The translations under genes and the position numbers were made by a program. The notes under the pieces are model-generated. The model was not told where the DNA came from. It was given only the letters and a program-made list of their open reading frames with translations, and did not search any database. Below, piece after piece: positions 1-64,000 of a stretch of DNA of 64,000 bases. How positions within the stretch are numbered: position 1 is the first letter of the stretch; every line of letters begins with the position of its first letter. This DNA is from an uncultured Acidobacteriota bacterium (lineage in GTDB: Bacteria > Acidobacteriota > UBA6911 > RPQK01 > JAPXNP01): NCBI GenBank assembly GCA_963777605.1, contig CAVZRV010000007.1:128001-192000 (forward strand). Direction: 5' to 3'.

Positions 1-1137
1 GATGGCATTGCCGGCTGCGAACTTGTCCGAGCCGGATCTCACGTTGGAAGCTCCCGCCTTGGCCGAATCCGAGTAATCGACCGAGAAGGCCTCATCGAGG
101 TACCGCTTGAGGCCCTTCAGCGACTCGACATCATTTTCGTGGATCAGGCCCCTCTGGTCAGGGGGCAGGTTGAGAATGAAGTTGCCGTTCATGCCCACCG
201 AGTGATACCAGATGTCGATCAACTGGTTGACGGACTTGACCCGTGCATCCTCACTCTTGTGGTAGAACCAGCCGGGCCGGATAGAGGTATTGACCTCAGC
301 CGGGATCCAATCGGGACCGTCTTCCACGCCCGACTGCAGAATGCTGTTCAGCCCGCTGACGCCGGGAAAGAGCTTGGACGCGTCCATCGTGCACCAGTTC
401 GTCTCGGCGGCGTAGCCTCGCTCATTGCCGATCCAGCGAATGTCGGGACCGGCATCGCTGAACATCACGGCCATGGGCTGGAGGTCGCGGACGATCTGCC
501 TGGTGTTCACCCAGTCGTAGTAGGTGCGATTATCGATTCGACGGGTTTCGCGTGCACCACCGTAATAGCCGTCCCCACCGTTGGCCCCGTCAAACCAGAC
601 CTCGAAGACCTCCCCGTAGTTGGTTAACAACTCTCTCAACTGGTTCCGGTAGTACTCGATGTACTCAGGGGTACCGTATGCCGCATTGTTGCGGTCCCAT
701 GGTGACAGGTAAATGCCCAGCTTCAGGCCATACTCGTCACAGGCCTCTCGGAGCTCGCGGATGACATCCCCCTTCCCGTTTTTCCAGGGCGAGTTCTTGA
801 CGGAATGCTCGGTGTACTGGGACGGCCAGAGGCAGAATCCATCGTGGTGCTTCGCCGTAATAACGATCCCTTCCATGCCGGCCTCTTTGACGATCCGGGC
901 CCACTGCCGGCAATCCAACTGAGTCGGGTTGAATACCTCCGGAGACTCGTCCCCGTATCCCCATTCCTTGTCGGTAAACGTGTTCGGGGAAAAGTGGACG
1001 AAGGCGTAGTACTTCATATCGTGCCATCGCAACTGGCGTTCACTCGGAACAGCGCCAAAAGGCTCAGGCGGGGCCTGGCCCTGGCAGCCGGCCAGCGTGG
1101 CCGTCACTAGAATCAGAAGAGCAACTCTCCAGTACAT
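1..1137 (-). CDS. GH29 alpha-L-fucosidase, lipoprotein (3' end runs off the window)
   Basis: Not in the ORF track; translated by hand from ATG 1137 behind AGGAGA: MYWRVALLILVTATLAGC (lipobox), then FVHFSPNTF, TAKHHDGFCLWPS, YLSPWDRN and EVWFDGA (nucleophile Asp), all GH29 motifs. Confidence 0.92.
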   Translation of the reverse strand, partial: MYWRVALLILVTATLAGCQGQAPPEPFGAVPSERQLRWHDMKYYAFVHFSPNTFTDKEWGYGDESPEVFNPTQLDCRQWARIVKEAGMEGIVITAKHHDGFCLWPSQYTEHSVKNSPWKNGKGDVIRELREACDEYGLKLGIYLSPWDRNNAAYGTPEYIEYYRNQLRELLTNYGEVFEVWFDGANGGDGYYGGARETRRIDNRTYYDWVNTRQIVRDLQPMAVMFSDAGPDIRWIGNERGYAAETNWCTMDASKLFPGVSGLNSILQSGVEDGPDWIPAEVNTSIRPGWFYHKSEDARVKSVNQLIDIWYHSVGMNGNFILNLPPDQRGLIHENDVESLKGLKRYLDEAFSVDYSDSAKAGASNVRSGSDKFAAGNAI

Positions 1138-1359
1138 CTGCCAGTCTCCTGTCGTCAAGGGTCTATCTCGAAACTATCCATTCTAGAATCTGCCCCGAGC
1201 AAGAGCAAAAGGCAGAGGTTCGCGCGACCGAGTTACATTTTTGCTTTTGGATTAGATATTTGTGATCGGGTCGGACAATCGGAAGTGCACTGCGGGATCC
1301 GAGGGATTGCCGGCAGTGCGATTCGGTCTCAGCCCTGTTGTGCTAGATTGAATCCACGC

Positions 1360-2058
1360 ATGACCGACCAACCGATCAAGAAGCGACCGGAACGTTGGAA
1401 ATATATGACCGACCCCCTCCCCGACTGGGTATCGGGAACCATGGAGGAACGTTTTTCGGAGATCCACCAGCGGCGGTTCTGGGAAGCGGCGGAATCCATT
1501 TCAGGACCGGGATCCAGCCTGGAACAGACCCGGGCACTTATCGATCGCTTGCCCCACCTCTGGGCGGACCTTGGCGTGAAGACGATTCTCGACGTGCCCT
1601 GCGGGGACTTTAACTGGATGCAGGCGGTTGACCTGTCCGCCGTGTCATACACCGGTGCCGACATCGTCCCGGAGATAATCGCTCAGAACCAGGCGCGCTT
1701 CGGGAGTGACCGCATCCGATTCACCAACCTCGACATTACGCAGGACCCACTCCCAGAAAGCGACCTGGTGTTCTGCCGGGACGGCCTTGTGCACCTGAGC
1801 TTCCGGGACATCGACCGGGCGATCCTGAACTTGTCCCGGTCAGGATGCAGGCTGCTGCTGACAACTACCTTTCCAAGGCATTTCGAGAATCGTGACATCC
1901 AGACCGGCGACTGGCGCACTCTCAACCTGGAAATTCCGCCCTTCAGCTTTCCTCCCCCGCTCCACCTTCTGATCGAGGGGTGTCCAGAAGAAGGGTTCGA
2001 GGACAAGGCGATGGGGCTCTGGCGGATCGGTGACCTCCCTCGCCTGGCAATCCAGTAG
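1360..2058 (+). CDS. Class I SAM-dependent methyltransferase
   Basis: SGPGS, ILDVPCGDFNW, YTGADIV, DLVFCRD motifs; start uncertain (1360 or later). Confidence 0.8.
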   Translation: MTDQPIKKRPERWKYMTDPLPDWVSGTMEERFSEIHQRRFWEAAESISGPGSSLEQTRALIDRLPHLWADLGVKTILDVPCGDFNWMQAVDLSAVSYTGADIVPEIIAQNQARFGSDRIRFTNLDITQDPLPESDLVFCRDGLVHLSFRDIDRAILNLSRSGCRLLLTTTFPRHFENRDIQTGDWRTLNLEIPPFSFPPPLHLLIEGCPEEGFEDKAMGLWRIGDLPRLAIQ

Positions 2059-2065
2059 CCCAGCA

Positions 2066-2602
2066 ATGGTAACTCCGGTGTGGAGAACTTGGCAAGTGGC
2101 CTGGAAAACAAGTTGGATCACACGCTCGAGCTTCGGTAAGCTCGGGCTCATCCTGTTCCTGTCGGTCCCGTTCATTTCCTGCAACGACACCGAGGAGGCT
2201 GCGATCAGAGAACCTTACCCGGTAATGGCTCCCTGCCCTGACTCGCCGAACTGCGTGGCGAGTGATGCGCCCGACAAGAGCCACTGGATCGAGCCGTTTC
2301 GGCTCGGGAACACCTCCCTGGAAACCGCCTGGAAGGCACTGCAGGAAGTAGTTGAAGCACGTCCCCGAACAACCATTGTAACGGCTTCCCATTCATACCT
2401 GCACGTCACGGAGTCGAGTCGGATCTTCGGCTTCGTGGACGATGTGGAATTCCAGTTGCGGCCTGCCGAGAGAATCATAGCGGTTCGATCCGCCTCCCGA
2501 GCCGGTTATTCCGATCTCGGAGTCAACCGTCGCCGCATCGAAGCCATCCGAAAGGCCCTGGAGGAAGAAGGAATCATCCTTCGGAATCACGCCACCGGGT
2601 AG
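2066..2602 (+). CDS. DUF1499 family protein
   Basis: PCPDSPNCVAS, FGFVDDVEF, RSASRAGYSDLGVNRRRIEAIR motifs; hydrophobic N-terminus ending FISC; start approximate. Confidence 0.85.
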   Translation: MVTPVWRTWQVAWKTSWITRSSFGKLGLILFLSVPFISCNDTEEAAIREPYPVMAPCPDSPNCVASDAPDKSHWIEPFRLGNTSLETAWKALQEVVEARPRTTIVTASHSYLHVTESSRIFGFVDDVEFQLRPAERIIAVRSASRAGYSDLGVNRRRIEAIRKALEEEGIILRNHATG

Positions 2603-2798
2603 CCGCAAGTCTCGTCCATAAATGCCCAAACCGAGGCAGCGCTCTTCTCCCACCGCGGCGTCAGAAATCAGGACTTTTGGGGTGCCCCAACCCGCCCTGT
2701 ACCTCCGAGCGACCCATCCGAGCGACCCGGAGCCAACTCCCGAAGTATGCTATACTGAGAAGGATTACTCCAATTTTATCAATAGTTTCGGAGCGCAC

Positions 2799-3692
2799 AT
2801 GCAACGAATTCGGGTCGCCTCTCTCCAGTACTTCATCCGCCCAGTGGAACGATTCGAGGACTTTGAGAACCAGGTCTCGGCACTTGTAGACACAGCTCGT
2901 GACTACAAATGTCGTCTAATTGTTTTCCCAGAGTATTTCACGGTTCAGCTTCTGACCCTCAACGACATCAGGCGACCAATTCTTCATCAAATTCCCACTC
3001 TGGCAAAACAGCTTCCACGTTACCTCGAGTTGATGTCGTCGCTGGCAAAGAAGCACGGGATCTACATCGTCGGGGGTTCAATCCCGGTCATCGATGAGGA
3101 ATCCCCCGAGAAGATCTACAATCAGAGCTACCTCTTTGCCCCGTCGGGGGCCTGGGACTATCAAGGCAAGCTGCACATGACCCGGTGGGAGTCTGAGGAG
3201 TGGAACATCACGCCGCGTGATTGCCTGAGGGTTTTCGAAACCGACATCGGGCGGATTGCCATCACCATCTGTTACGACGTCGAGTTCCCGGAGATTGCGC
3301 GAATCGCCGCCCGCGAAGGTGTTTACCTCCTCATCGTGCCGAGTTGCACCGACGAACGTCAAGGGTTTCTCCGAGTACGCTACTGTGCCCAGGCTCGTGC
3401 AATCGAGAACCAGCTCTATGTGATCCACTCCTGTACCGTCGGTTCACTCCCCATGGTACCCGCGGTTTCCCTGAACTACGGGCAGGCGTCCATTCTGACT
3501 CCGAGCGATTTCTCCTTTGCCCGGGACGGCATCCTGGCAGAAGGGGTTCCAAACCAGGAGAGCATGGTGATCGGCGAATTGAACCTGGACACTATCCAGG
3601 AATCGCGAACTGCCGGAACGGTCCTGCCGCTGCGAGACAGTCAAAGGAGCGCAGAAGTCGCTTCGAAGATGGAGATTATCGAGGTGTTATGA
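2799..3692 (+). CDS. Carbon-nitrogen hydrolase (nitrilase superfamily)
   Basis: Catalytic triad motifs FPEY, QGKLH, ICYDVEFPE; ARAIENQ; ATG at 2799. Confidence 0.9.
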   Translation: MQRIRVASLQYFIRPVERFEDFENQVSALVDTARDYKCRLIVFPEYFTVQLLTLNDIRRPILHQIPTLAKQLPRYLELMSSLAKKHGIYIVGGSIPVIDEESPEKIYNQSYLFAPSGAWDYQGKLHMTRWESEEWNITPRDCLRVFETDIGRIAITICYDVEFPEIARIAAREGVYLLIVPSCTDERQGFLRVRYCAQARAIENQLYVIHSCTVGSLPMVPAVSLNYGQASILTPSDFSFARDGILAEGVPNQESMVIGELNLDTIQESRTAGTVLPLRDSQRSAEVASKMEIIEVL

Positions 3693-4381
3693 GTTTGACG
3701 GAAATCCAGGTAAGAAGAACGGAGAAAGGGGACTTTGAATCCATTATCGAGATCTGTCGCGAGGTTTATCCCGGAGCGGCCAGCTGGACCGAAGCTCAAC
3801 TGGCATCACATCTCGAGGTCTTTCCGGAAGGGCAACTGGTGGCGGTTGACGGCAACGACAACAGGGTCGTGGGGATGGCTGCGAGCTTGATTGTTGCCTG
3901 GGACGACTACGACTCCCTCGACTCCTGGCATGATTTCACCGATCGGGGAATGTTCACGAATCACGATGCCGAAGGGGGGCGCACGCTTTACGGAGCGGAA
4001 GTCATGGTGCATCCCGATTGCCAGGGGATGGGCGTTGGCTCGAAGCTCTACCAGGCTCGTCGCCGGCTCGTTGAGCAATTCAACCTGGGACGGATTCGTG
4101 CTGGCGCCCGACTGCGGGGCTATCACCGGTACGCAGCGGAGCTCAGTGCCGACAAGTACACGGAGAAGATCGTCGCGGGGGAGATCGGCGATCCGACCCT
4201 GTCGTTCCAGTTGCGCCACGGTTTTCGAGTCATCGCCGTGATTCCGGGCTACCTGAAGAATGACCCTGAGAGCCTGGGTTGGGCCGCACTGATCGAATGG
4301 CTGAACCCCGCAACCGCCGGGAGCAACCGCCAGGCCACACAGACAAAGCCGGATTTTCCTGACTCCTGGGCCGCTGCTTGA
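3689..4381 (+). CDS. GNAT family N-acetyltransferase
   Basis: ATGA overlap with the hydrolase stop; FPEGQLV, LYGAEVMVHPDCQGMGVG acetyl-CoA motif, DPTLSFQL. Confidence 0.88.
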   Translation: MSLTEIQVRRTEKGDFESIIEICREVYPGAASWTEAQLASHLEVFPEGQLVAVDGNDNRVVGMAASLIVAWDDYDSLDSWHDFTDRGMFTNHDAEGGRTLYGAEVMVHPDCQGMGVGSKLYQARRRLVEQFNLGRIRAGARLRGYHRYAAELSADKYTEKIVAGEIGDPTLSFQLRHGFRVIAVIPGYLKNDPESLGWAALIEWLNPATAGSNRQATQTKPDFPDSWAAA

Positions 4382-4404
4382 AATGCATGCCGTGCCTGCA
4401 AACG

Positions 4405-4437
4405 CTGAGTCCCCGGACTCGAGGCCAGGGGACTCAG
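4405..4437. terminator. Hairpin between convergent genes
   Basis: CTGAGTCCCC...GGGGACTCAG 10-bp stem; no clear U-tract. Confidence 0.4.
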
Positions 4438-4513
4438 ATTGCCGCCGCCGACAACATCCACGTCGTTATGTTCCGGGCCAGCCTCCTGTTCAGGTGAATT
4501 GCCCGGCAACCGG

Positions 4514-6163
4514 TTAATCGACGATGCCCCGGTCCTCGCTGATATTGACGATCTTGTTGATCGGCAACTGGGCCAGTTGCTGTTTCTCACCGGAAGGCCA
4601 GCTGATTTCGACCGAATCGATCTTCTGCAGCTTGCCGAGGCCGAAAGTCAGCCGCAACTGCGACTGACTGCAGTAGCTTCCGCCGGTCTTGACCATGGCG
4701 GTCTGAACGACGTCGCCCGATTTGATCCGAACGACTGCCCCCAGCCCGTCACGGTTGCTCTTGGAGCCTTCGAGGTGAAGGGTAACCCAGTTGTTCTGGT
4801 TCCCTCCGTCATTACGGAATAACTTGGCGGGACCTCCGCACGCGGTCATCAAGACGTCCAGGTCACCGTCGTTGTCGAAATCGCCATATGCGGCGCCACG
4901 GGCAACCCTGGGAGTTCCAAAGTCGTTCCCCAACTGCTGCGTCACGTCCGAAAACCGACGACCGTCCATGTTCTGGAACAACTGGGGAGGCTGGGCGTAA
5001 GTCACCTTCTTCTGGACCGCGTTGATGTCATTCTCGACATGTCCGTTGGCCGCGAGAATGTCCAGGAAACCATCCAGGTTGTAGTCGAAGAAAAAGCACC
5101 CGAAGGTCAGGTTGAGGAGACTGGCCGGCCCCACGCTCGAGGTTGGGCCATCGTCGATGAAGAACCCGTTGCGCTCGTTGTGGTAAAGGGTGATCATCTC
5201 GTTGGAGAAGTTGCCGATCACCACGCTCAAGTTACCTGAGCGGTCGTAGTCACCGGCGTCAATGCCCATTGCACCGCGGGCCACACCATCTTCACTGAAG
5301 GCAATTCCAGCCAGGACGCCCACCTCGTTGAAACCACCCTTGCCGGTGTTCTCCCACAGCTTGTTGGGCTGGGTATCATTGGCCATCATGATGTCCGGCC
5401 AGCCGTCGCCGTTGTAGTCAAAGACAAGAACACCAAGTCCCTTGTTGGTGTCGTCGTATATGCCGGCGGCTTTGGTCACGTCTTCGAACGTTCCGTTGCC
5501 CTTATTGCGGTAAAGGTGGGGGGACGCGCCCTTGTAAGACTGGGGTGTACAGTATGCCTTGGTTTCACCATCGAGGCTGCACCATATGTCGCTCTCGCGT
5601 GACCACTTCACGTAGTTGGCCACGAAAAGATCGAGATTCCCGTCACGGTCATAATCGAGGAAGGCCGCACTGGTTCCGTAGGAGTCGTCGCCGCCGAGGC
5701 CGGCCGCCTTGGTCACGTCCTTGAAGGTGCCGTTGCCCTGATTCTGGAACAGGCGGTCGGGGCCAAGGGCGGAAACAAAGAGGTCACAATCGCCATCGTT
5801 GTCGTAGTCCGCCGATGTGACGCCCATGCCGTAGAATTCAACGGCCAGGCCGGCAGCCTTGGTAACGTCGGTGAAAGTGCCGTTCTTGTTGTTACGGTAC
5901 AGGGCCGGCGTCGAACGCTGCTTCTTCCCGTCAGGCCAGTTCATCCCGTTGACCAGGTAGATGTCCAGCCACCCATCGTTGTTATAGTCCAGAAACGCCC
6001 CTCCGGCGCCCATGGTTTCCGGCAGGTATTTCTTGCCGAACGCACCGTTCGTGTGGACAAACGTTATTCCGGCAGCCGCCGTCACGTCAGTGAACTTGAC
6101 TTGGGCCATGACTGATCCGGCGAAAGTCCCGACGGTACAAAACAGAATTACAAGCTTCTTCAT
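4514..6163 (-). CDS. CRTAC1 / ASPIC-UnbV family FG-GAP repeat protein, secreted
   Basis: Signal peptide MKKLVILF..VMAQ; repeated DY(N/D)xDGxxD Ca-binding FG-GAP blades; C-terminal SNRDGLGA..GGSYCSQ..FGLG..WPSG ASPIC/UnbV domain. Confidence 0.9.
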   Translation of the reverse strand: MKKLVILFCTVGTFAGSVMAQVKFTDVTAAAGITFVHTNGAFGKKYLPETMGAGGAFLDYNNDGWLDIYLVNGMNWPDGKKQRSTPALYRNNKNGTFTDVTKAAGLAVEFYGMGVTSADYDNDGDCDLFVSALGPDRLFQNQGNGTFKDVTKAAGLGGDDSYGTSAAFLDYDRDGNLDLFVANYVKWSRESDIWCSLDGETKAYCTPQSYKGASPHLYRNKGNGTFEDVTKAAGIYDDTNKGLGVLVFDYNGDGWPDIMMANDTQPNKLWENTGKGGFNEVGVLAGIAFSEDGVARGAMGIDAGDYDRSGNLSVVIGNFSNEMITLYHNERNGFFIDDGPTSSVGPASLLNLTFGCFFFDYNLDGFLDILAANGHVENDINAVQKKVTYAQPPQLFQNMDGRRFSDVTQQLGNDFGTPRVARGAAYGDFDNDGDLDVLMTACGGPAKLFRNDGGNQNNWVTLHLEGSKSNRDGLGAVVRIKSGDVVQTAMVKTGGSYCSQSQLRLTFGLGKLQKIDSVEISWPSGEKQQLAQLPINKIVNISEDRGIVD

Positions 6164-6360
6164 GACGCTCGTCCTACTCCCTCGAGCCGCTTCAGATTCG
6201 AGATGCGACATATTCTTTGCATTATCTCCATTCACATTCGTCACCAGACCCGGTCGCCCCTCGGACCGGCTCGCTTGCAACCCGGCTTGAATTGGGCCGC
6301 GCTGCGCAGAACCGATCCCGGGAGATTCCGGGTTTCGGGGGGATACCGCCTGAAACAGGC

Positions 6361-9207
6361 TCAGGGACCCGCCGTGAATTCCCGATCACGGGGTTGACCA
6401 ACCGCTCGGGCCATCGACAGGTTCTGCCGAATCTGGTCCAGCGGAAAACTGTCGTGCTCGTGAATCGCCTGCCGCTCGTTGTTGTCGTTTGGATTTTCCC
6501 TCAGATACGGCCCCGTGATCGACTGGGCACTTTCGTCGGCCTTGAAACGAAGATAGAGCACCTGCTCGTGGTGCGCCCGATCCTGGTCGCCCTGGGCCCG
6601 CCAGCAGAGCATCAGGTTGTAATGCGCCTGCAGGTCTTCAGGATCAATTTTGAGCACGCGCTCAAAGGCCGTGATCGCTTCGGAGAACTCTCTCTGCAGG
6701 AACAGCAAGCGGCCAATCTGGTTCAGAACCACCCGATCCTGCGGATACTGCGATTCTGCCACACGGTAGTGTTCCATGGCCTTGTCATAATCGCCCTGGC
6801 TCTTGTAGGTCATTCCGAGGAAGAAATGGGCACGAGCCAGCTTGGGATCGATTTCGAGCGCCTTGTTCAGAACCTCCTGCGCCTCCACCGGCCGGCCCTC
6901 CTGAACGCGGACGCGTCCGATGTTTACCCATCCGTCCTTGAACGAGGGATCGATCTCAGTGACCCGCGTAAAGACCTCTTCGGCCGCCTTCAGATCACCC
7001 TGAAGAAGGAGGCCTATCCCATAATCGTTCCAGCGGATCAGATCGTCCTTTTCCAAGACGGATTTCTGCTCAGGCACTTCGGCACCGGCATCGACCACTC
7101 GCAACTGCGTTTCGGACTTCGCCATCGTCGTAATGGGCAGTTCCGGAATCTCCTTAAGTTCACCAGACACTTTAGAAGTGTCCCCGGTAAACACCCATTT
7201 GCCGTTGTCGTAACCCTTGCCTACGTCTGGATTGGAATCGCTGGGATCCCGGACTCCGGCGTAGGCCCACTGGGTGTTCCACCAGGCGAACTTGCGGTAG
7301 TTCACCTTGGCCGTCAGGAAGATCTTGTCCCCAGTGTCCTTCGGTACCTGGAGCCGGAAATGGATCGTGTCAGCAGCTCCCGGGGGAATCAGGCGGACGT
7401 AAGCCACCGTCCGGGTCGCCCACGCGTTCCTCTTGTTGATTACGTTGCCCTGCTCGTCGAGCATGCGGGAGCGGTAGAAGTGAGCACTGGGATCGACCGG
7501 TCCCTTGCGCCCGTTCTCATCCTCCGGCACGTAGCCGCTCCAGAAAATGATCTTGCCGTTCTCGTCAACAGCTTTCAGCTCGACCCAAACCTCGAAGGCG
7601 TCCACCGTTCCTCCGGGGAAGAAATGACCAACCCCCTTGGTCCGGAGGACCACGTTGACCCGCACCGTGTCTCCCCGCTTGACGATCGGATTCACTTTGT
7701 CGATCGGGGCAACAATCTGCCCGACTGCAGTGTACCCGGCGCCTCGGCCGCCAAGTGCAACTCCCATCTGGTCGCCTTCGGCGAAGGTCGAAGAGGTCTG
7801 GAGGTTGTCCAGGGCTGAAACGGGAGCCTGGCGATCTTCATCTTCTGAGACTTCACTCAAGGCAAAGATGTCAATCCCGACCTGGTCGTTCTGAAGGAAC
7901 TCGGTAACCAGCTTCAGCTGATCATCGTGCTTGTAGGCGGTTGGCAATGCAGTGTTGGCCCCGGGGAAACGATGATCGTGGACGACCCCTTCCACGTTGC
8001 CGGCATCGTCAGACGCAACCAGCGGCATGTGACAGTCGGCACAGGCCTTGGCATTGGCCGGATAGTAAAAGCTGCGCGCCCCATGACCGGAGACTCCACT
8101 CGACTGCCACCCGTCATACTCGTTGAATCCGCGGATCCAACGATAGTTGTTGACCGGGGCGTCGAGGTGAACCTTATGACAAGCCGAACAGTACTCCGCG
8201 GTCTGTTCTTTCATGAACGGTTTCATGAAAGTCTTGCGGTGCGGTCCCGGATCCAGCTTCACGACGAAATCGTGGAGATACTGAATCACCGGGTTGTCGC
8301 TGGTGGCCAGATCGTGCAGGGGCGGATACTCGATGACGAAATTGCCGTTGCCCATGGTGCTGCCGACCGAAACGATCGAGTGGCACGAAGTGCAGGTCAG
8401 GCCGACGTGGGCTTCGGGGCGGTCGATCTGGTCCTTGATCGGGGTATCCATCATCCCGTTGAAGAACATCGCGTGATCATGACACCCGGCGCACCACTTC
8501 GATGGCTGCGTCCCGACAGTGTCCTGCATGTACTCGACTGCCTTGCGATACCACTGGTTGTTGAAAGAAGCGAGATGGTGAGCGCTGGTCTGCCACTGCT
8601 TGTAAATATCCGGGTGACAACCCGATTTGCCGCATGTGTCCGGCTTCATGAAGAAGTCCGACGGGATAGTGTGTCCGACGTCGGTTTGTGCTGAAGAGGG
8701 AAAGAAAGGACTGCCCTCACCCGCTCCCTCGTGTTGCATTTCGGTCGGAACAACGATCGGGTTCTCGATTTTCGGGGTTTCGGTCCATCCGGACAGCGGT
8801 ATCACGATCGCCAGGGCAATGACTCCTAGCGCCGCGGCGCCGATCAGCCTCCAATCGGACCGCCTGACCAGGGAATGAAGCACGAACACACCAAACGCAA
8901 CAAACGAGATGACCACATGAACATCAAGCGCAGTCTGGTGAGGTCGCGTGGTTCCCGTTATGAACAAGTACACTCCGACCAGGGCGCCCCCTGCCAGCAG
9001 GGCAAACCCGACCTTTCCCTCCCACCGGGCATCCTGAAAAAGGCTTCGGAAGCACTTGACCAGCAACACGATCAAGGCCAAACCAAGGCCCAGATGAACG
9101 AAGATGTTTGCGACGTAGAAAAGGCTCGGTGACTCGAAATACCAGAGATACACCGCATTGAGCGCGGTCAACCCCAGAACCGGTACAAATAGTTTCTGCA
9201 GTTTCAT
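6361..9207 (-). CDS. Membrane-anchored multiheme c-type cytochrome with C-terminal TPR repeats
   Basis: Several N-terminal hydrophobic helices; heme motifs CGKSGCH, CAGCH, CTSCH, CSACH, CADCH; DHRFPG; about 5 TPRs at the C-terminus; GGGGAG RBS. Confidence 0.85.
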   Translation of the reverse strand: MKLQKLFVPVLGLTALNAVYLWYFESPSLFYVANIFVHLGLGLALIVLLVKCFRSLFQDARWEGKVGFALLAGGALVGVYLFITGTTRPHQTALDVHVVISFVAFGVFVLHSLVRRSDWRLIGAAALGVIALAIVIPLSGWTETPKIENPIVVPTEMQHEGAGEGSPFFPSSAQTDVGHTIPSDFFMKPDTCGKSGCHPDIYKQWQTSAHHLASFNNQWYRKAVEYMQDTVGTQPSKWCAGCHDHAMFFNGMMDTPIKDQIDRPEAHVGLTCTSCHSIVSVGSTMGNGNFVIEYPPLHDLATSDNPVIQYLHDFVVKLDPGPHRKTFMKPFMKEQTAEYCSACHKVHLDAPVNNYRWIRGFNEYDGWQSSGVSGHGARSFYYPANAKACADCHMPLVASDDAGNVEGVVHDHRFPGANTALPTAYKHDDQLKLVTEFLQNDQVGIDIFALSEVSEDEDRQAPVSALDNLQTSSTFAEGDQMGVALGGRGAGYTAVGQIVAPIDKVNPIVKRGDTVRVNVVLRTKGVGHFFPGGTVDAFEVWVELKAVDENGKIIFWSGYVPEDENGRKGPVDPSAHFYRSRMLDEQGNVINKRNAWATRTVAYVRLIPPGAADTIHFRLQVPKDTGDKIFLTAKVNYRKFAWWNTQWAYAGVRDPSDSNPDVGKGYDNGKWVFTGDTSKVSGELKEIPELPITTMAKSETQLRVVDAGAEVPEQKSVLEKDDLIRWNDYGIGLLLQGDLKAAEEVFTRVTEIDPSFKDGWVNIGRVRVQEGRPVEAQEVLNKALEIDPKLARAHFFLGMTYKSQGDYDKAMEHYRVAESQYPQDRVVLNQIGRLLFLQREFSEAITAFERVLKIDPEDLQAHYNLMLCWRAQGDQDRAHHEQVLYLRFKADESAQSITGPYLRENPNDNNERQAIHEHDSFPLDQIRQNLSMARAVGQPRDREFTAGP

Positions 9208-9502
9208 TCACTCCCCCGAAATTGCGTTTCGACGGATTCGCCTAAACAGAGAACACGTTGAACGACCAGATATGCCCCGCAGCCGGGCGGGGCAGACTTA
9301 GCGGGATAAATATAGCAACTTTTATTCCCGGACGTGTCAACTTTGGTTAAAAAACTCCGCAAACCTCCATGTAGCAAAGATTTGCTTCGTCGCAGGCAAG
9401 GAGGAAAATCAACACTATACAACAAAGGAATCCATAAAACCTATGAATTCAAAACCATGAAAACCAGGAGAGAATCCTGTATTCGCAATAAAAGACACTT
9501 AG

Positions 9503-9515
9503 AATCAAAGATTTA
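9503..9515. promoter_or_regulatory. IHF-like site in AT-rich intergenic region
   Basis: AATCAAAGATTTA matches WATCAANNNNTTR exactly. Confidence 0.4.
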
Positions 9516-9606
9516 CAGAAATCATGGAAATTATGATCGTAACTGGCGTCAAATTTTCTTCACCTACTTCTCCATCCGGCCGCTATTTCAGCAACGATCG
9601 AGACGG

Positions 9607-11310
9607 TCAGGAAATCGGCTCCCGCACCGTCAGCACGCGGTCCACAGGCGGAGATTCCACATTCTGGACCTGCCCCGACGGCCAGATTATCTCGAGGCGA
9701 TCCACCGAATCGTGATTTCCCAACCCAACCGAGACCACTGGTTCGCTTGCCGACAGGTAAGACCGTCCTGAAACCAGGAAACGAGTCATTACAGTGTCAC
9801 CGATTATCACCCGGATCTTCGCGCCGTAGCCTACCCGGTTGCTCTTGGTGCCTTCCAGCTTGATTCTCATCCAGTGATTTCCGTGGGTTTCGTTTCGTAA
9901 GAGGTGGGCAGTTCCGCCGTTCTGAGTGAGGACAAAATCGATATCCCCATCCGCGTCGAAATCGGCCCCGGCGAATCCCCGCGCTACCAGCAACTTCTTC
10001 TCACGGACGACCATGTCCTCCGGAACCGCCGAAAACTTCCCTTCTCCGAGGTTGTGAAAGAACTGGGGCGGCTGCTGGTAGGCCTGCGAATGACGCGTCT
10101 GGGAGATGTTCGGCTCGATGTGTCCGTTTACAATCAGAATGTCGAGCCAGCCGTCGTTGTCAAAATCTTCCACCAGGGTCCCGAACGCCAACGTCATCAG
10201 CGTTGGGATCCCTATCCCGACCTGGGCGGCGTCATCAATGAAGTAACCGGAACCCGTTCCCCGGAAAAAGGCCACCATTTCCTGGGAGAAGTTCCCAATC
10301 ACGATATCGACCAATCCATCGCGATCGATATCTCCGGCATCGATTCCCATGCCGCCCCGAGCCGCTCCCGACTCGCTGTACGCCATGCCTGAATCTTCGC
10401 CCACATCGCTGAATGTCCCGTCCTTCTGGTTGATCAACAGGAAATTACCCACGGTATCGTTGGCAACCGCCACATCAGGCCAACCGTCGTCATTGATGTC
10501 CAAAATCACCACTCCCAGGGTTTTCCCTCGATACCGAGACAGACCCGACTTCTTGGTGACGTTCTGAAACTCCTTCCCTCCGAGGTTCCTGAAAAGGCAG
10601 TTTTCAATTGCCGGGTAGACTTCGGGAGTGCAGTAAGTTCGATGGACGCCATCAGGACTGCAGGGTATGTCGGTCTCCGGCGTCCACTTCACGTAGCGGC
10701 CAACGTAGAGATCCAGAAATCCGTCGCGGTCGTAGTCAAGAAAGGCAACACTCGACCCGTACCCCGGGCAATTAATGTTAAGTTCGCCCGCCGCTTCACG
10801 GAACCTCCCGTTTCCCAGGTTGCGGAAGACCCGGACCCGGTCCGTCCCCGAAACCACGAGATCCAGCCAACCGTCGTTCTCAATGTCCCCGACGGCCGCA
10901 CCCATGGCGAAAAAGGTGACATCAAGCCCGGCGCTCAGCAGTCACATCCTCGAAGTGTCCTCCCCCAGGTTCCGCCACAACGCCTGGACCGGCTTCTGAT
11001 CCGATTTTCCGTTCAAAGGGGCGCCGTTCGCGAAATAGATATCGGGCCACCCGTCGTTGTCGTAGTCAAAAACGGCGACCCCGGACCCCATCGTTTCGGG
11101 CAACAGCCTTTCCGGGCTCGCACTGTTGAAATGGGTGAACTTGACCCCGGACTCTTCGGTCATGTCGCTGAACAGATAGCTCTTGGCGACCCGGTCAGCC
11201 GTCACGGCCTCTTTGGGGGCACCGGATGCCTCAGCGGGTTCTCCACCTGAAGTGCCGCAGGCGCTCAGCAAAAGACATCCGGCCAGAAAACTCAAAAGTC
11301 GACTCTTCAT
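9607..11310 (-). CDS. Second CRTAC1 / ASPIC-UnbV protein, lipoprotein; interrupted near 10930-10966
   Basis: ORFs 10942-11310 (lipobox LSAC, LPETMGSG) and 9607-10905 are in the same frame. A shifted frame between them reads GGGHFEDVT, which implies two compensating indels that create a spurious TGA. Confidence 0.85.
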
Positions 11311-12683
11311 CTTCCCGATTTCTGCTCCAACAGGTTGTGTTTCTTCAGGTAGTAAGACAGGTTGCGCTCATCGACCCCGAGCAGTCGCGCCGCGTCCCGC
11401 TTGACTCCGTCGGCCGCCCGCAGAGCCGCCAGCAGGACACGCTTTTCTTCGTTGGCCAGAGACTCTCTCAGGTTGAGCGTTTCAGCCAGGTTGAGAGCTC
11501 CCGGAAACGGTGCCTCGCCCCGAATGTTCTCCGGGAGACTTCCCGCCGACAACTTCCGCCCCTTCTCGAGGATCACCGCTCTTTCCATCACGTTACGCAG
11601 CTCCCGAATATTCCCCGGCCACTGGTAGATCTCCAGGTATGCCAGAACTTCAGGTTCGAAATCCACGATGAGTTTCCCGGTCTTCCCGGCGAACTCCTCC
11701 ATGAAGGCTTGCGCCAGCACTTCGATGTCGTCAACCCGTTCCCGCAAAGGAGGGATCTTGATCGTAAAAACGTTGATGCGGTAGTAAAGATCCTGGCGGA
11801 ATCGGCCGTCACTCATGTCCGCCTCGAGGTTGGCGTTGGTGGCCGATACCAGACGCACATCGACGCTGGTCGATCGACTTTCCCCCACCCGTTCGAACAC
11901 TCCTTCTTCAAGCACCCGCAAGACCTTGGTCTGAGCGGACTCGGGTAGACACCCAATTTCATCCAGGAAGAGCGTTCCAGTATGAGCCACCTTGAAGCGC
12001 CCGTCACGATCCCGAGAAGCTCCGGTGAATGCTCCACGACAATGGCCGAAGAACTCACTTTCAAAGAGGTCCATTGGGATGGCGGCACAGTTTACGCTCA
12101 CAAACGGCCGGTTCTTACGCAGGCTGGAACGGTGGATCAGCCGGGCGACCTCTTCCTTCCCGGTACCCGACTCTCCCAACAGAAGGACACTCGAGTCGGT
12201 CGGGGCAGCTGCTTCGACCAGTTCCAGGATCCTCAACCACGCCTTGCTGCGCCCCAGAGGCCGACGCTCGCCGCCTGCCTTTGAGCGAAGATAATCGAGC
12301 TCCCGCCTGCGGGCGCTCTCAGACAACGCGCGCTCCAGCAACTGCAGCAGTTCATCCATCTCGGCCGGCTTTTCCATGAACTCGAAAGCCCCGGCCTTGA
12401 TGCACTCCACTGCAGAAGGAACGCTTCCAAATGCCGTCAAAACGATTACAGGAAGTTCGGGCTTGCGTTCCTTCATCTGCTTGAGAAGGTCAAGTCCGCT
12501 CATTCCGGGCATCTTCAGGTCGGTAATGACCACGTCGAGCCCGTCAAGCATGTCCGACTTCAGCGCATCCTTTGCAAAAGACGCAGTCCGAATGGTGTAT
12601 CCCTTCCTGGACAACACCAGAGAAAGAGACTCGCGAACATACGCCTCATCATCTACCACCAACACGGTTCCCTGTCTTGTCAT
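11307..12683 (-). CDS. Sigma-54-dependent response regulator (NtrC family)
   Basis: Receiver (VDDE, DLKMP), Walker A GESGTGKE, GAFTGA, LFLDEI, WPGNIREL, C-terminal HTH. Confidence 0.95.
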   Translation of the reverse strand: MTRQGTVLVVDDEAYVRESLSLVLSRKGYTIRTASFAKDALKSDMLDGLDVVITDLKMPGMSGLDLLKQMKERKPELPVIVLTAFGSVPSAVECIKAGAFEFMEKPAEMDELLQLLERALSESARRRELDYLRSKAGGERRPLGRSKAWLRILELVEAAAPTDSSVLLLGESGTGKEEVARLIHRSSLRKNRPFVSVNCAAIPMDLFESEFFGHCRGAFTGASRDRDGRFKVAHTGTLFLDEIGCLPESAQTKVLRVLEEGVFERVGESRSTSVDVRLVSATNANLEADMSDGRFRQDLYYRINVFTIKIPPLRERVDDIEVLAQAFMEEFAGKTGKLIVDFEPEVLAYLEIYQWPGNIRELRNVMERAVILEKGRKLSAGSLPENIRGEAPFPGALNLAETLNLRESLANEEKRVLLAALRAADGVKRDAARLLGVDERNLSYYLKKHNLLEQKSGR

Positions 12684-12706
12684 TACGTCTTGGTTCTCTC
12701 CTCCCC

Positions 12707-14437
12707 TTAACCTAGTTCAGTCTCGAGTTCCCTGGAACGGACACCCGGAGACTCGTCACCATCTGCCCCGCCGGCGGCCGGCATGCTGACCGTGAACACG
12801 GCCCCACCCCCGGGACGATTAGCCGCCTCGATATGGCCGTCATGACTCGTGACGATGGTTTGACAGATCGACAATCCCAGTCCGGATGAGCCCCGACCGG
12901 AGACGAAGGGCTCAAACACCCTCCCAATCATTTCATCCGGAATTCCCGGCCCCCTGTCGGCGATCGTCGCGATCACATTACCGTCACGCCGCGAGAACTC
13001 GATCTCAACCACTCCTTTTCCGCCCTGCAACTCTGCCGCATTGATCAGCAAATTCAGAAAGGCCTGACCCAAGGTGACGGGATTTCCTCTCACCATCACG
13101 GTTTCATCGCCCCCCCGCACTTCCACCCGAACCTCACGAAACAGCTGGGTGCCGCGTACAAAGTCCAATGTATCTCTCATTACTGCCTGAATGCAGATCA
13201 GCCCTTTCGGCTTTTGCCCCGGGTCGGCAAACGCGAGCGCGCGACGTGTCACACTGGCCGCCCGCTTCAGACCTTCCCGGACTTTGGCGACAAACTCGAG
13301 ACATGAGTCGTAGCGGCTGCTCTGCAGATCGTCCTCAAGCAGAGTCAGATAATTGGCCATCCCTTCGAGCGGGTTGTTGATCTCATGAGCCATTCCTGCC
13401 GCCAGGCGTCCAACACTGGCAAGCCGTTCGCTGTGCATCAATTGACGTTCCAACTCCCTGATCTGGGCCTGCTGGCGATTTTCCAGCTGGAGTGAAATTC
13501 CCCGACGGACCTGCCGGACAGCGATAACCCCGAGAATGGCCGCCAGAAGCAAGAGAGCAGCATTCACGGCCAGCGTCATCCGATAGCGCTCGCTCAAACG
13601 AGTCACCGACTCAACCAGTCCGGCACGCTTCTCCGACCAGAGGATGGCCCAGTCGATCGGTGGAGACCAGTCGGGGTCGCGAACCGGAACGACAACCGTT
13701 GAGGAGGCCTCCGGGTCTTTCCCGATCCCGTCCTCGACTTGAGAATAAGGACGCAGGGCAAGGCTGTACTTTTGGCTCGGCGAAGCCAGCCGGAGCAGCT
13801 CGGGTATCGAGAGAAGCGCCTCCATCAGATTCCCTGAGTTGGCATCCCCCAGCGGCCACCGCCCCAGGATGTGCGAGTCACCGTCGTTGTCCCCCTCGGG
13901 GACTTCCTCGGTGGCCGGAAGCATCACGGGCGCACCGTCGCGGACTCCCGCCGCCAGCACGGGCTCGTCTTCCAGGTAGAGGGTGATCCGCTCCACCTCC
14001 GGATGAGAAGACAGGAAGAGGAGCAGCGTCGCCTCGGAGTCCAGCCGGCGCCAGCGCCGGGCCATCGGGTCAGGATTACCGAGCGCCTCCTGGAGACTGG
14101 CGATCGGCGGTGACTGGGCAAGAAAAACGAAGTCGGCCCGAGTGGAGGCAAGAATTGCCTCGAGGCTCTTGGCCCCCGCAAGTGCCTGCAGTTCCAGGTC
14201 CTTGACTACCTCCTGCCGGGCTTCCCTCCCAGAGTAGATAATGCCCCAGAACCCGATCACGTTGACGGCAACCAGCAGGATCACCAGCGCAACGAGCAGA
14301 CCAGCACCAGGCTCTCCCAACCATCGGTGGAAAAGGCGTCGCCGGTTCACTGCCGGGATTCCACCCGAATCCGACTGGGAATTCGACGGGACGTCACGGG
14401 TCAAGGTCACCTCCTCTCGCGCCCGAAATCCATTCAT
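12707..14437 (-). CDS. Membrane sensor histidine kinase
   Basis: Two TM segments around a periplasmic domain; AHEINNPL H-box, NLLINA, DRGPG, GLGLS; start uncertain. Confidence 0.92.
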   Translation of the reverse strand: MNGFRAREEVTLTRDVPSNSQSDSGGIPAVNRRRLFHRWLGEPGAGLLVALVILLVAVNVIGFWGIIYSGREARQEVVKDLELQALAGAKSLEAILASTRADFVFLAQSPPIASLQEALGNPDPMARRWRRLDSEATLLLFLSSHPEVERITLYLEDEPVLAAGVRDGAPVMLPATEEVPEGDNDGDSHILGRWPLGDANSGNLMEALLSIPELLRLASPSQKYSLALRPYSQVEDGIGKDPEASSTVVVPVRDPDWSPPIDWAILWSEKRAGLVESVTRLSERYRMTLAVNAALLLLAAILGVIAVRQVRRGISLQLENRQQAQIRELERQLMHSERLASVGRLAAGMAHEINNPLEGMANYLTLLEDDLQSSRYDSCLEFVAKVREGLKRAASVTRRALAFADPGQKPKGLICIQAVMRDTLDFVRGTQLFREVRVEVRGGDETVMVRGNPVTLGQAFLNLLINAAELQGGKGVVEIEFSRRDGNVIATIADRGPGIPDEMIGRVFEPFVSGRGSSGLGLSICQTIVTSHDGHIEAANRPGGGAVFTVSMPAAGGADGDESPGVRSRELETELG

Positions 14438-14679
14438 ATCTTACTTCATAAAATATACGGAGTCGCAATCAAGACCCAAATGGTTGAAAAAAATGAGCTT
14501 GCGAATTCAAAGGCGCCGATGCCCCCTGCTGCCCACCAACACTACACCGACTGTCCTTAACAATAATCATATGTTTTATGAACAGTTTCCTTCCAGATGA
14601 AGGCGCACACATTCCGGGATAGATTACAAGTCATTATTTTTCAACAAGTTAAAGAAACATTGTCGATTACTTCGAAAAT

Positions 14680-14695
14680 TGGCCCGCATCTTGCT
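14680..14695 (+). promoter_or_regulatory. Sigma-54 (-24/-12) promoter
   Basis: TGGCCCGCATCTTGCT = GG-N10-GC with TTGCT; IHF-like TTTCAACAAGTTA at 14639-14651; divergent from an NtrC-type system. Confidence 0.75.
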
Positions 14696-14712
14696 ATAGG
14701 GAAATGTGACGC

Positions 14713-14868
14713 ATGAACTGGACCAAAGACAGCGATAACTGGCAAGAGGTCTTCGACGGAGATGTTCCGGCGCACAACCCCCGCGCGCGGACTGCCCGTG
14801 ACGGTTCGTGCACCGACAACCGGACGGTCGACGAAATTCACCGCGTCGGTTTTGTGCAGACAAGATAA
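14713..14868 (+). other. Candidate 51-aa small ORF or sRNA body downstream of the sigma-54 promoter
   Basis: MNWTKDSDNWQEVFDGDVPAHNPRARTARDGSCTDNRTVDEIHRVGFVQTR*; below the ORF-track cutoff; no recognised homology. Confidence 0.3.
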
Positions 14869-14896
14869 GCATTTCCCCCCTTACCACCACGAAGTT

Positions 14897-14931
14897 CGAT
14901 TCCAGCGGCCCTGATCAAGCCGCTGGAATCG
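14897..14931 (+). terminator. Perfect 13-bp hairpin, putative terminator
   Basis: CGATTCCAGCGGC-N9-GCCGCTGGAATCG followed by TAATTT. Confidence 0.6.
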
Positions 14932-14983
14932 TAATTTCCAATCGATCCTTTCGGGGGGATGTGATGATTCGAGGAATCAGATC

Positions 14984-17644
14984 ATGAAAATCAGGTGGGC
15001 AAACACACTATGGGCGGTATTTTGGCTGACGCTCGCACCCGCAGCCGCAGCCGAGACCCCTTACCAATGGCTGGATAACGCTCAGTACAACCCGGAGGTC
15101 CCCAGTCCGCAGTCATTCCTGGGATACGAGATTGGAACCTTCTTGACCGATCATCACCAGATGGAGGACTACATCCACCGTCTGGAAGCAACATCGAATC
15201 GCATTCGGGTCCTCCGTATCGGGGAATCGGTAGAACGGCGGAAGATGTACCTCCTCCTGATCTCCTCGCCGGAAAACCTGGCCAGAGTCGAAAGCATTCG
15301 GGAGTCCATGGAAAGGCTCGCCGATCCGCGGGCCACCTCTCCAGCGGAAGCCGAGACAATCATCAATAACGAGGTTCCTGTCGGATGGTTGAATTACGCC
15401 AACGATGGTGGAGAGACGGCAGCGTTCGAAACCGGGATTCTGATGGCGTATCAACTGGCGGCCGGCACCGATCCATTGACGATGAAGATCCTCAAGAACG
15501 TCGTAACGATCATCAACCCGGCCGCTAACCCCGACAGCCACCAAAGCTTCGTAGCCTGGATGAAAGCGGCGACAATCGGCACGGCCGGCACGGCCGACCC
15601 CAATGCTTCAGAGCATCACGTCCCCTGGTTCATCAGTTCGGATGGAAATCACTTCCTGATCGATTCAAACCGCGACGCATTTGCGTTGACCCAACCCGAA
15701 ACCCAGGCCGTCTCGGCAGCCCTTCAACATTGGCATCCCCAGCTTTGGATCGACAACCATGGAGAACCCAACGAGTATTTCTTCGCTCCTTTTACCCCCC
15801 CAATGAATCTGAACTTCCCACCCTCGCTCCGCAATTGGGCAACGGAAATCGGACGAAGCTGCGCCCGCTACTTTGATCGGCAGGGTTGGACCTATTCCAA
15901 GGACGAGACCTATGACTTGTACTATCCAGGCTATTGGGACTCCTACCCCGCACTTAACGGTGCTGTCTCTGCCACCTTTGAAACCAACGGCGGAGGCTGG
16001 AAGAACTTGTCATGGGTAAAGCCGGACGGGACGCTGTCAACACTCCGAGGAGGAATTCACGGTCACTTTCTGGCCGACCTGGCGTCGCTGGAAACCCTCG
16101 CCGACCACCGTGTGGACTTTCTGCGATATTTCTACGATTTTCGCCGAAGCGGAATGGCTGAAGTCGACGAGGAACCCTACCGGACCTATCTCTTTCCCCC
16201 GTCGGGAGACCTTGACCGGCGAGAACGGCTGGTGCGCCTGCTTCTTCGACACGGGATCGAAGCCTACCGGATTGGTGAGCCCCTCAAAGCGGTTTCGACA
16301 GAGACGTCCTTCGACCGCCAGCCCCGCGACCGGGATTTCCCCGCCGGAACCCTCGCGGTTCCTCTGCGCCAGCCGCAGAAGCGGCTCATCAAGACTCTTC
16401 TTGAACCGGACCCAAGACTCGAGCAGATCTTTCTGGACAGAGTTGACCACGCCTTGGCGATGAACCGCAAACTGGGAGAGGGCTCACCAAAGGAACCGGT
16501 TGGGTTTTACGACGTTACGGCCTGGTCGCTGCCTCTTTCATTCGGAGTCGAAACAGCATTTACAAGCCTCGAAATTGATCTTGCCCGGTCAAATCGCCTG
16601 AACTCGATCGAACCGGAGCTTGCGACCTCGGAACTGCCCCGGGCCGGATATGCCTATCTGTTCAACTGGGGCAGCGATGCCGGTGCCCGCCTCGCCGTTC
16701 GCCTCCTAAACGAGAATTTCCGTCTGGCACTGGCTACCCGTCCATTCGCAAACAGTGGCCGCAAGTACCCCTCCGGGACATTGATCGCCCGAGTGGAGAG
16801 GAATCCCGAGAACCTGCATGAACGCATTCAAACCCTGGCCCGGGAATGCGGGACCCAGCTCAGCACTACCGATACGGCCTGGAGCGATGAGGGAATCTCA
16901 CTCGGGTCACGCTTTGTCGTTGACCTCTCCAGGCCCAGAGTGATCGTCTTCTCTGACGAGCCAACCCGTGCCGTCACGTTTGGGAGCGTCTACTCTCTCC
17001 TTTCCCAGCGGTTTGACCAGCCGTTCACCGCGATCCGGGCCGATTACTTCGATGAGATCGACCTTTACCAGTACAGCGTCGTCATCCTGCCCGACGGCTC
17101 TCCCTCGGGCTATCGTCAGATGTTGGGAACGAGCGGGATTGAGCGGCTTCGAAGCTGGATCGAGAACGGGGGCACGCTCATCGGGCTCAAGGGCGGCGCT
17201 GAGTTCACGTGTCTGTCTGAGGTGGGGTTCAGCGATGTGACGGTCTCCCGACAACTCCCGAGTGAGACCGAGCCTGAGACTGAAGAGACGAAAAGCGAGC
17301 CCATCCCCTTTCACCCGGGGTCGATCTTCCGGGTTGATCTCAATCCCGACTATTACCTGGCATTGGGATACCCGGCTCAATCCGCGGTCCTGTTTCGGGG
17401 CGGCCAGGTATTCTCGGCCAGTTCACGTGGAACCAATGTCGGAGTGTTTCCAGCCAATTCCTGGCTCCAGGGTCACCATTGGCCCCAGACCGACAGGCTG
17501 CTGGAAGGACAGCTCTACCTGGCCGATCTCCCGATGGAGGAAGGTCATGTCATCCTGTTTGCCGATGACCCCACGTTCAGGGCCCAGTGGGTCGGTCTTG
17601 ACCGACTGGTGATGGCTGCAGTCCTCTTCTCGAATTCTTTCTAG
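14984..17644 (+). CDS. Secreted M14 zinc carboxypeptidase-like protein with C-terminal GATase-like domain
   Basis: Signal peptide; IGESVERR, INPAANPD, NHFLIDSNRD, DNHGE, YPGYWDS, TFET, FYDVTAWSLPL; C-terminal ILPDG..WIENGGTLIG. Confidence 0.85.
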   Translation: MKIRWANTLWAVFWLTLAPAAAAETPYQWLDNAQYNPEVPSPQSFLGYEIGTFLTDHHQMEDYIHRLEATSNRIRVLRIGESVERRKMYLLLISSPENLARVESIRESMERLADPRATSPAEAETIINNEVPVGWLNYANDGGETAAFETGILMAYQLAAGTDPLTMKILKNVVTIINPAANPDSHQSFVAWMKAATIGTAGTADPNASEHHVPWFISSDGNHFLIDSNRDAFALTQPETQAVSAALQHWHPQLWIDNHGEPNEYFFAPFTPPMNLNFPPSLRNWATEIGRSCARYFDRQGWTYSKDETYDLYYPGYWDSYPALNGAVSATFETNGGGWKNLSWVKPDGTLSTLRGGIHGHFLADLASLETLADHRVDFLRYFYDFRRSGMAEVDEEPYRTYLFPPSGDLDRRERLVRLLLRHGIEAYRIGEPLKAVSTETSFDRQPRDRDFPAGTLAVPLRQPQKRLIKTLLEPDPRLEQIFLDRVDHALAMNRKLGEGSPKEPVGFYDVTAWSLPLSFGVETAFTSLEIDLARSNRLNSIEPELATSELPRAGYAYLFNWGSDAGARLAVRLLNENFRLALATRPFANSGRKYPSGTLIARVERNPENLHERIQTLARECGTQLSTTDTAWSDEGISLGSRFVVDLSRPRVIVFSDEPTRAVTFGSVYSLLSQRFDQPFTAIRADYFDEIDLYQYSVVILPDGSPSGYRQMLGTSGIERLRSWIENGGTLIGLKGGAEFTCLSEVGFSDVTVSRQLPSETEPETEETKSEPIPFHPGSIFRVDLNPDYYLALGYPAQSAVLFRGGQVFSASSRGTNVGVFPANSWLQGHHWPQTDRLLEGQLYLADLPMEEGHVILFADDPTFRAQWVGLDRLVMAAVLFSNSF

Positions 17645-17764
17645 TGCCCTGTCACGCATCCTGTGGCACTTTCAGCAAGGCGAGAAGCGGCCAACTGCCA
17701 GGCGTGGTTATCCCGGGGTGATTCAAAATCCGGTCCGAATGTGGCAGAGTGGCTGAAGGGGGGA

Positions 17765-19750
17765 ATGATGAATCGAAGACTCTATTTGCTGTCCTTGTCT
17801 TTACTTGCTCTGGCCTGGATTTCCGCAGGCTGTTCGGGACCTGCCCAGATGACCATCAGCAGCCCCAACAAGCGGATCCAGGTCCGGTTCGTTCTTGACC
17901 ATGGAACACCCACGTACGCGGTGACCTTCGAGGACAAACCGGTCATTGAGCCATCCTCAATCGGGCTGACCCTGAAAGAGGGTTCGCTGGCGGGACCGTT
18001 CCAGGTCCTCGGGATCCAGACCTCGCAGGATTCTGGAAGTTGGACTCCGGTTTGGGGCACGGCTTCCGAAGTCAGCTTCGGCTATCAGGAACTGGAGGTC
18101 ACCCTGGAGGAGACCAATCCTCCAGGCCGGCGCATGGTCCTCGTTTTCCGCGCGTCTGACGATGGTGCCGCCTTCCGCTATGTCCTGCCCGAGCAACCGG
18201 GGATGCCCGAGTTCAACCTTACAGCCGAGAATACGCAGTTCACGCTGCCCGGAAATCAAAAGTGCTTTGCTTTGCAGCGGTCGTCGTTCGGAGACAGCTA
18301 CGAAGGAACCTACGATCCGGTTCAGGTTGACGCGATCCCCGGTGATGCGATTGTCGGCCTCCCACTGCTCGTGGAAGGCGACGGATTCTGGTTCGCCCTG
18401 ACGGAGGCTGCCCTGGTCAACCACGCCGGGCTTTCCGTGCAGCGGGACGGGTCGGTACCCAACCGGCTGGTCAGCCGGTTGTCTCCACTCCCAAACGAGC
18501 CGGACGTTGTGGTAAGAGCCAAGACTCCCCACGCCTCCCCCTGGCGCACGATCCTGATCGGCGAGCGGGCCGGTGACATGATCGAGTCCAATCTCATCCC
18601 GACTCTCAACGAGCCCAGCAAGATATCTGATACATCCTGGATTCGACCGGCTCTCGTGATGTGGCCGTGGTGGAACAACCGGGTTTCCAACGACCCCAAG
18701 ATCAAGGGCGGAGGCCCCTCGACCGCCGTACTCAACTACTACATCGACTTTGCGGCCGAGAACGGCATCAAGGACCTGGTGATCGACGCCGGCTGGTACT
18801 CTCTCGAAATGGACGCCTGGAACCAGCCGGAAAAGGAAGACGTTCTGACGATGGAGGAAACCCGGGCGGCCTTCTACAACGTCCGGGACGTGATTGACCA
18901 CGGCAAGGAAAAAGGCGTATCGGTCTACCTTTGGGTGCATTTGGCTTCCCTGCGGGGGCGCGTCGAGGAGGTGCTCAGTACCTATGCCGACTGGGGTGCC
19001 GCCGGAATCAAGCTCGATAACTTTGGAGGGGACAGCCAGTCGATGGTCAACGATCTTCACCATGTTATCGAAGTGGCCGCCCAACACGAGATGATCGTCG
19101 ACTACCATGGTGCCTATCGCCCGACCGGAGAGGGTCGAACCTGGCCCAACTTCATGAGCTGTGAAGCCGTTATGGGACTGGAGTACTCGAAGGGGAACCC
19201 TAAACCGACTCCCCAGCACAACGTCACACTCCCGTTCACTCGAATGCTTGCCGGCCCGATGGACTACACCCCGGGCGCTTTCGACCTGGACGGTGCCGAG
19301 GGCTACCAGAAGTACGTCCAGACCACCCGCGCCCAGCAGATTGCGATGTACGTCGTTTTCTTTTCGCCGCTCCAGATGCTAATTGACTACCCGGCGGCCT
19401 ACATTTCGGCTCCCGCCCAGTGGGAGTTTGTGAAGAAGATCCCGACTACCTGGGACCAGACTCTCTTCCTGGACGGCTACCCGGGCGACTTCGTTGCACT
19501 CGCCCGCCGTCAGGGGTCGTCGTGGTGGGCCGGCTTCATGACCGACGAGAATCCTCGGGATATCGAGGTAACACTTGATTTCCTGGCTGACGGCACCGAG
19601 TACACCGCACACATCGTCCGTGACGGTGACAATGCCGCCGAGGATCATCAGAGCACGGCAACCGAGACCCGGGCAGTCAAAAAAGGGGATCGTTGGGTTG
19701 CAAAACTGGCGGGATCGGGAGGCCAGGCGGTTCGCTTCGATCCCAACTAG
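17765..19750 (+). CDS. GH97 glycoside hydrolase, probably retaining type (alpha-galactosidase-like), lipoprotein
   Basis: Lipobox SAGC; TPHASPWR, YYIDFAA, GIKLDNF (Asp at the retaining nucleophile position), HGAYRPTG, PFTRMLAGPMDYTPG. Confidence 0.92.
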   Translation: MMNRRLYLLSLSLLALAWISAGCSGPAQMTISSPNKRIQVRFVLDHGTPTYAVTFEDKPVIEPSSIGLTLKEGSLAGPFQVLGIQTSQDSGSWTPVWGTASEVSFGYQELEVTLEETNPPGRRMVLVFRASDDGAAFRYVLPEQPGMPEFNLTAENTQFTLPGNQKCFALQRSSFGDSYEGTYDPVQVDAIPGDAIVGLPLLVEGDGFWFALTEAALVNHAGLSVQRDGSVPNRLVSRLSPLPNEPDVVVRAKTPHASPWRTILIGERAGDMIESNLIPTLNEPSKISDTSWIRPALVMWPWWNNRVSNDPKIKGGGPSTAVLNYYIDFAAENGIKDLVIDAGWYSLEMDAWNQPEKEDVLTMEETRAAFYNVRDVIDHGKEKGVSVYLWVHLASLRGRVEEVLSTYADWGAAGIKLDNFGGDSQSMVNDLHHVIEVAAQHEMIVDYHGAYRPTGEGRTWPNFMSCEAVMGLEYSKGNPKPTPQHNVTLPFTRMLAGPMDYTPGAFDLDGAEGYQKYVQTTRAQQIAMYVVFFSPLQMLIDYPAAYISAPAQWEFVKKIPTTWDQTLFLDGYPGDFVALARRQGSSWWAGFMTDENPRDIEVTLDFLADGTEYTAHIVRDGDNAAEDHQSTATETRAVKKGDRWVAKLAGSGGQAVRFDPN

Positions 19751-19810
19751 GGCGAAGGGCCGTTTCCAGCCATCCGGTTCATCCAGGCTCGCCAATACAT
19801 CCTGATGAAA

Positions 19811-21411
19811 TTACCCGGATGCGAGCTTGCCCCGGGTCCACTCACCATTGACAAGACGCCAGATCCCCAAAGGATTCTCGTCCCTCAACTCGGGAGGCAG
19901 AATGGCGCGGGGTGCATCCTGGTAGCAGATCGGGCGAGCAAACCGCAGGATTGCCGCCGTTCCCACCGAGGTCGACTCTCGAATCGGTCGTCGCCGGGTA
20001 AGGCCCGCCGTGCTGCATCGAAGGACAGACCTCCACCCCGGTCGGGAATCCATTGAAAACCAATCGTCCCACTCGATCGGAAAGGATGCCGACCAGGTCG
20101 CCGGCCTCGGTCAATTCCTCATCCGTGCCGTGGATCGTCCCGGTGAGTTGGCCCGTGAGAGTCTCCGCCACCCTGGCCAACTCAGTCATATCCGCGCACT
20201 CGACAACCATAGTCACGGGGCCGAATACCTCATCCAACAAGGGCCTTTCGAGGAATTCCGTCGCGTTCACGATGAGGGCGGCGGGAGTTCCCTCGGTAGT
20301 GCCTGATTTGGCACTCACCCGGCTTTGAGAAAGGGCCCGGACACCTTCCGAGGACCGCAGGGTCTCCACTCCCTGTTCGTAGGCATCCCGAATCCCGCAG
20401 TGCAGCATCGTGCCAGGTTGCGACTCTTCGACGAGCCGCTCCAGCGTTCCCAGGAAAGCTTCCCAACCACTCCCGCGCACACCAATTACAATGCCAGGAT
20501 TGGTGCAAAACTGCCCGACTCCGAGGGTGAACGACTGCACCAACCCCTCCGCGATCGACTCCGCGCGCGACCGGATGGCCCCCGGGAGAAGAAGTACCGG
20601 ATTGACGCTTCCCATCTCGGCAAATACCGGAATCGGGTTGGGTCTGCCGGCCGGCAGCGTCGAAAAGAGCCCTCCCGCCTTTGAGCGACCCGGTAAATCC
20701 AACTGCCCGGACGGTGGGGTGAGATACCAGCGCCAGCCCAACCCGGTTCTCTTTTCCCTGAAGAAGAGAGAAGGTTCCTTCGGGAAACCCGGTCTGGAGA
20801 GCGGCATCCCTGATCGCGCAAGCCGCCAGTTCCGACGTTCCCGGATGGGCAGGATGTGCTTTGACGACAACCGGGTTTCCACCCGCCAGGGCGGAAGCGG
20901 TGTCACCACCGGCCACAGAAAATGCCAAAGGAAAGTTGCTCGCCCCGAAAACTGCGACAGGGCCAATGGGCACGAGCATCCGCCGCAGATCCGACTTGGG
21001 CAATGGCCGGCGATTCGCGTCCGCACAATCGATTCTGGCATCAACCCAGGAGCCCTCTTCCACAAGATTGGCGAACAGGCGCAACTGCCCAACGGTCCTG
21101 GCAAGTTCGCCCTGAAGCCGAGCCGGAGGCAGCCCGGTTTCGGCGCCGGCACGATCAATCAATGCTCCTCCCATTTCCTCCAAACCCCGTCCGATTCGAC
21201 GGAGTAAGTCCACCCGGGATCGTGAATCACGGAACATGGGGTTCGTGGCAGCCTCGGCGGCCAGTCCGAGCGCCCGTTCGACTTCCTCGGCGGTGGCCTC
21301 GACAAATTCGCCCGGCAGGATCTCCCCGTTGGCAGGGTTCACGACGTGGAAACGCTTCGCACCAATCGCCGTTCGTTCTTTACCGACAAAGTTCAAGCCA
21401 GTGATTTCCAT
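19811..21411 (-). CDS. NADP+ aldehyde dehydrogenase (alpha-ketoglutaric semialdehyde dehydrogenase-like), two frameshifts
   Basis: Three frames join: FGASNFPLAFSVAGGDTASA / PVFAEMGSVNP, GQFCTNPG / TSVGTAAILRFARP; apparent extra bases near 20652 and 19977. Confidence 0.88.
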
Positions 21412-21443
21412 AAGCCGCTGCATCCTCCGAAACTGGGCCCAGG

Positions 21444-22283
21444 TCAAACTCCCACGGAGTTGATCAGAGTACCGATCGGTTCGACCGTGATGCGCACTTC
21501 GTCTCCCGGCTGGAGGGTGAAATCGTCAGGCGGGATAATGCCCGTCCCGGTCATCAGCATGCATCCCCTTGGAAAAGAGAGTTCCCGGTAGAGGTAGTCC
21601 ACCAACTCCCGCGGGCTTCTCTTCATCTGGGACAAGCTGGTCGCGTCATGAAACGCGACGACACCGTTTCGTAAGACCAGCACCTCTATGCTGGTTTCCG
21701 GGGGGAGCCCCTGGTCGGTAAGGAGAATGCCTGGGCCGATTGCACAGCTCCCATCGTAGATTTTCGCCTGAGGCAGGTAGAGAGGGTTCTCCCCTTCGAT
21801 GTCCCGGGAACAGACATCGTTCCCAATGGTATAGCCGACGATTCGACCGCCGGAGGAAACGACCAGGGTCAGTTCCGGTTCCGGCACGCTCCAGCGCGCG
21901 TCGGAACGAATCCGGATCGGTTGACGGTGTCCACGAACTCGATAGGGCATGCACTTGAAGAAAAGCTCGGGCCGATCCGCCTCGTAAACCCGCTCGTAGA
22001 AGCTCCCGCCACCAGCAGACTCCGATTCCTCCTTGCGGGCTTCCCGGCTTCGCACGTAGGTAACCCCGGCAGCCCAGACTTCCTGGCCACTCAAAGGAGG
22101 CCTGATCTCGAGGCTCCCGGGAGTGGCCTCCACCAGCGGCTCAAGATCCTCGGGCCGCAGTCCTTTGAGGTGGAGAGGGAGGTTATCCCGACTGATCAAC
22201 GCATCCCAGTTCTCGTAAACCAGGAAAAGACCCCCGTCCCGTTCCATCACGGGGCCAGTGGTCGTCCGATAGAGCTTCAACAT
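21444..22283 (-). CDS. FAH family protein, 2-keto-3-deoxy-pentonate dehydratase (KdaD/XylX-like)
   Basis: [56 protein letters not shown]; adjacent to the KGSADH-like gene. Confidence 0.85.
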
Positions 22284-22603
22284 ATTCCTTCACCTTGCTA
22301 TCGCCACCGGAGCGTCCTGAACCGAGGATCACCCCGCCTGATTCGTCTCATCCTCAACCCATTCTTATAAATCAAACGCCCCTTTTGACACAAACGGCCC
22401 CACCCCCGCCCGAAGCGCCTCTCTCAACAGGGCCCCCAGATGGATCCGGACCTGCCTCCAAGCGCTGTTATGAAGAGCCCCCTCGCAGGGGCTCAGTCCT
22501 TGCCACGTGACGGCCAAATCGGGATAATCCATGTCGTTCTGCCGCTCCGGCACAGTGCAACTGCCGGACGGGTTGTCTTCCACCTGGAATTGAAGGAGAC
22601 GTC

Positions 22604-23365
22604 ATGACTGCTCAAAACCGAGCCCCCCGGGCCGTCCCCCGACTGGTGCCATTCCTCCCGTTAATGTTGTTGACGCTTTCGTCCTGTGGGACTCATGAGC
22701 CGTCGGCTCAGGAGATCCTCGCCAAGTACTTCAATGCCGTGGGAGGGAAAGAGGCGATCCAGGCGTTCAAAAGTCGCACCGAAAAGGGGGCATTCTCTTT
22801 GCCCGACATGGGATACTCGGGAGAGTTCGCATCCTATATTAAACCTCCCAACCTGGCCTTACAGCAGATCAGCCTGGGTGGTGCCGTCGTCGCCTCTTCC
22901 GGGAAAATCAACGACCTCGTCTGGCAGACGAACCCGATGACCGGCCCTAAAATCCTGAAGGGGGCTGAAGCCCGCAGCGCCATCAGGGCGGCTTCTCTGG
23001 ATCCGGTTTTGCCCTGGACCGTGGATCTCCAGTCGGCCACGGTACAGGATTGGTCGGCCGAGTCGCCGACGGTTGAGGTCTTACTCAGGGAGACGGACGG
23101 CGATCAGGCGATTTGCGAGTTCGATCAGAAGACGGGACTCTTGAACACGATCATTACCTTTGCCGGCGATCAGCGAACAATGACCTCCTACAGTGAATAT
23201 GAATCGGCGGACGGTGTCGCCGTCCCTCGCAGGATTCAAACGAATCCCGGAGGCCAAACCCTTGTGTTCGTCATCTCCGAGGTCGAGCACAACCAGGATC
23301 TTCCGGATTCCATGTTCGAACCGCCGGCCGATATCGTGGCGCTGATGAAGAATCCAGACGAGTAG
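22604..23365 (+). CDS. Lipoprotein of unknown function (LolA-like / lipoprotein-sorting fold suspected)
   Basis: AAGGAG RBS; lipobox LSSC; ILAKYFNAVGG, FDQKTGLL, YSEY..DGVAVP, NQDLPDSMFEPP pattern. Confidence 0.65.
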   Translation: MTAQNRAPRAVPRLVPFLPLMLLTLSSCGTHEPSAQEILAKYFNAVGGKEAIQAFKSRTEKGAFSLPDMGYSGEFASYIKPPNLALQQISLGGAVVASSGKINDLVWQTNPMTGPKILKGAEARSAIRAASLDPVLPWTVDLQSATVQDWSAESPTVEVLLRETDGDQAICEFDQKTGLLNTIITFAGDQRTMTSYSEYESADGVAVPRRIQTNPGGQTLVFVISEVEHNQDLPDSMFEPPADIVALMKNPDE

Positions 23366-23472
23366 TTGATTGGTGGAGAACCCACCTGGCTGCCGGGCTC
23401 GAGAGACTGCCCAACGAGGCTGCGCCCTTGACCTCGAGCACTTCCGGCAGGCCGGGACAGGAGCATTCGATC

Positions 23473-23899
23473 ATGGTACAAATCCGACACACGCTGGAAA
23501 TTCCGGATTCGGAATTTGAATTCACCTTTTCGCGCAGCGGCGGGCCGGGAGGCCAGCATGTCAACAAGGTGAGTTCCCGGGTGACCCTGTGGTTCGACCT
23601 CGAGAACACCAGTTATCTGTCGGAAACACAGAAGGCCAGGCTTCGGGATCGCTTGGGCGGGCGGATCAACCGCGACGGCAAGCTCCACGTCTCGTGCCAG
23701 GAATCACGCAGCCAGTCATCGAACCGGGAAGCGCGCCATTCGGCGCTTTGCACTGATCATTGGAGAAGCGTTGGAGGAATCTTCGCCAAGAAGACCCACC
23801 CGAATTCCACGCGGGTCGAGAGAACGAAGGCTGACTGAAAAGAAGCGCCGTAGTCGGATCAAGAAAGAGCGTGGGAGAGTCTCAACGGACGGCGAGTAG
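23473..23899 (+). CDS. arfB: Alternative ribosome rescue peptidyl-tRNA hydrolase, frameshift near 23733
   Basis: FSRSGGPGGQHVNKV, ESRSQSSNRE; the shifted frame gives the basic tail RRPTRIPRGSRERRLTEKKRRSRIKKERG. Confidence 0.9.
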
Positions 23900-23921
23900 G
23901 CGGACCCGGAAATCCCATTCG

Positions 23922-25133
23922 TCAATCGGGAACAGTCGCCCGGAAGAGGGTCCCCGAACCCGATACTCGATACGAACCCGACGCGGCCGGCACCAGCACG
24001 GACTGTCCTTTGCCCACGATTCGAGAGGCTCCGTCCCCGCTCAACTCCGCGGAGAAATGGCCCCTGGTGCAAAGCAGAATCTCGACGCCGCTCCGGGTTG
24101 AGGCCATCCACTCTTCGCCTTCGCCGAGGGAGATCGTCGAAAGTCGAAATTCCCGAACCGGGGCTGTGTAGACCCGTTCGAAACGGTTCAAAGGCTCTCC
24201 GCGGGTCACCGCGGGTACTCCGTCTGAAAACGTCAGAACGTGCACCAGTTCATCGACGTCCACATGCTTGGTCGTCAGCCCACCCCTGAGGACATTGTCC
24301 GAGTTGGCCATCAGTTCAACCCCTACGCCCCCCAGGTACGCGTGCAACTCTCCGGCCTCGAGAAAAAGCGCTTCTCCCGGTTGCAACTGGACAAGATTGA
24401 GCAAAGCCGGACTCAGGACGCCGACATCGGAGGGATAGGACTGCTTCAACTGTAGCATCCACTCGACTTGGCGAACGGCTTCTTCCTGGCCGGCGAGCGA
24501 ATCGATGACCGCGCTGATCACCCGTGACCGAGGCTGAGCTTCGAGAGAAAGAAGCGCCCGAAAGACCCCCCCCAGCGCCTCTGGATCGTCCCCTTTCTCG
24601 AGCCGGGCGATGAGAGCCGGGTCACGAAGTTCCTCAACCGTCCCAATCAACTGAAGAATCTCTTCTCGGGGACGAAACCCCTTGAGGGCCCAGAAGGGGG
24701 AGAGTGCGCAGATTATCTCCGGCTTATGATTGTCATCGCGGTAGTTGCGTTCTGAAGCCTCGAGCGGTATTCCCAGGCGATTCTCCCTCTGAAAGCCTTC
24801 CTTCGCCTGGGCCAGATTCGGATGCGCCTGGATCGACAGCGGCTCGCGCGCTGCCAGAACCTTGAATAGGAAGGGAAGACTCCTGCCGAACCGGGCAGCC
24901 GCGGCATTCCCCAGAATCAGGTCGGGCTCCGCCTCAATCAACTGGTTCAGGGGCGTCCACTCGTCGTTCCACAGGACCAGTGAAGATGCTGAGGGGTGAG
25001 CCCCCATCCAGAGCTCCGCTTCAGGAAGTTCAGTAGGAAACTGCCTCCCCTCCAGGTCGGCAATCGCCTCGCGCGAACCCCAGGCGTAGTGCTGGATGCG
25101 ATTTTTCATCGGCAGAATATCGATCGTCGCCAT
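23922..25133 (-). CDS. manA: Mannose-6-phosphate isomerase, class I
   Basis: QHYAWGS, AELWMGAHP, PFLFKVL, LSIQAHP, YRDDNHKPE, HAYL, MANSDNVLRGGLT. Confidence 0.96.
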   Translation of the reverse strand: MATIDILPMKNRIQHYAWGSREAIADLEGRQFPTELPEAELWMGAHPSASSLVLWNDEWTPLNQLIEAEPDLILGNAAAARFGRSLPFLFKVLAAREPLSIQAHPNLAQAKEGFQRENRLGIPLEASERNYRDDNHKPEIICALSPFWALKGFRPREEILQLIGTVEELRDPALIARLEKGDDPEALGGVFRALLSLEAQPRSRVISAVIDSLAGQEEAVRQVEWMLQLKQSYPSDVGVLSPALLNLVQLQPGEALFLEAGELHAYLGGVGVELMANSDNVLRGGLTTKHVDVDELVHVLTFSDGVPAVTRGEPLNRFERVYTAPVREFRLSTISLGEGEEWMASTRSGVEILLCTRGHFSAELSGDGASRIVGKGQSVLVPAASGSYRVSGSGTLFRATVPD

Positions 25134-25280
25134 GGCGGTCTTCCGAATCCGGATTATAGAGGGAAGTCGCCGTCAGTTTGAAGGAACTCGTTCCGGCACT
25201 TCTCTCAGACCGACTTGGGCGGAAGAAGAAGCAGGATAGCTTGATCGATGGAGGAGTGAACCACCACAATGGTGGCAGGC

Positions 25281-26507
25281 ATGGAATCACTTCGAGAACT
25301 TTACCGAATCGGAAATGGGCCGTCGAGCAGCCACACGATGGGACCGCGGACGGCCGCGGAAACCTTTCTCGCCAGATTCTCCGAAGCGGCAGAATACCAG
25401 GTTACCCTTTTCGGGAGCCTGGCAGCCACCGGGAAAGGCCACCTGACGGACGCCACGCTCCGCGAGTGCTTCGGCAGTCGTCCTCTGACGATTCAGTGGA
25501 ACGCCTCCGAATTCCTCCCTTTTCACCCCAACGGAATGCTGTTTGAAGCGTTCTCCGCCCCCAACCAGTGTCTGGGGACCTGGACTGCGTACAGTGTGGG
25601 AGGCGGTAAAGTCGTGGACGAAGAGACGGCGCTCTGTACGATCGAGGTCTATCCGAAATCAAAGCTGGCCGAGATCATGGAAAACTGTGTCGGATCCGGA
25701 AGGACCTTCTGGGAGTATGTCGAAGCCTGCGAGGGGAAAGAGATCTGGGACTACCTGTCTGATATCTGGCCCGTCATGCGATCCTCGATCCACCGCGGTC
25801 TCGAGGCGGAAGGGGTCCTGCCCGGCGCGCTCCACCTCCCCCGGCAAGCCTGCAGGCTCTACCGAAAGGCGAAATTGGCAGGTGAGCACTTTCGCCGCAC
25901 CGGCCTGCTGGCGGCGTTCGCGCACGCTGTCAGCGAGGAAAATGCGGGAGGCGGGTTGATCGTCACCGCACCGACCTGTGGAGCGTGCGGCGTACTGCCG
26001 TCCGTGCTCCGCTACCTTCAGGAGGTAGTCGGGTGCACCGACCGTGAGATCCTCCGGGCGCTTGCTACCGCCGGCCTCATCGGCAACCTCGTTAAACACA
26101 ACGCCAGCATCTCCGGGGCAGAAGTCGGTTGCCAGGGCGAAGTCGGAACCGCCTGCTCGATGGCAGCGGCGGCGGCCGCCCAGTTGCTGGGCGGCTCCAT
26201 CCGGCAGATCGAATATGCCGCCGAGATGGGGATGGAGCATCACCTCGGCCTGACCTGCGACCCTGTTGCGGGTCTCGTCCAGATCCCCTGCATCGAACGA
26301 AATGCCCACGCGGCGACCCGGGCGCTGACCTGCGCAGACTACGCAGTCTTCGGAGACGGATCTCATCGCGTGTCATTTGACGTCGTGGTCAAGGTGATGA
26401 GTCAGACGGGGCGTGATCTTCCGTCGCTTTATAGGGAAACAGCTTCTGGAGGGTTGGCTCGAGCGCTTGCCGAGGAAGACTCCCGCAACGACCAGGACAA
26501 CGCCTGA
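25281..26507 (+). CDS. sdaA: L-serine dehydratase, Fe-S dependent, single chain
   Basis: IGNGPSSSHTMGP, GSLAATGKGH, TAPTCGACG, SGAEVGCQGE, EHHLGLTCDP, QIPCIERN. Confidence 0.95.
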   Translation: MESLRELYRIGNGPSSSHTMGPRTAAETFLARFSEAAEYQVTLFGSLAATGKGHLTDATLRECFGSRPLTIQWNASEFLPFHPNGMLFEAFSAPNQCLGTWTAYSVGGGKVVDEETALCTIEVYPKSKLAEIMENCVGSGRTFWEYVEACEGKEIWDYLSDIWPVMRSSIHRGLEAEGVLPGALHLPRQACRLYRKAKLAGEHFRRTGLLAAFAHAVSEENAGGGLIVTAPTCGACGVLPSVLRYLQEVVGCTDREILRALATAGLIGNLVKHNASISGAEVGCQGEVGTACSMAAAAAAQLLGGSIRQIEYAAEMGMEHHLGLTCDPVAGLVQIPCIERNAHAATRALTCADYAVFGDGSHRVSFDVVVKVMSQTGRDLPSLYRETASGGLARALAEEDSRNDQDNA

Positions 26508-26549
26508 CCGGGGGCGGGAAAGCACTGAACTTCAGGGCAGGAATGCGCC

Positions 26550-27464
26550 TCAACCCGACCTCTCCCGTCGGTCGGCCGGCAGCGCCAAACCGTTAGCGAG
26601 GAGGACAAGCGCACCACCGACCAGGATGTTGCTCGTCATGTCCTCGCCAAAGAACAGGGTGGCCATCACCCCGGCACTGATTGGCTCGAGCATCATGATC
26701 AGCCCCGCCGTCAGTGCGCTGGTCCCCCGGACTCCGGCCAGAAACAGGCAACTTGGGATCAGATAAGCCATCAGCGCGACGCTGAGCACCGCGACCGGGT
26801 GCGCGACGAACCCGGTGATTCCAAATCGGCCCAGCCGGGCATCGCCCACGAGAAGCGAAAAAAGTGGAGCGAGAAGAAGCAGCCAGAGGCAGGTGAAAAG
26901 CGCATAGCCTTGAGTCTTGGCAATCGCGCCCACTCCTGCAAGTCTCTCGGCGTGCTTGCCGACGAACACCCAGGCTGACAGAGCCCACCCTCCAAGAAGG
27001 GCAAAGCCCAGCCCGACCCTGGAGACTTCGGAACCGTTGATCCCCGGCCCCAGGAGAACGAGCATGCCGGCAATGGAGATGCCCAGGGCTACCGCCTTGC
27101 GCGGCGTGACCTGCTCGCCGAACCAGATCCGCGACACTATCAGCGTCCACAGTGGCTGAAGGTAGAGCAATATCGCCACGGTGGCGACCGGGACTCCCAA
27201 TACGATCCCGCCGTACTGGGTGATCTGAAGGGCGGCGCCGACCAGCCCGAACCCGATGAAGAAGGGCAGATTCGGCCTCTTGAAAATGATCGAAGATGCG
27301 CGCCCCCGGGCCAGTGTCAGGATCAGGGCAACGCCGGCAAGAGGATAGAAGGACACCTCCAACAACGAGAAACCGAATCCAGATAACCATCGCCCTCCCA
27401 CGGTGACAAAGCCGTAGAGAAGCGCCGCAATCCCGATCAGCAGACTACCCTTCCCCGATCCCAT
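26550..27464 (-). CDS. DMT/EamA family transporter
   Basis: About 10 hydrophobic helices, ILLYLQPLW and LEPISA motifs. Confidence 0.88.
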   Translation of the reverse strand: MGSGKGSLLIGIAALLYGFVTVGGRWLSGFGFSLLEVSFYPLAGVALILTLARGRASSIIFKRPNLPFFIGFGLVGAALQITQYGGIVLGVPVATVAILLYLQPLWTLIVSRIWFGEQVTPRKAVALGISIAGMLVLLGPGINGSEVSRVGLGFALLGGWALSAWVFVGKHAERLAGVGAIAKTQGYALFTCLWLLLLAPLFSLLVGDARLGRFGITGFVAHPVAVLSVALMAYLIPSCLFLAGVRGTSALTAGLIMMLEPISAGVMATLFFGEDMTSNILVGGALVLLANGLALPADRRERSG

Positions 27465-27591
27465 CGGGCTAGAGTGTACGCTAAAGGCTGCGAAAGCAGG
27501 CTGGACAGCCACCGATCCAAGTCGGATGATGGGGAGGTCTTGAGGAACTCGGCGGATCGGCGTTCCCGAACAACTGACAGGTCTGAACACC

Positions 27592-28671
27592 ATGAACGTG
27601 AGCCCGGACGGATCGACTCTTCCAAAATCGTCAAGGTGGCGGAACTGGGCAATTGGGTGCGGAACTATTTTCGCCCTGGTTGTCCTGGTGTCCGTTCTGA
27701 CCTTCTACTGGGCGGTTACGCCCGGCCCCCAGGTACCCAGCGGCTCGTTCCTTGGGTCCCAAACTATCGGCGTCGCCCACCTGCAAGACCTTCGCGGAGA
27801 CCCCGCCGTCCAGGCAATGACCGGGGCAATCCTGAGGTCGATGCACGACCTTCGTCGGGAACAAGTCGAGCAGTCTGAGACGCCCTTCTTTCTGCGCTGG
27901 CTGGTCGGCAGACAGGGAGAGATTAATGAATCCCAGATCGATGACGCACTGAGGGATTCGCCAAGAGATGCAACGGTGCAACTCGAGTCGGTTGCCGGGT
28001 TCACCGATCCACAGATCCTCTCGGTCGTAAACCTGAGTCGGTACCCCAGGGCACTCCGGTTTGCCTATCAGATCGGTTCGTGGGTCCAAGGTTCCGAACT
28101 GGTGGCCGGCTACCCTGTTCTGAAAATGGGGTCAGCAGAACCGAGTGCCGTTGCCTTCGTGGAAGACACCCTGCTCTGGGGCCAGCGACCGGAAGTACTC
28201 CAACTGGCATTGGAGAGAAGACGGGACGTCGCTCCCGGGGAGATCTCGTCAAGGGTCCTGGCCACTTTCGCCAACCGACAGGAGCGCTGGAATCTCTTCG
28301 GGACCCTTGAGAATCGCCAGAATAGCCTGGCCTGGGTCGTTGACAAGTTCCGGGAGCGCTGGCCCCAGATTCCGGAACGCCCGCAACTCGATGAGCTTCT
28401 CTCCCGCATCAACCAGGTCGATTTTGGGCTGGACGTAGCGGACGAAGACTCCCTCGAGGGGTTCCTCGACCTGGTTTGCGGCTCCCCCAGGGAGGCAGAG
28501 GAGATCGCAGGGCTCCTCTCTGCGTTCATCCAGATAAACGGCCCGGATCCTCATTTTGCCCTGCAGGTCGAATCGAACCAGGAGCGGGTTCGAGTTTTCC
28601 TCCAATTTAAGGATTTCGCCCAGTTTGCGGTCGGTGCGATCCGGAAGAGTCAGGACCAGGAACAAGAGTAG
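27592..28671 (+). CDS. Hypothetical protein with one N-terminal TM anchor
   Basis: 359-aa ORF filling the space between two recognised genes; WAIGCG then a hydrophobic helix; no motif recognised. Confidence 0.7.
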   Translation: MNVSPDGSTLPKSSRWRNWAIGCGTIFALVVLVSVLTFYWAVTPGPQVPSGSFLGSQTIGVAHLQDLRGDPAVQAMTGAILRSMHDLRREQVEQSETPFFLRWLVGRQGEINESQIDDALRDSPRDATVQLESVAGFTDPQILSVVNLSRYPRALRFAYQIGSWVQGSELVAGYPVLKMGSAEPSAVAFVEDTLLWGQRPEVLQLALERRRDVAPGEISSRVLATFANRQERWNLFGTLENRQNSLAWVVDKFRERWPQIPERPQLDELLSRINQVDFGLDVADEDSLEGFLDLVCGSPREAEEIAGLLSAFIQINGPDPHFALQVESNQERVRVFLQFKDFAQFAVGAIRKSQDQEQE

Positions 28672-30211
28672 ACAGGCTCAACCCGGGAAGGGCCTCGGAT
28701 GCTTCGCTTTCGGACGCAGGCTCCGGCGGGGACTTGTAGCGCAGGAGAATGCAGAAGCAACTCCCCTGTCCCGACGGGTTCTCTTCAACCCAAATCTCAC
28801 CGTCGTGGGCTTCGACAATCCGCTTCGCAATCGTCAACCCCAGGCCGGTGCCACCTTTCTTCAGTGGCGAGTCCTGTCTTCCAGATGTGTAGAACTGATC
28901 GAAAACCCGCTCCCTTTCAGACCGGGGAATCCCGGGACCCTGGTCCGAAACCGAAAGCAGGCAGAGGGAGCCCTCCTCTGCGGCGACAAATCCAGTCGGA
29001 TGATCCGCGGAACGTCTCACCCGTTCGATTCCGACCTCGATCGCTCCTTTCGAAGGGGAGAACTCCACCGCGTTGGAGAGCAGGTTCTCCACCACCCGGC
29101 CCAGGCGGACGCGATCCGCGTAGACCGAGCAAAGCTTCGAGTCGGACCTCACTTCGACCGTCAACTGCTTGTCGAGAAAAAGACCCTGCAGGTTCTCAAG
29201 GCACTCGCCGACCGCCTGCTTGAGATCCAGTTCCCGAAAGTCGTAGGCGATAACCCCAGCGTCGATCCGGGAAAGATCAAGCAGGTTCCCAATCAGCCTC
29301 GAAAGCCGCCGACTACTTCCAAGGCTCAGTTCCAGCAGCCTCCGCTGGGTCGTGTCGAGTCCTTCAGAGAATTCGTCGAGGAGAAGGCGGGTCGTCTCTT
29401 CAACCGAGGCCAGCGGGGCACGAAGGTCGTGGGAAACGTGGGACACGAAATCCCGCTTCAAACGGTCCAACTCTCCCAGGCGGCGGGTCATGCGGTTGAG
29501 CACAATGGCCAGGTCGGAAAGTTCGTCTCCTCTATCCTGTCTGAGCTTGACCTCAAAGTCTCCCTGCGCGATCCGTTGAGCCCCCCGCATCATTTCCTTC
29601 AGGGATACCGAGATCGACCGGAACACGACCAGGATGACGACCGCAGCCAGCAGCAGCGCGACTGGAAGCGCGATTCGGGAAACCGACGTCACTCGTCTCC
29701 CGGTCTCCCGGGTCTGAGCGGCCGTCTCCACCAGGTAGTCATCTCCCGCCCGGATCAACTCTTCGAGGGCGTCGTAAGCGGCCGCGCACGATTCGTCGAG
29801 ACGCATTTCAGCCCCCTCCGACGATCCCTCCTCCGACTCAAGTTGATCGATGACCGCACTGCACTGGTTCCAGCCTGTGACCACCGCACGCGTCTTCTCC
29901 CCCAACGGTCCAACGAACAGATTGACCCTGAGCATCTCGTGAAGGTCGTTGTCGATACTGGTCCGTCGCGACGAGGCGTCTTCCAGGTAGAAACGCTCGC
30001 CGGTCAGCAGGTATTTGAGCGAAAACTCCTCCAGATCGGCCAGGTTCTCGAACACTCTGTGGGCCCGTAATCCCGTTCCAAAGCCGACCTCCGTCAACTG
30101 CTGCTGCTGTTCCAGCATCTCCTGCATGAGGGAGGTCTGATAGAGGTGTACTGCGACGATAATTACGATCATCAGGCAGTATCCCAGGATAACCTTGGTG
30201 GTGATCCTCAT
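28607..30211 (-). CDS. HAMP-domain sensor histidine kinase (GlrK/QseE-like architecture)
   Basis: TM, helical periplasmic domain, TM, HAMP (GDELSDL), SHDLRAPL, NLLSNA, DQGPG, GTGLGL. Confidence 0.93.
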   Translation of the reverse strand: MRITTKVILGYCLMIVIIVAVHLYQTSLMQEMLEQQQQLTEVGFGTGLRAHRVFENLADLEEFSLKYLLTGERFYLEDASSRRTSIDNDLHEMLRVNLFVGPLGEKTRAVVTGWNQCSAVIDQLESEEGSSEGAEMRLDESCAAAYDALEELIRAGDDYLVETAAQTRETGRRVTSVSRIALPVALLLAAVVILVVFRSISVSLKEMMRGAQRIAQGDFEVKLRQDRGDELSDLAIVLNRMTRRLGELDRLKRDFVSHVSHDLRAPLASVEETTRLLLDEFSEGLDTTQRRLLELSLGSSRRLSRLIGNLLDLSRIDAGVIAYDFRELDLKQAVGECLENLQGLFLDKQLTVEVRSDSKLCSVYADRVRLGRVVENLLSNAVEFSPSKGAIEVGIERVRRSADHPTGFVAAEEGSLCLLSVSDQGPGIPRSERERVFDQFYTSGRQDSPLKKGGTGLGLTIAKRIVEAHDGEIWVEENPSGQGSCFCILLRYKSPPEPASESEASEALPGLSLSTLVPGPDSSGSHRPQTGRNP

Positions 30212-31557
30212 CAGAGGTCGTAATCCTTCAGCTTGTTCCGGATCGTCTTCACATCGATCCCGAGTCGGCGGGCCGCTTCAGCCTTGTTATCCCCGGTCAG
30301 TTCCAGGGTCTTCAGAATCAGCTGCTTTTCGGCTTCGGCCAAGGGCGTACCCGCCTTGATCAGCAACTGCATATCTTCGCGCTCACCGGTGCTCTTCATA
30401 TGGTGAGGCAGGTGGCGGGCACCGATCCAGCCCTGCTTGGCCAGGACTGTGGCTCGTTCGATCACGTTTCTCAACTCTCTGACGTTTCCGGGCCAAAGGT
30501 AAGCATCGAGAAGTGCCAAAGCCTCGTCGTCGATACCTTCCACCTGGGTCCCATGGCGTGCATTCAGGATAGAGACAAAGTACTGGGCAAGGTAGGGGAT
30601 GTCGGATTTCCGCCCCTTCAAGGGCGGCAATTCGATGTTGAAAACATTGAGCCGGAAAAGAAGGTCTTCCCTCAGGTCCCCCTTCCCGATCGCCTCGCGT
30701 GGATCCCGGTTGGTCGCCGCCAGGACCCGGACATCGAACTGGACCTCTTCTCGTCCTCCCAGCCGCCGCACTTTCCCATCTTCCAGCACTCTCAGCAGCT
30801 TGGCTTGAAGCTTGATCGGCATGTCGCCGATCTCATCAAGGAAAAGCGTGCCTCCGTGGGCGAGTTCGAAGCATCCGGGACGAGAGTTGACGGCGCCCGT
30901 GAAGGCCCCTTTTTCGTGACCGAATATTTCGCTCTCCATCAACTCCGACGGGATCGCCGCCGTGTTGACCGGCAGGAAGGAACCCTCAGACCGTGCGCTG
31001 TACTGGTGAATGGCCTGGGCTACCAGTTCCTTCCCGGTTCCGCTCGGACCGGTGATGAGAACTGAAGCGTCGGTCTGAGCCACTTCCTCGATCAGTTCAT
31101 AAACCTGTCGCATCGCCCTGCTGCGACCGATAAAGGGTCCGAAATCCCCTCCTTTGGAAACCCTGGATTGAATTGCCCGGGTCCGAACCCGCATTTCGAC
31201 TCGATTGCTGATTTCTTCGAGGACCGCCTTGAATTCCAGATAGTCAATCGGCTTGGTTATGTAGTCTTCGGCACCGTGCTTCATGGCTTCGACCGCGGCA
31301 TCCAGTTCTCCGTGAGCGGTGATCAGGACCACTGCCCGAGTCTTGTCACCGGCCTTCAGAGACTTCAGCAGTTCGAGGCCCGACTGTCCAGGCATTACCA
31401 TGTCCGAAACCACGATTGAAGGATCCCAGCTGTGGACAACTTCCCGGGCCGCATCGGCATCGGCGGCGGTTCGCACATCGTAGCCCCACTTCTCGAGGCG
31501 AATCGTCAAGACTTCCCGCATTGCCGGGTCGTCATCCACTACCAGGACCTTGATCAT
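30211..31557 (-). CDS. Sigma-54-dependent response regulator (GlrR/ZraR-like)
   Basis: True start MIKVLVVDD behind GGAGG; [22 protein letters not shown], Fis-type [13 protein letters not shown]. Confidence 0.95.
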
Positions 31558-31620
31558 GTCATCCTCCGCATATCCGATTATCAATGATTTAGCGTGTGTT
31601 CGCAGAGTAGAATGTTTTGA

Positions 31621-32193
31621 ATGAAGAAGGTTTGCTGTCTTTGCCTTCTGCTTCTGCTGACTGGGGGAACTTCCTGCAGAAAGAAGACGCCTCTTCCTCC
31701 ACCGCCTCAACCGACTGCTCCTCCCGTGACCCTGCCTCCCGCCCAACCCACGGTTGAGCGACCGCCCGTCGTCAAGGAAACACCCCCTGACGGACCGGTT
31801 GTTGAGCCCGCAATTGTCGAGCCAGACCCTACTATCGAGGCAGACCGACTCTTCGCCCACGGGGACTTGCTGGCCGCCGAAGAAGCTTATCGGAACTTGC
31901 TCGACAAGCCAGTCAAGGGACCCGACCGGGGTAGAGTGCTCCTTCATTTGGGCATGATCTATGCCGACCCCTCGGTCGTCCTATACGATCCCAAGAAGGC
32001 CCTTTCCGTCCTCAATCTGATCGACGAGTCCGATCCGGTGGACCGGTCTCAGGCGGCAACCCTCGCTCACCTCCTCGAACGCGTGCTCGACCTCGAAACC
32101 GATCGCCAAACCATCCGCCGCTCCCTCGAGCGGGTTGAAGAAGAGTTGGAAAAACTCAAGGGAATCGACGAGCGAAGGGGACGACGGCCCTGA
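31621..32193 (+). CDS. Proline-rich lipoprotein with TPR-like helices and C-terminal coiled coil (QseG-like)
   Basis: Signal ending GTSC, Pro-rich linker, LHLGMIYADP, C-terminal LERVEEELEKLKGIDERR. Confidence 0.7.
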   Translation: MKKVCCLCLLLLLTGGTSCRKKTPLPPPPQPTAPPVTLPPAQPTVERPPVVKETPPDGPVVEPAIVEPDPTIEADRLFAHGDLLAAEEAYRNLLDKPVKGPDRGRVLLHLGMIYADPSVVLYDPKKALSVLNLIDESDPVDRSQAATLAHLLERVLDLETDRQTIRRSLERVEEELEKLKGIDERRGRRP

Positions 32194-32292
32194 GGCCCAG
32201 GTTCGGGATTCAGGGAATATTTCCCCGATTTGCGTGCGCCTGGGTTCCTCCTCATCCAACGTAAACCCTTTCCAATCAACACCTGGCGTAAT

Positions 32293-32308
32293 TGGCACGA
32301 GTCTTGCT
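32293..32308 (+). promoter_or_regulatory. Sigma-54 promoter upstream of the OmpA-family gene
   Basis: TGGCACGAGTCTTGCT matches TGGCACG-N4-TTGCW exactly, about 40 bp before the ATG; palindrome GGGAATATTTCCCC at 32213-32226. Confidence 0.88.
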
Positions 32309-32345
32309 AACTCGAAGGGCAGCCAATAGCAATGGAGAAAGCAAA

Positions 32346-33374
32346 ATGAAACATACTCTGCCCTTTATTCTTCTTCTGGTTCTGATGGCGATACCCGCCG
32401 GAGCCGCAACCGAAAAGCTCCCTGCCGGTATTCGAACGGAAGCAGAAGGCGTCGTTGTACAGAAGTCGGATTCCCAAATTCGGGTCCGGAGGCATTCGGG
32501 ATCCGAATTCGTAGTCGTACTCACCCCAAACACGGAGATCGTCGAGAAGAAAGTTAACCCGTTCCGCGGGGCGACCAACTTTTCCCCGGATGACCTCGTC
32601 CCCGGCTTAAACATTCGTGTCGAGGGCGTTGGAGACACTCAGGGTTCGCTGTTGGCCGAGAAAGTCCGCTTCACCAAAGACGAGCTGAAGGTGGCCGAGA
32701 CCATCGCTTCCCGTGTGGCCCCGGTCGAAGATCGCCTGTCGGCAACCGAACAGGAACTCAACCAAACCCAGGGCGAAATGCGCCGCGACCGGGAAAACCT
32801 CACTGCTCGGGCGGATTCGCTCCAGGGCCGGGTTGAAGAACTGAACGATGCTTTCCAACTCGCCCGTTCGGAAGCCCGTGACGCCCAGTCAACGGCCAAC
32901 CAGGCCATCGACAAGGCCGACGCCAACGAAGCCCGCTTTGGAGCGCTCGACCAATATCGGGAACAGGAACTGGTGACGATCCACTTTCCGTTCAATAGCT
33001 CTGACCTGACCCAGGAAGCCAAGCAGCGCCTCGACGAAATGGTTGAGCAGTTGACGAGTGAGGAAGGGTTCATCCTTGAGGTGGTTGGCTTCACTTCATC
33101 CGACGGGAACCTGGAGTACAACCGGAGACTCAGCGAACGGCGCTCCGAAACGGTCATTTCTTACCTCGCCGAGGTCCACACGATTCCCCTGCGGCGAATC
33201 ATTCGCCCCTACGGGTTTGGTGAAAGCAAGCCCGTGGCTGACAACTCCACCCGGGACGGGAGACAGCAGAACCGCCGAGTTGAGGTCAGGGTACTGCAGA
33301 ACGTCGGGATCACGACCAAGTCGGCCTCCCTGCAATCCCAGGACGACATGGCGGTGAGCCTCAATCATGAGTAA
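32346..33374 (+). CDS. OmpA-family peptidoglycan-binding protein (signal, OB-like domain, coiled coil, OmpA_C)
   Basis: GGAG RBS; IHFPFNSSDL, GFTSSDG, YNRRLSERRS, GFGESKPVADN, NRRVEV. Confidence 0.92.
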   Translation: MKHTLPFILLLVLMAIPAGAATEKLPAGIRTEAEGVVVQKSDSQIRVRRHSGSEFVVVLTPNTEIVEKKVNPFRGATNFSPDDLVPGLNIRVEGVGDTQGSLLAEKVRFTKDELKVAETIASRVAPVEDRLSATEQELNQTQGEMRRDRENLTARADSLQGRVEELNDAFQLARSEARDAQSTANQAIDKADANEARFGALDQYREQELVTIHFPFNSSDLTQEAKQRLDEMVEQLTSEEGFILEVVGFTSSDGNLEYNRRLSERRSETVISYLAEVHTIPLRRIIRPYGFGESKPVADNSTRDGRQQNRRVEVRVLQNVGITTKSASLQSQDDMAVSLNHE

Positions 33375-33442
33375 TTGAACACAGAATTTCACGATCCTCC
33401 CCCAAGGCGGCTTCGGGGTATGGTTCTCCGAAGCTGAAAAGA

Positions 33443-33480
33443 ACAGAAAAGCCGGCCCAGGATGGAGCCGGCTTTTCTGT
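33443..33480 (+). terminator. Rho-independent terminator (bidirectional form)
   Basis: ACAGAAAAGCCGGC-N10-GCCGGCTTTTCTGT. Confidence 0.85.
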
Positions 33481-33589
33481 TTCTGGAGACCTCACAGAGA
33501 GCACCTGCAGTCGCACTCGGCCGGACTGTGAGCGTATGATGGGTGGATCCGTTCCCCGGAGGGATCGGCAGAAAGTGAGTAAAGTGACG

Positions 33590-34619
33590 ATGTGCAGTCT
33601 CTTCCCGGAAAGAACCCGCTTATCCCTGATGCTGGCCACGGTTCTGGTGTCATCTTCATTCTCCCTTTGGGCGCAGGATCCCACCCCATCTCCACAACCC
33701 ACCGCCCCAAGAGGGAATGACAAAGGCGGATCCGGCTGCATTTCCGGAAGTGGTTGCATCCGTTAACGGCCATTCCATCCACAAGACCGAGTTGCTAAGT
33801 CGAATCGAGGCGGTTCGCGACCGCGTGGGTCTGCCCGGTGGTGACCTGCCCGTACAGATCTACCGGACGGTGCTGGACGACATGATCAACCTGGAACTTC
33901 TCTACCAGTCGAGCGAAAGCAGCGAGTTCGCTGCCACGCAAGAGGAAGTCGAGAAGGAATTCACCAACCTCAAGTCGCAGTTTCCTACGGAGCAGGCCTT
34001 CCAGGAACAGCTTGCCTCCGAGTCAATGTCCCCCGACGAGTTGAAGAACATTCTGAAGAAGGATCTGAGTGTTCAAAAGCTGGTGGAAAACAAGCTGGCT
34101 GGCCGCGTGGTGATCAGTGACGAAGACATGCGTCGCTTCTACGACGACAATCAGGACCAGATGCGACAGCCTGAGCAACTGCAACTTCGGCACATCCTGA
34201 TTCGCGTCGGAAAGGATGCAACACCCGAAGCCAAAGCCGAGGCCCGGGCTAAAATCGAATCTTTGAGGGAGCAGGTAGTCACTGGTGGTGCCGACTTTGC
34301 CGAACTGGCAAAGGCCAACTCGGAGGACCCAGGATCTCGGGACCAGGGCGGCGAGATGACCGTTCGAAGGGGACAAACGGTCGAGCCATTCGAGAAGGCG
34401 GCCTTTCAGCTTAAGCCCCTGGAGGTCAGCCCGGTCGTGGAAACCCAGTTCGGGTTTCACATCATCCAGCTCACGGAGGCAACACCTGCGCAGGTTATCC
34501 CGTACGACGAGGTCTCGGGACGGATCCAGGACCACTTGCGTCAGCAGGGCGTCCGGCAGGAGGTCGAGTCCGAACTGGAAGGACTCCGAAGTAAGGCATC
34601 CATCGCCCTCTATATTTAA
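33590..34619 (+). CDS. Parvulin-type peptidyl-prolyl isomerase (PrsA/SurA-like), frameshift near 33715
   Basis: Signal peptide ..SFSLWAQD in one frame; VVASVNG, RHILI, FAELAKANSEDPGS, FEKAAF, VETQFGFHII in ORF 33717-34619. Confidence 0.88.
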
Positions 34620-34769
34620 AACTTCAGGCAGAAGACGGGAGACAGAGTCCCACCCCATTCGAGGGGAAGTTAAGAGAGAGAAGCTCCCGCGCAGGAAGCC
34701 GTACCCCCGCAGGAGTGTGATCTACATAGTCGCATTCGCGGTTGACTTTCTCCCGGGACGAATCGCGTT

Positions 34770-35927
34770 TCACCACTCGGCAACTGAGCCGTCGGGGTTG
34801 CGCCAGACCGGGTTTCTCCAGCGATGCCCCTGCCGGCTCATTTCCCTAACCCGATTCTCGTCAACTTCAATACCCAAGCCAGGCCCAGTCGGCAGGTCGA
34901 TCACGCCCTGTCGAGGAGTGAGGACATCCGGATTTACAAGGTAATCGAGGAGGTCGGCACCTTCGTTGTAGTGAATCCCGAGACTGGACTCCTGAATGTG
35001 CGCATTGATCGAGGAGAAATCCACCTGGAGAGCGGAAGCGAACGAAATCGGACCCAGTGGACAGTGCGGTGCGAGCGCGACGTCGTAACACTCGGCCATG
35101 GCTGCAATTCGTCGCACTTCCGAGATCCCGCCGGCGTGGCTCAGATCGGGCTGCAGGATGTCGACCGTCCCCTCCTCGAGAAGCGGCTTGAAATCCCATC
35201 TTGAGAACATGCGCTCTCCGGTCGCAATCGGGATGGTGGTGTGATTGCGGATCTGCCTGAGAGCATCGCTGTTTTCAGGCAAAACAGGCTCTTCGATGAA
35301 CAACGGTTTGAAAACTTCCAACTCCCGGACCAGGACACGGGCAACCGCCTTGTGAATCCGCCCATGGAAATCGACCCCAATTCCGAAATCGGGCCCCACA
35401 GCCTCTCGAACCGCCGCAACCCGGGCTACGCATTCGTCCATCGCGCTAGGCACGGCGATCCACTCCATCCGCCCGCTCCCGTTCATCTTGACTGCTTCAA
35501 AGCCGGCGTTCTTTCTCTCAAGCGCCGCCTCGGCCACGTTGTCGGGTTCGTCTCCCCCGATCCAAGAATAGACCTTCATAGTCCGGCGAACCGCCCCGCC
35601 GAGCAACTCGTACACCGGAACGCCCAGGGCTTTCCCCTTCAGATCCCAGAGCGCCTGGTCGATTCCCGAAATGGCGCTCATGAGGACCGGCCCGCCCCGG
35701 TAAAAGCCTCCCCGATAGAGTGTCTGCCAGATATCTTCGATGTCGAAGGGAGAACGGCCCACAACGAGTTCGGCCAGTTCCTCGACAGCGGCCAGAACCG
35801 TGTGGGAGCGGCCTTCAACCACCGGTTCACCCCAACCCGATAGTCCGGATTCGGACGTCAGCTTCAGGAAAAGCCAGCGCGGCGGCACTTCAAACAACTC
35901 GAACTTGTTAATGACTCCGACTGACAT
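34770..35927 (-). CDS. dgoD: D-galactonate dehydratase
   Basis: VPPRWLFLK, GWGEPVVEGR, FYRGGP, DFHGRIH, FIEEP, ATGER, QPDLSHAGG, APHCPLGP, WRNPDGSVAEW. Confidence 0.95.
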   Translation of the reverse strand: MSVGVINKFELFEVPPRWLFLKLTSESGLSGWGEPVVEGRSHTVLAAVEELAELVVGRSPFDIEDIWQTLYRGGFYRGGPVLMSAISGIDQALWDLKGKALGVPVYELLGGAVRRTMKVYSWIGGDEPDNVAEAALERKNAGFEAVKMNGSGRMEWIAVPSAMDECVARVAAVREAVGPDFGIGVDFHGRIHKAVARVLVRELEVFKPLFIEEPVLPENSDALRQIRNHTTIPIATGERMFSRWDFKPLLEEGTVDILQPDLSHAGGISEVRRIAAMAECYDVALAPHCPLGPISFASALQVDFSSINAHIQESSLGIHYNEGADLLDYLVNPDVLTPRQGVIDLPTGPGLGIEVDENRVREMSRQGHRWRNPVWRNPDGSVAEW

Positions 35928-36109
35928 CTTGTTTACCATGCATCTTGTCCCAATTACGCGGGCCAGTTCGGGTGGCCGAATGGAGCAGCGATCCAATTAG
36001 GCTTCGACCGGTCTTGCGTTCTCGCTGACAAGAGCGAGGACCAGTAAAATCGGCACCTGTGGAACAGCCCGACCAGGATGATGATACCCTCTCGCGTGGG
36101 AGTAAATCG

Positions 36110-36784
36110 ATGAGAACGATCGCAAAACTATTCGGTCGCAACCCTTTTGTTCCCCTTCAGCTTCATATGGAGAAGGTTTCCGAGTGCATCGGTCTTCTCC
36201 CTTCGCTGTTTCAGGCCTATGCGAACGCCCAGGTGGACGAGGTCACTCGACTGGCCCGCGAGGTAGCCGAGCGCGAGCACGAAGCCGATCAACTCAAGCA
36301 TGACATCCAGAGCCAGGTCCCTCGCGGCATGTTTCTGCCCGTTGACCGGGACCGGCTGCTCGAGATTCTTGCGATCCAGGACAATCTTGCCGACAAGGGC
36401 GAGAACCTGGCCGTCCTCCTGACCTTGCGGCAGACCCCGATTCCTGTCGGGATGAAGGAACTCTTTCAGGCCTTCCTCGAAAAGAACCTGGAAGCTTTCG
36501 AGGGGGCCCGACGAATTATCAGTGAACTCGACGAACTGCTGTCGTCCGGTTTTGGTGGGGTCGAGGCCGAGAAGGTCCGCCTTATGGTGATGGATGTCGC
36601 CCGCCTCGAATACGAGGCCGATCGAATTCAGCACGATCTACTCCGGCAACTTTTCGCCAATGAAGACGGACTCTCCGTTGCCGATTTTTTCCTGTTGGAC
36701 AAGATCCTCAAACAACTCAGCGAGTTGTCCAACCTTTCCGAAAGGCTTGCTCACCGAGTGCAGCGCGCTATGGACTTGAAATAG
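36110..36784 (+). CDS. DUF47 / TIGR00153 phosphate transport regulator
   Basis: LFGRNPF.PLQ.H, EHEAD, FLPVDR, QDNLAD, EYEAD; directly upstream of PiT. Confidence 0.9.
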   Translation: MRTIAKLFGRNPFVPLQLHMEKVSECIGLLPSLFQAYANAQVDEVTRLAREVAEREHEADQLKHDIQSQVPRGMFLPVDRDRLLEILAIQDNLADKGENLAVLLTLRQTPIPVGMKELFQAFLEKNLEAFEGARRIISELDELLSSGFGGVEAEKVRLMVMDVARLEYEADRIQHDLLRQLFANEDGLSVADFFLLDKILKQLSELSNLSERLAHRVQRAMDLK

Positions 36785-36817
36785 ACTCCGCCAAATCCAG
36801 ACCCGGGAACAAACACC

Positions 36818-38263
36818 ATGGCCATAGAAACACTCTTGCTGATACTTGCCCTTTCCTTTGGTTTCTATATGGCCTGGAACATTGGCGCCAATGACGTCGC
36901 CAATGCAATGGGAACTTCGGTCGGGTCAGGTGCACTGACGCTCCGTCGTGCCATCGTTCTGTCCGCTATCTTTGAGTTTCTTGGCGCCTTTCTGGTCGGG
37001 TCCAACGTTTCCGAGACGGTCCGCAAGGGGATCTTCGACCCGATGATCTTCCAGGACCACCCGTTGACGCTGGCCACGGGCATGATCGCGGCACTGCTTG
37101 CGGCGGGCGTCTGGCTTCAGATCGCCACCTATTTCGGCTGGCCGGTTTCGACCACTCATTCAATCGTCGGCGCTGTCGTCGGCTTCGGCGTAGTGGCTGC
37201 GGGTTTTTCCCAGATCCATTGGTTCGAAGTCATGAGTATCGCCGGCAGTTGGGTGGTTTCCCCGATCCTGGCCGGCGCGATTGCCTACCTGATGTTTCGG
37301 TTTCTCCTGATCCAGATCTTCTACCAACCCGACCCGGTTGCCGCCACGAAACGGTTCACTCCATTCCTGGCTTCGGCGGTCATCATGGTCATGGTGGGAG
37401 TCACCGGAATCAAGGGATTGGCTCCGTACTGGAAGAATCACCACCTCGACTCGACTCACTGGCCTGCAACGCTGACCGTCACCGCCGCAATCGTCGGGGG
37501 ATTGATTGCAGCGATCGCCGCCCGGCGAATGGTCAGCAGACTCGAGGGAGCTCCCGTCGAGAAGATGCACCAATACCAGGCCGTGTTCGTCCGACGAAGC
37601 CTCGACAAGGTGCTGAAGCACCTGAGAAGGATCGAGTCGATCTCAACCGGTGAGATTCAGGACGAGATGCGCCGTCTCAGCACGGACGTCCGTCGCGTCT
37701 CGACCGTCGTCGATGAGCAGACCAGCCACGAATTCACCCACGCCGCCTACAAAAAGGTGGAACGTGTATTTGCCTACCTCCAGGTTTTGAGCGCATGCTT
37801 CGTGGCGTTCGCCCACGGAGCCAACGATGTGGCAAATGCCATTGGTCCTCTTTCGTCCGCGGTGCAGGTGCTTCAGAACGGGGTTGTTGCCGTCAAAGCA
37901 TCGGTCCCGACTTGGGCGCTTGCTCTCGGCGGCGTCGGTATCGTGACAGGGTTGGCGACGTGGGGCTGGCGGGTCATGCAGACAATCGGCAGGAGGATCA
38001 CGGAACTGACCCCGACCCGGGGCTTCGCAGCCGAGTTCTCGGCTGCGATCACAATCCTCTTCGCGTCGCTTATGGGGATTCCAATCTCGACCACTCACAC
38101 ACTGGTCGGAGCGGTTCTCGGGGTCGGCATGGCCCGCGGTATCGGCGCGATCAACCTGAACACAATCCGGGACATCGTTGCATCCTGGGTAGTGACGATC
38201 CCGGCCGGCGCGGGCCTGTCGGTGATCTTCTTCCTGATTATGAAATCGCTCCTCCTCGGATAG
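36818..38263 (+). CDS. Inorganic phosphate transporter, PiT family
   Basis: Two GANDVAN motifs, PVSTTHS and PISTTHT. Confidence 0.95.
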   Translation: MAIETLLLILALSFGFYMAWNIGANDVANAMGTSVGSGALTLRRAIVLSAIFEFLGAFLVGSNVSETVRKGIFDPMIFQDHPLTLATGMIAALLAAGVWLQIATYFGWPVSTTHSIVGAVVGFGVVAAGFSQIHWFEVMSIAGSWVVSPILAGAIAYLMFRFLLIQIFYQPDPVAATKRFTPFLASAVIMVMVGVTGIKGLAPYWKNHHLDSTHWPATLTVTAAIVGGLIAAIAARRMVSRLEGAPVEKMHQYQAVFVRRSLDKVLKHLRRIESISTGEIQDEMRRLSTDVRRVSTVVDEQTSHEFTHAAYKKVERVFAYLQVLSACFVAFAHGANDVANAIGPLSSAVQVLQNGVVAVKASVPTWALALGGVGIVTGLATWGWRVMQTIGRRITELTPTRGFAAEFSAAITILFASLMGIPISTTHTLVGAVLGVGMARGIGAINLNTIRDIVASWVVTIPAGAGLSVIFFLIMKSLLLG

Positions 38264-38323
38264 CCGGGTGGACCTCGAACGGAAGAATCTCCGACCCGTC
38301 AATTCAAGCGGGCACCCCGGTGT

Positions 38324-39361
38324 TTACGCGTAGTCGGGTGCCAGTTCGTCGCGAAGACGCTGGAGCAGATCCCGCGTTGCCCGGATCCCGTCGGGCTCCG
38401 AGAGGCGGGTCCCCTCGTACTCTATGCCGACGAACCCGTGGTACCCGGCGTCCAGCACGATTTTCATCATTCGCCTGTAGTCGATCGTGGTCTCATCCCC
38501 CGCGTCGTCGAAGTCGTAGCTCTTCGCACTGACTCCGCGCGCAAAAGGCATCAACTCTGCGACGCCCTTGTACCGATCGTATTCACGCCCCTCTTCGATC
38601 AGGAAATTCCCGAAATCGGGCAACGTTCCGGCCCGGGGATGGTCCGTCAGGCGAATCACGCCCGCAAGCCACGATGCATCGCTGGACAATCCGCCGTGGT
38701 TTTCAACCACGACGTCGATTCCGTGAGGATCGGCGTACTCGCACAGCCGCCTCAAGCCGTCGGCGGCGAGGCGCTGCTGCTCCTCGGGAGACAACCCCGC
38801 ATCACTGGAGGCGTTCACACGGATGGCATGACAACCGAGGAATTCCGCCGCATCGACCCACTTGAAGTGATTCTCCACTGCCTGCAAGCGACTGACCTCG
38901 TCCGGGTCGCCGAGCTCTCCTTCGGAGTCACACATGATCAGCACGCCGCGAACACCGTTGTCGTCGGCGCGCTTTTTCAACTCGGCAAGGTAGCTTCTAT
39001 CCTGTGCCTTGTCAAAGTACATTGTGTTGACGTACTCCACTCCCTCGATCCCGTAATCCCGCTTGGCGATCACCGGAAAGTCGAGTGGATCGAGGTCGCC
39101 CGCCATGACCACCGAGCGATAGTCTCCGGAGTGAAGGGCCTCGTTGAACCTGTCCCATCCCATCTTCTCGCCCGGGTCGCCTCCGTAGAATGCACGATGA
39201 AGCGACCACTGGGCCAGCGAAATCCTGAAAAGTGGCTCCTTGGGTGACGGGGGAGCAGGCGGTTCCTGCCCGGTACTGCAGGCCACCATGGTTGCGGCTC
39301 CCACACCGACTGCCAACGAATCTCTGAGGAACTCCCGACGGCTTCTTCCCTGCTCTCGCAT
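38324..39361 (-). CDS. Tat-exported sugar phosphate isomerase/epimerase-like TIM barrel, possible Tat lipoprotein
   Basis: SRREFL Tat motif, MVAC; [30 protein letters not shown]. Confidence 0.88.
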
Positions 39362-39477
39362 TTAAACCTCCTTGCTGCTGAGGATCCTAACTCGGCTCTG
39401 GGCCCATTTCAATCACCAGGCTCTGGACAAATCAGCTCGGCGGGTATAGACAGGAACCCATAAGGAGGACCCTCTCG

Positions 39478-41304
39478 ATGAGCAAATCTGAGCCCAGAAC
39501 GCCCGTGTCCAGAAGGGATTTCATCAAGGTATCCGGCGCCGTAGCCACCGGAATGACGGCGTCTCCCGTTGTGAGGGCAGGCTCTCGTGGAGCCGGCCTA
39601 TCCCCGGTCCAGCCAGGGCCGGAAAAAGGTGGCTCGGTCTCGGTCAACGGCAACACGGTCGTCATTCGGACCCCTACCCTGGAAGCCCGGATCGATTCGG
39701 GATTCCTGGTGTCTCTGCGATCTCGAGCGACCGGCGAAGAGATGCTCGCCCAATACGACACTCAGGGGATATCGGCCGTCAGCCTGGTTTACCGCTCGGG
39801 TGAAACAGTTGGGCTCTCAGAGAAGTTCGCCCAAGTCCAGACCCGGGCGCTGTCCCCCGATCGGGCGGAAATTGTCTTTCACAACTGGGACGGGGACGGC
39901 ATCCTCTCGGTCACTTTCGATCCCGAATCCGGGGACCTGGTCCTGGAACCTTCGGCTTACTCGTCACGCCCCGGGGTTCGAGCCTGTCGCTGGCACCTTC
40001 ACGGGCTTAGACCGGACCTGGAACTGGTCGCTCCGTTCTTCCAGGGGACGAAACTCCCAATGGAGGACTCTCTCATCCAGGACAGCCACTGGTCCTGGCC
40101 GATGATGTGGGAAGCCGGATTGGCCATTCTCCAGGGACCGAAGAGCGGATTCTGGGTCCACACCAAAGACAATCGCTACCGTTACAAGTCGCTCAAGGTG
40201 GGAACTCCCGATGCTGCGCGAACGCTGGGGTTCGACAGCGAAGCATATGGTCCGATCGAGGAAAACCTGGCGGCCGGCGGACTGATGTGGCGGATCAACG
40301 TGTTCGAGGGAAGCTGGCAGACTCCCGCTGAGCGGTATCGCGACTGGCTCTGGAACGCCTACGAACTTTCCGAGAACCAGCGGCAAGATTGGATCCACGA
40401 TGTCCGCATGGCGATATCATGGTGCCCCGGGGAAATCGAGATCCTCGAGGCACTGTCACGGCGGGCCGACCCCACCAGGATTCTCCTCCACTTCCCCAAC
40501 TGGCGGAGTGACCCATACGACGAGAACTACCCGACGTTCCAGGCAAGTGAATCAGGCCGGGCCTTCATTGAACGTGCCCAGAAACTGGGCTTTCGGATAA
40601 TGCCGCACTGCAATTCCGTGGACATGGACCCCAGCCATCCCGTCTATTCACAAATCCGTGATTTTCAGTACCGCGATATCGAGACCAGGAAGATTCTGGG
40701 ATGGAGCTGGTACAAGGGCACTCCGATCGGCGTTCCCGAATCGAACGGACAGCGTTCGATGCATCGAGACCTCAAGGTGATGGTGAAGGTCCATCCCGGA
40801 CTCTCGACCTGGAGATCGATCCTTGGAGATCATGTCGCACAAGCAGCCAATGACCTCGCCCTCCGGTTGGTCTTTCTGGACGTGACCCTGACCACCTGGA
40901 ACCTGGCCAACAGCCTCGTCGAGAACACTACTTCATCGGAAGGGATGAATCGACTGATCCGGCACGTCGCCACGCTCGGGAACGGTCTCGTCGTCGGTGG
41001 AGAGGGACTGAACGAGATTACTTTCCAACACCTTTCTTTCGGCCAGGCCCACCTGTTCCGGAGCTGGCACGAAAGCATTCCCGGGTTGGAGCGAGCCGGA
41101 GGCTGTCCTCTGAACGACTTCCTGTTCGGCCGGCTGAGTCGAACGTTTGGCTACTCGGGACTGAGCGGTGCGTCCGATGATCATCGATTGCGGCACCGCA
41201 TTCATCTCGAACACAACGCGATCCCGACGATTACAATTAGATCGTCTAGGGAAATCGAGCAACCGAATCCGGTGGTGGAAGAAGTGATCAAGGGTGCTGC
41301 CTGA
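39478..41304 (+). CDS. Tat-exported protein, possibly glycoside hydrolase-like
   Basis: AGGAGG RBS; SRRDFIK; beta-rich N-half then WR..PYDENYP, GFRIMPHCN, FLDVT, GEGLNE; function not established. Confidence 0.6.
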   Translation: MSKSEPRTPVSRRDFIKVSGAVATGMTASPVVRAGSRGAGLSPVQPGPEKGGSVSVNGNTVVIRTPTLEARIDSGFLVSLRSRATGEEMLAQYDTQGISAVSLVYRSGETVGLSEKFAQVQTRALSPDRAEIVFHNWDGDGILSVTFDPESGDLVLEPSAYSSRPGVRACRWHLHGLRPDLELVAPFFQGTKLPMEDSLIQDSHWSWPMMWEAGLAILQGPKSGFWVHTKDNRYRYKSLKVGTPDAARTLGFDSEAYGPIEENLAAGGLMWRINVFEGSWQTPAERYRDWLWNAYELSENQRQDWIHDVRMAISWCPGEIEILEALSRRADPTRILLHFPNWRSDPYDENYPTFQASESGRAFIERAQKLGFRIMPHCNSVDMDPSHPVYSQIRDFQYRDIETRKILGWSWYKGTPIGVPESNGQRSMHRDLKVMVKVHPGLSTWRSILGDHVAQAANDLALRLVFLDVTLTTWNLANSLVENTTSSEGMNRLIRHVATLGNGLVVGGEGLNEITFQHLSFGQAHLFRSWHESIPGLERAGGCPLNDFLFGRLSRTFGYSGLSGASDDHRLRHRIHLEHNAIPTITIRSSREIEQPNPVVEEVIKGAA

Positions 41305-41438
41305 TCAACCGCGGGTGAGAAGGAATTGAAGCAGCGGGATCAGGGATTGGTTTGCGACTGATCCTTCCTTAGCGGACCGCGTTCGCAACACGTTACGGAT
41401 AGCTACCGAGACGCAACTTCCCGGCATCTCACCGCCGG

Positions 41439-41891
41439 TCACTCGGCGACAGATGTGTGATCGTGGATGATTCTCCACCCCTCCGGAAGCCGGCGGATCG
41501 TGAGTGAAAACAGCCCCGACAGGTCTTTCTTACCCGACCGCTGGAGCAGCCAGCGTCCCTTTGCCAGAGCACCGGTATCGCCAAGCATCTGGATGCTCAT
41601 TTCGCTGAAGGCGAGGTACCCCATTTCATCTCCGTCACTGAGGTAGCGTTTTCGATACCGCTCCCGGGTGGCCTGCCATCCCCGGGTAATAGTCCCCCCT
41701 GAGAAGAACGTCAGATCGTCTGATTTCCAGTAGGTCTCCAGAAATCTCTCGAGGTCACCGGCATTCCACGCAGAAACCTGCTTCTCAAGGACTGCCCGGA
41801 CCGACTCTGCCGGATCCTCCTCCGCGGCATAGCAAAAGGGAAGCAGAGACAGGATCAGCAAAGTCCCCAGGCTGAGCCGGAGCACGCGCAT
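41439..41891 (-). CDS. Secreted NTF2/SnoaL-like protein
   Basis: Signal peptide; AWNAGDLERF, RGWQAT.ERY, GLFSL, WRIIHDHTS. Confidence 0.88.
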   Translation of the reverse strand: MRVLRLSLGTLLILSLLPFCYAAEEDPAESVRAVLEKQVSAWNAGDLERFLETYWKSDDLTFFSGGTITRGWQATRERYRKRYLSDGDEMGYLAFSEMSIQMLGDTGALAKGRWLLQRSGKKDLSGLFSLTIRRLPEGWRIIHDHTSVAE

Positions 41892-42073
41892 CTTTGGTCA
41901 CCTCCGCCCTCATTCTACCAGCGCCCTGAGTCAGAAATTCGCACGCACCTGTTGCGAGCCTGACGGGGTCCAGATCAAGGCGTCGCAGTCCTTATTCCAT
42001 TGCGCTGCGAACTGAACCTTGTCCCGGCACGAATGCAGGGCTCTGAAAACGTCATACGATTCGTGACAGGACA

Positions 42074-43054
42074 CTAGAGCGCAGGTACTGTCGACATTAA
42101 CGAGGCAGCAGTCCGAGGATGCGTTTCAGCAAAATAGGGAGCTTTTCCAAGGCGACGAAGGGTATCTTCGATCCTTCCGGGACGACCCCAGTCACTCCAA
42201 TCCACCTGATCCATTGCAAGGAGAAGCAATCGTTCCGGCGCCTTCTGGAGAATGTGCCTGGACAGATCAGCGGCAACGATCCCGTCATACACCCATTCCA
42301 CCGTCCGGCGGAGGGAATTCGGATTGATTCCCTGAACTCTCGCCGTAGCAATCATCTGCCTCAATTCTTCGAACCTCTCCATCATCTGAGGGAAAATCTT
42401 CCTGGCCAAATCCCAAATCAGGCGAGCTCTGGAAGCGATAATCATGGTGTTCCAGTATCCACCTTCTTCAAAGAGCTTCTCAGCAGTTTCCCGGGGAGGC
42501 TTCTCGAAGAAGGAAGCTACCCCCAGAACACGCGTTCGCGCTCCATCGCCGGCAAAGGTCTTGACCCAGCCGTAGTCCACTTCGGGGCTGTCCGGCCGGG
42601 CTCCCATCAGAACCATCCGATCCGGACGGCAGGAAGCGAGGAGTGCCGAAGCCCTTGCGATCCTCCTGAATCGCGTCTCAGGGAAGACGTAGTGATCTGC
42701 AGGAAACACGTGCACAACAGCTCTCGGATCCTGCGCCATGACGTAAGTCAGAGGGAGAAGGAGCCCGGGCAGGGTGCCTCGTGCACAAGGCTGCTCAATG
42801 ACCGTTCCCCGAATCCTAGGGCAGGAATGGCGATCCAGGAAGCGCTTGTGGCCCGCCCCGATCACGGTCAAGAGCCGAGACTCGTCGGCAATCTGAGCAC
42901 ATCGATCCCAGGTGTGCTGAAGCATGGAGCGGGTACCAACGAACGTGCAGTACTGTTTGGGGCAGTCTTCACCCAGCCATTCACAGACTGCAGAGCTCAT
43001 CCTCCGTCCTTCGCCACCTGCCAGAACGATCGCCCAGCACTTGAAAGGCTCCAT
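42074..43054 (-). CDS. Sugar-phosphate nucleotidyltransferase (mannose-1-P guanylyltransferase-like)
   Basis: VLAGGEGRR, PKQY, QPCARGT, FPADH, DYGW, FFEKP, WNT, WSDWG; start 43054-43078. Confidence 0.88.
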   Translation of the reverse strand: MEPFKCWAIVLAGGEGRRMSSAVCEWLGEDCPKQYCTFVGTRSMLQHTWDRCAQIADESRLLTVIGAGHKRFLDRHSCPRIRGTVIEQPCARGTLPGLLLPLTYVMAQDPRAVVHVFPADHYVFPETRFRRIARASALLASCRPDRMVLMGARPDSPEVDYGWVKTFAGDGARTRVLGVASFFEKPPRETAEKLFEEGGYWNTMIIASRARLIWDLARKIFPQMMERFEELRQMIATARVQGINPNSLRRTVEWVYDGIVAADLSRHILQKAPERLLLLAMDQVDWSDWGRPGRIEDTLRRLGKAPYFAETHPRTAASLMSTVPAL

Positions 43055-43172
43055 CAAATCTCCTCGATGATCCATCATTCCTCTCCCGGAGCTTTACGAC
43101 GGGCCGAACGCTCCCCCTAAAGATCGCACTCGTCGCGAACTGTTTGAAATCCGCTATTTGTTGATTAGAGGA

Positions 43173-43188
43173 TGCATCTGCCGTTCCA
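43173..43188 (-). promoter_or_regulatory. Sigma-54-like promoter for the nucleotidyltransferase
   Basis: Minus strand TGGAACGGCAGATGCA = GG-N10-GC; palindrome GGGGCAAAATGTCCC at 43286-43300, about 100 bp upstream. Confidence 0.6.
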
Positions 43189-43577
43189 ATGCGCACCAAT
43201 GATCAATCAGCTCTCAAAATGCGGGTTCTGCGGGATTCACCAAAATGGGATGGCTCAACCAAGGCCGCAAGACAAGCAGGGAATCGGGGCAAAATGTCCC
43301 GGTAAAAGAGTCACAGTGGGGCGTCCGTGCACAGCCGGACGGCCTAGAACCGATGCCGTGGGCAACCGGACTCAGAATCCGCCCTTCGATCCGACTCGGA
43401 TGCGACCGGAATCCCGCAGCCGAACCTGCATAGATGGCCGAATCTTGACCGCAAGGGCTTGGCTGGTTACATTAGCGAATCCCACTGACATCGCTGGTCG
43501 GCCTACGGGTGAACGCCTGCACTCAGGAGACGACAAAGTCCGATCAGGCCGAAACAGTTTGACAGGCGGAGGCAACA

Positions 43578-44813
43578 ATGGTCCGGGATCGAAACAGAGG
43601 TTTGACCGGGTTGGTTCTTCGGTGGATCCTGAATGATCAGGAGGATCCGACTTCCCTCGAGGGACGATCGCGCCTCGGCGAGTTCGAAGGCCTGATTGGC
43701 CTGGTAATGAGCCTTGTGCTCGGCATAACCAAGGGCATTCTGGCCTGGATCACGTCGAGCATTTCCCTGCTCGCCGACGCCGTGAACAGCTTCGCCGACG
43801 TCGGCAGCAGCGTAATCGTGATGTTGGGATTCCGACTGGCCCGAAAGCCAAGGGACCGCCAACACCCTTACGGTCACGGTCGGCTCGAAACGGTCGCAAC
43901 GCTGGTTCTGGCCACCATCCTCGTCGGCGTTGCACTCGAAGTCGGGCGGGCGGGGATTGAGCGGCTTATCGAGCCGGTCGCCGTCTACGCCTCCGGCTGG
44001 ATCCTGGTTGCCGTCATAGCCACGATCGTCATCAAAGCAGGGATGGCACGCTTTGCCCATCAGCTTGCGCGAATCACCCACTCTTCCATGCTTAAGGCGG
44101 ACGCCTGGAACCACACTTTCGACATAGTGAGCACGACCCTTGTCCTGTTGGCGCTGGTTTCGTCGCGATTCGGCCTGGCCATGGTGGACGGTTGGGCGGG
44201 GATCGGTGTTTCCGTCCTGATCGGCTACACCGGGTACCGATACATCCAGGAGGCCGTTCATTCATTGATAGGGGAAGCCCCTCCGCACGAAGACCTTCAC
44301 CTCATTCAAAAGGTGGCGCGCAGCGTTCCCGGCGTCTTCGGGGTTCACGACATAATCGTCCATGACTACGGAGACCGGCGGCTTATCTCACTCCACGCTG
44401 AAGTTGACGCCGATCAGTCGGCCCTGGAGGTTCACGACCTGGCCGAACGTGTGGAGGAAACGGTCTCGGATGCCCTCGTGGCCAAGGTGACGGTTCATTC
44501 CGACCCGGTCGATCGCAGCCACCCTCTGTATCGTCCGGCAAGCGACGCTGTCCAGGATATCGTTGAATCGCAGGGAGATGTAGTCGGTTTTCACGATCTC
44601 CGGGTGGAAGGAGACACCAATGGATTCGATCTTTCCGTGGACCTCGTAGTCTGCTCGGAGGTAGCCCAGGGAGACTTCAGCCCGGTCTCGGATCGCCTGG
44701 CTCGCCGAATCCGCTCTCGCCTGTCTGCGCTGAAAACACTCACCCTCGGGATAGAACTCGAATATGCCAGTGACCAGGAGTTCCGGAAGGTCTATAGGAT
44801 AATGGAACCGTGA
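43578..44813 (+). CDS. Cation diffusion facilitator transporter
   Basis: SLLADAVNSFAD, HPYGHGRLE, ADAWNHTFD, HDIIVHDYG, second FHDLR domain. Confidence 0.92.
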   Translation: MVRDRNRGLTGLVLRWILNDQEDPTSLEGRSRLGEFEGLIGLVMSLVLGITKGILAWITSSISLLADAVNSFADVGSSVIVMLGFRLARKPRDRQHPYGHGRLETVATLVLATILVGVALEVGRAGIERLIEPVAVYASGWILVAVIATIVIKAGMARFAHQLARITHSSMLKADAWNHTFDIVSTTLVLLALVSSRFGLAMVDGWAGIGVSVLIGYTGYRYIQEAVHSLIGEAPPHEDLHLIQKVARSVPGVFGVHDIIVHDYGDRRLISLHAEVDADQSALEVHDLAERVEETVSDALVAKVTVHSDPVDRSHPLYRPASDAVQDIVESQGDVVGFHDLRVEGDTNGFDLSVDLVVCSEVAQGDFSPVSDRLARRIRSRLSALKTLTLGIELEYASDQEFRKVYRIMEP

Positions 44814-45658
44814 AGCTTTACCTGATCGACGGAACGTACGAGCTCTTTCGCTACTACTTTGGGGCTCCCAAGCGACAGGCCCCGGACGGAACCGAAGTCG
44901 GTGCAGTCACGGCTTTGTTGAGAGGGACCTGGTCATGGCTGAATAGAGAGACAATCACTTCCGCAGCGGTTGCCTTCGACACCGTTGTCGAGTCATTTCG
45001 CAACGGGCTCTATGCAGGCTACAAGTCGAGTGCCGGGATCCCCCCGGACCTGCTCTCCCAGTTTCCTCTCGCGGAAGAGGCGCTCAAAGCCCTGGGGCTG
45101 CGCATCTGGCCGATGACCGACTTCGAGGCAGATGACGCAATCGCGACCGCAGCCCATCAGTGGGCTGCGAAGGACGGGTTCGAGCAGATCATCATCTGCT
45201 CTCCGGACAAGGACTTCTCCCAGTGCGTCAGCGGCAGCCGGGTGGTTTGCCTCGATCGTCGCCACAATCGGATCAGCGACGAACCGGCTGTCCTCGAACG
45301 GTTCGGGGTCGCCCCGGCTTCAATTCCCGACTGGCAGGCCCTCGTCGGAGATTCCGCGGACGGATATCCTGGGCTCCCGGGTTGGGGAAAGAGTTCCGCA
45401 ACGGCCGTCCTTTCGGCTTGGCCTCACCTGGAAGAAATTCCTCGTGACGCCGAGCGATGGGACAAATCCATTCGGAACCGGACGAAGCTGGCAACAACCC
45501 TCGGGGAGCGCTGGGAGGAAGCTCTCTTGTACCGGAAACTTGCCACACTCCGCACCGATGCGCCGATCGGCATGGAAATGGAAGACCTCCGCTGGAAAGG
45601 ACCGCGCCCCCAGCTCGCCGATTTTATTCGTAGAATCGGCGATTCGTTCCGTCCCTAA
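44810..45658 (+). CDS. Stand-alone 5'-3' exonuclease / flap endonuclease
   Basis: LIDGTYELFR, FRN.LY.GYK, FEADDAIA, SPDKD, ALVGDSADGYPGLPGWG. Confidence 0.92.
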   Translation: MKLYLIDGTYELFRYYFGAPKRQAPDGTEVGAVTALLRGTWSWLNRETITSAAVAFDTVVESFRNGLYAGYKSSAGIPPDLLSQFPLAEEALKALGLRIWPMTDFEADDAIATAAHQWAAKDGFEQIIICSPDKDFSQCVSGSRVVCLDRRHNRISDEPAVLERFGVAPASIPDWQALVGDSADGYPGLPGWGKSSATAVLSAWPHLEEIPRDAERWDKSIRNRTKLATTLGERWEEALLYRKLATLRTDAPIGMEMEDLRWKGPRPQLADFIRRIGDSFRP

Positions 45659-45664
45659 ACGGCT

Positions 45665-46597
45665 TCAATGCATCTCGATTTCGCAGGAACCGATACCGCC
45701 CCGATAGTAGTTGAACTGGACGTTGGGATGCTCTGCCAAGAGCGACATCGGCACCGCAGTATTGACGATACCTTTTGAAATCATGAACGCGGTCAGGCGC
45801 TGGCCAAAGGGGTTGTCGTGATTGCCGGCGTGCCAAATCGAAACCTTCTCCGCCTTCCAGGTCTCTACTGGTCCCACGGTGACCGCTCGGACAGGAACAA
45901 GGGAGATGTTTCCTCCCCCACTGGTGCGTGCATTCTGGGCGATCGTCAATGGATGCAGATCGACCACGCGGGTAGCCAGCTTCCGATACTCCTCCGCCGG
46001 TGGAGGATCATCGAGATCGGGCGCCTTCCTCTTGGGGGGATCATTGAAAGCCCAGTGCTTCACATCTCCCTGTCCTCCCTGCATGACAGCGCAACGGATC
46101 CCGGCATCCCAACTCTTTCGGTATGCGCTGGTATCGGCTTTCGGGAAATGCAGGTTGGAATCGGGCATCCGCAAATCCTGCCGGATTCGATTGAAACAGA
46201 GTTCCCGATCGGCTTTCTCGAAAGAAAGGGGATGGTCGGCTGAAACTTCTGTGTCACCGATAACCCACTCGTCCATTCCCCAGAAATGGCCCGAGTTAAC
46301 CTTGAGATCCAACTCGTTGACCAGACGGGCAACCAGGGGCAACTGCTCTGTCGGCCCGATCGGACCGCAAACCCCTGCGGGGTTATCCTCCGTGGACTGA
46401 CGCCAGGCATTGATGTACTCCAGGGCTTCGGTCAAATAGAACTCTTCGAGCGTGTCGTACAGGACGACCTTGAAACCCGGCCTGGAGAGACGCTCCATGT
46501 CCCCGCCCGACAACCGGGCGGATTCGGCGATAAGATCATCATCGAGAATCGTGTAGTCCCACCAGTCCGATGAGATTGAGCTCAGTTTGCTTCCCAA
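45665..46597 (-). CDS. Glucosamine-6-phosphate isomerase (NagB)-like protein
   Basis: TTG start behind GAGGAGG; [41 protein letters not shown]. Confidence 0.75.
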
Positions 46598-46619
46598 TTT
46601 CGTCTCCTCCTCTTTATCC

Positions 46620-47492
46620 CTACGCCGACATTGCATCGACGACGAGTTTGTTAAAAAGGGCCAACTGCTCGCGCATCGCAGCAACGCGATCGGCAGGTTC
46701 ACTGCTGGCCTCGAGCAGGACCCAGCCGGCATAACCGGAATCGACCAGAAGTTTGAACAGTTGCGGATAGGGATACGTCGGGTCGTTCAACACCCGAACG
46801 TGAATCGTGTCGCCGAATCGATTTCGCAACGATTTGAAGTTCTTTTCGAGCCCCGGCGGCAACAAGTCCTGTGCGTTGCAGTTCCAGCAGGTTCCCACGT
46901 TATCTTCCGTTATCTGGTCGAAGATCGCTTTAATGACGGGGATCTCGGCCGTTTTCCGCCCGTGCACCTCGACGCGAATGAACTGGCCGTAGTCTTTCGC
47001 ATATCGGCCAACCTCGTTGATGGCCGACGCAATCTGGGCAATCGTCTTTTCACGAGGCACATCGTCTGGAAGGTTGTTCGGCTTCACCTTGACACCGCTC
47101 GCCCCGATATCGTGGCACAACTTGATCAATTCGAAAGTACCTTCAATGTTGCGCCTGACCTCCGCCGGATCGGGAGAGTGAAACTCCTGGTTGGACCCGT
47201 AACCGACACAGGTTACCCCCGAGTCCGCAAACCGACGCTTGACGTCTTTACGCTGCGCCTGAGACAGGGTGGGTTCGACACCGTGAGCGTGCTGGGTCCG
47301 CAATTCGACACCGGCAAAATTCGCCTTGCGGCAGTTTTCAATAAGGGTCGGCAAATCCCAGTCTTTCCCCCACTGATAGGTCACCAATCCGAAACGCATG
47401 CCAGTTTCAGGAGCAGCCTTGACCCGCCACCAGCGAGTGGCCGCAGAACCAGCAGTAACGGACAAAAACGACCTGCGACTCCAGTTCTTCAT
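46620..47492 (-). CDS. Sugar phosphate isomerase/epimerase-like TIM barrel with Tat signal
   Basis: SRRSFL; [27 protein letters not shown]. Confidence 0.85.
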
Positions 47493-47620
47493 CTCAATAT
47501 TCTCCTGTCTTCCTGGGTCCGGAGTTTTCCTGGTGCTTCCCGAGCCAAGTTGCGCAAGGAACCCCTCAGGCGCTTGCTTCTTCACTCATTCTTAGACGAC
47601 CCGCGACCCGGGGAGTTGCG

Positions 47621-48961
47621 TCAAGTTTGATCTTGCACCAAATCTTCCGGCAAGGCCGACCCTTTTGTCTCCGGTGCCCAGTACAAGGCAATCATACCTA
47701 CAACGTAAATAAAAGACATCAGCAATGCCGCCGTCCGGATCCCCAGGCTGGCCGCCAAGTACCCGAGAAGGATTGGGGCAGGGGCAGCAAGATAGCGGAC
47801 AGTGTTGTAGCAGAAACCGACTCCAGTCCCCCTCAACCGAGTCGGATAGAGCTCCGGAAAGTAGATCGAATAGCCGGCAAAGACAGCCAGTTGCGCGAAG
47901 CCCATCATCGGCAGCATCCAGTAGGCATCGGAGGCCGAGTTAAGCGAGTTGAACACGTAGATCGTGAACACGAGGCAAATTCCGAATGAAATCAAGAATG
48001 CCAGCCTCCGCCCCAGGTAGGTGGCAACGAACGTGAAAGCCATCATGCCCATAAACGCACCCACATCCTGCAAAGCAGTCGCCTTGGCACGAACCTCATC
48101 AATGACCTGTTGGCTTTGGCCCGCCAATGCCGTCGAGATCAACTCGGGAGAGAAGAATCCGATCCCCCACAGCCCGATCATCCCGGAAACGCCCAGGCAC
48201 AGGCCTACGATGGTGTTTCGACGCCATCTCGGATGACTGAATAGCTCCAGCGGAGACCCGACCTTCTTTTGCAGCCCTCTGGTATTCGCGGTCGCCTTAG
48301 CTTGTCTCCACGGCTCCGGTTCCCGCAAGATCCCCACGATCGGAATCACCAGGAGCGCCGGCAAAATTCCCACGAAAAAGAGAGAGCGCCATCCCGCAAA
48401 GCCGAAGATTACATCCTGAGCACCCGGCTGAACCCAGTAACTGATGGTCGAGCCGAGGATATTACCGGTTGCAGAGAGCGCCTGAAGTGAACCCAGGGCC
48501 ATCGACCGAAATCCAGACGGCACACTTTCCGCGACCAGGGTAGTCGCAGCGCCGAACATCCCTCCTACCCCAAGGCCAACCAGGAACCGGTAGATCGTGA
48601 AGTCGATCCATCCGTGTGCCAGGCCGGAAAGGCCGGTGAAACCCGAGTAAATCAGCAGGGTGACCACCATCGTTCGAACGCGGCCCCAGCGGTCGCTCAT
48701 AACCCCGAAGATAATTCCGCCGGTCGCCCAACCCAGGATCATCGACGTGGTGGCGTAGCCCAGGTACTGCTGAATGACTGCCACAGCGGCCTGGTCGTTT
48801 CCCAGGAGTTCCCGCAGAGCCGATTCCCGCGCGAGGATGAATATCCTCTGGTCCATACAGTCAAAGAGCCAGCCACAGGATGCAACGAGGACGACTATCC
48901 AATGGTAGGCGGTGACCCCTTCCAGCACTCCCTTGCTCGACCCATCCGGCGACTTCGACAA
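47621..48961 (-). CDS. MFS transporter
   Basis: TTG start behind AAGGAGG; GWLFDCMDQ, SDRWGR, AESVP, PELYPTRLRGTG, APETKG. Confidence 0.93.
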   Translation of the reverse strand: MSKSPDGSSKGVLEGVTAYHWIVVLVASCGWLFDCMDQRIFILARESALRELLGNDQAAVAVIQQYLGYATTSMILGWATGGIIFGVMSDRWGRVRTMVVTLLIYSGFTGLSGLAHGWIDFTIYRFLVGLGVGGMFGAATTLVAESVPSGFRSMALGSLQALSATGNILGSTISYWVQPGAQDVIFGFAGWRSLFFVGILPALLVIPIVGILREPEPWRQAKATANTRGLQKKVGSPLELFSHPRWRRNTIVGLCLGVSGMIGLWGIGFFSPELISTALAGQSQQVIDEVRAKATALQDVGAFMGMMAFTFVATYLGRRLAFLISFGICLVFTIYVFNSLNSASDAYWMLPMMGFAQLAVFAGYSIYFPELYPTRLRGTGVGFCYNTVRYLAAPAPILLGYLAASLGIRTAALLMSFIYVVGMIALYWAPETKGSALPEDLVQDQT

Positions 48962-48962
48962 T

Positions 48963-49436
48963 TCAGCATCCTCCTTGGTGAACCCGGCGCGCTGCCGCGG
49001 GCCAGAGGCCACAACGCTTCACCTGGCCATGCAACACTCGGAAACGGCGTCGAGCCTCAAACGACTCGAAGCTGACGACACTCCCATCGCTTTCCGGTTC
49101 GGCCAGGTAGCGACTCCAGCGGTCTCGCGCTTCCTGAGGAGTCTCCCACCGGCTCAGTGCTACTGTCCAGGAGTATCTGACCATAGCCAGTTGAACGGGC
49201 ACCAAACCCAATTTCTCGGCTTTGCGCACGCGGTAACGAACTTTCTCTCGGACTTTGGGAGAAAAACCCTCCTCGAAGATTCGGACTATTCTCTTCCAGT
49301 ACTTCAATTTTGAGCGCCCAATCGGACCCTGGTTCCGGGTCTCTTCCCGAACCAGGTAAAACTCCAGGAGCACTCCAAGGTATTGGTCCTGGTGCTCGAT
49401 TCTTGCTTCGGTGCCCTCGACGATTTGTTCAGTCAT
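48963..49436 (-). CDS. Hypothetical protein
   Basis: 157-aa ORF with helical composition, co-oriented and abutting the MFS gene; no motif recognised. Confidence 0.5.
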   Translation of the reverse strand: MTEQIVEGTEARIEHQDQYLGVLLEFYLVREETRNQGPIGRSKLKYWKRIVRIFEEGFSPKVREKVRYRVRKAEKLGLVPVQLAMVRYSWTVALSRWETPQEARDRWSRYLAEPESDGSVVSFESFEARRRFRVLHGQVKRCGLWPAAARRVHQGGC

Positions 49437-49501
49437 AAGTACCTGCCAATCCTGGAACCGTTAGTCTACCGTCAGGGGTTGACGTTCCAATGTTCTCAGA
49501 G

Positions 49502-49697
49502 CTTCCAGCCCGGCCAAGGGTGTCCGCCCTTGGCATCCTGCCTGGGATGTCAGCCCGGGGCCTTCCAGCCCGGCCTCGGCAAGCGAGTTCGAAATTCGGC
49601 TCAGCGTTCCAAGTCCCACGCCCGGAGGGGCTTACGTCGGGCAAGATGCCCTCGCGACATCACAGGCAGGATGCCTGGACTACTCTTCACCCCGGGA
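49502..49697. repeat. REPIN-like inverted repeat, family B
   Basis: GGCATCCTGCCTGGGATGTC (49532-49551) pairs 19/20 with GACATCACAGGCAGGATGCC (49656-49675); CTTCCAGCCCGGCC occurs twice. Confidence 0.7.
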
Positions 49698-49773
49698 CCG
49701 CGAAATCCTGCGACCCAATTTCCAGCTAACGAATTCGGTCCTTTCCGCCGAAGATCTCTATGAGACTTTGCTG

Positions 49774-50004
49774 ATGTACACACTAAACAAACTCGCCGAG
49801 ATTACCGAATGTCCTCCCTCGATTTTCGCGGAAGCGAAATCGCTCCAGGAACTCTTCTTCGTTGAAAGTCGATGTGAACAGGAGCTTTATCTAGCCACAC
49901 GCAACAAAGACTGGCGGGAGTTGGAGCGGTTGATGCCGATGTACGAGGATCTCCACATGGAGATCATGATGCGACTCTGGCAAACGGTCCAGCCGGACGA
50001 TTAG
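49774..50004 (+). CDS. Small hypothetical acidic helical protein
   Basis: 76-aa ORF MYTLNKLAEI..WQTVQPDD, convergent with ilvD; no strong RBS. Confidence 0.5.
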   Translation: MYTLNKLAEITECPPSIFAEAKSLQELFFVESRCEQELYLATRNKDWRELERLMPMYEDLHMEIMMRLWQTVQPDD

Positions 50005-50014
50005 AATGTCCGGC

Positions 50015-51703
50015 CTATGAAGCACTCGGTAACCGAGTGACAGCACCCTCCGAGGCCGAGGATACACTCGCAGCGTACTTCGCAAAGACGCCCCTTGTAT
50101 AGCGTGGCTCCGGCGGTTGCCAGGCCGTTTTTCGGCGATCCAGCTCACTCTCTGAGAGTTCGACTTCCAGGCTTCTGGCGGAGATGTCGATCCGTATCAG
50201 GTCGCCCGTTTCCACCAAAGCGATGGGGCCGCCCTTAATGGCTTCCGGCGTGGCGTGGCCGATCATCAGGCCCCGGGTAGCCCCGCTGAACCGACCGTCA
50301 GTGACCAGGGCCACGCTCTCGCCCAGGCCGGCTCCGACGATCGCGCCCGTAACCCCCAGCATCTCTCTCATTCCAGGACCACCGGCCGGGCCTTCGTATC
50401 GGATGATCACCACGTCGCCGGCCTGGATCTGCCCCGATGTGACTGCAGCCATAGCATCCTCTTCACAGTCAAAAACCCGGGCTGGACCGGAGTGGGCCGC
50501 CCGCTCGTGCCCGGTAATCTTGACCACTGCACCTTCTGGAGCCAGGCTTCCTTTTAGAATGGCGAGGCCGCCCGAAGTCTTGATGGGATCGTGAACCGGC
50601 CGCACTACATCCTGGCCCTCTGTCTCGCGGGCCTGTCCAGCCTCTTCCGCGAGAGTCCGGCCCGTCGGGGTCAACTGGCTGCCATCCACGAACCCTCCCT
50701 GGACCAGGCGCTGCGCAACGAGTTCGATGCCACCTGCCTTAAAGAGATCTGCCGCCAGGTAACGGCCCCAGGGTTTCAAGTCTGCCAGGAGAGGGCTCCT
50801 CCTGCTGACAACGTCGAAGTCATCGATATCCAGGGGGATGTTGGCTTCACGCGCCAAAGCGATCAGGTGGAGAACGGAGTTGGTCGATCCGCCGGTTGCC
50901 GAGACACCCGTTATCGCATTTTCGAAGGACTTCCGGGTCAGTATCCGGCTCGGAGTGAGTTCCTGTTCGAGCATTGCCATTATCAGGCGGCCGCAACGGC
51001 GTGCGACCTCGTCCTTGCCCGGATCGACAGCCGGGGTACTCGCCGTCCCCAAAGCCGAAAGTCCCAGGAACTCGAGCGCGGTCGCCATCGTGTTGGCAGT
51101 GAACTGACCGCCACAGGCTCCCGGACCCGGGCACGCCACCTCCTCGATCTGGTGGAGTTCATCTTCACTGATCTTCCCTGCGGATGCTGCGCCGATCGCT
51201 TCGAAAACGTCCTGAATGTTCACGTCACGCCCATGATATCGGCCGGGCATTATTGTTCCCCCATAGAGAACCAGGGACGGGACATCGAGCCGGATCGCTG
51301 CCATCGCGGCACCCGGGATGGTCTTATCGCAGCCGACCAGAGCAATAATCGCGTCGAACATGTAGCCTCGCCCGGCCAGTTCGATGGAGTCGGCGATTAC
51401 TTCACGGCTCACGAGGGAGGCCTTCATACCTTCTATTCCCATCGTGATCGCATCGCTGATAGCGATGGTGTTGAACTCCATCGGCGTTCCACCGGCTTCC
51501 CGCACTCCCTCTTTGACTCGTGCCGCAAGCTCCCGCAGGTGGATATTGCAGGGCATCGTCTCTATCCAGGTGTTGGCAATTCCAATAATGGGCCTGGAGA
51601 GATCTTCGTGAGTAAAACCCACAGCCTTGAAAAAGGCACGGGCTCCGGCCCGGTTCCTGCCCTCAGTAACTACCCTGCTCTTGTGCTTTCCCAAACCTTT
51701 CAT
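50015..51703 (-). CDS. ilvD: Dihydroxy-acid dehydratase
   Basis: [63 protein letters not shown]. Confidence 0.96.
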
Positions 51704-51812
51704 AGATTCATCTCCTTCGGCGACCTGCGACTCTATCTCTATTCTGTCCCGCGTCCGTTCCTCAGTCCAGTGGGACTTGTTCTCGATGCGGCCTCAGCTA
51801 TCATAGGAGGTG

Positions 51813-52667
51813 ATGAAATTGTTGCGCGTAGGACCCCTGGGACAGGAAACCCCTGCCTTGCTGGACGAAAACGGAATCGTTCGAGACCTGTCGGAGCACG
51901 TACCGGACTGGTCCGGGCAGCATTTGCGGCGAAAGACACTGGATCGGATCGCCACTCTCGATACTGCGAGCCTTCCAGCGGTCGAACCGGGTAAGCGGGT
52001 TGGCTCCTGTGTCGATCGGCCGGGGAAGTTCATCTGCATCGGCCTGAACTACTCGGATCACGCTGCGGAAGCCGGCATGGAGGTTCCACAGTTCCCTATT
52101 GTCTTTTTCAAGGCAACCAGTGCGGTCTGCGGTCCGTATGACGACGTCGAGATCCCGAAGGATTCGACCAAGGCCGACTGGGAAGTCGAACTGGGTGTCG
52201 TTATTGGGGAACCGGCCAAGTATGTCAGCGAAGCCGGCGCTCTCGACCATGTCGCGGGCTACTGCGTTGTCAACGACCTGTCCGAGCGTGCTTTTCAACT
52301 CGAACGCGGCGGCCAGTGGGTCAAGGGAAAGAGCCATGACACTTTCGGCCCGATCGGGCCGTGGCTGGTGACTGCCGACGAGATCCCAAACCCGCAGAAC
52401 CTGCGTTTGTGGCTCGAAGTTGACGGCGTACGATACCAGGATGGCAACACTTCCAAAATGATATTTGCGGTTGCGGAGCTGGTCAGCCACTTGAGCGAGT
52501 GCATGACCCTGCGTCCCGGGGACATCATCTCCACGGGGACCCCGCCCGGCGTCGGAATGGGCATCAAGCCCGAGCCAATCTTCCTGCGCGAGGGCCAGGA
52601 GATGCACCTGGGCGTGGAAGGGCTCGGCGCACAACGGCAGAAGACGATCCGATGGCGGGAGGTGTAA
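51813..52667 (+). CDS. Fumarylacetoacetate hydrolase family protein
   Basis: CIGLNYSDH, DWEVEL, NDLSER.FQ, GQWVKGKS, STGTPPGVG. Confidence 0.93.
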   Translation: MKLLRVGPLGQETPALLDENGIVRDLSEHVPDWSGQHLRRKTLDRIATLDTASLPAVEPGKRVGSCVDRPGKFICIGLNYSDHAAEAGMEVPQFPIVFFKATSAVCGPYDDVEIPKDSTKADWEVELGVVIGEPAKYVSEAGALDHVAGYCVVNDLSERAFQLERGGQWVKGKSHDTFGPIGPWLVTADEIPNPQNLRLWLEVDGVRYQDGNTSKMIFAVAELVSHLSECMTLRPGDIISTGTPPGVGMGIKPEPIFLREGQEMHLGVEGLGAQRQKTIRWREV

Positions 52668-52671
52668 GACA

Positions 52672-53757
52672 ATGAAGATCGCCATCATCGGATTACCCCA
52701 AAGCGGAAAGACAACCGTCTTCAACGCCCTGACCGGAGGTTCTGCTGAAACCGGGAACTTTTCGAGCGGTAGACTCGAGCCCAACATCGCGTCCGTGAAA
52801 GTGCCGGATGAGCGCGTCTCAGCGCTGAGCCGCCTTTACAATCCGCGCAAGACTACCTTCGCGGAAGTTCAGTACGTCGACATCGGCGGACTGGAGGGAG
52901 CTGGTGAACGGAGGGATACCATTCCGCCCGAGGTCATGACCTACCTGGGGACGGCGGACGCCTTCCTCCATGTCGTTCGGAGCTTCGAAGATGACTCCGT
53001 TCCTCATCCGAAGGGCACCGTTGCTCCCGAGCGGGACCGGGTCGCCCTCGAACAGGAACTGCTCCTCTCGGACCAGGTCGTCGTCGAAAGACGACTGGAG
53101 CGGCTCGGCAAGGAGATCTCCAAGCTTCCGGCCAAGGATCGGGCGATCCGGGAGATGGAATACAAGGTACTGGACCGGTTCCGGGAAGGTCTCGAAGCGG
53201 AGCAGCCGATTCGAGACCTGGACCCACCCACGGCCCAGGAGGAGAAGCTGCTTCGGGGCTTCCAGTTCCTGACTGCCAAGCCGGTTCTCGTCGTTCACAA
53301 CGTCGGCGAGGATCAACTGGGGGACGAACAATCGGGCTCGACAGGGTCGGGGCCGGAAGCCTCGATCACACTGAGTGCCAAGATCGAAGCCGAACTGGCG
53401 CAGTTGAGTCCGGAAGACGCGGCCGAATTCATGGCTGATCTGGGGCTGGAGGAAGCAGCCCGGGATCGCGTCATCTCCGCCTCTTACCAATTGCTGGGAT
53501 TGATCAGCTTCATGACGGTCGGCGAGGACGAAGTCCGAGCCTGGACCATCCGCCAAGCCACCTGCGCGGCCGAGGCCGGAGGAGTGATCCATTCCGACAT
53601 TCAGCGGGGCTTCATCCGTGCTGAAGTCGTTCCCTGGAAAGACCTTCTCGACGCCGGCGGCATGGCCGGGGCCAAGAAGCAGGGCAAGGTCCGCCTGGAA
53701 GGGAAGGATTACCTGATCCAGGACGGCGACGTCAGCCACTTCCTTTTCAATGTCTGA
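52672..53757 (+). CDS. ychF: YchF ATPase (Obg family)
   Basis: GLPQSGKTT.FNALT, VPDER, VDIGG, LTAKP, EVRAW, AGGVIHSD..RGFIRAE, EGKDY..QDGD. Confidence 0.95.
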   Translation: MKIAIIGLPQSGKTTVFNALTGGSAETGNFSSGRLEPNIASVKVPDERVSALSRLYNPRKTTFAEVQYVDIGGLEGAGERRDTIPPEVMTYLGTADAFLHVVRSFEDDSVPHPKGTVAPERDRVALEQELLLSDQVVVERRLERLGKEISKLPAKDRAIREMEYKVLDRFREGLEAEQPIRDLDPPTAQEEKLLRGFQFLTAKPVLVVHNVGEDQLGDEQSGSTGSGPEASITLSAKIEAELAQLSPEDAAEFMADLGLEEAARDRVISASYQLLGLISFMTVGEDEVRAWTIRQATCAAEAGGVIHSDIQRGFIRAEVVPWKDLLDAGGMAGAKKQGKVRLEGKDYLIQDGDVSHFLFNV

Positions 53758-53765
53758 ATGGGGTT

Positions 53766-53823
53766 CCGGGGAGAGTAATCCAGGCATCCTTGCCTGGCGT
53801 GTCCGCCGGGCATCTTGCCCGGC
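53766..53823. repeat. REP-like element, family B
   Basis: CCGGGGAGAGTAATCCAGGCATCCTTGCCTGG..GGGCATCTTGCCCG aligns with the reverse complement of about 49638-49697. Confidence 0.7.
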
Positions 53824-54264
53824 TCAGCCCGACCGTCCACCATTTCAGCGATGAAACCGGAATTGACCCCTGACAGGTTCCACGTTCAATGTTCCAGGTT
53901 CAACGAGGTTTCTACTATTGAACGGCAAGCTTGATGTGTACATGGGCCGGGCCTGCACGGGCCGGTGACCTCCCTCGGCCCCAACTCCCCACGCTGCGAA
54001 ACCATAGCACTCCCGGACCCAGGAACCAGAAACCAGAAAACCCCCACCCCGCCACTTTCGGCCGGTTCCGACATCGTTTTCGCAATATTGCGCGATATTG
54101 CGTTTTATTTCGCTTTTCCGATTCGAGCGTTTCCCCCAGAATTTGAGGGCTAATGCCAAACCACGACGTCCTCCAACACGTTCTCGAATGGAAACTTGGT
54201 CACGATTGTGCGTCGGATCACCAAGCTGAACCGCGAGAATGCCGAAGTAGATAACTGAAAGCCT

Positions 54265-54972
54265 ATGCGCGCACGCGATCGGAGAAAACATCCACGGTAC
54301 GATTTCAATTTCGAAGCGACTGTCAATGAAACGAAGGGGGACAGCGAATTTCCGGCACGGTTTCAGAACTTTTCCCGGGGAGGAGCCTATTTCATTGGGA
54401 AGCAAGCCCTTTCAGCGGGAGACAATGTCGAGATCCGGATGGGAGACGGTCTGCTGATCACCGGAGAAGTGCTCCGTGTCGAGCAACTCTTCGACGATCA
54501 CTTTGGTTTTGCGGTCAAATTCACAACCACCGAAGACTCTTTCAACGGTTCCGATGAAAGTTTAGATCGGCCCAGTGATACCAACGGAGTTCTGGCAGAG
54601 CTCTTCCAGCTCGAATTGCGCACTCTGAACGAACGGGCTTTCGCATACTATCCCCGCCTCGAACGGGTCAGGGCCTACGTAGAGGACAACCTGACGGAGG
54701 AAATCACCCTGGAAGATGCTGCCAATGTCGCAGCCATGGAACGAACCTATTTCAGTTACTTCTTCCGGCAGAAATTGGGAGTTACCTTCAGTGCCTGGCT
54801 CCAGTACCTTCGGGTTTCACGCGCCCTGGTGCTGATTCGCTCGAGGGACCACTCAATCACTGAGGTCGCCTTTGCCGTCGGCTTCAACGAGCTCAGCACC
54901 TTTCAGAAAGCATTCAAGCGCTGGACCAGCCTGACCCCGAGAGATTTCAAGAAACTGGCTCGGCCGGCATAA
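54265..54972 (+). CDS. PilZ-AraC fusion transcriptional regulator, copy 1
   Basis: RKHPR (RxxxR) and NFSRGG (NxSxxG) PilZ motifs; C-terminal AraC double HTH ITEVAFAVGFNELSTFQKAFKRWTSLTPRDF. Confidence 0.9.
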   Translation: MRARDRRKHPRYDFNFEATVNETKGDSEFPARFQNFSRGGAYFIGKQALSAGDNVEIRMGDGLLITGEVLRVEQLFDDHFGFAVKFTTTEDSFNGSDESLDRPSDTNGVLAELFQLELRTLNERAFAYYPRLERVRAYVEDNLTEEITLEDAANVAAMERTYFSYFFRQKLGVTFSAWLQYLRVSRALVLIRSRDHSITEVAFAVGFNELSTFQKAFKRWTSLTPRDFKKLARPA

Positions 54973-55047
54973 AAGGCAATCGGACATTCTGTATTCGAGC
55001 CAGAATTAATGACTTGTCATGAGTTTGCCGATCTAATCAGTAACACC

Positions 55048-55737
55048 ATGTCACGCGACAGCCGCAAGTATCCAAGACAGGAGGTCGATCTCAGAGCAAC
55101 GCTCTCGAACAGGAAAGAGCCCTCTGATGACTACGTCAACCTTCGCAACATCAGCCGGGCAGGTGCCTACTTCATCACCGGCCAGAATCTTCGGAAAGGT
55201 GAGGCTATCGAAATCAAGCTCGGCGATGGGCTCAAGGCCTCGGGCCACGTCGTCCGACTGACTCCGCTGTTTGGCGACCGATTTGGAGTTGCGGTCAAGT
55301 TCGAGTCTGTGTCAGAGAATGGCAACGGAGACTTCGAGATCGGCAACTCCGATGCGGTCGGCGAAATATACCAACTCGAACTCAAGGAGTGCAGGGGGGA
55401 GGCCTTCGAGTACTATCCTCGCCTGAAAAGGGTCCAGGACTACGTCATGGCCAATTTCGAGGAGACGATTACCTTGGCCCAGGCGGCGGAAGTCGCCACG
55501 ATGGAGAAGACCTACTTCAGCTTTTTCTTCCACGAAAAGGTCGGCGTAACATTTCGGGATTGGCTCCAGTATCTCCGAATCACCCGCGCCCTCGAGATGA
55601 TGGCCGAACAGGATCACTCCATTACCGAGGTTGCCTTCGCCGTCGGGTTCAACGAACTCAGCACTTTTCAAAAGGCATTCAAACGCTGGACCAGTCTCAC
55701 CCCCCGCGACTTCAAACGCCTGGCCCGCCCGGCGTGA
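55048..55737 (+). CDS. PilZ-AraC fusion transcriptional regulator, copy 2
   Basis: RKYPR, NISRAG; same AraC HTH; start placed by alignment with the paralogs. Confidence 0.9.
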   Translation: MSRDSRKYPRQEVDLRATLSNRKEPSDDYVNLRNISRAGAYFITGQNLRKGEAIEIKLGDGLKASGHVVRLTPLFGDRFGVAVKFESVSENGNGDFEIGNSDAVGEIYQLELKECRGEAFEYYPRLKRVQDYVMANFEETITLAQAAEVATMEKTYFSFFFHEKVGVTFRDWLQYLRITRALEMMAEQDHSITEVAFAVGFNELSTFQKAFKRWTSLTPRDFKRLARPA

Positions 55738-56024
55738 CCCTCTACTCGGCCGGCCTCCCCTGACAGGACTGAACATTGCTCTCCAATTCGGGAATTTCAT
55801 CCGGATGCGTTCTCCGGCCCACGGTCAACTCCTACACCTTTAGGCGCCCGAAGCCGTAAAACCTCTTGCAATCTCACCTGTAACCACTTCACAATAGCTG
55901 CAACGTTGGAGGGTGGTGAACCAGTCATCTCGTGTTACTGAGGTGGTTCATATAACTTCTGCTGCCTGTTCGCGATGCGGCGGAGCACTCTTGCCAATGG
56001 TTCACGACTGAGGTTATCGGGCGT

Positions 56025-56711
56025 ATGGGGGACGAGAAACGCAGGGCGGTTCGGTTCGATGTCAGCCTGCCCGCCTGTATCGAAGATATCGATACGGGCA
56101 AGCAAACCGCAATCCGGTTCCAGAATCTGAGCAAGACAGGAGCCTACTTCCTGACTGAATTCCGCATCATCGCGGGCGACTGGGTCGTTATTCAGTTGGG
56201 CGATGGGCTGGTCGTCACGGCCCAGGTTGTCCGCTCGGAAGAACTTTTTCCCGATCAGTTTGGTGTCTCGATCCAATTCGCCCAGAACAACGGCAGGAAC
56301 GAAGTTGGCGACTTTGATGGATCCCATCTCCTGGGGGACATCTACCAGCTTGAACTCCGCGAGATCAACGAGGAAGCGTTCAGCTACTACCCCCGACTGA
56401 AGCGGGTCCGCGATTTTGTGGAATCGCGGTACGGCGAGTCGATCTCCCTCGAAGAAATTTCGGGCGTCGCCGCCATGGAGAAGACCTATTTCAGTTACTT
56501 CTTCCACCAGAAGATCGGCGTCACGTTTTGCGTCTGGCTTCAATACGTCCGGATCAAGAAGGCCCTGGAACTCATCAAAGCAAGGGATCGAACCATCACC
56601 GAAGTCGCCTTCGAGGTCGGCTTCAACGAAATCAGCACCTTCCAGAAAGCCTTCAAACGCTGGACCAGCCTGACCCCAAGAGACTTCAAGAAAATCACCC
56701 GCCCGTCGTAG
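56025..56711 (+). CDS. PilZ-AraC fusion transcriptional regulator, copy 3
   Basis: RRAVR, NLSKTG; AraC HTH ITEVAFEVGFNEISTFQKAFKRWTSLTPRDF. Confidence 0.9.
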   Translation: MGDEKRRAVRFDVSLPACIEDIDTGKQTAIRFQNLSKTGAYFLTEFRIIAGDWVVIQLGDGLVVTAQVVRSEELFPDQFGVSIQFAQNNGRNEVGDFDGSHLLGDIYQLELREINEEAFSYYPRLKRVRDFVESRYGESISLEEISGVAAMEKTYFSYFFHQKIGVTFCVWLQYVRIKKALELIKARDRTITEVAFEVGFNEISTFQKAFKRWTSLTPRDFKKITRPS

Positions 56712-56883
56712 GATACCGTAGGACAACCTTCCAGGTTGTCGCGTAAACGGAGCCGCCGGCCCCGGCATAGTGCGGGGCTGACCACTGTTTCGGGTGTTGA
56801 TGGTCGGAGTTGACGGTCACTTTGCCAGGACTGACAACTACGATCCCGAGACAACCTGGAAGGTTGTCCTACGGTGTGCTACG
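56707..56883. repeat. REPIN-like unit 1 (inverted pair of GTAG-type REPs, family A)
   Basis: GTAG-GACAACC-TTCCA-GGTTGTC at 56718-56740, exact inverted copy at 56850-56872. Confidence 0.88.
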
Positions 56884-57511
56884 AGACAAGGCCGATTCCG
56901 GTCACCAGCGTGAACTCACCTTCGTGCAGCCCCGCGTTTACTGGATTGCCCCTGATGTACTGCCTTACTCGTTCAAGTTCCGCCCAGTCCCGGACAATTC
57001 GATCGAAGCTCTCGTGAAACCAGAACAGCCCACTCTGTCCCAATAGTTCGTTGACCCGTAATGCGGTGAACGACTTCCAGCTATGGAGAATCTCCTTCAA
57101 TCGCCATCCTTTGATCGGTTTGAAAAGCGTGTGAACGTGATTCGGCATGACCACCGACTCATCCAAAGAGTACCGAATTCCGTCGAAGTAGAGCAGCGCC
57201 TCTTCCACAACCTGCGAGCTTTCACGCCACCGAAGCGGACAGGCGCCCTCCTGCTGGTCAAGCCATCCATCGAGCTTGTGGAACATGAGTCGGCAATAGT
57301 CATCATAGTCACCGTCGCTCCAAGGTGGAGGATGGAAACGACGCCAGAGCTCACGCTCCTTCTCAAGGGATTCCAGACGCTCGACAGGCAGCGAATCCGC
57401 CGTCCGAAACGTCACGAAGTACGTGGCACCATCCTGTTCCCAGTGAGGAAGGTGGCGATACGACGTTCGAACCGGTTCCTCCGGATCGAACGGCCTGAAC
57501 TGGTTCTCCAT
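56879..57511 (-). mobile_element. REP-associated tyrosine transposase (RAYT, HUH/Y1)
   Basis: LPHW, YFVTFR..DS, VMPNHVHTL (HUH), WKSFTA, FW..ESFDRIVRD, YIRGNP; flanked on both sides by REPs. Confidence 0.92.
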
Positions 57512-57554
57512 ACCATCAATAACGTCGAACCAGCAAAATCCACGGAAAATAAAC

Positions 57555-57690
57555 GTAGGACAACCTTCCAGGTTGTCGCGTGGGCATGGCACAACCCACG
57601 TCGATCCAGGCATACCAGAATCGCGGGTTGACGGTCACTTTGCCAGGACTGGCAACTGCGATCCCGAGACAACCTGGAAGGTTGTCCTAC
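57555..57690. repeat. REPIN-like unit 2 (family A)
   Basis: Same 23-mer at 57555-57577 and inverted at 57668-57690; the last ~63 bp nearly identical to 56810-56872. Confidence 0.88.
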
Positions 57691-59505
57691 CTTGCTGCAA
57701 GATTGATTTGTCGTCGGCGAGAGACAGGCGGAGTCGGTTCTCTTCGGCCACCTCGGAAGGCCAGTGCCAACAGCAGCAGGCAAAAGAGGCCGTACAGTTG
57801 AAGGAACCGGGGGAAGTAGACGACCAACCACCCGGGCACTCCGGACGTGGGCACGGGAGCTCCCGAGCGAGGGCTCACCACATAACCGGCAAACGATGGA
57901 TCGTCCTCAGCCGGTACAGCTTCCGAAACCATCACAGGGGTATCCGCCTTTTCAGCGAGTTCTGGTTTGGAAGGCGCAGGACTCGCTTCGACGGCCTCGG
58001 CCCCATTATCGGTGACCCAAAACCGCAGCACCGATGCCGCAGCAGGCGTCCTCGAGACAGGAACCTCCACCGATTCAGGAGACTGACCTCGCGGTTCACC
58101 AGGCTCATTCACAGGGGTCCGGCTGACATCAATACGCCCCTTCCGATCGATCGTAACCACCCGGACATCTTCGGAGCCAGCCTCAACCGCAGACCGCCGC
58201 GCGAGTCGGACAAGGTCGCTCGCACCAGTCTGACCAGCCTTGTCCTGGATTTCGCCCCCACCCTGACGACTCTCTGCTCCGATCACGGCCACGGGAGCAA
58301 TCGCCTCGAACCGAGGCTCCGCCACCGGCATGCTTAGACCGTTCGCCAATTGTGAAGTCGTTGAGGAAATTCAAGAGCCGGTTCACTATCCAGCGCCAAC
58401 TCGATTGAGGAGTTAACTGCCCGGTCAGCTTCGCGTAGCCATCCGGCGATCTGACCAGGCTGGCCCGAACTTCCGTCTCGAGATCGACGGCAGCGCCCAA
58501 ACTGGGCGCGGGAGGAGGATTCGCATCCCGAGCCTTTTCCGCGGCCATCTGAACTGCCTCACCGAAGGGGCGCAAAAAGACTACGGCGGGGGGCGGCACG
58601 TGAGAATCGGCCTCGGACAAGCTCAACCGGGCCGGCGCGTTCTGCGGATCCAGTTGGAGCGCGACCAGAAAGGCCCGCTGAGCATCAGGCCAGCGCCGCT
58701 CGCCGGAATAGAGGTCGCCGATGCGGTTCCACGCTTCAGAGGGCGGCATCAATCGCTCAAGTTCTTCGAGAGCCCGGTTTTCGTCGCCTGATAGAAGCGT
58801 AGCGATCGCAAATGCCTCACGGGCATCTCGATTTTCAGGCTCAACCTCCAGTACCCGCTCCAGCACTCCTTGAGCCTGGCCATAATCGCGCAATCGGTTC
58901 AACGTAAAACCCAGTCGTGTCATGATGCGGACATTACCAGGGTGGCGATGAAGGGCCCCGAACAGCACGTCGCGGGCCTCTGCGTCATTTCCCGCCTCCG
59001 AATAGGCTTCAGCCAGGAAAAGCCAGTAATTCGCCACCCCTGGATCCAGTTCGAGCGCCGCCTGGATCTGCTCGACGGCCTTGAAGCTGTTCCCCAACTC
59101 GAGCCAGGTCTGTGCCAACCCGTAATGCGCTGAAGCAGAGTCAGGAATTTCCTCGAGAACCGCCTCGAATTCAGCCGCCGCCGGCCACAACAAGCCCGTC
59201 TCCCTTAACCGGTTTGCACGAGCAAGTCTTTGGCCAACAGAAGCGTTTTCGGCATTCAACGGAAAAGGGGCGTTCAGGTCAGGACCGGCAATCTCTCCAG
59301 CCCGCAGGTAGTTTTCAGCCGACGTCCGAAAGACCCCTCGAATCGAATCAGAGAGGTTCCCGGGCTTCGCCGGCCCATATACCTGCTTGCCGACCAACGG
59401 CTGGTGGACAGCGACCTGGCGTTGAGTACAGCCGAACAGGACGAGATTGGCACCGCAAGCTACGACCACGAGCCGTTTGCAGAGTGTCCCGCCACATCCG
59501 TTCAC
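57687..59505 (-). CDS. TPR lipoprotein at the end of the Tad locus (TadD-like), probable frameshift near 58345
   Basis: Lipobox LFGC and multiple TPRs in 58183-59505; overlapping ORF 57687-58349 continues with a low-complexity region and a C-terminal TM. Confidence 0.7.
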
Positions 59506-60434
59506 TGTCCTCCCCCCATCGCTCCCAGCAGATTCTTGTAAATCGCCAGGATCGCCGGACCCGCCAGGACCACGAGGATCGCCGGGAAAACAAAGAGAAT
59601 CAGCGGGAACACCATCTTGACCGCGAGCTTCGCCGCAATCTCTTCCGCCCGCTGTCTCCGCTTGATGCGGAGATCGTCGGCAAAGACCCGTAGGGTCTGC
59701 CCTACGCTGGTCCCGAACCGGTCGGCCTGGATGAGGACCGCGGCAAAGGATCTCAGTTCATCCACGCCGGTGCGGGCGGCCAGGTTTCTCAAGGCCTCGG
59801 CGCGGGTCCGGCCGGCGTTGACCTCGAGGCCGTACAGTCGCAACTCGTCGCCCAGGTCGGGGTGGGGCAGGCTGATCTCGCGGCCGACCCGCTGGATGGT
59901 CTGGTCGAGCCCCATTCCCGATTCGACACAGACCACCGACAGGTCCATGAAATCAGGGAGGCCCCACTCGATCCTCTGCTTACGCCCTCGAATTTTCCAG
60001 CTGAGCCAGAGCCCCGGCAATATCATCCCGATCACGATCGCCCCGAGAAGGCTCAACAGGAAGTAGGTCCAGAGAAGGCCGGTAACAGCGGCCAGCGCGA
60101 GGGCCGCGAGAGCAAGGAGCACCCTGCGCTCCCCAGAAGACGAAGACGGCATCCCGGTTCCGATAACCCGGCCTGAACGAGCTGTTTCTCCTCCTTGGAC
60201 AGGTCGTCGGGCGGCCTCGGGATCATCTGCCCGATGGGGCGTGCCACCGCCTTGAACCGCTCACCCACATCGGACCAATTCCAGCCGCCGACCCTTCTTT
60301 TCCTCCTCGGAGAGACGCCGCTCGAGGCGAAGCCGCGGCCGGATGAGGACGTAGAGCAGCGCGAAAAGACCTGCCGAGAAGAGCAGAAAAAGCAAGGCGA
60401 TCAACAATGCGGTCGGAACCGGTAATCCACTCAT
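59502..60434 (-). CDS. tadC: Tad pilus inner membrane protein TadC (T2SS F family), 5' frameshifts
   Basis: LPDFMDL.VVCVESG.GLDQ, IQADRFGTS, RRQRAEE.AAKL.VKMVFP; N-terminus MSGLPVP.. starts at 60434 (ATGA overlap) across several frames. Confidence 0.88.
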
Positions 60435-61400
60435 ACTTTCAAATTCACCAGGCGACGAATGACGAGATATCCCAAAATCTGGAGAACAGCGGCAACCTCC
60501 AGCATCCGGAGTGCCGTCCGGATCGGTGAACAGCCGTCCAATGTACCCGGGTTCAAAAAGTAGATCGCCACAACCAGAAACGGGGGCAGAGCAAGGAGGA
60601 CGTACATCGACATCTTGCCCTCCGCCGCGTAAATGCGGACCTGCTGCAGGAGCCGGAAGCGCTCGCGAACGATGGCCGCCAGTTTGTCCAGAACTTCGGC
60701 CAGGTTTCCGCCCGATTCACTCTGGATCTGCAGCGTGGAGACGAAAATCCTCACGTCAGGCAGGGGAACCCGGACGCTCAAGTTGTTGAGCGCATCTCTC
60801 AGGGGCAGGCCCAGGTTTTGCTGCTCGTAAGTCTTGCGAAACTCCTGGGCGATCGGATCGGGCATCTCGTCGGCGATCACGAGCAGGCCCGAGGTGAACG
60901 CATAGCCCGCGCGAACCGCTCTCGAAAGGATGTCCAGGGCGTCGGGCAACTGGCGCTCGAACTGGTTGAGCCTCCGGTATCGCTTGTACGCCAGGCGAAT
61001 TGACGGGATCGAGGCAAGCATCGCGATGAGCAGCAGGGCAATGACGATCGGCAACCCTGAGCAGAAGCGCAACCAGAAGCCCCGCGAGGGTCAGAATGAG
61101 GGAGACGGTCATCCAGTAGGCCGCACTCTTGCGGGTCCCGGACTGGGCCACGAAGAGCTGAAACCGCCGGGTCAGCAGAGTCTCGGAAACCAGCCGATTC
61201 AGGAAGGTCTGATCGGCCTGCTGAAACCCCTCGCTCGCCCCCTGCAACTCCGCCCCGCCCAATGCCCACTCGGGAAGGGATTCGAGGCGGCGACGGACCT
61301 CTTTGCGCCGGGAGGGCACGACTATAAGAATGTAGAGGAAGCTGGAGACCAGCAGAAGGAGGCAGACGAACAGAAGGATCAGGATCGTGGGCGTGCTCAT
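60431..61400 (-). CDS. tadB: Tad pilus inner membrane protein TadB, frameshift near 61060
   Basis: [39 protein letters not shown]; N-terminal part in ORF 60756-61400. Confidence 0.88.
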
Positions 61401-62701
61401 CCGATGACCTCGCGGTAGCCGTGCACGGCGAACATCTCGGCCGGAAGCTGAATGCCGGCAGCCTGGAGCTTCTCCGTGAACCGGGGCCGAACGCCGGTGG
61501 CCGTAAACTGGCCCCGAACGCGCCCCTTTTCGTCGAAGCCGGCCCGCTTGAAGACAAACAGCTCCTGCATCGTCACAACCGGCCCCTCCATCCCGGTAAT
61601 CTCGGAGATATTGGTGATCCGCCTGGACCCGTCGGAAAGCCGGCTGATCTGGATGACCAGTTCAATCGCCGAGGCGATCTGCTGGCGGATTGCCTTGTCG
61701 GGCAACTGGAGGGCCGCCATGGAAACCATCGTCTCGAGTCGCGCCAGGGCGTCACGGGGCGAATTGGAGTGGATCGTGGTCAGCGAACCCTCGTGGCCCG
61801 TGTTCATGGCCTGGAGCATGTCGAGGGCCTCGGAACCCCGAACCTCGCCGACGATGATCCGGTCGGGGCGCATCCGGAGTGCATTGATCACCAACTCGCG
61901 CTGGCGGACGGCGCCCTTTCCCTCCACGTTCGGGGGCCGGGTCTCGAGACGAACCACGTGCTCCTGGCGGAGTTGCAGTTCGGCGGCGTCCTCGATCGTG
62001 ACGATCCGCTCTTTGTTAGGGATCGACGCCGAAAGCACGTTCAAGAGTGTGGTCTTGCCAGCGCCGGTCCCACCCGAGATGAGGACGTTCAACTTGGCCT
62101 GGACCGACGCCTGGAGGAGCTCCAACATTGGAGCCGTCACCGTCTGGTTGTGAAGCAGATCGGAGGCCCGCAACGGATCGATGCCGAACCGCCGGATCGA
62201 GAGGACCGGCCCGTCCAAGGCCAGGGGCGGAATGATGGCGTTGACCCGGGAACCGTCGGGAAGCCGGGCATCGACCATGGGAGACGATTCGTCCACGCGC
62301 CGGCCGACGCGGGCCACGATCCGGTCGATGATCCGCTTCAGATGCTGGTCGTCGTTGAACTGGATCGCCGTCTTCTCGAGCAGGCCTCGCCGCTCGATGT
62401 AAACCGACCCGTAGCCGTTGACCAGGATGTCCGAGATCGACGGGTCGCCCAGGAGAGGCTCCAGCGGCCCCAGGCCGAAAAGCTCGTCGGTGATTTCCTT
62501 GGTGACCCGCTCGCGCTCCGACGAGGTCAGCGGCGCATTGTCCCGCTCCAGGGTCAGCCGAATGATCCGTCGGGTCTCCTGGAGTGCGGTCTCCCGCTTC
62601 ATCTTGTCGAGTTGTTCCAGGTCGATCTCCTCCACGACTCGATGGTGGAGTTCCTGCTTGATCCGCTGAATTTCCGATAATGCTGTTTGCTGCTCGCTCA
62701 A
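61397..62701 (-). CDS. tadA: Tad pilus ATPase TadA/CpaF
   Basis: [62 protein letters not shown]. Confidence 0.97.
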
Positions 62702-62715
62702 ATAAGCGTCCTCTC

Positions 62716-63888
62716 CTACGAAAAAAGCCCCAGCAATCCCTTTCTCTTTTTGGCCTTCTTGAGTCCGGTCAGGGCTTCGGCCAGGCCCAGGTAGCTCTGG
62801 GCCAGGTTGGAGTGGTTGACCTCGACGACTGCTCGGCCGGCATTGAGGGCCTGAATCGTGGACCGGTAGTTGTTCGGCACCTGCCAGAAGATCTTCTTCT
62901 TCAATGTCTTCTCAATATCTCCGGAACTGATATCCCCGCCCGACTGCGCCCTATTCAAAAGAAGCTTCAGCTTGGGATCGAGCCCCCCCTGCTCCAGGAA
63001 CTGGATCAGGTGCAGGGTCCTCCAGACCGCGGGGATCTCCGCCGTGAGAACCACCAGGACCTCGTCGGCCCGCTCGACCGCCGTCTGAAGGATCTCTTCG
63101 CTGATCGCCCCGGAAAGGTCGAGGACCGAGTGGGAGAAGGACTCGGACAGCACGCTGATCAACCGGGAGACCGACTGCAATGCCGACTCGGGCGAGGGCT
63201 CGATCCGGGCCTGACCCGCCAGGACATGAATTCCCGCCTTGGTCGTCATGAAGGTCTCGAGCAGGACCGGATCGAGCCGGGAGGCCGCCTTCAGGGCGTC
63301 GTTCAAGGTGTACTTGGGCTTGAGGCCCAGGTAGGCGGCCACGTCCCCCAGGGGATGGCTCAGGTCGGCCAGGGCAACCCGGGTGCCGGGCAATTCCCCC
63401 GCGGAGGCCGCCAGGTTGATCGCCACCGACGTCGACCCGCACCCTCCCTTGGCCGAGGTGACCGCATAGACCTTTCCGGCCTTTCTCTGCTTCTTCGGGT
63501 TCTCGGCCAGGTACCGTTCAAAGGCCTGCCGGACCGTATCGGGCGAAACCGGCTGGGTCAGAAACTCCCGCGCCCCGGCCCGAACGGCCTCGATCACCGA
63601 CTGGGCGTCGGTTGCCCTCTCCACGGCGAAAATCCAGGCCGCCGGCAAATCCTGCCGGAGGTGCCCGATCAAGGCCAGCAACAAGAGTGGCGCCGTCTCG
63701 GCCTCGACCAGGACGATCTCGGGTTGGGACTGTCTGAATTCGGCCCGGGCGGCACCCCCCCGAAAGGTCTGGCCGTCCGACTGGCCAACCACGATGGCCC
63801 CCTCAGGGAAGCACCGGGACAGCATCGCCCGGCTCGCCGGGCCGGGCGCGATCAGGCCGACTTTCGAGGACCGAGGAGAGGGCTTCAC
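62716..63888 (-). CDS. cpaE: Tad pilus localisation protein CpaE/TadZ
   Basis: Degenerate receiver ([10 protein letters not shown]) plus MinD-like [14 protein letters not shown]; true start may be ATG 63892 with a frameshift. Confidence 0.88.
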
Positions 63889-63908
63889 TCATGGCCGTCC
63901 ACCTGGGT

Positions 63909-64000
63909 TCATCGGCCGTCTTCTCGGGACTTCACTTCCGAATCGAACGTTCCCTGGTCGAGAAAGTCACCCGGGAACGGCAACTCGGGAACCTGGTCGG
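63909..64000 (-). CDS. C-terminal fragment of the upstream Tad gene, probably the secretin CpaC/RcpA
   Basis: Reads ..DQVPELPFPGDFLDQGTFDSEVKSREDGR*; assignment rests mainly on position upstream of cpaE. Confidence 0.45.
   Translation of the reverse strand, partial: DQVPELPFPGDFLDQGTFDSEVKSREDGR

What the first reader, a model, noticed from the sequence alone, without database searches (positions are those of the whole stretch)
54265..56711. Tandem trio of PilZ-AraC fusion proteins: candidate c-di-GMP-responsive transcription system
Seen: three co-oriented ~230-aa paralogs, each with an N-terminal PilZ domain keeping both c-di-GMP motifs (RKHPR/NFSRGG, RKYPR/NISRAG, RRAVR/NLSKTG), a conserved linker (QLEL..AFxYYPRL) and an AraC double HTH. 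The recognition regions (TYFS.FF and STFQKAFKRWTSLTPRDFK) are almost invariant, while the PilZ halves diverge strongly. The conserved 3' DNA differs mostly at synonymous sites, which points to old duplicates under purifying selection. Known: RxxxR plus (D/N)xSxxG binds c-di-GMP; Sinorhizobium CuxR is an AraC protein that binds c-di-GMP through a cupin domain in a PilZ-like manner. I do not recall a characterised true PilZ-AraC fusion. Inference: three sensors with a shared DNA target but different ligand affinities or partners could give a graded c-di-GMP response.
Basis: partly seen in the sequence, partly recalled or inferred. Interest (0 to 1): 0.85.

Follow-up and report, generated by a model that had tools for sequence, protein, structure and literature searches.

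The report
PilZ-AraC regulators of Tad pilus genes
Three neighbouring genes of an uncultured Acidobacteriota bacterium fuse a receptor for the "settle-down" signal c-di-GMP to a DNA-binding activator domain, and a matching repeated DNA site in front of adhesion-pilus genes in this and related genomes suggests what they switch on, though neither binding step has been shown experimentally.

Summary
Three ORFs each pass Pfam PilZ and AraC cut-offs; the N-domain models as a PilZ barrel (Z 12.9 to c-di-GMP-bound PA0012) with both binding motifs. The fusion is a small family: 15 of 76 genomes of this order, none outside the order in a 401-genome phylum sample. The three copies are old orthologous groups. 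New here is a candidate target. A 21-bp direct repeat overlapping the -35 of a sigma70-type promoter (XylS-type geometry) precedes the flp and tadE genes of the neighbouring Tad pilus locus. A pattern from four sites found 14 in 5 of 61 genomes, none in reversed controls; 6 of 10 unseen sites precede flp or tadE. PilZ-AraC is the only AraC group shared by five site-bearing genomes compared. Against: two incomplete site-bearing genomes show no regulator, six regulator-bearing genomes lack the flp site, and this genome's tad genes are broken or mis-assembled. Best reading: c-di-GMP-gated activators of Tad pilus transcription (0.6). The graded-response idea is untested. I found no PilZ-AraC fusion in the searches run. 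CuxR and MrkH are functional precedents.

The parts
54265..54972 (+). PilZ-AraC regulator, group A (235 aa; PilZ 5-88, spacer 89-113, QLEL motif 114-118, AraC domain about 124-235)
   Evidence: orthologous group support 99
55009..55737 (+). PilZ-AraC regulator, group B (242 aa; likelier start 55048, 229 aa)
   Evidence: group support 100
56025..56711 (+). PilZ-AraC regulator, group C (228 aa)
   Evidence: group support 99
54075..54250 (+). Non-coding leader of group A with short blocks conserved in G014; probable promoter; no significant copy of the target element (p 0.067)
58183..63888 (-). Distal part of the convergent Tad pilus operon (TPR/TadD-like, TadC, TadB, CpaF ATPase, CpaE-like); candidate regulated operon; tadB and tadC are broken in this assembly. 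Its two candidate binding sites lie beyond the window's right end: G000:C7:195034-195074 (- strand, upstream of the flp pilin gene) and G000:C7:196343-196383 (+ strand, upstream of tadE-tadG)
   Evidence: sites:

Best explanation
The three proteins are one-component c-di-GMP receptors that activate Tad (Flp) pilus transcription. Shown: an N-terminal PilZ barrel with both c-di-GMP motifs, a flexible acidic spacer and an AraC double HTH; a conserved 21-bp direct repeat at about -71/-51 and -50/-30 of a sigma70-type promoter upstream of flp (and, 21 bp further from the -10, upstream of tadE). Inferred: c-di-GMP binds the PilZ domain; this dimerises the protein or frees its DNA-binding domain, as c-di-GMP does for CuxR and effector does for XylS; two AraC domains occupy the tandem half-sites and recruit RNA polymerase to a weak -35; pilin and pseudopilin genes are transcribed when c-di-GMP is high. 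The three old paralogues keep one DNA specificity and differ in the input side (PilZ surface, own promoters), acting as homo- or heterodimers on the two or three half-sites.
For: Domains and fold. Motifs kept across the family: RxxxR 54 of 64, [DN]xSxxG 50 of 64, both 45 of 64; 5 of the 10 rows without RxxxR are N-truncated calls. Six intact GG[DE]EF domains of 8 matches. Linkage to tad in two families: trio beside tad in G000 and G014; a divergent PilZ-AraC gene follows the tad cluster in G026 and G035. Site: 14 matches in 5 of 61 genomes, 0 with the reversed pattern; 6 of the 10 sites not used to build the pattern precede flp (4) or tadE (2). Outside the pattern, G at position 38 in 14 of 14 and TAnnnT at 59/60 in 10 of 14 against a background of 0.9%; 0 of 10 three-mismatch hits away from flp have it. 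A matrix from the 12 non-G000 sites ranks flp (35.9) and tadE (32.4) first in G000; reversed-genome maximum 18.2. Held-out flp promoters score in G003, G026, G035 (p 0.001-0.003), all with an intact PilZ-AraC; G026/G035 carry three 21-bp repeats. Other AraC domains of G000, G003, G006, G009, G013, G014 are at most 38% identical across genera, apart from one G006-G014 pair at 59%; the PilZ-AraC domains are 46-90%. Variant sites lie beside regulator genes in G013, G009, G034, G040, G045 (p 0.002-0.022 among 34 regions tested). [quoted passage not shown]
Against: No binding data. G006 (89% complete, 880 contigs) and G032 (74%) have the site but no family member was found. Of 12 held-out flp promoters 8 lack the site, and 6 of those genomes have a PilZ-AraC-type gene (G023, G034, G040, G045, G046, G047), so pilus control is not family-wide. 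Site-bearing genomes are kin, so counts are not independent. In G000 6 of 10 tad-locus genes tested are broken against G014/G013 orthologues, versus about 3 breaks in some 50 kb of other genes, yet the trio is intact. The model shows no long helix after the barrel, the usual PilZ output element (10.1101/814665). The closest structure, PA0012/TssZ, loses its partner at high c-di-GMP (PMC10912698, abstract), so the sign of regulation is open. [quoted passage not shown]
Confidence: 0.6

Rival explanations
1. Same proteins, same site, opposite sign: c-di-GMP binding inactivates the regulator (or it represses by covering the -35), so pili are made at low c-di-GMP.
For: The second half-site overlaps the -35. 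The nearest structure PA0012/TssZ acts on a transcription factor at low c-di-GMP (abstract). Most subfamily members are stand-alone AraC domains (107 of the best 150 representatives), so the DNA-binding half may be active on its own and PilZ could be a brake.
Against: The -35 hexamers are poor matches to consensus, which fits activator dependence. Characterised AraC/XylS proteins at this position activate (PMC9804782). CuxR is activated by c-di-GMP.
Confidence: 0.15
2. The promoter element belongs to another factor (a non-AraC activator or an unusual sigma factor); the PilZ-AraC proteins bind c-di-GMP but control other genes, such as exopolysaccharide loci.
For: Site without a detected regulator in G006 and G032. 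In family f9 and in G005/G026 other family members sit in polysaccharide or acyl-loading loci. I did not test co-occurrence of non-AraC regulators. No site upstream of the trio itself (p 0.07-0.67).
Against: 21-bp period and -35 overlap are the AraC/XylS pattern. Variant sites lie next to family genes in five genomes. Near-complete genomes G002 and G010, same genus as G014, lack regulator, CpaB and site together, though loss of the whole tad locus would also explain that.
Confidence: 0.17
3. The PilZ domain serves mainly as a dimerisation or protein-interaction module and c-di-GMP is not the effector.
For: Motif-less members exist (P0046-48, P0050, L028, G046). No canonical long C-terminal helix in the model. 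Some PilZ domains do not bind c-di-GMP (10.1101/814665, abstract and parts 1 and 4).
Against: R7, R11, S37, G40 are 84-91% conserved while many barrel positions are under 50%. The same paper says PilZ domains in fusion proteins retain binding.
Confidence: 0.08
4. On the meaning of three copies only: they form a graded series with different c-di-GMP affinities, as opposed to differing in expression, partners or heterodimer roles.
For: Three groups kept across genomes, PilZ 62-71% identical within and 34-41% between groups, with both halves giving the same groups. The residue before RxxxR is R, S and K in the three copies.
Against: That residue varies inside group B (S, G, A, R). Genomes with one or two detected copies carry the same site (G003, G009, G013), so three are not needed. 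Group C has its own 287-bp upstream region, and G014 has 250 bp before group B, so separate expression is an equal explanation.
Confidence: 0.3

Closest known systems
CuxR of Sinorhizobium (AraC-type c-di-GMP receptor)
   Same: AraC-type regulator; c-di-GMP-dependent binding to a direct repeat; activates a surface-colonisation output (PMC12560781 passages; PMC10519070 table).
   Different: CuxR binds through a cupin domain; here the sensor is a true PF07238 barrel and the candidate target is a pilus operon. The original CuxR paper was not held.
MrkH of Klebsiella pneumoniae
   Same: PilZ-containing c-di-GMP-dependent regulator of fimbrial genes (10.1101/814665 passages; structural match Z 8.2).
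   Different: MrkH is PilZN2-PilZ and is reported to contact DNA with the PilZ C-terminal helix; it has no AraC domain. Here that helix is not modelled and a separate double HTH follows.
XylS / FoxR / AraC class II activation at tandem direct repeats
   Same: Two half-sites 21 bp apart, the proximal one reaching the -35 (XylS -70/-56 and -49/-35; FoxR -62/-56 and -41/-35; PMC9804782).
   Different: Effector domain is PilZ, not the usual sugar/aromatic-binding domain; no listed NCBIfam AraC equivalog reaches its cut-off.
PA0012/TssZ with HinK in Pseudomonas aeruginosa
   Same: Best structural match of the N-domain (8u0i, Z 12.9, rmsd 1.7 A over 79 residues); a PilZ domain controlling a transcription factor (PMC10912698, abstract).
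   Different: Two separate proteins; acts as inhibitor at low c-di-GMP; the partner is not an AraC protein.

Membership tests
PilZ domain (PF07238) | Profile match over the curated cut-off | tested here: met
   40.8, 31.7, 26.7 bits vs 22.5
PilZ domain (PF07238) | Six-stranded beta-barrel | tested here: met
   six strands in residues 16-86, pLDDT 83-95 by block; Z 12.9 to 8u0i, 11.2 to 1yln; modelled for group A only
PilZ domain (PF07238) | RxxxR and [DN]hSxxG motifs | tested here: met
   all three copies; both motifs in 45 of 64 family rows
Canonical PilZ (Galperin and Chou class i) | [quoted passage not shown] | tested here: not met
   residues 90-108 disordered, only a 7-residue helix at 107-113 in a low-confidence stretch; so a PilZ barrel with intact motifs but not the full canonical class
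PilZ c-di-GMP receptor | Measured c-di-GMP binding | not testable with these tools
   needs ITC or DRaCALA
AraC/XylS family | C-terminal ~100-aa domain with two HTH motifs | tested here: met
   PF12833 and PF00165 over cut-off; Z 12.3 to AdpA and YesN domains
AraC/XylS family | Separate N-terminal effector/dimerisation domain joined by a flexible linker | tested here: inconclusive
   separate domain and flexible linker shown (pTM 0.53); dimerisation not tested
AraC/XylS family | Binds tandem direct repeats near the -35 | tested here: inconclusive
   such an element found and linked to the family by co-occurrence; binding itself not testable
CuxR family | Cupin c-di-GMP-binding domain | tested here: not met
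   no cupin family at E up to 0.1; N-domain is PF07238
MrkH family | PilZN2-PilZ architecture without a separate HTH domain | tested here: not met
   single barrel plus AraC domain

The most novel reading that the evidence does not exclude
An undescribed class of one-component c-di-GMP transcription factor arose in one Acidobacteriota order when a PilZ barrel was grafted onto a stand-alone AraC domain. It runs a surface-attachment regulon (several flp pilins, pseudopilins and a family of small RNAs) from 21-bp repeat arrays, and in one lineage three stably diverged paralogues form mixed dimers on the two or three half-sites, so that pilus output is tuned over a range of c-di-GMP levels.
Probability: 0.2. 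Interest if true: 0.82.

Novelty: new variant of a known kind. Interest (0 to 1): 0.66.

Why it matters
c-di-GMP control of transcription is known from a handful of unrelated proteins, and I found no report of a true PilZ domain fused to an AraC domain in the searches run. This finding gives the ligand motif, the DNA site and the output genes together, so it can be tested with purified protein and an E. coli reporter although the organism is uncultured. It would link c-di-GMP directly to Tad pilus gene expression, give a predicted c-di-GMP regulon in Acidobacteriota (one search listed no such study), and offer a compact 230-aa c-di-GMP sensor with three natural variants for reporters. The logic itself (c-di-GMP switches on adhesion genes through an AraC or PilZ protein) has precedents in CuxR and MrkH, which caps the surprise.

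Tried and rejected
Gene conversion as the cause of the conserved 3' ends: rejected; synonymous sites are near saturation between paralogues and orthologues alike and both halves give the same three groups. Autoregulation: no significant site upstream of the trio in G000 or G014 (p 0.07-0.67); the generic promoter scan found nothing above chance. A first candidate motif (TTC.TCCGCAAT type) gave scattered hits and was dropped. A wider regulon in G000: only flp and tadE stand clear of the control; a third hit (21.2, before a PEP-CTERM-type gene) is near the control maximum of 18.2 and lacks the -10. Three-mismatch hits in other families are treated as chance. flp promoters of G004, G005, G011, G056, G057, G060 and second loci of G035/G040 could not be scored (pilin not in the fetched stretch or at a contig end). 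Complex prediction of a homodimer with c-di-GMP never entered the queue, so there is no result. No sequencing run was listed, so expression and the tad breaks are unchecked. ESM Atlas gave only generic AraC clusters at 0.79. PDB sequence search gave AraC domains and one weak PilZ hit (3kyg, E 0.62). The careful tree did not finish; supports are from the quick search. The effect of the residue before RxxxR could not be confirmed in the one paper checked. The second profile search was swamped by candidates and added five proteins, none with a PilZ annotation. Rfam has no match to the candidate small RNAs.

Full report
Observation. The three ORFs are at the stated coordinates. Each passes the Pfam cut-offs for PilZ (40.8, 31.7, 26.7 bits against 22.5) and HTH_18. 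An AlphaFold2 model of the first, built on a 49-row alignment, has a six-stranded barrel (16-86), a disordered stretch (90-108) and an all-helical C-domain; mean pLDDT 83.6, pTM 0.53. Against 48,161 PDB representatives the top match is c-di-GMP-bound PA0012 (Z 12.9, rmsd 1.7 A, 79 residues), followed by AraC domains and other PilZ proteins (Foldseek agrees). Only the first copy was modelled. The model has no long helix after the barrel, which Galperin and Chou count as part of canonical PilZ (10.1101/814665; I read parts 1 and 4 of 5 and passages). Paralogue identity is 35-45% in PilZ, 57-64% in the first HTH and 71-84% in the second. In the second HTH synonymous differences (0.59-0.73) far exceed non-synonymous ones (0.11-0.19).

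Family. The window is G000:C7:128001-192000; records of relatives are titled Acidobacteriota. A profile search returned 89 proteins, 51 covering at least 87% of the query (the three own included), 39 of these with PF07238 precomputed. In a 64-row alignment (some rows are the same protein from two sources) RxxxR is present in 54, [DN]xSxxG in 50, both in 45; of the 10 without RxxxR, 5 are N-truncated calls and 5 are degenerate. Among the best 150 of the 50%-identity representatives, 24 match the PilZ half and 107 are stand-alone AraC proteins of 105-190 aa. So the fusion is a branch of a larger stand-alone AraC subfamily. In the order, 21 of 76 genomes match: 15 from the N-terminus, 1 cut by a contig end, 5 with the AraC half only. 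In a 401-genome phylum sample the 14 matching genomes outside the order match only from profile position 96 onward; that search scored only 7 candidates per genome. The three copies fall into three groups with support 99, 100, 99 (quick tree), recovered separately by each half. G014 has the same A-B-C order behind ychF and a broken fourth copy. Three sets of A, B, C proteins share a longest-contig length (3388, 4773, 2925), which suggests three more trios but was not checked on DNA.

Context. G000 has 8 GGDEF matches, 6 with an intact motif, one weak EAL match, and five AraC-domain genes in all. A Tad pilus operon runs toward the trio from the right, as in G014. In G026 and G035, another family, a divergent 222-aa PilZ-AraC gene follows the tad cluster (PilZ 19.8 and 24.4 bits, one just under the cut-off). 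Other members lie in polysaccharide, PEP-CTERM-system or acyl-loading loci, often beside a stand-alone AraC of the subfamily.

Candidate target. The flp promoters of G000 (C7:195034-195074, beyond the window) and G014 share a non-coding element, with further copies before tadE in G000 (C7:196343-196383) and 17 kb away in G014. A 27-letter pattern from these four sites, two mismatches allowed, matched 14 places in 5 of 61 genomes (G000 2, G014 3, G009 6, G013 2, G006 1); the reversed pattern matched none. Of the 10 new sites, 4 precede flp-type pilins (named by their prepilin motif and likeness to the Pfam-confirmed G014 pilin; one is followed by cpaB), 2 precede tadE-type genes and 4, all in G009, precede no clear pilus gene. 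Beyond the pattern, position 38 is G in 14 of 14 and a TAnnnT hexamer starts at 59 or 60 in 10 of 14 (7 of the 10 new); the background rate is 0.9%. The sites are not independent, so I give no p-value. In both tadE sites of G000 and G014 a TATGAT hexamer starts at 80 or 81, one repeat further (read). Taking the hexamer as the -10, the element is a direct repeat of period 21 at about -71/-51 and -50/-30, the second copy running into a weak -35. XylS uses -70/-56 and -49/-35 and FoxR a 21-bp-spaced repeat ending at -35 (PMC9804782, passages). No transcription start was measured.

Tests of the link. A matrix built without the G000 sites ranks flp (35.9) and tadE (32.4) first in G000; the reversed genome peaks at 18.2. 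A looser search of 76 genomes added another G009 flp site, one further G009 site without a -10, and the G003 flp site; the 10 other three-mismatch hits have no -10. Of 12 held-out flp promoters, 4 score high against 1000 shuffles each: G003 and G026 (p 0.001), G035 (0.003), G032 (0.004). G026 and G035 show three copies at 21 bp, with changed letters, and their regulator has changed recognition helices. Comparing AraC domains fetched for G000, G003, G006, G009, G013, G014 (PF12833 matches) and single loci of G026, G032, G035, only the PilZ-AraC group is shared among G000, G003, G009, G013 and G014 (46-90%); the rest reach at most 38% across genera except one G006-G014 pair at 59%. Variant sites lie beside family genes in G013, G009, G034, G040, G045 (p 0.002-0.022) and weakly G052 and G047 (about 0.04), among 34 regions tested with no correction.

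Evidence against. G006 and G032 have the site and no detected family member; they are 89% and 74% complete. Eight held-out flp promoters lack the site and six of those genomes have family members, some degenerate; family f9 has a different, roughly 10-bp-period repeat there. So pilus control is at best a property of some lineages. Non-AraC regulators were not tested for co-occurrence. In G000, flp, cpaB, the secretin, tadB, tadC and the gene upstream of flp are broken relative to orthologues (6 of 10 tested), against 1 frameshift in 40 and 2 stops in 53 alignments elsewhere (one further flag was an artefact of two paralogues). The tadC break looks like successive frame slips, which fits assembly error, but decay is not excluded and no reads were listed. 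G014's tad genes read through.

Mechanism. Most likely (0.6): c-di-GMP binds the PilZ barrel, promotes dimer formation or releases the AraC domain, two subunits occupy the tandem half-sites and recruit polymerase to flp and tadE. Domains, motifs and the element are shown; ligand binding, DNA binding, dimerisation and sign are inferred. [quoted passage not shown] The fusion-specific QLEL motif (42 of 49 vs 1 of 107) is my candidate for the contact that replaces the PilZ helix; this is inference. Rivals: opposite sign (0.15), another factor at the site (0.17), PilZ as ligand-free scaffold (0.08). Why three copies are kept is open; graded affinity is one option (0.3).

Novelty. Full-text searches for PilZ with AraC, for 'PilZ-AraC' (0 papers), for Acidobacteria with PilZ and for Tad with c-di-GMP transcription gave, in their listings, no such fusion or regulon. 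The PilZ survey has no mention of AraC, nor has a 2023 review (PMC10333796, passages); another lists CuxR and MrkH as separate kinds (PMC10519070, passages). Subscription papers, the original CuxR and MrkH papers, supplements of the preprint and InterPro architecture tables were not seen, and the architecture may be listed there. Databases name these proteins only as AraC-like or HTH proteins. c-di-GMP is known to act on Tad pili in Caulobacter (PMC6581867, abstract and section headings only). Verdict: a real, lineage-restricted, apparently undescribed architecture with a testable predicted regulon; a new variant of a known kind; interest 0.66.

Noticed in passing
L099:1305-1454 (-), L097:1574-1723 (+), L090:950-1099 (-) (G009): Three candidate small RNAs behind the same promoter element: a long 5' hairpin that hides a ribosome-binding-site-like stretch, then a GC-rich hairpin with a C/U-rich loop; folding z -3.5, -2.3, -3.5; no Rfam match.
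   Followed up: partly
window 58183-64000 and G000:C7:192-196 kb: Tad operon of this genome has breaks in 6 of 10 genes tested, far above the rate elsewhere; decay or local assembly error.
   Followed up: partly
window 56706-57693: Y1 (IS200-like) transposase at 56879-57613 on the - strand, flanked on both sides by direct and inverted repeats of 27-67 nt; resembles a REP-associated transposase (name recalled). Related repeats lie upstream of flp and in many relatives.
   Followed up: partly
L190:2595-2891 (G013:C555): 99-aa stand-alone PilZ protein that resembles the N-half of the G009:C317-type regulator; a split or shortened copy.
   Followed up: no
L141, L142, L145, L146, L148 (family f9 flp promoters): A different conserved element: TTGACA/TTTACA-like repeats about 10 bp apart ending in a consensus -35, suggesting another activator of flp in that family.
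   Followed up: no
L026, L033, L034, L027 (G045, G040, G034, G023): PilZ-AraC paired with a stand-alone AraC of the same subfamily (divergent in three, tandem in G023), three of the four beside polysaccharide genes, with a variant site between the divergent pairs.
   Followed up: partly
L129-L131 (G040, G049, G045); P0172, P0216, P0229, P0095, P0223: The same AraC subfamily also occurs behind an XRE-like helical N-domain (judged by eye) and fused to PAS, SCP2, nitroreductase or a second AraC domain.
   Followed up: no
G000:C7:224921-225199 and C8:174381-174647: Two short stand-alone PilZ genes with intact RxxxR and NLSxxG motifs; the first is 33 kb beyond the window.
   Followed up: no
L020:7302-7882 (G014): Frameshifted fourth copy of the regulator, group C-like, 3 kb from the trio.
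   Followed up: no
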